NCBI RefSeq assembly: GCF_009914755.1
Contig: NC_060935.1
Length of the DNA stretch: 64,000 nucleotides
Strand: one strand, 5' to 3'
Origin: the human T2T-CHM13v2.0 reference genome, Homo sapiens
A model generated the notes under the pieces. The model saw only the letters and a program-made list of their open reading frames with translations. It had not been told where the DNA came from and did no database searches. Position 1 is the stretch's first letter. Each line of letters starts with the position of its first letter. Below, piece after piece: positions 1-64,000 of the stretch. The position numbers and the translations under genes are program-made.

Positions 1-2370
1 ATGGGAGCGAGCGCCTCAGTGTTACTCTTTCTTGTTCAGGATCAGTCAGAAAGCAACACAAGTGTTGGCGACCCCTGTTCTCCCTTCTCCCTCTGTCCAC
101 TGGCCTGCAATGATAAAAGACATGCAGACCAATGGGAAAGGCCCCAAATGCAGTGAGTGGAGAATGGGACAGTCATTTTTCAGGAGCAGAATTTAAAAAT
201 ACAGATGTATAATACATATTTTTACAAGCAAGAAGCTGTTGTTAAGACTTTTTTTTACACTTAGAGTTTATAATTTTGGGGCAGGAAGGAAGTAACTGTA
301 AAAAGAAAAACAAGTGCAAGTTTTCTTTAAAAAAATAATAGGCTGATGGGACTTGCTATCGAAGGGGTTGAGTTTTATGCCCTGGAAAGGGCTGGGAAAA
401 AGCCAGTTTTTCCCAACATGGGTAGAAATTATAAAGCAAAATGTGGCATTTTCACTTCATGGTAGCAGTTCTGAAAGTTTATTTACACAGTAAGTTCCGA
501 GCTAGAAGTGGACAGTCTCCAGTCTTCCTGTCAGACTCTGTAGTTATGGGGTGTTCCCAGTCAGCCAAAGCAGCACCAAGTGCAGTGGGAATGAAGAGAA
601 CCCAGATAAAAAACTGACTCAGTATTCTTGTTTTATTGGTTTATGGCTTGTGGGCAGCTGGCTGAGGCCAGGAACACCAGAGGCCCTCCTTGTATTTCCC
701 TCTCCCTTATCAGGTAATTCCACACTTAGCAGGTCCCATACCTGGAAGCAGCGGGTTGACCAGGTAGGAGTAGGATGCAGTGGGTATACTAGGAAAACCC
801 AGCTCTTCCCACTAACACTGGTACCGTAGTTTACTATGCTAGAACTGATAGGGAGGTAATGAACTTGGTCCCCACTACCTAGCCCAAGAACCAGCCTGGG
901 TACCCACGTACCATTAGGAGCGGGGAGGGGAAGAACAGGATAGGGGAAAAAGATGACCTTCATCAAGGAGCTCTTGTGGTGGAGGACATAAGGAAGCCCT
1001 GAGGCTGCCATCCTTTCTCCAGGCAGCCTTGATACTGAAGGCAGTAATGTTAGAGCCATAAAGCACTGTATTTCTCATACTCTTGGTATAATGCTAGTGC
1101 CACTGTGTGATGCTTTAGTCAAATAAATGGAGGGGCCATTAGAGAGGGTAGGAAGGCAATGAAACCACTCTGAATTATGTAAAGATCTTGCTACTTCTTA
1201 TAGCCTAATAGGAAGAAATCCAGGCAGGGGTTATAGGGCATCAGCTGTTGAATGAATGTTCAACATTATGCTTTTAAGGATTAGATAGAAGAGGTCTCCT
1301 ACCTATTCCTTTTAGCACCTTGGCTGCAAAGCTCCAGAGGAAGATTTGGGGGAAAGAGTGAGCCTATGACCAGGAAGACAGAGCCCAGCCCTGCTATAGT
1401 CCAGTTGCTCTCCCACAGGGCACCTGGAGCTTAGGGGGTTAGGATATTTCAGTGCTGCCTATCATATGTAGAATAAAGGGTGGTTCAGATAGAGACAATG
1501 AAATTAATATGGCAGAAATTCATGTGTTAAGTGGAACTTCTTAGTGGGCACTTCATTTAAGAGAGCTAAAAAAGAGCTCTTTGGCTAGATAAGCCCTTCC
1601 CATCTCACTTTTGGTCAGGCTGCAACCACAGAAAAGAAAACATTGAAAACAACACCCATCTTCTGAGATGGGATGCTATCTTGGAGATGAGGTCTAAAAC
1701 TAGGACTGGTGAGTGGTTGTGTTTCTGCCTTTCCTAGCTTTGATCCCACTATTCCCTGTCTTTGTACTCCCTCTCCTTCTCCTCTTTCCAGCCGCCCCCA
1801 TTTGTATAAATAGTCAATCTAGTTTTTTTTTTTAATTCAAGAGGCAATCTTTGCACCAATGTTAGGCTTGTTTATACAGTCCCTGTCTCTAAAGCAAATA
1901 GCAAACTGTGCATCCTCTCCTACTGACTTTGGCCAGCAGGGAAACAAGCTTGGTCTCTTCTCTGCCAGGGTACCACAGGGACACACGCCAAGGTAACCTG
2001 CGTGTGATGCCAGTACTTCTGAAACTAAGAAAAGAAGAATACTTTGGGTTGGAGAATTTAAAGGAATGGTGGACAAAGGTTCAGGGCTGAAGTTTCAAGC
2101 AGCAGAATTTCCCGACTTAAATTTGAGGTGACCAAGAGTATTCCCGCCAGCAGAGTGCTTCTTTCTTCTCTTTTCTGTTTCCTACAGGTACAGTCCCTGG
2201 AACCCACCTTGCCAGCCTTTTCCTTCTCCATCAAGGCAGAGGCATTTGGTGGGTGGGGAGGGTCCTGAGGTGCTCTGGCCACAGGTGCCATCTGTGTCTC
2301 CTACTTGTGACCAAAGTGAACCACGGAGGTGTGGTCCAGGGGAATCTCTATCTTCTGCCCATGGGCCTCC
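1..2370 (-). other. BACE1: BACE1 3'UTR (part of terminal exon 9; continues beyond the left edge)
   Basis: Directly follows the TGA at 2371-2373. Candidate poly(A) hexamers on the minus strand: ATTAAA 1831-1836, AATAAA 632-637 and 478-483. BACE1 is known to have a long multi-site 3'UTR. Confidence 0.88.
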
Positions 2371-2661
<291 letters not shown>

Positions 2662-3203
2662 TTAACAAAAAGAACTTCCTGATAGTGAGGCCTTGAAATT
2701 AGCCCATGCAGAAGTTATCTAATCTCCTTCCCAGGAGATATTTAGGAGCAGGCTGGGAAGCCAGCACCAGGTAGAGGCCTGTCTCCCTTCCCAAGTCACT
2801 GGGAGCAGCAGCCCTTCCTTGTATACCCAGCTGGTAGGAGTGATAACTAAAAGTCAGTAGTTCTGAGTTGACCAAAAGCCACCCCCTTGACCAAAAGCCA
2901 AATCTAGTAAACTTAACTTTCTGCTGCTGAAATCCAACTGCAAAACCCTGCCACCTTTCTGAAGTAGCATTCAGCCTCACCATGTGGCAGCTGACAGGGT
3001 CACTATAGACTCAGTCTGCTACCCTTGCATCAAGAGCTTCCCAAGGTACCCAGGTAACTCTTGCTGCTCTGGGTTTCCAACAGAGGTTACCAATCCAGGC
3101 AGTGGTCATTATGGCAGGCAGTACAAAAAAAGGACGAGCATTGACACTAGCTTTTGCACAACTGTTGACTTGGGTTTGAGGCAACTGTTACTACCCTCCC
3201 CTA

Positions 3204-3464
<261 letters not shown>

Positions 3465-3671
3465 CTAGGGGTAAGCAATCACAGGGTGAGTGTCTTCCTC
3501 ACTCTCCTTCACCCCATCTCTGCCTTGTAGGCATCTATGCCCTTCCCTTTACCATCCCTGAGCTCTAACGGGTTTTCTGAGACCCCTTTACTGCTGGACA
3601 CTACTCATCTGTTTTGTCTTCCAAGTTCTGGCAAGCCATACCTGCTCACTGTCTCCCAGTGTGTACTTTTA

Positions 3672-4380
<709 letters not shown>

Positions 4381-4420
4381 AGGGGAAGAGTGTTTTAAGA
4401 GCTCTGAGTAGAAGGGTCTA

Positions 4421-4618
<198 letters not shown>

Positions 4619-4714
4619 CTAAGAGGGAAAAGAGAGAGTTAAAAGAGTCAAAAGGTTTTTGATGCTGGGCTCTGGGCAGTAGGGGGTTACTGCTGGGGCC
4701 CCAGCTGGGTTGGC

Positions 4715-4905
4715 ATCTTGGCTTTGGCACCTCCTAAGTGTACCTGCTTGGACAAGTTAACCTCTGTGCCTCAGTTCCTTCATCTCTAAAGTGAGGATAA
4801 AAATAGCACCTACCTCAAAGGGTTATTGTAAGGATTAAATAAATCAGCAATGTAAAGCACTTAGAATCGTGCCCAGCAGAGAGAAGGCACTTGGTAAATG
4901 TTTAT
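4715..4905 (+). mobile_element. MIR SINE (BACE1 intron 5); an opposite-strand MIR lies at ~5365-5570
   Basis: Core ttggacaagttaacctctgtgcctcagttccttcatctctaaagtgaggataa...aggattaaat...gtaaagcacttagaa. Confidence 0.85.
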
Positions 4906-4977
4906 TCTTGTTAATCTTGGGTGGGCAGGTAGTCTCCAAACTTGAAAATAAAAATACCTTGTTTAGTGCTTTTAACT

Positions 4978-5277
4978 TTTCTTTTCTTTTTTTTTTTTTT
5001 TTTTTTTTTTGAGATGGAGTATTAGCTCTGTCACCCAGGCTGGAGTACAGTGGCGTGATCTCGGCTCACTCTAACCTCTGCCTCCTGGATTCAAACCATT
5101 CTTTTGCCTCAGCCTCCCAAGTAGCTGGGACTACAGGTGCCTGCCACCACGCCTGGCTATTTTTAGTAGAGATGGGGTTTCACCATGTTGACCAGGCTGG
5201 TCTCGAATTTCTGACCTCAAATGATCTGCCCCCGCCTTGGCCTCCCAGAGTGCTGGGATTACAGCCACGCCCGGCCG
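4978..5277 (-). mobile_element. Alu, BACE1 intron 5
   Basis: Dimer with long T tail; TSD gcttttaactttt. Confidence 0.95.
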
Positions 5278-5826
5278 CTTTTAACTTTTCTTAGTACATT
5301 TATATCTATTCTAATTTAACATACATAAGAATCTAGGGAAGGAAGACATAAATGATTTAGTTACCTTTTATTGAGTACTGCCAACCACAGAGATAAACAC
5401 TTTACACATTATCTCTGATATTCTGAGAAAGTTGTTTTTACCTGTTTTGCAGATAAGGAAACTGAGACACAGAATAGTAACTGGCCTAAGGGTACATAGC
5501 TAGTACAAATCAGAGCTAGATTCAGATCTGGGTCTTCCTGACTCCAAAGACAAGACTCTTCATTCTATCACCCTGTCTCACAAAAGACTTGCCCAAGGCT
5601 ACGAAGCAAGGCAGTGACTAGAGTCCAGACATCAGAACTAGTTCCATGTTTTTTTTTTCACTACCAGTCCCTAGGCCCCAAACCGCAGATCCTGCTGTGT
5701 GACCATTAAGCCCCTGACTGTTCTAGGCTCAACTTCCAACCCTTTCTGCAGGTCCTATTACCTCTGCCTCATCCTCCCAACATGATAACCAGAGTCTTCC
5801 TTCACATTGTACTGCCTACCCCCTTA

Positions 5827-5991
<165 letters not shown>

Positions 5992-6604
5992 CTAGGGAAA
6001 AAAAGAGGCAGGTACCCGTGTCCTGGCACAGAAGGAGAGTGAGTCCCCCAAGGACCAAGCAATAAGATCAGTGATTTCTTGGGGTGGCAAGGTCTTCTAC
6101 AGGCTACCCTTTTCATCTTCCTGCTTCTAAACAAATCATACCCAAAGTGATTTCTAGTTTCTTAAATGTGTTCAGGAGAAAAGACTTTCCGGGATTTTTA
6201 ATTATTTGTTTCAGAATCATACAGCCCTTGATATAAAGTTATTTAAATCTAAACTGCCACAATAAATGTTGAATGAATGGTTATTTGTTTATATTATAAG
6301 TTTTATTTTCTCTGCTTATTGGAGAACCATTCCCCATTGTTCTAATTAATTAATAAATAGACAAACTTCTTATATCTCTGCCTTCTGACCATCAAACTGA
6401 ATAATTTTAATTCAACAGGTCTTATTTTCATTTCCTTTGAAATTTTCCTAATTGCCTTCCTTTCCAAGTTTACCATAGGTGCCTTGATTCCTTTCTGGAA
6501 TAACGCAAAAAAGAAAAGAATGGAAAAATAAAGTAAGGGTAGGGAATATAAAGAGGTTCCTCCTGATTCTAAGTATCGGAGCCAAAACTGTGGTGTAGCT
6601 TTCA

Positions 6605-6841
<237 letters not shown>

Positions 6842-7023
6842 TCATACGGCCCTAAAGGCAGAGGCCAGCTTCCTGTCTAAACTGGAAGGCAAATTTGAAG
6901 GCTTGGGGGATGCTCCTTGGGAAAGACCATCTTAAGGCACTGAGATTTGGCAGAGGAAGGGTTAGCAGGAGCCCTGGCAATGCAAACAGGACAGTATTGA
7001 TAGGTTCACAGATTCATAGATCT

Positions 7024-7389
<366 letters not shown>

Positions 7390-7405
7390 TAAAGATCTTA
7401 GAGTG

Positions 7406-7780
<375 letters not shown>

Positions 7781-7852
7781 CTAAAATTTAGACTGCCACC
7801 CTATACCCCTGTTAAATAATCCTTTAAACTGATTGTTGCCCTCCTTCTGCTA

Positions 7853-8209
<357 letters not shown>

Positions 8210-8300
8210 TTAAACTTACTCCCAAACACCACCTTATCTCATCTCAGGGGAATCCTAGAGTCTGCTTTCAGGCTGCTCAGCAAAACATCCCTAGACTCAC

Positions 8301-8350
8301 CACCCAGAACAGAGTGTAAAGTGGGCTTGCAGATAGATGAAGGGAACCAT
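8301..8350 (-). CDS. BACE1: BACE1 alternative first coding exon in intron 2 (MVPFIYLQAHFTLCSGW, splices in frame to exon 3; 401-aa product)
   Basis: ATG at 8350, 50 nt to TG|GTGAGT donor; phase 2 matches exon 3; the peptide matches my recollection of annotated short BACE1 isoforms. Confidence 0.75.
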
Positions 8351-8441
8351 TGGTGAGGCTTGCTCTCCTATCTATTGCTCATATTCCTAGATCTTGAGCT
8401 CAGGCCCTGTGAAGAACAAGCCTGGGCTTTGTGCATTGTGC

Positions 8442-8459
8442 CTGCTGCTGCTGCTGCTG
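8442..8459. repeat. (CTG)6 microsatellite
   Basis: ctgctgctgctgctgctg read directly. Confidence 0.95.
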
Positions 8460-9674
8460 CAGGGACAGCTAGTGGGCATCTCTTCCGCCCTCTGGCTCCG
8501 TCAAGCTCCCCGAGAAAAGGAACCATTGACTCTCTTACTGCCTTGGAACCTAGTGGTACCATCCGAGTGGTAGAGAAAGTGCCAGGCAGGGTGAATGTGG
8601 AACCTCTACAGCAAGTTCTAGAGAAGGGGTTTGTTCAAGCATCTCAGAAAAGCAGGTTGGTATTACACACCACTTCTGTGAAACGTGCTCAACATGTGGC
8701 AGCCCCACCTGTGTTTAATCACACCACTAACCAGGGCTTCTGTGTGTGGTGGGGGCAGTGATGGAACTGGAACGAGGAACTGGAGTGAATGCCCTTTCAT
8801 CGATCCTACCTGCACCCTCCTCCCTGACTGCTTCTTTTAGATTGGGACATTAGAGGAAACAGGGAAGGTGCGTTTTGCAGCTGCCTACAAGTCCAAGGAT
8901 AGGATTTAAGCCTCTACTCACGTTTGCACACACTGATGTCTCAGATATTGGTGTCCTCTCATCCCTTCTTCTTCCTGCTTTTATGCTAAGGGGGCTTCCA
9001 GATTACCCCTCACTGCCTCTTATCTTAAAGCCCACTTCAACCCCCCTTTCACCAGTCCCCCACTTTCACCAGTCCTCTTCAACCCCCCTTTCACCAGTAA
9101 GCTGAATCCAACTGGTGGCACCCTGGGTGGTGCATGGAGGAGATATTTCAGCTTTCAGTTCTGATACTGGTCTAGGCAGAGGGGTTTATGAAAGACCCTT
9201 TCCTTCATGTCCTTGGACTATGCAAAGCCACCTAGAGTGGCCCCTGGGTAAGAACACAGCAAGGGGAGCCGTCACTGAGGCCTGTTCAGCTTAGACTTAG
9301 CTGGTGTTAGAGAACTGAGAGACACCGAGGGGATGTGGGGTTTTCGTCTCCCCATTCAGGCAGAGAAAATGGGCCCCCTAAGATTGTTCTGTGAGCTATG
9401 GGCTCTTCTTCCTTTCCCTCCCACAGGAGGCTGCCCTGTCTCAGCACTGAAGCACTTCCTGGCTACCTCTCAATTCACCCTTTCCCATGGTATAGCTCCT
9501 CTCACCACCCACTTCACCCTGTCTCTCCTGGTCACTGTCTTTTTTTCGCCCTTCCCCTTCCCTGGCAAGAAGAAAATCTGAGGATCAACTCTTTCTCTCT
9601 GTACCCCTCCCCTGACCCTTCTTAGCCCTGGATCCTTGGAAAAGGTACTTCCCCCGGGCTCTCCCCAGGACTCA

Positions 9675-9767
<93 letters not shown>

Positions 9768-10316
9768 TCAGAGAAAGGGGAGAGAAAAGACAGTATAGAC
9801 AGGAGGCTTCAGTCACACCACCTTTATTATCCCTCACGCCCCAGCCACAGTCTGCCCCTTAGAATGTCCAGAGTGAAGCTCCACGATGCAGGACTGGTCC
9901 AGGCTGGCACCCGTTACCACCACGACCACAGACAGGACCTGGGGTCCTGTGGTGCTGCAGGGGCCAAAGGAACACTTCCCCTGTGCCCTCTGCAGGTCTG
10001 CTGAAAAACCAACTGAAAAAAGGCAGATTAGTAGAAGAACTAATATGCAAGGGAGTCAAAAAAATATAGGAAGTCAAAGAGATAGCCAGATGGTTGATGA
10101 TTTTATACCATCTTGAGGTTACAGAAAGAATGGGAGCTTGGGCAAGGTGCAGTGGCTTACCCCTGTAATCCCAGCACTATGGGAGGCTGAGGCAGGTGGA
10201 TCACCTGAGGTGAGGAGTTTGAGACCAGCCTGGCCAACAGGACGAAACTCTGTCTCTACTAAAAATACAAAAATTAGCTGGACATGGTGGCACATGCCTG
10301 TAGTCCCAGCTACTCA

Positions 10317-11101
<785 letters not shown>

Positions 11102-11628
11102 TCAAAAAAAAAAAGAAAAGAAAAGAAACGCTGTGTCTGCTTCAGTCTATGGAGTCATAACATTTTGTGCGTCATCTCAGAGCTATGTGGTGTGTGTGCT
11201 GTCTCTGTTCCCATGTCTCTCTACCGTCACATCACCCCTGCTCACTGTGTACCTGACTGATTCTGTCTTCAGGGCCCCCTGCTCCTTTTCAATTCTCCCA
11301 GGAAGCAGTCTGGCTTATCCCCTCCAGCTCAGAGAAGACCTATTCTAGGAGCTGTACTGGTCAGGGGACCTGTGGGGACCAGGATGGCACATCAGTGTCC
11401 ATGCGTGTGGTTCTGTCCCTGCCACCAGAATGTGGCTCCCCTTCTGTCTCACAGGTGACACAGACCTAGGAATCCTACTGTCAGAAATAGTGGGGAGCCA
11501 GGAGCCCCATAAAATGTCCTGGTGAAAACCCATCTTGTCAGGGCCCTGGATTTGGCTAAGTGAAGATGGACAGGTGTCTTGGTGTTCCCTTCTGTCCAGC
11601 TCTTTCTAGCATCACTTCTTTTTTTTGA

Positions 11629-11733
<105 letters not shown>

Positions 11734-14175
11734 TGAGTAGCTGGGATTACAAGTGTGCGCTACCACGCAGGGCTAATTTTTGTATTTTTAGTAGAGACGA
11801 GGTTTCACCACGTTGGCCAGGCTGGTCTCGAACTCCTGACCTCAGGTGATCCACCTGCCTCGGCCTCCCAAAGTGCTGAGGCGTGAGCTACCATGCCCGG
11901 CCTCTAGCATCACTTCTCCTTGGCCCTTTCTTCCTCCTTTGATGGCCTGACCCCACCTTCAGTCAGACCAGAGCCATTTTTTGAAAGTCTACTATATCCT
12001 CACAGGCAAAAAAAGGAAAGGCCCCACCCTCAGAAAAATGGTAATTTGTAAGTTGCATCTCGCCTCTTGCCGACTTTCCATCACCTCAGGTTCTCCTCTG
12101 CCCCAGGGGCCTTCATTTCTGTATCTTCTCTCCTCAGTCCAGTGAAATCAACTGACCTCAGTTTTGGTGCAGGCCCTGACCCTGTCACCTTGAGCAGATC
12201 ACTGTGCTTCTCTGGACTTCAGTTTCGTCCTCTCTGCCAGATCCTCTCTGGCTCCTTCCTGCTCTCCGTGGTGCCTCTGTGGCTGTGCTGACTGTGCCCT
12301 CCCCCAGTGCCTGCTTAGACCTCCTGGCCTCCTCACATCCCCAAAGACTCCTCTGACAATCTCCCGGCCCTCAGACCTTGTCTCCTCCCTCCTTCCCAGC
12401 CCCCCACTCCTGGCCTGGTTTCCATTCCCCTCCCTGCCCCTCTTCCCCTACCTCTACCCGTGGTCTCTCTCCCCGGTCTCTGGGCAGCCACCAGCTCCAG
12501 ATGCTGTGCTTTCAGAGAAAATCAATAGAGCTGGGAGGCTCAGCAGTTCAGATGAAATCAACCAGGTTAATGATTAAGAAGGCTTCTTCACCCACCCTCT
12601 CCCCACGAACCCTCTTCCCCATTCTCAGGACTCAGCTCCCAGCATGGGGGGCTGGCCTCATATTACAGGGCTCCCTGCTATCACTGGACCCCAAAGAAAG
12701 AGGATCTCCTCCACAACAAGTCTCTGTGGCCTGTGCAAGGGAGGGAACATCCGGCAAGTTCTAAGCAAATATGGCTACTGCTTTACACTGGAGTGGAGCT
12801 TTGACCTGGGGGCTCCTGCTGTCCCTGCCCCTCCCTGCCTCCCCCTTCCTCTCCTGCGAGGCAGGAGGGAGCTCTCTGCAGGGTACTCCCACCCCAGCCC
12901 TGAGGCCCTGGGCGCTCTTGCTGTCCTTCCAGCCCCAGCCTTTCCCCCTGCCACCCCAAAGGGGGCCAGGCCGAGCCCAGGAAGGAACGTCCCCCTCCAC
13001 TCCCATCCCTCTCACCCACCCCAATACTACGATTTCAGGTCCCCACTGCTCTCTGCCTCCCCTCTCCACCTTACACACACACACAAAAGAAAACCAGAAT
13101 AAACAGTTGGGCTTCTCTCCCGAGCAAATGTCGACCCGTCTGCCCTCTGCGGTGTGCTCCCGCCCGAGAGAAGTAATTCTGGTCCTGTCCTTCAGCGCTT
13201 CGAATGGGAGCCCTGGCCAGTCCCGGCAGCCTTTTCCCCACCCCTGCTCCATTCCAAGCGGGGGGATGGGGGGGGCTCTTAACAGGACGGGCCCGAGGCA
13301 AGGCTGAGGCACTGCTTGCTCATTATGAAACAGGGCAGTTCAGGGCGGCCTGGGCAGAGGCAGCGGTGGAGGGGCTGCAGCCGCCGAACCCCAGCAGCTG
13401 GGTTCCCCTCTCGGGTCACTGAACCGGGCCAGGGGATGAGACTGCCCTCATCTCCCACAGCCAACCACACCAACCTGCCTGCGGCTGCCCCTTCCAGGCT
13501 CCTCATGAGCTGCCACCTGTGCTGGGGAGTCAAGTCCCTCCTCCCTTCCCAGGCACCCACCTCTTCCTTGGCCCTTTTCCCTCACATAGATACAGCCACC
13601 CCACCCTGGCCCCATCTCCACCAAATCTGAATTCTTCCTGTTGACATTTACAGATGCTCATCTCTTCATTAAAACAAAAACAAAACAAAAAACTTCCTTA
13701 ATCTCACATCCGCCTCCAGTCCCCTCTCTCCTCTCCCTTCACAACCAAAGCGCTCAGCCAGGCTGTCTCCATTTCTTCACCTCCCACGCATTCCTCAACC
13801 CATTCTAAAACTGGGTTTCGCCTCCATTCCTCCACTATAAAACAGCCCTTACTACAGTTACCGGTGACTTCATGTCACCAAACACTGAAGGTGTTTTTCA
13901 AGTCAGCCTTCATCTTCTCAGGTCCTGTGTTCTCTGTCTCCTTGGCAGGCTCCTTTCTCAAGGCTTGAGCTTTGGCCCTCTTCCTCTCTAACGACCCTCT
14001 CCCACTAAGCCATCTACCTAGATCCTGGTGATGTCTAAGCTCCTAACTCCAGCTTTTTCCTCTCCTTTGAGCTCCCGACGCACGCACCCAAGTGCCTCAA
14101 AGATACCTCAAGGGCTGGGTGCAGGGGCTGACACCTGTAATCCCAGCACTTTGGGAGGCCAAGGCGAGAGGATCA

Positions 14176-14556
<381 letters not shown>

Positions 14557-14973
14557 CTAACACCTTCCTCTTCTTCACCTCTCTATCCAGTGCATCAACA
14601 AGTCCTGTCCAATTAAGCTCCTTACAAGTCTCTTGAATGTATTCATTCCTTATTTCTTTTGCTGTCCCTAGGCCAAGCTATCATCAGCTCACCCTGGAAT
14701 ATCACAGTAGTTTCCCAGCTGCTTTTGGCACATCTTCTCTTGACCTGTCCAATCTGTTTTGTGCACTGCAGCCAGAGTGATCTTTTCAAAGTGCAAATTT
14801 GACTGTTAACCCTCCTATGTAAACAGTTTTCCTTTGCTATTAAAAACGTAAAGCTGGCCGGGTGCGGTGGCTCACGCCTGTAATCCCAGCACTTTGGGAG
14901 GCTGAGGCGGTTGGATCACCTGAGGTCAGGAGTTCCAGACCAGCCTGGGCAACATGGTGAAACCCCATCTCTA

Positions 14974-15210
<237 letters not shown>

Positions 15211-15394
15211 TCAGATATCTCAGTTCCCCACACCAGCCATGGTCCCTCTCGCAAAGGCTGTTGTATCAGCTTCACTCTGCCTGGACCATCCTCCTCTCCA
15301 CTTGCAGGTTTATCTACTTATCCCCTACACATCCTGCCATCTGAGCTCAAGGGACTTCCTTAGGGAGAGAGACCAGGTTATATTTTCTTACTTA

Positions 15395-15729
<335 letters not shown>

Positions 15730-16834
15730 TTATACACTGAATCTCACCTCCCCTCATATCGAATTTAAAACTATTAAAATGTCTTTAGTGTTCTACTAAG
15801 GTATCACGGTGCCTAGCAATAATGTTTCTTGAATGAATGAATGGTTGAAGGAAAGAAAAGGTGAAAGAGCTAATCTACCCTGTTTTTTGGGTGGTGGGGG
15901 ATGGAGGGATCTCTCAGTGGCTCCCAAACCATGGGTGTTTTAGGTTATAGGTGTGGCTCTAGCTTAGACCTGCCTTCCTCTCACCTGGCCCCTGGCATGA
16001 CACCTGCCTGTATTTACGCAGCCTGTGATCCGGGAGTCATCGTCTTTGTCCCCTGGGGTCAGGCAGACCCAGGAGACAGATGCCCAGGGAGCTGCAGCCT
16101 GGGGTCAGAACTAGGTCAATGTCAATCATTTAACAAACAAACGTGTCCCTGGGGGCCTCAGAGGGAAGGCAGCTTCATGGGAAGTGCTAACAAGCCCCAC
16201 AGGGAAAGGCACACCTGCCCAGGTTTCACTCTGCATGTTCCCCTGCAGTTCTCAGCAGTAGATCTTGGGTGATGAGGCAGGTATGGAGCTGGCAAGCTTA
16301 GGGTAAGCTCTTTGTTCCCCAAATCCCACCTTTCTTGGCCTCAGCTCTCACCAGCAGACAGCGATAGCTCAGATTCTTCTGGATGAAAAACGCCTTCAAG
16401 GGGCATCTGTTTAGTGGCCTGGAGAGATGGAGACTCTTTCCAATTCTGAACCATCTCTCATTATTAAGAATCCACACCCTTTATTGGTACTACCCCAAGG
16501 TCATAGCACTTTTGCAAAAGCCTCTGGAGTGGGGGCTCTAGCTCCAATTCTTCTTCCTATTCAATAGGAAGTCTATTTTCTTCTGTGTGGGCCTCATGGC
16601 TAAAGAGGGAAGACGCCTATATTCTTGCATAACAAGGCTTTCAGCTAAAGTTGAGATTTAGAAGCCTTCCATTTTACAGAGAAGGAAAGTGAGACCTAGA
16701 GTGAGTAAGCAACTTCACCCATCTTACACATGCCACAAAGCTAGGACAAGAATCCGTTGGTTCTGACCAAGCCTTAAGTGTGGTCTTTCATCTCCTTGAC
16801 CTTCCCGTCTCTCCCATTTGGAGAGGAAGTATGT

Positions 16835-17265
16835 GATAGATTGTTATACTAATGAACCACCCTGCCCCCCATACATGCCCTTGTGGGATCCCCTCTGACA
16901 GTGATTCTGGGCTTAGCCATGTGACTGGCTGTGGGCAACAGGATATCAGCAAATGATGCAAGGAGAGGCTTGATAAGCACTTGTGCATTGGGAATTGCCC
17001 TCTTGGAACGCTGTCCTCAGATTCTGTGTGAAGTAGCTCAGTCTTGCCTCCTTCCAAATGAAAGACTTCACAGAACCAGAGGCCCAACAGGCCTGGGTTA
17101 GTCCAGCCCCCAGCTGACGTACCAGCTGAATGCAGCCACATGGGTGAGCCCAGGTAAGATCTGTAGAAAAATTACAAGCCAACACACGGAATCCTGAAAA
17201 AATGATTCTTGTTTGGGCCACTAAATTTTGGAGTAGTCTGTTACCCAGCATCAGATAACTGACAC
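16835..17265 (+). mobile_element. Old MaLR LTR (MLT1H/I/J-like)
   Basis: gggcttagccatgtgact...ccagctgaatgcagccacatgggtgagcccagg...gccactaaattttggagtagtctgttacccagcatcagataactgacaca terminus. Confidence 0.7.
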
Positions 17266-18620
17266 AAACTATCTGAATTAAATCCTGGGGTCCTTGACCC
17301 TGAAGGCACCAACCATAGGTCAACCCCGTGAACATCTCTTGCCAGTTCCCTTTCCTCACCAGGCTTCTTGTGAAGTTTCCCGAAAGCACGATGATCTCTC
17401 ACTTGTGCATCTTTGCATATATTTGTCTGCAGCATTCTTTCCCTGTTCTCATGTTCACATTACACTTTAAATATCCTTTCTTCAAAGGTCTTGTCCTGAC
17501 GCCCAGATAAGATTAGGTTCTTCCTCTTGCAAATCCTCAGTAGCACCTGTGCTTCTTTGTCTACCACTCACACTTTTAATCATGTATTTAATGTCTGCCT
17601 GTCCCACAGACTATGAGCTCCACCAAGGGTAGGGAGCATTTGTATTGCTTATTACCTAATTGTTACCTAGCCCTGAGTAGATGCTCCGTAATGATTTTTT
17701 TTTTAATTGACAGCAACTGCCTCATTCCCTGCAGTTAATTCCTATGACCCTATGGACTCTTCCTATTCTTTTTTTTTTTTTTTTGAGGTGGGTTCTCACT
17801 CTGTCACCCAGGCTGTAGTGCAGTGGTGCAATCTTGGCTCCTGCCTCAGCCTCCCGAGTAGCTGGGATTACAGGCACCCGCCACTACGCCCAGCTAATTT
17901 TTGCATTTTTAGTACAGACGGGGTTTCACCATGTTGGTGAATATCCACCCAGGGTCCTGTGGTTCTTAGAGCAGTTATAGTGACTCCAGGCCTCCTTAGT
18001 CCCAGAACCTTGTGAGTCAGCTTCATCTGCTTTTCCTAAGTGATTTCCAGACCTGAGCTTACCCAAGGCTGAGAAAAGGGGGCAAGGAAGGACAAGAGGA
18101 GCCTAAAGTCAGCAGCGGGGAGGGGCTTATGGCCAACAGAGCACACAGCTCCTGTCTCAGAGTCCAGCGACTGGGTCCTGTCCAGGTTCCTCCCACCTTG
18201 AACAAATCAGCCAGCCCTGTGCAAATGGACTCCTTTTCCCAGCTAGTTCCTCTGCCTTCCACTTGCCTCTCCTGGCTGTAGCTGGCCATTGGTACCTGGG
18301 AGCAAGCAGGCTCCCTGGCGCCACTTACCCCACCTCTGGCTGGTTTTTCAAGGAGTCCCAATGTGGCTGGGTCGCCCCAAACCTTATCTAGTATACCTTT
18401 CCCCCTTTGGATGGGATGCCCCATTTCTCCGCAGCCTGTAACCCGGCTCAACTAATATTTGCCAGTGCCTCCTACTCCAATAGAATGATGGATGTCGATG
18501 GTCCAAGAGTTTATGACAGTAATTTTCAAACTTTTTTTTTTCTAAAGCAGCAGAATCAGCCGCGCGCAGTGGCTCACGCCTGTAATCCCAGCACTTTGGG
18601 AGGCCGAGGCGGACGGATCA

Positions 18621-19130
<510 letters not shown>

Positions 19131-19286
19131 TTAACCTTGTCCCACCCACAGGTTACAGTGGCTTGAATCTTCTCTTGCTCTGTCCTCAGTTGAAAATGAA
19201 GCTGACCATGGCACCTGTGTCACGCTCAGCACATGGGCTTGTTTATTCAAGCCATTGGGAGATGCTAGAACTCACTCCTTGTCCTA

Positions 19287-19649
<363 letters not shown>

Positions 19650-20082
19650 TCACTGACCTTGAAAGACCAAGCAAGAGGACACCCAGCCTAAAGTGCGCAG
19701 CAGAGAGGGTGGCCCCAGAGTGACAGCAGCTCAGGAAATATGGTGACAGAGGATAAGTTGGCATGGGAGGAGGCAGAGCTTGGCCAGTTTGCTTTGAGGA
19801 AAAGGACCTAGGAGTCCCAGCTCCCCCATGTCAGAATCCCCCCAGTTCTGCTGATTTCCTCATTCTCCCCAGCACAGCCCAGCTCTCTTATTTTGGGAAA
19901 CACCTGGCTATAGTACCCAAGGCTGCGGTACTAAGGATGTACTCAGGTGCTGTCGCATCCTGCCAGGAGAATCTCAGGGCAGCTCCAGAACTCAGAAAAT
20001 GTTCTGGCTCCTTCCCAGAACTCTCCCCTGCCCAGGCACCTGAAAGAGAAGGCTCCCAGGAGAGACAGAAGTTAGTCATTAG

Positions 20083-20334
<252 letters not shown>

Positions 20335-22685
20335 TGAACTCCTGACCTCAGGTGATCTGCCTGCCTCGGCCTCCCAAAGTGCTGGGATTACAGGTGTGAG
20401 CCACTGTGCCTGGCCTCTTTCTGGATTTTCAACTGGAATTTTCTGCCCAGCCCTTTATTGGAGAGGCCCAAGAAGGGTTCCTGACCTTCCACCTTAGTGC
20501 TTTTAGAGAGAGCACAGTCTTTCTCAATGCCCCCTCACTCCCAGCTAAACTCTTCTTTACTGGTCTGGGGAGTAGAGGAGAGGTTTGGAATGACAGGATG
20601 AGTGCTCCAGCAAGGGCTTGTGTGCAACCCGAGGCCCAATCCAGGAAAGCCAGTTGTGGTGGCAGGGACTGGGTAGGCAACTTATGGAGCCGGGGTCTTG
20701 CTGGCTTTGTCTAATTTGGAGGGTGGTTCTTTGAGCTCGATGGTTTTCAACCTTTTTATTGCAAAAACTCTTTTTTAAAAAAATATAACCCAGAAGTCCA
20801 CTGTATAAAAACAATAAAAGCAAAGTTATCCTGGGATGCTCAGGAGATTTGGGGCGGGGGGATGGGGATGGCTTGGTGACAGGAAGGGCGGGGATCTAGA
20901 GTGTTGACTGCTCCCAGCCTTCTCCCTCACCGCTGAGGTCCCTTTACAGAACCCTGCCAAGCAGGGAAGGAGAGGAAAAAAAGAAAAACCACCTGGTCCT
21001 TCTTGGTTTCTGAGACTCTGAGCCCTCATAGTTTTCTACTGCTCTGATCATTTTCTCTTGCTCCCTTGTCTATACCTAATATTCTTTTCCTAATCATTTT
21101 TCTCCTTTCCCTCTCTGTTCCCTCAAAGAACAAGTCTATTTTTTAACTTGGCCTCTCTGTGGATGAGTCCTGTCTGCCTGTCCAGTTCTAACTTCTCTCC
21201 AGATTCCCACTGTCAGCTGGTGGCTGAATACTTCCACGAGGATGACCCACTAGCATCTCAAAGACATGTCCCAGATCGTAGAACACAGGAAGGAAAGGCC
21301 CCGGTATTTGAACCCCTACTCTGTTCTTCTTAACAGAATCACTTTGGACAAGACACTTAGTCTCTCTGGGTCTCAGTTTCCTTATCCCTGAAATAGATAT
21401 GCTAATACCTATCCCTTATAATTAAAGCAGAATAATAAACATAAACTTTGGTAAACTATATTGTACTTCCTGGCTGGGTGCGGTGGCTCATACCTGTAAT
21501 CCTAAGACTTTGGGAGGCTGAGGCGGGCGGTCACTTGAGGTCAGGAGTTTGAAACCAGCCTGGCCAACATGGTGAAACCCCCATCTCTACTAAAAATACC
21601 AAAAAAAATAGCTGGGGGTGGTGGCGGGCACCTGTAATCCCAGCTACTTGAGAAGCTGAGGCAGGAGAATCACTTGAACCAGGAGGTGGAGGTTGCAGTG
21701 AGCTGAGATCGCGCCACTGCACTCCAGCCTGGGTGACACAGCGAAACTCCATCTCAAAACAAACAAACAAACAAAAAAACTATATTGTGCTTCAAAAGCT
21801 TTCCCCTGTTGCTTTGTTCCCTGACAAAAAGTCAGAGAGGTTAAATAAAGCCATCATCTCCTCTTCCCTCTCTCTCACCCCATACATCTCATCAAGCGCA
21901 GAGAATAACTGGTTAAACGATGGATGAATGCTGATTCCTCCTTTCTACCCTCACTGCCACCATCCTCTTTCAGGCCCCTGTATCCTGAGATCCTTGTTTG
22001 CATGTCTAGAGTCATGATGCTAGACTCTCCAAGTTATTCTGCACACTGAAGCTGTTTTCCTGGAACTAAAATTAGACGATATCATCCCTCTTCTCGTATA
22101 CCTACAAGGATTCCTTACTGTTTGCAGAATAAAACCCAAAGTCCTGTCAGCCCCATGGCATCCCCACCATGCCTTCTGGCTTCTCACCACAGTTCACGCT
22201 TTTCTTCATGAAGTGCTCCTCCTCACCACTCTCCATATTGCAAAGCTTTCTCCTCTTTCAAATACCTCCGTTTTGGCTGGGCGCGGTGGCTCACGCCTAT
22301 AATCCCAGCACTTTGGGAGGCTGAGGCGGGTGGATCCCTGGGCGAGACTCCCTCTCAAAAACAAAAACAAAACAAAACCCTCCTTTTCCAGCAAGCTGTG
22401 CCTAATACCATGTCAGAAGTAGCTGCTTCTCTCTGTGCACTTCCAAGATCCACTGTTTCACTATTTGTACCAAATGCATTTGGTTTTGTGTAATATTTAG
22501 GTATTATGTCTATGTCTCACATCAGATTGTGAGCTGTCCAAGGGCTAAGACTATGGCATTATTTTTCTCTTCTACACACAGTAGGCAAGTACTCAACAAA
22601 TATCTGTTAAACTGAATTGACTATCACCAAATTTCACTCCTAACAGTTACCTTATTATCCTATGTTTGGTCAGTGATGCTCATAA

Positions 22686-22883
<198 letters not shown>

Positions 22884-23215
22884 TGAATTTTTAGTAGAGA
22901 TGGGGTTTCACCATGTTGGGCAGGCTGGTCTCCAATTCCCAGCCTCAGGTGATCCACCCGCCTCGGCCTCACCTGAGTGCTGGGATTACAGGCGTGAGCT
23001 GCTGAACCCGGCCCTTTCGTTTAAAAGAATAAAAATACTTTCTCTAAGAGCTACAGTTCTGCATTTACAACTGCCTGTCAACAGTTCTGTTTAGAGGCTT
23101 GCAGCTTATGTATTCATTCACTCAATGTTTTTTAGGTGTATGTTCTGAGCTTGGTATTGTTATAGATTATTATAACACAAAGAGAGGATACTGCAAAATA
23201 AATAAATAAAATTAA

Positions 23216-23540
<325 letters not shown>

Positions 23541-24168
23541 TGAGAGAAACAAACACAAAAACAGTTGTAATACATTACAAGTGTAGTAATGGAGATATAA
23601 GCAGGTGTAATGGGAGAATGGAAGAGGGATGCTTGTGATAACTTCTTCTTCCCCAAGACAAATGGCACAGTAGGAAGAACAAGGATGAAACAGGTCTTAA
23701 CTTACTGGCCTTCTACCTGGCCAGTGGTTTAACCTTTCAACCCCATTTCTTCTGCTAGACACTGTGAGTGATAAAGACCTTTTTTTTTTTTTTTCTTTTT
23801 TGGAGACAGGGTCTCTGTCATCCTCTGACAAGCTGGAGATTGCAGTGGTGCAATCACAGCTCACTGAAGTAAAGACCTTTTATATATTGCAGGAATTGCT
23901 GTAAGGGAAAAACTAATAGGAGGCTAAGGTGGAAGTATCACTTGAGCCCAGAAGTTGGAGACCAGCCTGGGCAACATAGTGAGACAATTTGAAAAAATCA
24001 GCTGGGCCTGGTGGCATGTGCCTGTAATCCAAGTTACTCAGGAGCCTGAGGCAGGAGGATCACTTGAGCCCAGGAGTTATGATTGTGCCCCTGTACTCCA
24101 GCCTGGGCAACAGAGAGAGACCCTGTAATTAATAAACAAGCAAATAAATTTGTATACAAGTACTATAA

Positions 24169-24723
<555 letters not shown>

Positions 24724-25221
24724 TGAGCCACCACACACAGCCCCCACTCTTTTTAAAATTCAGATGTCTCTTCCTGAAAGATTGCTTTCTTCATGTCATT
24801 CCCCTGCCCCAATAAATTCAGATTTTCCCTTATATCTGAAGGCCAAAGTCCAAACCTTATAGTCTCACATTTAAGCTTTATGGCTATTTGGCTCTATTTT
24901 ATTTACCCAAACTTATCTGGTCTTAGCCTAAACCTGTAATATTAACAGGACTGGCTCTCTATTGTCTCCTAAACAACCATGCTTAAGCCCTAACATCCAT
25001 AACTCATCCTCTCATTCACTGTGGACTCTCCCAATTTTAAGGGGGTAGGGTGGGAAGGAGCAGACATGGACATACGTGTAACGTGCAATTACAGTACAGT
25101 GGGATAGTATGGTGCCATCTGCCCCCTGGGAATAGCCTGCCACTCCTGTCCATCCTTCAAGACCATGCTCAGAGCACATGTCCCTGGTGCGGCTTTCCTG
25201 GATGAGTTTATCACTTTCTGA

Positions 25222-25567
<346 letters not shown>

Positions 25568-25569
25568 TA

Positions 25570-25710
25570 AATGGTTCTCAAATTTGAGGCACAAACTACG
25601 GGGCCCCACTGTCAGAGATCCTGTCTCTAGAGGTCAGGGATGGGGCCAGGGAATTTACATTTTTAGCTGACTCCAATGAGGGTTTGCCGACCTCGCTTTG
25701 AGTATATCTG
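25570..25710. mobile_element. MER5A-like hAT DNA transposon relic
   Basis: tggttctcaaattt...ggggccagggaatttacattttta...ctttgagta termini. Confidence 0.55.
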
Positions 25711-26257
25711 CATGGATGACCTTGTACTCGTCACTTCTGCCCTTTCACTTCCACTGTAACTCTATGTGGGCAGAAAACATGTCTTCTTGTCTCTTTGTGG
25801 ATCAGCCCCCAGGCACCACCAATTAATTGCCTAGCACAGAGAAAGTGCTCCCCAAATTTTACTTTTTCTTGTTCAGAATACAATGCCATCCAAGTTCTCA
25901 TTTGGCACTTACAACAGCCGCGCCAGGTAGGAAGAAAGGGCGTCCTTCTTACAGACAGATGGGGAGAGAGTCCAAGCCACCAGAGAGCAGAGACTGGCTG
26001 ACGCAGGCTTAGTTAGAAATCATAGTGCAAGCCACACAGTTGCTTTAGTTGTGGGCTCCCTGGCACTAGCTTCCTGGACTGGTGTTGAACTTTAAGCCCA
26101 CTTTCCTCTTCTAGAAAGGAACGAGGAAGGAACTGACATTTATTGAGCAATTACTCTCTGCTAAGTACTGGGCTGCAGGATGTATGCATTATTTCAGGGG
26201 ATCAGGGAAGTACAGCAATGGATACCCCGTTTTTGTTTTTGTTTTTATTTTTTCTGA

Positions 26258-26362
<105 letters not shown>

Positions 26363-28134
26363 TGAGTAGCTGGGATTACAGGTGCATGCCACCAGGCCCG
26401 GCGAATTATTTTTGTATTTTTAGTAGAAACAGGGTTTTGCTATGTTAGCCAAGCTGGTCTCGAACTCCTGACCTCAGGTGATCTGCCCACCTTGGCCCCC
26501 CAAAGTGCTGGGATTACAGGATACCCCAGTTTTATACATGTAAAACGTGGAGGCCCAGGACATCCGAGTTTTTATGCCTCATTGCATAGAATTGAAGAGG
26601 CAGAACAGGCCAGACAAGGATAAAGTGACTTCATATTTGTTGGAGGTCAGTTTTATATGCTGGTGTATTGTTCTGGGTGAAAGCACCTAGAACAATTAAC
26701 CCTCACAACTTAATCCTCACAATTACCTTGCAAAGGAGGTCTCATTTCCTACTCATTTTAAAGATATGACAGTAGTTTCAGAGAGGTTATGCAATTTGCC
26801 CAAGGCCACACAGCTGAGAAGAGGAAAAGCTGTGGGTGGTAGAGCTGGGATTCGTGGACTGTCTGACCTCAAAGCTTGTGTGGGTTCTGCAGCCCCGTCC
26901 TGCATCGTGCCATGGGGTCCATGCACAGTGTGCACAGCATGTCAGTCGCAGAAACAGGAGTAGGTCCCAGGTCTCTGCATACCTGCTGCTCCCTGACGAT
27001 ATCATCTAGCGTTCTGTTTGCTCAGGGCCTGGATTTGGCTTCTGTCCTGCCCTCCCAAATTCCCACTGGAGACTACTGCTGGGGAAGTTATGGTGCACAG
27101 GAAAGAGGATGAGAAAGTGGGGAAGACCAGGCTTTCGACTAGCTGAGAGGTAGGGCTGGGGAGCACGCACCTAGGAAGGCTGGCTTCTGTAAAGTAATTG
27201 GGAGGTGGGGGTTTGTGTTTCTCCCAGATCCAGCTGTCTGAGAAGTTCAGGAAAGTGTGGCTGTCCCCTCCGCCCACCCCAAACACACTCCCACCTTCAC
27301 AGACCCTCCCAAGGACAGACTTCCCAGACACAGATCCGGAGGTGGCTCACAGATGTGCAGGATCAGATTCAAGGTGACACGCACCAGCATACACAGAACC
27401 ACAGGGCTGCCCGGGCCCGGACTGCCCCACAGAGGCGGCAGATGCACACAGAGGTCAGCCACAGCACCCCACATGGAGGGCTGCTCACCCACAGAGGTGC
27501 AGAGGGTGCCACCTCCACCAGCCACCTTGAAGGTACCTTGGAGATTGTCAGGAAGGATGGGGAGGGCATAACAGTGTTTTCTCTGTAACTCCCCTCTCCC
27601 CCGCCATGGAAGGAGTCCCACTCTTAAAAGGGAGCTCTGGCTCCTTTCCTACCATTTGTTCTTTCACCAGGCTCAGTTCAGTTCCCCTCTGGCCTGGGGA
27701 GGTGTGGGGTGGGGGAGGGGCTGGAGTGTAGACCGCGAGAGGGAGAAGGGGAGGAGGAGGGGACGGCAGGAGCCTGTCCAGGGCTTCCGGGCGGAGTGCA
27801 GTCAGGGGGGCCTCGACAACCTCACTTTGCCGTACCAGTGGCAGCCCAGATGGTGGGAGCAAGGTGCTTATTCAACTGCTGCCAGGATTCCTTGGTCCTG
27901 GAGGTACTGGGAACAATGGTGGGAATCAGAGGAGGGGACAAGGTTGGGTGGCCAACCTCTAGAGTGGTGGGATTTGGGATACTCGGACTGGGCCACTGTC
28001 AGAGGGGGCTGACACCTGTTATAGTGCCCCTGTGGCGGACCCTTCCTCCAGGTCAGGGTCCCCAGCTGATGTGTCTGTCTTGCCTCAAATCCTTCCAGAC
28101 GGCGTATGTGTCAGATGAGGAGCAAGGGGAACTA

Positions 28135-29060
<926 letters not shown>

Positions 29061-30083
29061 GGCGGCGGCTGTCAAAGCCAAAAGGTTTTCGCTTTTCCCT
29101 GGGATCGCTGGGAAGTGTAGTCTTCCCATGGCAGGCAATCCGGCTTCCGGGGCTGGAGAGGGGTCTGGGATGCCCTCTGCCGAGGTGGAGTCCGCCCTGC
29201 AAGGCCCTGGCGGGAAGGGCCAGACGGATGGAGAGGGGCACACCTCCCGTCTGTCAGTCTTTCTTTCAGCATGGAAGGAGCACCCACTGTATGCCAGGCA
29301 CACTGCCAGGCGCTGGAGATACAGAGAGAAATAAACGGTGATTCTACACGGGACAGTTAAGTGATTCCTGCCGCGGTGGGGTTTCACACTATACGATGTG
29401 GCATTAAGGAGTAGGGATTTGGAGGGACATCTAGGGGATCTGGGAAGACTCAGTGGGAGAAGGTGGTATTTAATCTGAGCGTTTAAAAATGGGTAGGATT
29501 TTCACGAGCAGAGATTGAGGGAGCAGGATGAAAGGGGAGGAAGAGTTTTTCCAGGCTGCAAACCAGCGGAGCAGGGTCCAAAAGGGGAAAGTGCAGTTGT
29601 CTTATTTTCTCCTGCGCCTGCGATCTGCGGGCAGGTAAGAGCCAGTGGGTCTTCTCCCATCTGAACCTGTTTGTGCCCTTGAGGCTCTACTTGAATCCTT
29701 ATGGCTCCTCTGATTTTCTGCACCATCAGCCAGACTGAGGAGAAATGGCTGTTGATAGCTTTAAAGTGTTAACACTCCGAAAAGTATCTCTATATTAACT
29801 GGTAAGAGCTTAAAGCCTTGAACCAAAAGCGTTAGAGTTCTAATAGCTTAAAGGAGAAAAGCCGGTATGGTTTTAACAATATATTGTTTATCAAATGTGG
29901 AAAGCCATTGATAAAATTCAGCAGTTACTCTGATTTAATTTTTTTAAAAAATGAAAGGGAATCTTCATTTTTCTTTTGAAAAGGAGACTTGCTCTGTCAC
30001 CCAGGCTGGAGTGCAGTGGCATGGTCTCAAGTCTGCAACCTCCGCCTCCCGGGTTCAAGCAGTTCTCATGCCTCAGCCTCTGA

Positions 30084-30569
<486 letters not shown>

Positions 30570-30571
30570 TA

Positions 30572-30685
<114 letters not shown>

Positions 30686-30719
30686 CTACACGGTTCAGAC
30701 CGGTCTGATTGACTCAAAA

Positions 30720-33900
<3,181 letters not shown>

Positions 33901-34649
33901 GTTTCCTTTGAAGTGTAGGGTTTAATTTCTTCCTTAGTTTGCTCATTCATTCATTCAGTAAATGTACACTGAGTGCCTACTACACGCTAAGCACTATTTT
34001 AGGCACTGAGGATACAATGATATGTAAAATCCCTGTCCTCATGGAGCTTACACTCTAATGCAGGAAGACAGACAGTAAAGAAATAAAATTATAGTATCTT
34101 GGATGGTGATATGTGCTATAGAGAAAAATAAAATAGAGAAAGGAGATGGGAGGGCGGTTTGCAGTTTCAAATAAAGTGGATTGAAAGTGTAGAGGGAACA
34201 TTTTATATCTTTGTATCCTTAAATAATTGGTAGGATTATCAAGTGTTTTCCTTTCTTATCATGTGAGTAGTTTTCTGTATAGCCCAAATAAACAGTATAA
34301 AAAAGAGAATAAAAAGTTATTTTTTTCCCAGAATTAAAATGCTTGTTTATTTATTTGTATTTAGAGATGGGGTCTTGCTCTGTCACTCAGGCTGCAGTGC
34401 AGTGGCATGATCATGGCTCACTACAGCCTTGACCTCCTGTGCTCAAGTGACCCTTCCACATCAGCCTCTGTAGATGAGACTACAGGTACACACCATCAAG
34501 CCTGGTTAAATTTTTGGGTTTTTTTTTTAAGAGATTGGGTCTCACTATATTGCCCAGGCTGGTCTTGAACTCCAGGCCTCAAAGGATCTTCCTGCCCCGG
34601 CCTCTCAAAGTGTTGGGATTACAGATGTGAGCCATTGCTCTCGGCTGTT

Positions 34650-36625
<1,976 letters not shown>

Positions 36626-36713
36626 AAGAAAAAGTTCTAATAGTGGTTTCTGACCTAGGAGTAGGGAAAAAATTTGTCATCAATTCTTTCCCATCTTTGA
36701 AATATGACCCCTA

Positions 36714-37146
<433 letters not shown>

Positions 37147-37361
37147 TTAAATTATGTTTGCCTTGGGGGCATTTTATAAATTGGCTTGCATTTCTGAGTA
37201 CAAACCTATGGGGAAACCTGATAAAATGCAAATTGTTGATTTGTGTGAAGGTAATCCTGTTAATCCCACAGTATCTCTTATTTTATTAGCTCTTCCCATG
37301 AGAGAGCAAGGAACCCATGCTAAGGCACAAGAGTTAAGCATTTGGATGGCAATTAAAATCA

Positions 37362-37535
<174 letters not shown>

Positions 37536-37671
37536 TCAAAAAGCAAACAAACAAACAAACAAAAAACCAGATTGATTGCAAAGATTGCAAATTCTTAGAT
37601 ATAGGGACCAAGTCTACAAATGGTTTTTTGAATCCCTGTTTTGTGCAGGTTTGTGGTAGATGAGCTGGTGA

Positions 37672-38401
<730 letters not shown>

Positions 38402-38444
38402 TAGGCATAACTGCTGCAGAAGGATTTAAATTTAAACATGATGA

Positions 38445-39334
<890 letters not shown>

Positions 39335-40257
39335 AGGAATATGCTCTGTATATTCCAACAATCTGAGTTTCTCATCCTGGAATCAGCCTCTGAGTGGCAC
39401 TGGGACTATCCTGAGTCAGCTACATCTCTAGAACCTATCAGGAGCGGCTCTATGAGCTTGGCCTCATCATTTTCCTCCTCAACTAGCAGCATCTGTATTT
39501 GTCTGTTTCTCAGTTTTCCTATTGATGTAATGGCCAGAACTTTCTTTGCCCCTCTTAACTTCTCTAGGAGGTTGGAGACATATGAGAGAAAGGAAGATTT
39601 GCCCTCCGTGCAAGCAAAACTAAAACTCTTCGGAATTATATTAGTAGCAACCTTTCTGCCCGACAGGGTGTGTGGAGGAGCTACACATTGTGTCACTTTT
39701 TTTCTTCTTCAATAGACTCTTTGAAATAGTTATGACAGACATTACTATCCCCATCTTGCAGACATACAAACTGAACCCTGGGCTTTGGTGAAAAGATGGA
39801 TAGTAGAAAATAGGTTTAACTCCTGGTCAGGTGCTCACTGGTTTAATAGGAGCACAGGAGAGCCAGTTTTTTTGCGGGGAGAGATGGGGAGTGGACGCGT
39901 CTCCATTACCTTACATTCACATTTGTTTTGTTGATTAAAGTAACAATGGGTTGATTATTGATGACCACTGTATTATTCACCTGATGTTAATCATACTCCT
40001 AACAAATGATCAATTAGATAATTAGATAATTCACATTAGTATAAATACTCTAAATAGTCCTTCTCTGTCCTGGCAGAAATCCTCACGTCTAAACTCGGGG
40101 TCCTCTTTTTTTTTTTTTTTTTTTTTTTAGTAGAGAAGAGGTTTCACCATGTTGGTCAGGCTGGTCTCGAACTCCTGACCTCAGGTGACCCACCCGCCTC
40201 GGCCTCCCAAATTGCTGGAATTACAGGCGTGAGCCACCGCGCCCAGCCGATGAGGTT

Positions 40258-40350
40258 CTCTTTCAACCTCTTGCGGATTCCCATTATCTATCTTAAACTA
40301 CACTCTTTCAACCTCTTGCGGATTCCCATTATCTATCTTAAACTACACTC
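40258..40350. repeat. Perfect 45-bp tandem duplication
   Basis: ctctttcaacctcttgcggattcccattatctatcttaaactaca x2 + ctc. Confidence 0.98.
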
Positions 40351-40497
40351 CCATCGTGCAACGGAAAACGGACAGAGCTCCTGCGTGCACCGAAGGGACT
40401 TCGAGCCAATCCATTGTCACAGCTCTCAGCCGGCGACCTATTGGCTCCTGCTGGAGGCGGGACTCCCGGTTGCTAGGCGGTACCTTTTCCGGAAGTG

Positions 40498-40551
40498 TTT
40501 GTTGCGCGCTGCAGGGCAACACCCCGGCGTCCCTGGAAGCTGGGGGAGCGG
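40498..40551 (+). other. CEP164: CEP164 non-coding first exon candidate (donor CGG|GTGGGT); a second donor CGG|GTGAGT lies after 40855
   Basis: First donor-like site downstream of the promoter motifs; start approximate; which donor dominates cannot be told from sequence. Confidence 0.5.
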
Positions 40552-40581
40552 GTGGGTGTTGGGTGGCGTTGGGGGAGCTGC

Positions 40582-40621
40582 GCCTCGCCCAGAGCCTCGC
40601 CCGGAGCCTCGCCCGGAGCCT
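40582..40621. repeat. 12-bp GC-rich tandem repeat, about 3.3 copies
   Basis: gcctcgcccaga gcctcgcccgga gcctcgcccgga gcct. Confidence 0.95.
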
Positions 40622-42104
40622 TCCGGGGTGGGGGATAGTTGAGGACCTCATCGAGGGAGGGGTTGGGCGGCGGGGAAGGGAGCGAGCGTGGCGGGGGACC
40701 CGAGGCACGCTCTCGAGCCAACGAGCGTGATGCGCTCGAGTGTGGGCGGGGACTGAGGGAAGAAGTGAAAATCGGACTGCCAGGCGACAGTTCCTCCGTT
40801 TGAAATCTCGCCGGCTCCTGAGCGGGCCACCGGGCCCGGGCTGGGGGTCTGGCGGGTGAGTGAGCAGCGGGTCGGGACGCGGGAGAGGGGCACTGGGCAC
40901 GGGGCCCTGGTTTGCTTGCTCTGTTCATCGTTGGCGAGTGAGGCCAGGCCTTCCGAAGCTTGCTGGGATACTTCTGTGGCAGGCTTCCCCCCGGGTCCAA
41001 ATCCGGGGCTAGCCCAATCTTATGCCATCTTTGGCCAGCTGGGAAAGTTGGAAAGCTTTTTTGTTTTTTCCTTTTCTTGCATTGGATTTAAAAATGTCCC
41101 TCTACCTCTGGCACCGCTCTCCTCACTTGGCTTCAGCGACTCCCTGTCCGTTCTCCTAACTCAGTCCTTGGCAGTAGAAAGCTCCCTTCTACTCGGCGCA
41201 CTCCATCTCTTGCGTTATCAGCTTTTCAGCGTTGACTCGCCAAACTATTCCAGCCAGACCTCTTTCCTGAGCTCAGACCTGCTTACTGTCATCGTCAGCC
41301 TTCCCCGGTCCCTCCGATCTGTTTCTCCTCTTGTATTTTTTTATCTCAATGAAGGGCTTCACCATTCACTCAGCCAAGTCTGTCCCTTTAATTTATTCAT
41401 CTAATAAATACAGCAAACATTTGTCGGACATGCCCTGTCTTCTAGGCAGTGTAGTAGGTGGGGCTGCCTATTGGACGAGGCATAGAAATGAACACATCTA
41501 GAAATGATAGTCACAGTGTTCTGGCTTTAGTGCTCTGATTTCCCTCCTCTCTCCCGAAGTTCAAGTCCTGTATTCTGCCTCTTAATTCCCCTAGAATCTG
41601 GCGCTTCCTTTCCATCCTCACAGACACTGACTTAGTTCATAATTTCTTGCTTGTGCTTTCAGGATAACTTCCGAAGTGGTCTCTCTGCCTCAGTTCTTGT
41701 CCTCCTGTAATTAGTTCTTATGCAGCTGTCAGAATCATTTATTTATTTTAGAGACAGGGTCTTGGTATGTTGCCCAGGCTGGAGTGCAGTTGGTATTCAC
41801 TGGTGTGACCCTAGTACACTGCAGCCTCGAACTCTTGCCCTCAAGCCATCCTCCCACCTCAGTCTCCTTAGTAGACGGGACTACAGGCATGCACCACTAT
41901 TCTTGGCTAGAATCGTCTATCTGACCTACAGATCTGGTCATGCCAGTCTCCTTTGTGAAATCCTGTGATGGCCCCTCATCATTTACAGGATAGAGCCTCT
42001 GTTCTTCCAGGCCCTTTATAATATGCTCTTGCCTTTCATTCTAGAGCTCTGTCTTGCCACTCCTCCCACTGTCCCTTGCACTCTGGTCATGTCAGAATGG
42101 TTAA

Positions 42105-42537
<433 letters not shown>

Positions 42538-43090
42538 TGAAAAGTGAAGATAATTCTATTTTGCTGAGTGGATGAAGTGAGATGATGTATATAGAGCACT
42601 CAGTACAGTTCCTGTAACATAGGAAGTGTTCAGTGGCTATAAGCTTTTGTTGTCATAATTAATTCTTTGCACCCACCTTATGATTTTCTTCTTTTTTGCC
42701 TTTGTGCATGTTGTTCCTCTGCCGTGAATTCCCTTACTCCGCTTATCCTGGGGATCACCTGCTTATCCTTCAAGAACTATCTCAATTGTCCTCTGTGAGG
42801 CTTTCCCTGATCTTCCTAAGATTATTTGCCCTTACCTTTGTGTTCTGTTATATATTATGTTACTTCCTTTAATGCATGTAACACATTTTGTAGTCATGTG
42901 TTTACGTGTTTGGCTTTCCAGGTAGGCTGAGCTCAAGTTCAGGGCCATGTGTAATCAGGTTTGTAGCCCTAACACGTCGCACAATGTCTGGCCCATGGTG
43001 GGTGTTCAGTAAGTGATTACTTGGCGCTGTGACTCACGCCTGTAATCTCAGCACTTTGGGAGGCCAAGGCGGGCGGATCACCTGAGGTCA

Positions 43091-43294
<204 letters not shown>

Positions 43295-44926
43295 TCAAAA
43301 AAAAAGCAAAGAAAAAGTGATTACTTAATGTCTGAATGGCCTTAACTTATATTGCCTGGTGCTGGATATGTCCTTTGGAGCAAGGTAGAATAAACCCTTT
43401 TAAATAGGTGAATAGCAGTCATAATAATGTAATGTCTAACATTTATTGAGACCTTAGTATATTTTAAGCACTTTACATGTATTGAATCATATAAGCCTCA
43501 CAACACATTGTGATGGATATTGTTAGTACTCTCATTTTATAGATGAGAAAACTGAGGCTGTCCAGCTAGTAAGAGGCAGAGCTGGGATTGAAAGCCAAGA
43601 ATGTTCCAAAGCCTTTGCTCATTACCACTGCGTAATCAACTCTGACATCTTCCACCTTCTCCCCTTTACCTTCTCCAGTCAATCTTTTCTGTGGTCAACC
43701 TTCTTTGTAATTGTTGGAGCAGGGTGGAAGAAATAAATATACAGAGAACCCTCATTATGTCTGTGAGTGTATATTCTCTGTTAGTGTGCAGATGTGCAAA
43801 ACTCTAGCTATGCTGACAAAGTACAGGGCAAGGTAGCCACAATATTGAAGGACTGGGAAACGATATGTACTGAATGGAAGAGAACTGGGAATACTTAGCC
43901 TACCTTAGCTAGAGAATCCTAGGGTGTTCCCAGATGAGCAGAAGGCAGACTTGAGATACCAGGGAACATTTTTTTAGAACCTGATTATTGGCTTACTATT
44001 AGACCTTCTAATAGTTAAGAATTATCTAACTATGGAATTGAAAATAGAATCTGTAATACTAGCTAAATTTGTGTAACATTTTCTGTATACAGGGACTGTG
44101 CTAGGCACTTTATAAGTGTTGTTTCATTTTACTTTCAGGCTTTTTGATTTTTGTTAAGATTGTTTTAATTATACACATGCAGTTATTGAGGCTGAGAGAG
44201 GTGAAGCACCTTGCCTAAGGTCATACAGCTGCTAAGTGAGAGAGCTGGGATTTGAATCCAGGTCTTCTGTCTCCAAAGCTGGTACTTTGACCACTATGCC
44301 GCCTGTCACTGGAAGCACAGAGAGGAAAATTTTGGCATGGGAAGGAAGGTGGACCAAAACTACTGCGGATCTTCCTAGCTTCTGAGATTGCTGGTGTATT
44401 TTTTTTTTTTTTCAGATAGGGTCTCACTCTGTTGCCCAGGCTGGAGTATGGTGGTACAATCATAGCTCACTGCAGCCTCGAACTCCTGGTCTCAAGTGAT
44501 CCTCCCACCTCTGCCTCCCCACTTTACACTCTTTATGTAACTCTGTCTTCCTTTCCATCTGATCACATAGCTCCTGCCTCAGCCTTCCGAGTAGCTGGGA
44601 CCACAGGTGCACGCCACCATGCCTGGCTAATATATATATATATATATATATATTTGTGGAGACAGGGTCTTACTATATTGCTCAGGCTGGTCTTGAGCTT
44701 CTAGGCTCAAGTGATCCTAGGCCTTGGTCCCCCATAGTATTGGGATTACCGGTGTGAGCCACAACACCCGGCCTATTCCTTGGTTTTATATTAGCAGTTA
44801 CAGCAGTAACTGAGCTCCGACAGCTTACATAGGCTTATTTTAGGCTTTGTTGGAAAATTCCAGAGGAGGAGACATGGCCCTCAGAAGTTTGTGGTTTAAC
44901 AGGAGAGGTAAGAAGACACATTTTCA

Positions 44927-45297
<371 letters not shown>

Positions 45298-46139
45298 TCA
45301 GTGCTAAGGTGGTTCTGGGTTGACAGGAGAGGATAAAATTGGCTGGGAAGGCTTCCTGGAGGAAACGTGTGAGCCACTCCTTTTTTGCCTGATTCTGAGA
45401 TTGGTAGGAGATGCATGAGTGCAGTTGGGTGACCCCTCCTAACTCTGGCTCACAGAAGGTCTCAGGCTAGGCAGCAAGTAGATCTCACTGGATTTCATCT
45501 CATCTATTGGTAACTGCTACGTAGTGAACAATGTTGAGGGTTCTGAGGCCATGTCTAGGGTGCCATAATTGACTAGTGATGTCCTTCACAGTTTTAGGCC
45601 TGGAGGAAAATAGTAGGACATGTCCTATTTGTTTGCCATGGCAGATCTAAGGGCTGCATTCTCATTTATTGATTTATTTTAGAGACAGGTCTTGCCCTGT
45701 CACCCAGGCTGGAGTGCAGTGGTGTTATCATAGCTCACTGTAGCCTTGAACTCCTGGGCTCAAGGGATCCTCCCACCTGAGCCCCCCAAGTAGCTGGGAC
45801 TACAGGTGTGTGTCACCATGCATGGCTGATATTTTTAATTTTTTGTAGAGACAGGGTCTCACTATGTTGACCCAGCTAGTCTCAAACTCCTGGCTTCAAG
45901 TGATCCTCCTGCTTTAGCCTCCCAAAGCCCTGTTATTACAGGTGTGAGCCACAGTGCTTGGCCCAAGGGCTGCATTCTTAGACTTCTCATCCTCTGTTAC
46001 CACTCCAACTCAGGTTACCATTGCCTCTTACCTAGCCTAGCTCATGGTTTTCTACCTTATTTCTCTGCATCAGCCCTGATTTTCTTCTTTCCAATCTGGC
46101 CTCCGCTTTAGGGTGTACTCCTAGTAGCTTCTGGAGTAG

Positions 46140-46370
<231 letters not shown>

Positions 46371-47148
46371 TAAGACAGGGTCGTCTTATGTTGCTCACGG
46401 TGGTCTTGAACTCCTGGGCTCAAGCGATCCTCCTGCTTTGGCCTCCCAAAGTGCTGAGATTGCAGGTGTGAGCCACTGTGCCCAGCCCTAGTTCTGTTAT
46501 GATAAAGGGCAAGTCTGCATGGCCTGGCTCCCACTGGCCTCCCCAGCATCCTATCCAACTGTGCTGCTTCTTGCCTCGTGTTGCCTTCTGCTGAAGGACT
46601 TTTGCATGCATCTGTTAGAACACGCTTTCCTTTTTTTCTTTGTCTAGTGAATACCTACTCATCATTCAGTTCTCAGTGTAGGCATCATCTAAATCAGGCT
46701 TATTTCCTTCAGAGCACTTCCCTCGGTTCTAATTATACATTTCTCTGTGACTGATTGGTTTGTCTCCCTCCCTTCCCAGACGAGCTCAAGAGTAGCAGCA
46801 GCTGAATCTGTTTTTAATCACGATTGCATCTCTAGCGCCTAGAAATAAATGCACGTGGTAGGTGCCCAATAAATATTCCTCGAGTGAGTAGATGATCTTT
46901 AGTAGCCATCCTGCTACTACATACAGACAAATAGATATGACTTCTGTTCCCACGTTCCTTTTTTCTTTAACTCATTGGCCTTTTGGACCTGTCCTTGCCC
47001 ACATCTTTTCTAGAGCCTGATAAGGTAAGGAAAGAAGGTAGAATACAACCCACCCATATTTTAATTTTTTTCTGGCAGAACATTTATTTGAATTTGGATG
47101 ATCCATGAATTCAGATTTCCCAGAGTTTTCCTGATCTTTAAGTAGTTA

Positions 47149-47469
<321 letters not shown>

Positions 47470-48233
47470 TCATTATGTATATAGCAAATTAGTCTTGTTG
47501 CCATGTGGACAGAGACTACCTGTCCTGTGCTTGCTGGAGATGGGATGCATCTAGGGGATGACATTTCTCAAATGCAGAATTTCTCAAATTCTCTGAGGTA
47601 GTTAAGATAGTACCTCGTATAGAGCACATGCTTGGGAAGTGCTTATTCACCCTAATGTTCAGGCCACCATTGGGCCCTCCCTGCCCGTGGATCCTTTCCT
47701 TTTTTCTTCTCCTCTCCCTAAGAGGATTAAAGATTCAGGTGACTCTGTAAGCCACCAGGCAGTGGGCCCCATCTGCCACCCGGGTTCCTGGTCCTTTTCT
47801 GCTCAGCTTTTTAGTCAGCAGTGGTCAGGCCTGCGTCGCCTCTGACTGTGTGTGTAGCACAGTGGGGCATCATGTCTGCAGGATGTTACGGGTTCTTCTG
47901 AGGGTTGGGAGCACATTCCCACTTCAGCTTATGTACTGTTGAAAGAAGCCCTTTTCCTTTGGTGTTTTCTTCCTGCTTGGAGGTGGCATGGTGGGAATGA
48001 GGGGCAGAAGCTGGCTCCCTTCAGGTTCAGTGCACTGACAAAGGGAACCATGTCTTGTGAGTCCTAAGGCAGGACTCCTCTGTTGCCCACCCGTTAGCTG
48101 TCATGGTACAGAGGGGGGCCATAGTAAACAATCCCTGATGGATCCTTTGTTGCTTGTCAGGGGTCTCTAGGAACCTTGGAATAGGTTCAGAGTCTCCAGA
48201 TCCAGCCATTTCCTTTCTAGGCCAGATCTTGAC

Positions 48234-49338
48234 TTTTTTTTTTTTTTTTTTCAACCAGGAGAAATAACTTTATTTGGACTGAGAGCTGGAGAATGAGAAT
48301 AGGACCTGAGAGTATATTGGGCTAAGGAGGAGAGGTAAGGTTCCAAAACGGCGGTCAAAGCTCATCGACTAAACGGACTCTACTTCCCACCAAACTTGCA
48401 GTTAGTGCAACCAACAAAAGGCCTGCTGGGGAATGTATTTGCCACTAAATTCCCCAAGTATGCCAACATTACAAAAAAGATAGAGGTTTCTAATCATAAT
48501 TAAATTTCCACAAACCTCCCCAATCACAAGTATTATAAGCAGAAGTAAAAAAAAATCACATTTTACAGATCTCAAACTTGTCTTCAATATTTAGTTCATC
48601 ATCTTCAAAAAAATAGCTCCCCTGCTAAACTCATTAGCTATCTGATCTATCCAAGCAGCAAGAAGATGGCCAGGCCATGGCAATCCTCTTCCCATTTTCC
48701 CTATCCATTCAGGGCTCAACAGCAGGGTGAGGCTCAGGTTGGGGGTGGGGTGGGGGGAGCACAAGGGCTACTTTCCCCCAGTACAACATGGCTTCTGAAG
48801 CTTGATGGGAGAGCAGAACTGGTGAGACTTGAGGGAAGGGTCCAGGGCCTGTATTCAGTCAGAATCGCTGCTGGAAGAGGAGGAGAAAGAGGAGGAGGAA
48901 TGCTTGCCATGCTTTTGGTGCTTGTGCATCTTTTTATGAGCTTTCTTCATTTTATTCTGCATCTTCTTGTCCGCTGTCACTGCTGGTCTGACCATGCCAG
49001 GAGCCAAGAGATTCACAGGAGGGATTCCAGGGGCAGGCGGTGGGTATGGAGGAAGGTGGGGACCCGAGGATTGGCATCCTGGATACCCTGGCTGTGGTAC
49101 AGGATGAGGGGCCCCACCTGGGAGGAAAGCTGGATTGCCCTGGGGAACTCCTAGGGGAGGAGGACAGGGGCCTGGGGGAAAGGGTGGATTGATAGGTGGT
49201 GGGTGGGCAGGATTGGAACCTCCAGGGCACCCAGTGTTGGGGGATATGGATTTGGCCCTGGCTGTCTGGCATTGGGATTCCACATGTTTAGGTGTGTCCT
49301 CCAGCCTTTCCACGGCTGCCTGGGCTTGATGCGTTCTA
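48234..49338 (-). pseudogene. PRR13P3: Processed pseudogene (retrocopy) of PRR13, proline-rich protein 13
   Basis: Intronless MWNPNARQPGPNPYPP/NTGCPGGSNPAHPPPINPP...KKAHKKMHKHQKHGKHSSSSFSSSSSSDSD* (ATG 49285, stop 48855) with a 1-nt deletion in the C run 49239-49243. 3'UTR, AATAAA 48269-48274, A18 tail. Degenerate TSD ccagatcttgac 48222-48233 / ccagatcctgatgttttt 49339-49356 at a TT/AAAAA site. Parent identity is secure; the P3 number is from memory. Confidence 0.92.
48259..48334 (+). other. CEP164: CEP164 76-nt non-coding 5'UTR exon derived from the antisense strand of the PRR13 retrocopy 3' end
   Basis: TTGAC-T18-CAACCAG| acceptor and GAG|GTAAGG donor; length fits my recollection that the CEP164 ATG is in exon 3, preceded by a c.-97..-22 exon. 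Confidence 0.72.
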
Positions 49339-49734
49339 CCAGATCCTGATGTTTTTAATGGCTGGGCCTTTCTGCTTGAAGAGGGCCGTTTCATCCTTGC
49401 TGCTCCAGGAGGAACAGTGGCAGCTTCTGAGGAAGTGGGGACTGGAGAGGTCAGGACTTGTGGCTCCAGACTCCTGTTGGTCACATTTGGTGTGGCCAAC
49501 TGCTCTGCAGGTTGGGGAGGTGCTCTGAGCAGGTCTGTGTGTGGCAGCAGTTTCCCAGGCGACTTCCTTCATCAGGCTGCAGCATGGGAGCTGCCATGGG
49601 GAGAGTTGGTGGGAACTGGGGTCCTGAGGTAGGGGTGGGAAGAGAGGAGCAATTCTAGAAGTGCACCAGCTTCTCAGTTGAAGAATTTGGCACCGCCCCA
49701 TCCCTGGAGCTAGAAACCTTGGATTCAAGCTGGA

Positions 49735-50220
49735 CTTCTGTCTTCGCTTGGGCTGCCGTAACACAATACCGTAGACTGGGGGGCTCCAACAACAGAAATC
49801 TCTTTTCTCATAGTTCTGGAAGCTAGAAGGCCCATATCAAAGTCTGTTGCTGGTTCCTGTCTTGCAGACAGCTGCCTTCTTGCTGTGTCCTCAGATGGTA
49901 GAGAGAGACCTCTAAGCCACTAGACAGTGGGCCCCATCTGCTGCCCTGGTTCCTGGTCCTTTCTTCCTCTCCTTTTAATCCTATCAGGCCATTTAACCTT
50001 AATGACCTCATTTAACTTTAATTACCTCCTAAAGAACCAGTCACATTGTGGATTAGGGCTTCAATATGTGTATTTTTCTTACTTTGAGAGGCTGAGGCGG
50101 GAGCATTGCTTGCACCCAGGAGTTCAAGACCAGCCAGGGCAACATAGTGAGACACCATCTCTGTAAAAAAAAAAAAAAGTAAAATATATACATATGTGAA
50201 TTTTGAAGGGATGTAGCTCC
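49735..50220 (-). mobile_element. MaLR LTR (MLT1A-like), interrupted by an Alu monomer fragment (~50086-50180)
   Basis: Plus strand gggctgccgtaacacaatacc...agttctggaagctagaag...tgacctcatttaactttaattacctcc...cacattgtggattagggcttcaa matches the reverse complement of MLT1A-type LTRs. Confidence 0.75.
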
Positions 50221-51237
50221 TTTCCACTTTTCCCCCATATCCTGGTCCTATTAAGCTTAACATCACTGGGTCTGTTCTGACTGTCTCTTCTTCATTCCCC
50301 TGCTTCTGCCCTAGTTAAAGTCCTTATCATCTCGCCCCTGGGCAGCAGCCTCCTCAGGTGGTTTTCCTGACACCAGTCTCTCATTTCTCCAATCCAGCCA
50401 TGCCAGTCTTGCCAGAATTCTTGTCCTAAAAAAAGGCCACCCTGTGATACTTTGTTTCACCAGAGCCCTCAGTGACTCCCCTCTGGTGTAGGACAGGGTG
50501 GAGGCTCTTTAGCACGGTCTGCAAGGCTCACTGTGACCAGCCGGTCACACATGTTGGTATCCCCACTCTGGAACACCTGTCTGTGCAAGATGCTCCCTCT
50601 GTTTAGAATGCCTTTCTCCCCCATCAGAATTCTTGCCAGCCTTCCTTCCTTCCTTCCTTTTTTTGGGGAAATTTTTTGCCCTTATCTTAGCACTCTCAGA
50701 ACAGGAAGTTTTTTTCCCTTCTGCCTTCTGCTGCTCTTGAGGTCGTTCCCGCCACTGGATTGTAAGCTTCCTGAGGGCATTTTGGATATGAATCGGGACA
50801 TCCAGATGGGCATATGTGTTGAGATGGGGGTGTGCCACGGAGATGTGCTGGTGTATGGGGGTCTGTGCTGCTGGTTATTTTGGTGTCACTAGGATTTTTA
50901 CTTGGTGGTTCTGTATTATAATTGTTTCTTCTATCTGGGGGAGGCACAAAGTCAAACTCTTGACAGAGCCAGGCTTGAAGATGTTTTGTGGTTCACCAGG
51001 TGTTCATCAAGCCTTTGGGAGACCTTTGCCAGGTGCAGAGCCTGTGAGCCTTGAGTTGTTGGTTTCACCCTCCACTATACCTGGCGCCTGGGAAGGCCCT
51101 GGCCAAATTGCTCTGCAGGGTCTGGTTTGACCCAGATGCTCCATGACCCAGTGCCAACTTTTCCCCTGTTAAGCTTGGTCACTGATTTTTCTCTTTTGGT
51201 GGGGGCCTCTGGGATCTAGGTGTTTGAGCCCAGATGA

Positions 51238-51955
<718 letters not shown>

Positions 51956-52621
51956 GAGCAGTGATTAGATTTAAATGGAAACATAGTAGGGGGTATCTAA
52001 ATACAGTGTGTTCTGAGACCAGGGGAAACCCAATTTCCTAAGCACGAACTTAGAGCAGTGTTTTTTTAAACAACAATAACATTATTAGTAACAATAACAA
52101 CATAACTTATTATGTGCCAGCGTCTGTTTTAAGCACTTTGCATGTATTACCTTATTACCTTTTCCTTTGTTTTTTTTTTTTTTTTTTTTTTTTTTTTTGA
52201 GACAGAGTCTCACTCTGTCACCCAGGCTGGAATGCAGTGGTATGATCTTGGCTCACTGCAACCTCTCTCTCCCGGGTTCAAGCGAATCTCATGCCTCAGC
52301 CTCCTGAGTAGCTAGAACTACAGGTGCCCACCACCACACCTGGGGAACTAATTTTTGTATTTTTAGTAGAGAAGGGGTTTTGCAGTGTTGGCCAGGCTGG
52401 TCTCAAACTGACCTCAAGTGATCTTCCCACCTCCACTTCCCAGAGTGCTGGGATTACAGGCGGGAGACACCATGCCTGGCCCATGTATTACCTTTTCAAC
52501 CCTCACTGCAACTCCATGAGTTAGGTACTATTATTATCCCCATTTTACAGATGAGGAAATCAAGGCACAGAAAGATTAACTTCCTGTGGATATACAGTTC
52601 TATTCTAAGTGGTGTTGCTAG

Positions 52622-52858
<237 letters not shown>

Positions 52859-55311
52859 TAACAGAGACGGGGTTTTGCCATGTTGGCGAGGCTGGTCTCA
52901 AACTGACAAGTGATCTCCCCGTCTTGGCCTCCCAGAGGATTGGGATTACAGGCATGAGCCACTTGTGCCTGGCCATAGGGCCTGCACTTTGAAGCACTAT
53001 GCAATTATTTGGAGTGAAAGTTTCTTTGAAATTCTGACGAGTTATGATCTAGGCATACAAAGTTTGCTTATAATTCAGGTGGTTCATGGACTTGAGAGCA
53101 GGGTTCACAATTCTTGCATCTCTAGGAATACATGGATCTCATGTTAAATGCTGGACTTTGCTTATAGCATAGGGTGTTTTTTTTGTTTTCCATATTTTTG
53201 TTTTTAGAGACAGTCTTACTCTGTCACCCAGGCTAGTATGCAGTGGCTCCATCATAGCTCACTGCAGCCTTGAACTCGTGGGCTCAGGTGATCCTCCCAT
53301 GTAGCTAGAACTACAGGTGCATGTCATGTGTCTGGCTAATTAAAATAAATTTTTTTGTAGGGATAGGCTCTCACTGTGTTGCCCAGGCTAGTCTTGAACT
53401 CCTGGGTTCAAGTGATCCTCCTGTCTGGGCTTCCCAAAGTGCAGGGATTACAGACATAAGCCACTACGACTGGCCTCTTTCTTTCTTTCCTACTTTCTCT
53501 TTAGAGACGGAGTCTCACTTTGTCGCCCAGGCTGGACTGCAATGGCGTGAGCTCGGCTCGCTGCAACCTCCAGGTTCAAGTGATTCTTCTGTCTCAGACT
53601 CCCAAGTAGCTGGGACTACAGGTGCACGCCACCACACCCAGCTAATTTTTGTATTTTTAGCAGAGACAGGGTTTCACCATATTGGTCAGGCTGGTCTTGA
53701 ACTCTTGACTTCAGGTGATCTACCTGCCTCGGCCTCCCAAAGTGCTGGGATTACAGGTGTGAGTCACTGCACCTAGCCATGAATGGCCTGTTTCTTAAAT
53801 TTGTATACATTTGGTTGCTGTTGTAAATGGAGTCAAAGGTTTTTCTAAGGATGTTTATAAAAACTTTCTTCGGCCCAGTCCAGGTGTAGGCATTCTAACC
53901 TCAAGCCACCATTTTCTCTTCCTGGGCTATCTCAGTAGCTTCCTAATTAGCCTTACTGTTTATAAAGCAGATCATGTCAGGGCTGTGCTTTTAGTCCCCC
54001 CGCATCCCCAGTATACTCAACATAACACCCTTGATGGGATTGCAGGGCTCTGTGACCTGGCTCTTTCTACCAGTCACATTGGCCTTTTTTTGTTTGTTTG
54101 TTTTTTTTTTGAGACCGAGTTTCACTCTGTCACTCAGACTGGAGTGCAGTGGTGTGAACTTGGCTTATTGAAGCCTTGACCCCTTGGGCTCAAGTGATTC
54201 TCCCACCTCAGCCTCCCAAGTAGCTGGGACCACAAGTGCATACCATCAGGCCTGGCTAATTTTTGTATTGTGTTGGTAGAGATGGGGTCTTGCCGTGTTG
54301 CCCAGGCTGGTCTTGAACTCCTGGGCTCAAGCAATCCACCCACCTCAGTCTCCCAACGTGCTGGGATTACAGGTGTGCATCACCATACCTGGCTATACTG
54401 GCTTTCTGACAGTCCCCAGAGCTACTGGTTGTCACAGGTCCTTTGCACCTGTGCTTCTTCTGCCTGAATGCTCTTTCTCCAGTGCTCTGCATGGCTGCCT
54501 CCTTTCACTTATGCAGGTTTCAGTTAACTGTCAACATTGCTGAGAGGCATTCCTTGGCCATAATTTTTATTATTGTTATTATTATTTTGAGATGGAGTTT
54601 CACTCTTGTTGCCCAGGCTGGAGTGCAATAGCTCGATTCCTTGACCATCATTTCTAGAGGAATGCTCTTCCACCCTGATGTTCTCTAGCTCCTACCTCAT
54701 TTACTTCCTTCTTGCATTTATCAGAAGCTTTAATTTTTTGTATATTTATCTGTTTACTTCATTGCTGGCTGTCTCTTTTACTAGAATGTAAGCTCCATAA
54801 TGGCAGTGACTAGTTTTTTTCTTACTCATGGCTCATAGTGACTGGTACATAGGAGGCACTCAAAAATATTTGTGAAAAATGAATAAATTAGTCTCTGGCC
54901 AATCAAGTTCCAGGCAGTCCTTTGAAAAAATATTTTTTCTTTCCTAGTTCCCGGGTATGTCAACCTCCAGATTTTCCACTGAGATGGCTCATTGGTGATG
55001 CCCTTCTGGCCTGGGCTATTACCAGCTTAAGCATTGATGTCATTTGAATATTTATTTAATCATTTCTGGGGGTTCTGGTGACATGTTCCAACGGTTATGT
55101 CATTTATCTTTTTTCCTGTACGTGAGATAGCTCTTTTTTTTTTGGACAGGATTTCACTCTTGTTGCCCAGGCTGGAGTGCAATGGTGGGATCTCAGCTCA
55201 CTGCAACCACTGCCTCCTGTCTCAAGCGATTCTCCTGCCTCAGCTTCCTAAGTGGCTGGGACTATAGGCACATGCCACCATGCCCGGCTACTTTTTGTAT
55301 TTTTTATATAG

Positions 55312-55428
<117 letters not shown>

Positions 55429-56234
55429 TAGCTCTTAAGTCAGTACATATATCTCCACTGTCCTTCAGTTCTGTGGCAAAAGAGCTTTTTGAAATTCTTG
55501 ATTTCCAGAGTACAACAAAATTTTTGTTTGTTTGTTTGTTTGAGATGAAGTCTTGCTTTGTCCCCCAGGCTGGAGTATAGCCTTGACCTTCTCAGGCTCA
55601 TTGCTGGCTGTCTCTTCTACTAGAATGTAAGCTCCCACCTCAGCTTCCTGGGTAGCTGCATCTATAGGCACATGCCACCATGCTAATTTTCATATTTTTT
55701 GTAGAGATGGGTTCTCACCATGTTGCCCAGGCTGGTCTTGATCTCCTGGACTCAGGCAATCCTCCCACCTCGGCTTCCCAAAGTGCTGGGATTACAGGCA
55801 TGTGCCACTGCACCCAGCCACAACAAAAGTATTAGGGTCCATAATATATTGTAAAATTGAAAAAGAGGCAACTCCCTTAATGGAAGGGAGGGTTCAGTGA
55901 GTGGGAGTTCAGCCTGCTTGAGTATCATCCACTTTCTCAGCTCAGATAGTTCCCTGCCCCTAGGCAGAATCAATCACTGCCTTCTCTCTGCTCCCATAGC
56001 ATACAGGACATGTCTTCATTACAGCACGTGTCACCTGGGTTGTACTCTAATTGTGTGTTTGTAATGTCCTCAAGGAGCTTAGTCACTTGTAGTTTTTCAG
56101 TACATGCTTGTTGATTGAATGATGAGTGCTTTTGCACCAAGCTTTTGCAAATCTTGGGAGAGCTTACTACCTTCTGGTAAGGCTGTGCTCATCCTGGATG
56201 GTTCTGCCTATGGTTTGGGGGTTCTTCCCTCTGA

Positions 56235-56514
<280 letters not shown>

Positions 56515-56699
56515 TGATCTACCTGCCTTGGCCTCCCAAAGTGCTGAGATTACAGGCATGAGCCATGGCACCTGGCCTATTTTTTGCTTTTTTAATGCTT
56601 GGCTTCGGATTATATCATTGTGTGGAGATAGCATGCTTGGATTCAAGTGTACTATTTGTAAATTGTAAGGAAACAATTATATATGTTTATTGTTTATAA

Positions 56700-56927
<228 letters not shown>

Positions 56928-57819
56928 TAAGTCAGCAGGGGGTGCGGCCACTGACTTGGCCTAGCAGAGGCAGAGGGAAGCTAATACTGGAGATCGGTTT
57001 GAACTGGCCAGCTTTTCCAAGCCTATCCTGTACAGTCAGGGACAGTACTGTGCCACCCCTCTGCTATGCTGCCTGCTATTTCAGGCTTCAGTGTAGGCTG
57101 ACTGAATGGTCCCTGGTCCCTAGGATGGGGTTCAATGCTTATATCCAAGGCCACAGGAGCTACTGCCCTGGGTCTGGTTCTCTAGCACAAGCATCTGTTT
57201 AGGATGTGCTGAGGGGTTGTTGTTACTCCTTGCAGACTGATATTGTAAGTGACAACTTTACCTCCTTAGCATGTCTAAGTTGGATGCTGGTCTTGCCGGG
57301 TACGGTGGCCCACGCCTGTAATCCCAGTGCTTTGGGAGGCCGAGGTGGGTGGATTGCTTGAGGTCAGGAATTCGAGACCAGCCTGGCCAAGATGGTGAAA
57401 CCGCGTCTCTACTAAAAATACAAAAAATTAGCTGGGTGTGGTAGTGCACACCTGCAGTCCTAGCTACTTAGGAGGCTGAGGCAGGAGAATAACTTGAACC
57501 TGGGAGGCGGAGGTTGCAGTGAGCCGAGATTGCGGCATAGCACTCCAGCATGGGCGACAGAGCGAGACTCCATCTCAAAAAAAAAAACCAAAGTAAATAA
57601 ATAAAACTACTACTTAAAAAGATAAAATAAAATAAAATGGATGTTGATGTTAAAGAGGTTTGCAGTGAGGCCATGCAGACCAGCAAAGGGTTTCTGTGTC
57701 CCTTGGGAACACTTGGCTCTGCCATATCTGAATTGATGTAACCTATTCATGAATAGGTTCACATTCATGGATTCATTGATATTTTCAATTTTGGCTAGAG
57801 CTCTTTGGGTTGGAAGGAG

Positions 57820-57848
57820 CAGTGATTCACTCAGTGATTCACTCAGTG
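57820..57848. repeat. 12-bp tandem duplication
   Basis: cagtgattcact cagtgattcact cagtg. Confidence 0.9.
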
Positions 57849-59559
57849 GTTGTCTCAGGGAAACAGAGGTTTATGGAGAGGAAAGACAGAGTGGCCAAGG
57901 TTGGGGAGCTAGAAGGAGCCATGTCACTGCCTCTGTCTTCCTCCTCCTCCTGAGGACTGCAGTGCTCCCTGCTCGTGGTGACACTGCTCTCCGTGTTCTC
58001 CATGTCTACTCTGTCCTCCTGTCTTGCATTGCTCTTCCTAATCACATGCATAGAGCTCTCTCCAGCTTGTCTCCCTAAAGTGAGTGCCATGAATTTACTT
58101 CCTACCTTAGATTGGTATTTCCCTATGCTTATCCCAAACTGGTCCTCAGGTATCTTAGGGGTCCCCTCTTCTGCTGGTTTTGTGCAATTTTGTAGACAAG
58201 GCGTAATCATCCTGTTCTTGTTCATACCATTCACTGTGTTGGCCATAGCTCAAAGTGATTACAGTTGTCGCCTTACTGTCAGCTGAAGAATCACAGTCCT
58301 TCTAGCTTTTCCTCATGTGGCAGGCTTTTTGTTTCTTGATCTTTTTTTTTTTGAGATGGAGTTTTGCTCTTGTTGCCCAGACTGGAGTGCAATGGCACGA
58401 TCTCGGCTCACTGCAACCTCCACCTCCCGGAGGTGGAGCGATTCTCCTGCCTCAGCCTCCCAAGTAGCTGGGATTACAGGCATGCACCACCACACCTGGC
58501 TAATTTTGTATTTTTAGTAGAGACGGGGTTTCGCCATGTTGGCCAGGCTGGCCTCAAACTCCTGACCTCAGGTTGTCCACCTGCCTCGGCCTCCCAAAGT
58601 TCTGGCATTACAGGCGTGAGAGCCCGGCCTGTTCTCTTGATCTTTTTAGCCGCCTTTCCTTTAACCTTCTCCCACCTCTATTGAAGTAAATTTGTCAGGA
58701 CTTCACACAATGTTTGAGGTGCTGAGGGCTTCTGGTCATGTTTGTAGGATGAATTTATAGGAGTGGCTTCTGTTTCCAGTACCTAGCTTGATGGATGGAA
58801 GGAAACTGTCATTGGTTATGGGCCAGCTGCATACCAGCTTTTATGCCAGCTGCCTTTATATACCTGCTAGTGGTGGCTAACACCCTTTTTTATCCTGTAA
58901 GGAGAGTGTGAATTATTTTTCACTTTTTTTTTTTTGAGATGGAGTCTTGCTCTGTCGCCCAGGCTGGAGTGCAATGGCGCAATCTTGGCTCACTGCAACC
59001 TCGGCTCACTGCAGCCTCTGCCTCAGCCTCCTGAGTAGCTGGGATTACGTGTGTGTGCCACCACGCCGGGCTAATTTTTTTATTTTTAGTAGGGACGGGG
59101 TTTCGCCATGTTGATCAGGCTGGTCTTGAACTCCTGATCTCATGATCTGCCCGCCTTGTCCTCCCAAAGTGCTGGGATTACAGGCGTGAGCCACCACGCC
59201 CGGCCTATTTTTCACTTTTTAAAATAAGTTGGCCAGGCATGGTGGCTCACACCTGTAATCCCAGCACTTTGGGAGGCCGAGTTTGGAGGATTGCTTGAGC
59301 TCAGGAGTTTGAGATCAGTCTGGTCAATGTGGCGAAACTCTGTCTCTGTAGAAAATTCAAAAATTAGCTGGGGGTGATGACATGCACCTTTAGTCCCAGC
59401 TACTTCCGAAGTTGAGTTAGGAGGATCGCTTTAGCCTGGGAGGTTGAGGCTGCAGTGAGCCGAGACTGCATCACTGCTCTTCAGCCTGGGGGACAGAGAG
59501 AACCTGTCTCAAAAACAAATAAAATGAGTCATTAAAATGTAGGTATATATATATTTTAC

Positions 59560-63500
<3,941 letters not shown>

Positions 63501-63700
63501 AATATAAAATATTTTGCATTACTCTTTTCCTGTTAGCTGTCCTAATAGATTGTTGTTAATGGTGGATGAGATGAGTGGTTTATTTTGGACTTGTCCATGT
63601 TGAAAAACAGATTCTTGAAATATACCTCCTGCATTATTTTCTTCTACCATCATCCACACTAGCTTGGATTATTACTTCTTTTTTTTGTTTGTTTTTTTGA

Positions 63701-63805
<105 letters not shown>

Positions 63806-64000
63806 TGAGTAGCTGGGATTACAGGCATGCACCACCACCCCGGCTAATTTTGTATTTTTAGTAGAGACAGGGTTTCTCCATGTTGGTCAGGCTGGCCTTG
63901 AACTCCCGACCTCGGCCTCCCAAAGTGCTGGGATTACAGGTGTGAGCCACTGCTCCCGGCAGGATTATTACTTCTTATGAGTTTAGAGTCTTCTGTAAAA

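What the first reader, a model, noticed from the sequence alone, without database searches (positions are those of the whole stretch)
48222..48340. A CEP164 5'UTR exon built entirely from the scar and tail of a PRR13 retrocopy
Seen: on the plus strand the TSD gives a branch-point-like TTGAC (A at 48232, 27 nt before the exon), the reversed poly(A) tail gives a T18 pyrimidine tract, the last bases of the PRR13 3'UTR give CAACCAG| with no intervening AG, and 76 nt later comes GAG|GTAAGG. Known: antisense poly(A) tails drive Alu exonisation; the same mechanism from an mRNA retrocopy is less commonly described. My recollection that the main CEP164 transcript has a 76-nt non-coding exon 2 fits exactly. 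Inference: a lineage-specific exon whose inclusion may depend on T-tract length and hnRNP C/U2AF65 competition.
Basis: partly seen in the sequence, partly recalled or inferred. Interest (0 to 1): 0.8.

Follow-up and report, generated by a model that had tools for sequence, protein, structure and literature searches.

The report
CEP164 exon from reversed PRR13 pseudogene
The second, non-coding exon of the human CEP164 gene is cut out of a backwards-inserted dead copy of the PRR13 gene, whose reversed poly(A) tail serves as the splicing signal; it is a tidy example of a known way that genes gain exons.

Summary
Window 48234-49338 (minus strand) is an L1-type processed copy of PRR13: no introns, A18 tail, AATAAA 17 nt before the tail, 11-bp target-site duplication (10/11), broken reading frame. 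RefSeq exon 2 of CEP164 (48259-48334, 76 nt, 5'UTR, per the hub table) lies wholly inside it on the other strand.

What the alignments add: the acceptor CCAG|G and the donor GAG|GTAAGG already exist on the antisense strand of the parent's 3'UTR. They are kept in 6 of 6 genomic copies that carry this end. The insertion added only a pyrimidine tract (the reversed tail) and a branch-point candidate in the duplicated target site.

The exon keeps 21 nt that today's PRR13 has lost. It is 70% purine and carries a 10-codon upstream ORF whose ATG sits at a CpG-variable site. The branch length (0.036) suggests a primate-only insertion.

Not testable here: junction reads, inclusion level, presence in other species, hnRNP C binding.

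Antisense retrocopy exons, mostly in UTRs, are already catalogued. This case was not found in print. It is a new member of a known kind and of modest interest.

The parts
48222..48232 (+). Copy of the target-site duplication next to the tail. It overlaps the branch-point candidate TTGAC (48229-48233, A at 48232).
   Evidence: 10 of 11 identical to 49339-49349, and each copy abuts one end of the retrocopy. TTGAC fits the recalled yUnAy consensus and is the nearest A-containing candidate upstream of the T-tract. Its use as a branch point is inferred, not shown.
48234..48251 (+). T18, the reverse complement of the retrocopy's A18 tail. It serves as the pyrimidine tract of the exon 2 acceptor.
   Evidence: (period 1, 18 copies, 100%). 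In the parent gene this position is ordinary genomic sequence with no A run. Up to 5 of the T may come from an A-rich target site rather than the tail (inconclusive).
48252..49338 (-). Body of the PRR13 processed pseudogene (PRR13P3 in the hub table).
   Evidence: It is colinear with three separate pieces of a multi-exon locus at G000 C12:53408736-53412656 at 93-100% identity, and the introns are absent. Identity to the parent is 94.5% over 1012 columns. The reading frame is shifted after about codon 17.
48259..48334 (+). CEP164 exon 2, 76 nt, entirely 5'UTR. It is the antisense of the last part of the PRR13 3'UTR.
   Evidence: Hub RefSeq table (NM_014956.5). AG|G and G|GT flank it. It aligns over its whole length to the parent and to 6 other copies. 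It is 53/76 purine, which only 1.4% of 76-nt windows in intron 1 equal or exceed.
48269..48274 (-). AATAAA polyadenylation signal of the PRR13 mRNA, now inside the CEP164 exon in antisense.
   Evidence: It lies 17 nt upstream of the tail in the mRNA sense.
48276..48296 (+). A 21-nt stretch of the exon that the present-day parent PRR13 gene and the young chr19 copy lack.
   Evidence: It is present in P3, L002, L004 and the chr7 and chr20 copies, and absent in the parent and L003. The placement is ambiguous by about 1 nt.
48293..48325 (+). Upstream ORF of 10 codons plus TAA, wholly inside exon 2. A is at -3 and A at +4 around the ATG.
   Evidence: The ATG sits where the other copies read ACG (L004), ACA (L002) or ATG (chr7, chr20), which is the pattern of a decaying CpG.
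48335..48340 (+). Donor site GTAAGG of exon 2.
   Evidence: It is identical in the antisense of the parent, L002 and L003. L004 has GTGAGT, and chr7 and chr20 have GTGAGG.
49339..49349 (+). Second copy of the target-site duplication, at the 5' end of the retrocopy.
   Evidence: In the retrocopy's sense it is preceded by ...TTAAAAACA, so a longer duplication starting at a TT|AAAA L1 endonuclease site is possible.

Best explanation
An mRNA of PRR13 was reverse-transcribed and inserted by the L1 machinery into intron 1 of CEP164, in the opposite orientation.

Read on the CEP164 strand, the last 83 nt of the PRR13 3'UTR already contained an acceptor (CCAG|G) and, 76-78 nt further on, a strong donor (GAG|GTAAGG). 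The stretch between them is purine-rich. What this latent exon lacked was a pyrimidine tract.

The reversed poly(A) tail supplied that tract as an uninterrupted U18 ending 7 nt before the acceptor AG. The duplicated target site just upstream offers a branch-point candidate (TTGAC, A 27 nt before the exon).

The spliceosome therefore sees a complete exon, and it is exon 2 of the RefSeq-selected CEP164 transcript. It contributes 76 of the 148 nt of the 5'UTR. It also adds a 10-codon upstream ORF.

Shown: the retrocopy origin, the anatomy, and that the core splice sites existed before insertion. Taken from annotation: that the exon is used. Inferred: the branch point, U2AF65 binding to the U18, the timing of first use, and any effect on translation.
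For: 1. Retrocopy.
- The own-genome search gave 14 matches. They include a multi-piece locus on C12 and several intronless copies.
- P3 is colinear across the parent's pieces. The parent's junctions look canonical (...|gtaggt...ag|) and the introns are missing in P3.
- It has an A18 tail, AATAAA 17 nt upstream, a 10/11 target-site duplication and a shifted frame.

2. The exon is inside the retrocopy. Exon 48259-48334 lies within the body 48252-49338 and aligns end to end with the antisense of the parent and of the other copies.

3. The splice sites pre-exist. CCAG|GAGAAATAAC is identical in 7 of 7 sequences (the parent plus 6 copies). The donor GAG|GT(A/G)AG(G/T) is kept in 7 of 7. The parent has no pyrimidine tract in front of the acceptor.

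4. Signal quality on crude measures.
- The acceptor has 18 of 20 pyrimidines at -23..-4. That ties the best of the 13 annotated exon ends examined in the window.
- Its T run is the longest of those 13 (18, against a next best of 7).
- The donor matches 7 of 9 consensus positions, with -2..+5 contiguous.
- The exon is 70% purine with 13 GAR triplets.

5. Use. The hub's RefSeq table places this exon in the selected transcript NM_014956.5, and all four CEP164 exon borders in the window are GT-AG.
Against: No transcript or junction-read data could be examined here, so use rests on the annotation alone.

The crude splice measures are not specific. The same thresholds give 24 acceptor-like sites, 26 donor-like sites and 17 exon-sized pairs in intron 1.

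A continuous U18 is the kind of tract that hnRNP C binds most strongly and from which it displaces U2AF65 (PMC3629564, passages). That argues for repression rather than constitutive inclusion, so the inclusion level may be lower than a place in the selected transcript suggests.

The two copies of the target-site duplication differ at 48229 (T against C), and P3 has a 2-nt deletion and several substitutions inside the exon. Later changes may therefore have been needed for efficient use.

Absence from non-primates is inferred from dating only.
Confidence: 0.85

Rival explanations
1. The exon does derive from the retrocopy, but in vivo it is a partly repressed, alternative exon. On this reading hnRNP C sits on the U18 and blocks U2AF65, much of the CEP164 mRNA skips from exon 1 to exon 3, and the exon's place in the selected RefSeq transcript overstates its use.
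For: In HeLa iCLIP the strongest hnRNP C sites are continuous U-tracts of 9 or more, and hnRNP C alone displaces U2AF65 from such tracts in vitro (PMC3629564, passages). The tract here is 18 uninterrupted U. RefSeq lists 73 CEP164 transcripts with several alternative 5' exons (hub table).
Against: The exon is in the selected transcript (hub table). Its donor and its purine-rich body are strong. Unlike an Alu it has only one U-tract, with none downstream of the donor. No data on this locus were seen. Among the 15 papers listed of the 90 that held at least 2 of the terms CEP164, HNRNPC and 'cryptic exon', none held both CEP164 and HNRNPC.
Confidence: 0.1
2. The annotated exon is an artefact, for example a chimeric or misaligned cDNA that carries antisense PRR13 sequence, and is not part of real CEP164 mRNA.
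For: PRR13 has many near-identical copies in the genome (14 matches), which can mislead alignment. No reads were examined here.
Against: Both borders are canonical and exact. A 76-nt exon cannot come from today's parent mRNA, which lacks 21 of these nucleotides. The exon is in the RefSeq-selected transcript (hub table).
Confidence: 0.02
3. The exon is older than the insertion and its likeness to PRR13 is secondary or coincidental.
For: None found.
Against: The exon aligns over its full length to the 3' end of a multi-exon parent on another chromosome and to 6 dispersed copies. It lies between a tail and a target-site duplication.
Confidence: 0.01

Closest known systems
Exonisation of antisense Alu elements through their poly(A)-derived U-tracts, held in check by hnRNP C (Zarnack et al. 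2013, PMC3629564, passages read; Attig et al. 2016, PMC5115870, abstract and outline read)
   Same: A retroposed element sits antisense in an intron. Its A-run is transcribed as a long continuous U-tract directly upstream of a latent AG and acts as the pyrimidine tract. The donor lies inside the element.
   Different: The source is an mRNA retrocopy, not an Alu. Rfam's SRP model, which picks up the Alus of this region below threshold, gives no hit in 48222-48340. There is one U-tract rather than two. Both splice sites pre-exist unchanged in the parent gene. The exon is in the selected transcript rather than being a cryptic or minor exon.
Type Ib 'exon acquisition in reverse orientation' from mRNA retrocopies (Baertsch et al. 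2008, PMC2584115, passages read), e.g. RPL21/BRCA1, CYCS/RORA, RPS15A/HK1
   Same: An antisense retrocopy inside a host gene donates an exon whose splice sites have no counterpart in the parent's own splicing. Some of their 36 Type I events add UTR exons.
   Different: In the passages read, the pyrimidine tracts of the inspected cases came from antisense oligopurine tracts inside the parent sequence. Here the tract is the tail. CEP164 and PRR13 are not in the paper's main text (0 occurrences each). Its supplements could not be opened.
RetrogeneDB-based survey of retrocopies exapted into host transcripts (Genes 2020, PMC7290577; section 3.3.4 read in full)
   Same: The survey found 71 transcripts using 56 retrocopies, 47 of them from the opposite strand, and the vast majority were integrated in UTRs. 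That is the same category as this exon.
   Different: PRR13P3 is listed there as retro_hsap_931 in a general table. 'CEP164' has 0 occurrences in the held supplement text, which was cut when stored. Whether this case is in their Table S5 remains open.

Membership tests
L1-mediated processed pseudogene (mRNA retrocopy) | Colinear with the spliced mRNA of a multi-exon parent, with the introns absent | tested here: met
   P3 matches three separate pieces of the C12 locus in order. The parent's boundaries carry gt...ag, and P3 runs straight across them.
L1-mediated processed pseudogene (mRNA retrocopy) | Poly(A) tail at the parent's cleavage site, with AATAAA upstream | tested here: met
   A18. 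The tail begins where the parent's genomic sequence diverges from the copies, and AATAAA lies 17 nt upstream.
L1-mediated processed pseudogene (mRNA retrocopy) | Target-site duplication flanking the insert | tested here: met
   11 bp, 10 of 11 identical, abutting both ends.
L1-mediated processed pseudogene (mRNA retrocopy) | L1 endonuclease target of the TT|AAAA type (recalled consensus) | tested here: inconclusive
   The upstream flank in the retrocopy's sense reads ...TTAAAAACA and then the duplication. A longer duplication starting at TT|AAAAA would need one substitution and one deletion in the copy next to the tail.
Antisense retrocopy exon acquisition (Baertsch Type Ib) | An exon of a spliced host transcript lies inside a retrocopy of opposite orientation, with its splice sites inside the retrocopy | tested here: met
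   The exon 48259-48334 (hub RefSeq table) lies inside 48252-49338 on the other strand. The AG is at 48257-48258 and the GT at 48335-48336.
Antisense retrocopy exon acquisition (Baertsch Type Ib) | Transcript evidence for the junctions | not testable with these tools
   Only the RefSeq annotation supplied by the hub was available. No reads or ESTs could be seen.
Antisense retrocopy exon acquisition (Baertsch Type Ib) | Exon absent in lineages that lack the retrocopy | not testable with these tools
   No other mammalian genome is held. Dating by the terminal branch (0.036 substitutions per site) only suggests a primate-age insertion.
hnRNP C-controlled U-tract exon (Alu-exon type) | A continuous U-tract of 9 or more directly upstream of the 3' splice site, derived from an antisense A-run | tested here: met
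   U18 at 48234-48251, ending 7 nt before the AG.
hnRNP C-controlled U-tract exon (Alu-exon type) | Derived from an Alu element | tested here: not met
   The sequence is PRR13 3'UTR. There is no SRP/Alu-like Rfam hit in 48222-48340, although neighbouring Alus are hit.
hnRNP C-controlled U-tract exon (Alu-exon type) | hnRNP C crosslinking at the tract and increased inclusion on HNRNPC knockdown | not testable with these tools
   No iCLIP or knockdown data are accessible. No paper among those listed held both CEP164 and HNRNPC.

The most novel reading that the evidence does not exclude
The antisense 3' end of PRR13 mRNA is a portable, pre-assembled exon. Any PRR13 retrocopy that lands antisense in an intron arrives with acceptor, purine-rich body and strong donor, and its own tail completes the 3' splice site, so the exon can be used from the moment of insertion without any mutation. 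In anthropoid primates this gave the ciliopathy and DNA-damage gene CEP164 more than half of its canonical 5'UTR. It also brought three possible regulatory features:
- an upstream ORF, created by a later CpG transition;
- a U18 tract that would put inclusion under hnRNP C and tract-length control;
- a 55-nt complementarity to the abundant PRR13 mRNA around its polyadenylation signal (duplex -82.9 kcal/mol, against -37.1 +/- 4.3 for shuffles; strong by construction).
Any of these could make CEP164 output primate-specifically tunable.
Probability: 0.15. Interest if true: 0.55.

Novelty: new member of a known kind. Interest (0 to 1): 0.3.

Why it matters
The case shows cleanly how an exon can be born complete. 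Nothing in the core splice sites had to mutate; the retrocopy's tail supplied the one missing signal.

It concerns the reference transcript of a disease gene (CEP164, nephronophthisis-related ciliopathy; this link is recalled and comes from no call). Variants in the T-tract, the donor or the upstream ATG lie in a segment that variant interpretation may dismiss as pseudogene or repeat.

It is also a natural test for the hnRNP C/U2AF65 competition model outside Alu elements.

It does not change what is known about how exons arise.

Tried and rejected
Tools that were closed or gave nothing:
- The supplements of PMC2584115 could not be opened. I did not ask for supplements again, so Additional File 1 of that paper and Table S5 of PMC7290577 may list this case without my seeing it.
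- Two paper runs and one paper reading failed on term syntax. One search was re-sent in corrected form as. One search was dropped.

Literature searches for the specific case:
- 'PRR13P3': 0 papers.
- CEP164 + retrocopy: 1 paper, a volume of meeting abstracts seen in the listing only.
- CEP164 + uORF: 4 papers, 3 listed, and none is about a CEP164 uORF by title.
- CEP164 + '33 exons': 5 papers, 4 listed, and none by title is about CEP164 gene structure.
- FREDDIE preprint main text: 0 occurrences each of CEP164 and PRR13.

Ideas rejected:
- That the purity of the T18 shows selection. The chr11:9.39 Mb copy, of similar age (branch 0.043), keeps an uninterrupted run of about 22-23 A.
- That the RefSeq variant exon start at 48257 is a second acceptor. 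It is preceded by CC, not AG. It is best explained as an alignment shift of an 'AG' caused by a length difference in the A21 run that ends the upstream Alu exon. This is inference.
- Crude splice-site scoring as evidence of use. It yields 17 decoy pairs in intron 1. MaxEnt-type scores could not be run.

Full report
OBSERVATION.
- TTGAC is at 48229-48233, with its A at 48232, 27 nt before 48259.
- An uninterrupted T18 runs from 48234 to 48251. Tandem Repeats Finder agrees: period 1, 18 copies, 100% matches.
- CAACCAG|G follows, with no other AG between the T-tract and the acceptor.
- The exon 48259-48334 is 76 nt and ends GAG|GTAAGG.
- These are the coordinates of exon 2 of NM_014956.5 in the hub's RefSeq table. 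The coding sequence starts at 51241 in exon 3, so the exon is entirely 5'UTR.
- All four CEP164 exon borders in the window are GT-AG.

THE RETROCOPY. A search of the window's own genome with 48234-49340 (minus strand) gave 14 matches.

One group lies on contig 12 at 53408736-53412656. It matches in three separate, ordered pieces at 93-100% identity. The piece boundaries look like exon-intron junctions (...|gtaggt...ag|), and the window copy runs straight across them. That locus is the multi-exon parent. The hub table names the window copy PRR13P3.

The window copy also has these features:
- an A18 tail;
- AATAAA 17 nt before the tail (window 48269-48274, antisense);
- an 11-bp target-site duplication, 48222-48232 against 49339-49349, with 10 of 11 identical. 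By my arithmetic the chance of this in a fixed register is about 8e-6;
- a reading frame that shifts after about codon 17;
- an 18-nt deletion in the His/Lys-rich coding part.

In the retrocopy's sense the upstream flank reads ...TTAAAAACA before the duplication. A longer duplication starting at a canonical TT|AAAA L1 endonuclease site is therefore possible but not clean. If so, a few of the 18 T come from the target site rather than the tail.

WHERE THE SPLICE SIGNALS COME FROM. I aligned the CEP164-strand sequence of this end from seven sources: the parent, the window copy, and five other copies that carry the 3' end (C11:9.39 Mb, C19, C8, C7, C20).
- The acceptor context CCAG|GAGAAATAAC is identical in 7 of 7.
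- The donor is GAG|GTAAGG in the parent, the window copy, L002 and L003. It is GAG|GTGAGT in L004 and GAG|GTGAGG in the chr7 and chr20 copies. A GT donor with a good consensus is therefore kept in 7 of 7.
- In the parent gene the acceptor is preceded by ordinary sequence with no pyrimidine tract. In the copies it is preceded by the reversed tail.

So the antisense of the PRR13 3' end is a latent exon that lacks only a pyrimidine tract. Retroposition adds that tract automatically. No substitution at the core sites separates the window copy from the parent.

The T-tract contains no A, and the As in CAACCAG are too close to the AG. The branch point must therefore lie at least 27 nt upstream. TTGAC in the duplicated target site is the nearest candidate and fits the recalled yUnAy consensus. 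Its use is inferred. The other copy of the duplication reads C at the position of 48229, and either state fits the consensus.

SIGNAL STRENGTH. The measures are crude.
- The acceptor has 18 of 20 pyrimidines at -23..-4. That ties the best of the 13 annotated exon ends of BACE1 and CEP164 examined in the window.
- Its T run (18) is by far the longest; the next is 7.
- The acceptor of exon 3 is much poorer (9 of 20).
- The donor matches 7 of 9 consensus positions, contiguous from -2 to +5.
- The exon is 53/76 purine with 13 GAR triplets. Only 1.4% of the 76-nt windows in intron 1 reach that purine fraction. This fits purine-rich splicing enhancers, which is established knowledge and was not tested here.

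These measures are not specific. The same thresholds give 24 acceptor-like sites, 26 donor-like sites and 17 exon-sized pairs in intron 1. Evidence that the exon is used rests on the annotation alone.

DETAILS OF THE EXON.
- It keeps 21 nt (about 48276-48296) that the present parent and the youngest copy (C19, 99.1% identical to the parent) lack. P3, L002, L004 and the chr7 and chr20 copies have them. The parent lineage deleted them after P3 was made, so the exon is a fossil of an older PRR13 3'UTR.
- Relative to the other copies, P3 has a 2-nt deletion inside the exon. The latent exon was originally 78 nt.
- The 5'UTR of the selected transcript is 148 nt, of which 76 are this exon.
- The exon carries an ATG at 48293 (A at -3) opening a 10-codon ORF that ends at TAA 48323-48325.
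- At that ATG the other copies read ACG (L004), ACA (L002) or ATG (chr7, chr20). This is the pattern of an ancestral CpG decaying independently. The upstream ATG in P3 was therefore probably created after insertion. That is inference, because the parent no longer has the segment.

AGE. In a maximum-likelihood tree of 8 sequences rooted on the chr7 copy:
- the terminal branch of P3 is 0.036 substitutions per site;
- the other terminal branches are C19 0.007, C11:9.39 Mb 0.043, C18 0.049, C1 0.052, C8 0.077 and chr7 0.122;
- the parent lineage since the P3 node is 0.038;
- support for the exact placement of P3 is weak (60), while the clade that also includes L002 has support of 96.

I used recalled calibrations: roughly 3% per lineage since the Old World monkey split and 5-6% since the New World monkey split. 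On these, the insertion falls at roughly 25-45 million years. That means after the separation from rodents and probably from strepsirrhines. This is inference, since no other mammalian genome could be searched with these tools.

REGULATION.
- In the passages I read of Zarnack et al. 2013 (PMC3629564), the strongest hnRNP C sites are continuous U-tracts of nine or more.
- In the same passages, hnRNP C alone displaces U2AF65 from such tracts, and interspersed cytidines relieve this.
- The abstract of Attig et al. [quoted passage not shown]

A U18 next to an exon of the selected transcript is therefore somewhat unexpected. It is the best reason to measure inclusion. The purity of the tract is not evidence of selection, because the similarly old C11:9.39 Mb copy keeps about 22-23 uninterrupted A.

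WHAT IS KNOWN.
- Baertsch et al. 2008 (PMC2584115, passages) described 36 exon acquisitions from retrocopies, including antisense ones and added UTR exons. For the antisense cases they inspected, the pyrimidine tracts came from antisense oligopurine tracts within the parent sequence.
- A 2020 survey (PMC7290577, section 3.3.4 read in full) found 71 transcripts using 56 retrocopies. Of these, 47 were from the opposite strand and most were in UTRs.
- PRR13P3 appears in that paper's supplement as retro_hsap_931. 'CEP164' has 0 occurrences in the held, truncated text.
- Searches for the specific case found nothing: 'PRR13P3' 0 papers; CEP164 + retrocopy 1 unrelated volume of meeting abstracts (listing only); FREDDIE preprint 0 occurrences of either name.

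The kind of event is therefore known. The mechanism matches antisense-Alu exonisation, transferred to an mRNA retrocopy. This instance may be unreported or may sit in a supplementary list that I could not open.

VERDICT. The origin of the exon is established with high confidence. The branch point, the regulation, the lineage range and any function of the upstream ORF are inferred. It is a new member of a known kind and of modest interest.

Noticed in passing
window 47157-47460: The alternative CEP164 exon 47286-47454 is the right arm of a sense-oriented Alu. Sub-threshold Rfam SRP hits lie at 47157-47272 and 47292-47438 on the + strand. Its acceptor is ...atccag|AGATTAGCC, it runs into the Alu's A21 tail (47437-47457), and a G|GTAAAT donor sits at 47458/47459. 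The RefSeq end at 47454 and the odd variant start of exon 2 at 48257 (preceded by CC) look like one alignment shift of an 'AG', caused by an A-run length difference between the transcript and this assembly.
   Followed up: partly
window 34362-34506: The alternative first exon 34426-34485 lies inside an antisense Alu (sub-threshold SRP hit on the minus strand) and ends ...CTACAG|gtac. At least three CEP164 5' exons in this window therefore come from retroposed sequence.
   Followed up: partly
window 47437-47457 and 48234-48251: An A21 and the U18 lie in the same intron on the same pre-mRNA strand, 776 nt apart. One is just upstream of a donor and the other just upstream of the exon 2 acceptor. 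They could pair and mask the pyrimidine tract. This was not evaluated.
   Followed up: no
L007 about 2095 (G000 C12:53412656), against window 48276-48296: The present PRR13 gene and its young chr19 copy (99.1% identical to the parent) share a 21-nt deletion just upstream of the AATAAA signal. Five older copies lack this deletion.
   Followed up: yes
L011 (G000 C7:66471400-66472300) and L012 (G000 C20:4066300-4067150): The chr7 and chr20 copies share about 70 nt of non-PRR13 flank beyond a short T-run and differ by one base in the aligned stretch. One is therefore a segmental duplicate of the other, not an independent insertion. The chr7 copy matches in three pieces spread over 4.9 kb, probably split by later insertions.
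   Followed up: partly
L005 (C18) and L006 (C1): Two copies both end at query position 766-769 of 1107, about 340 nt before the usual 3' end. This suggests an upstream polyadenylation site of PRR13. These copies lack the latent exon.
   Followed up: no
window 51234-51236: Exon 3 has a second upstream ATG 7 nt before the annotated start codon. It is out of frame and opens a 20-codon ORF that overlaps the start of the coding sequence.
   Followed up: no
window 48252-49338 (minus strand): On the tree the parent PRR13 lineage has changed about as fast as the pseudogene since they split (0.038 against 0.036 substitutions per site). This points to weak constraint on most of this short, largely UTR and proline-rich mRNA.
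   Followed up: no
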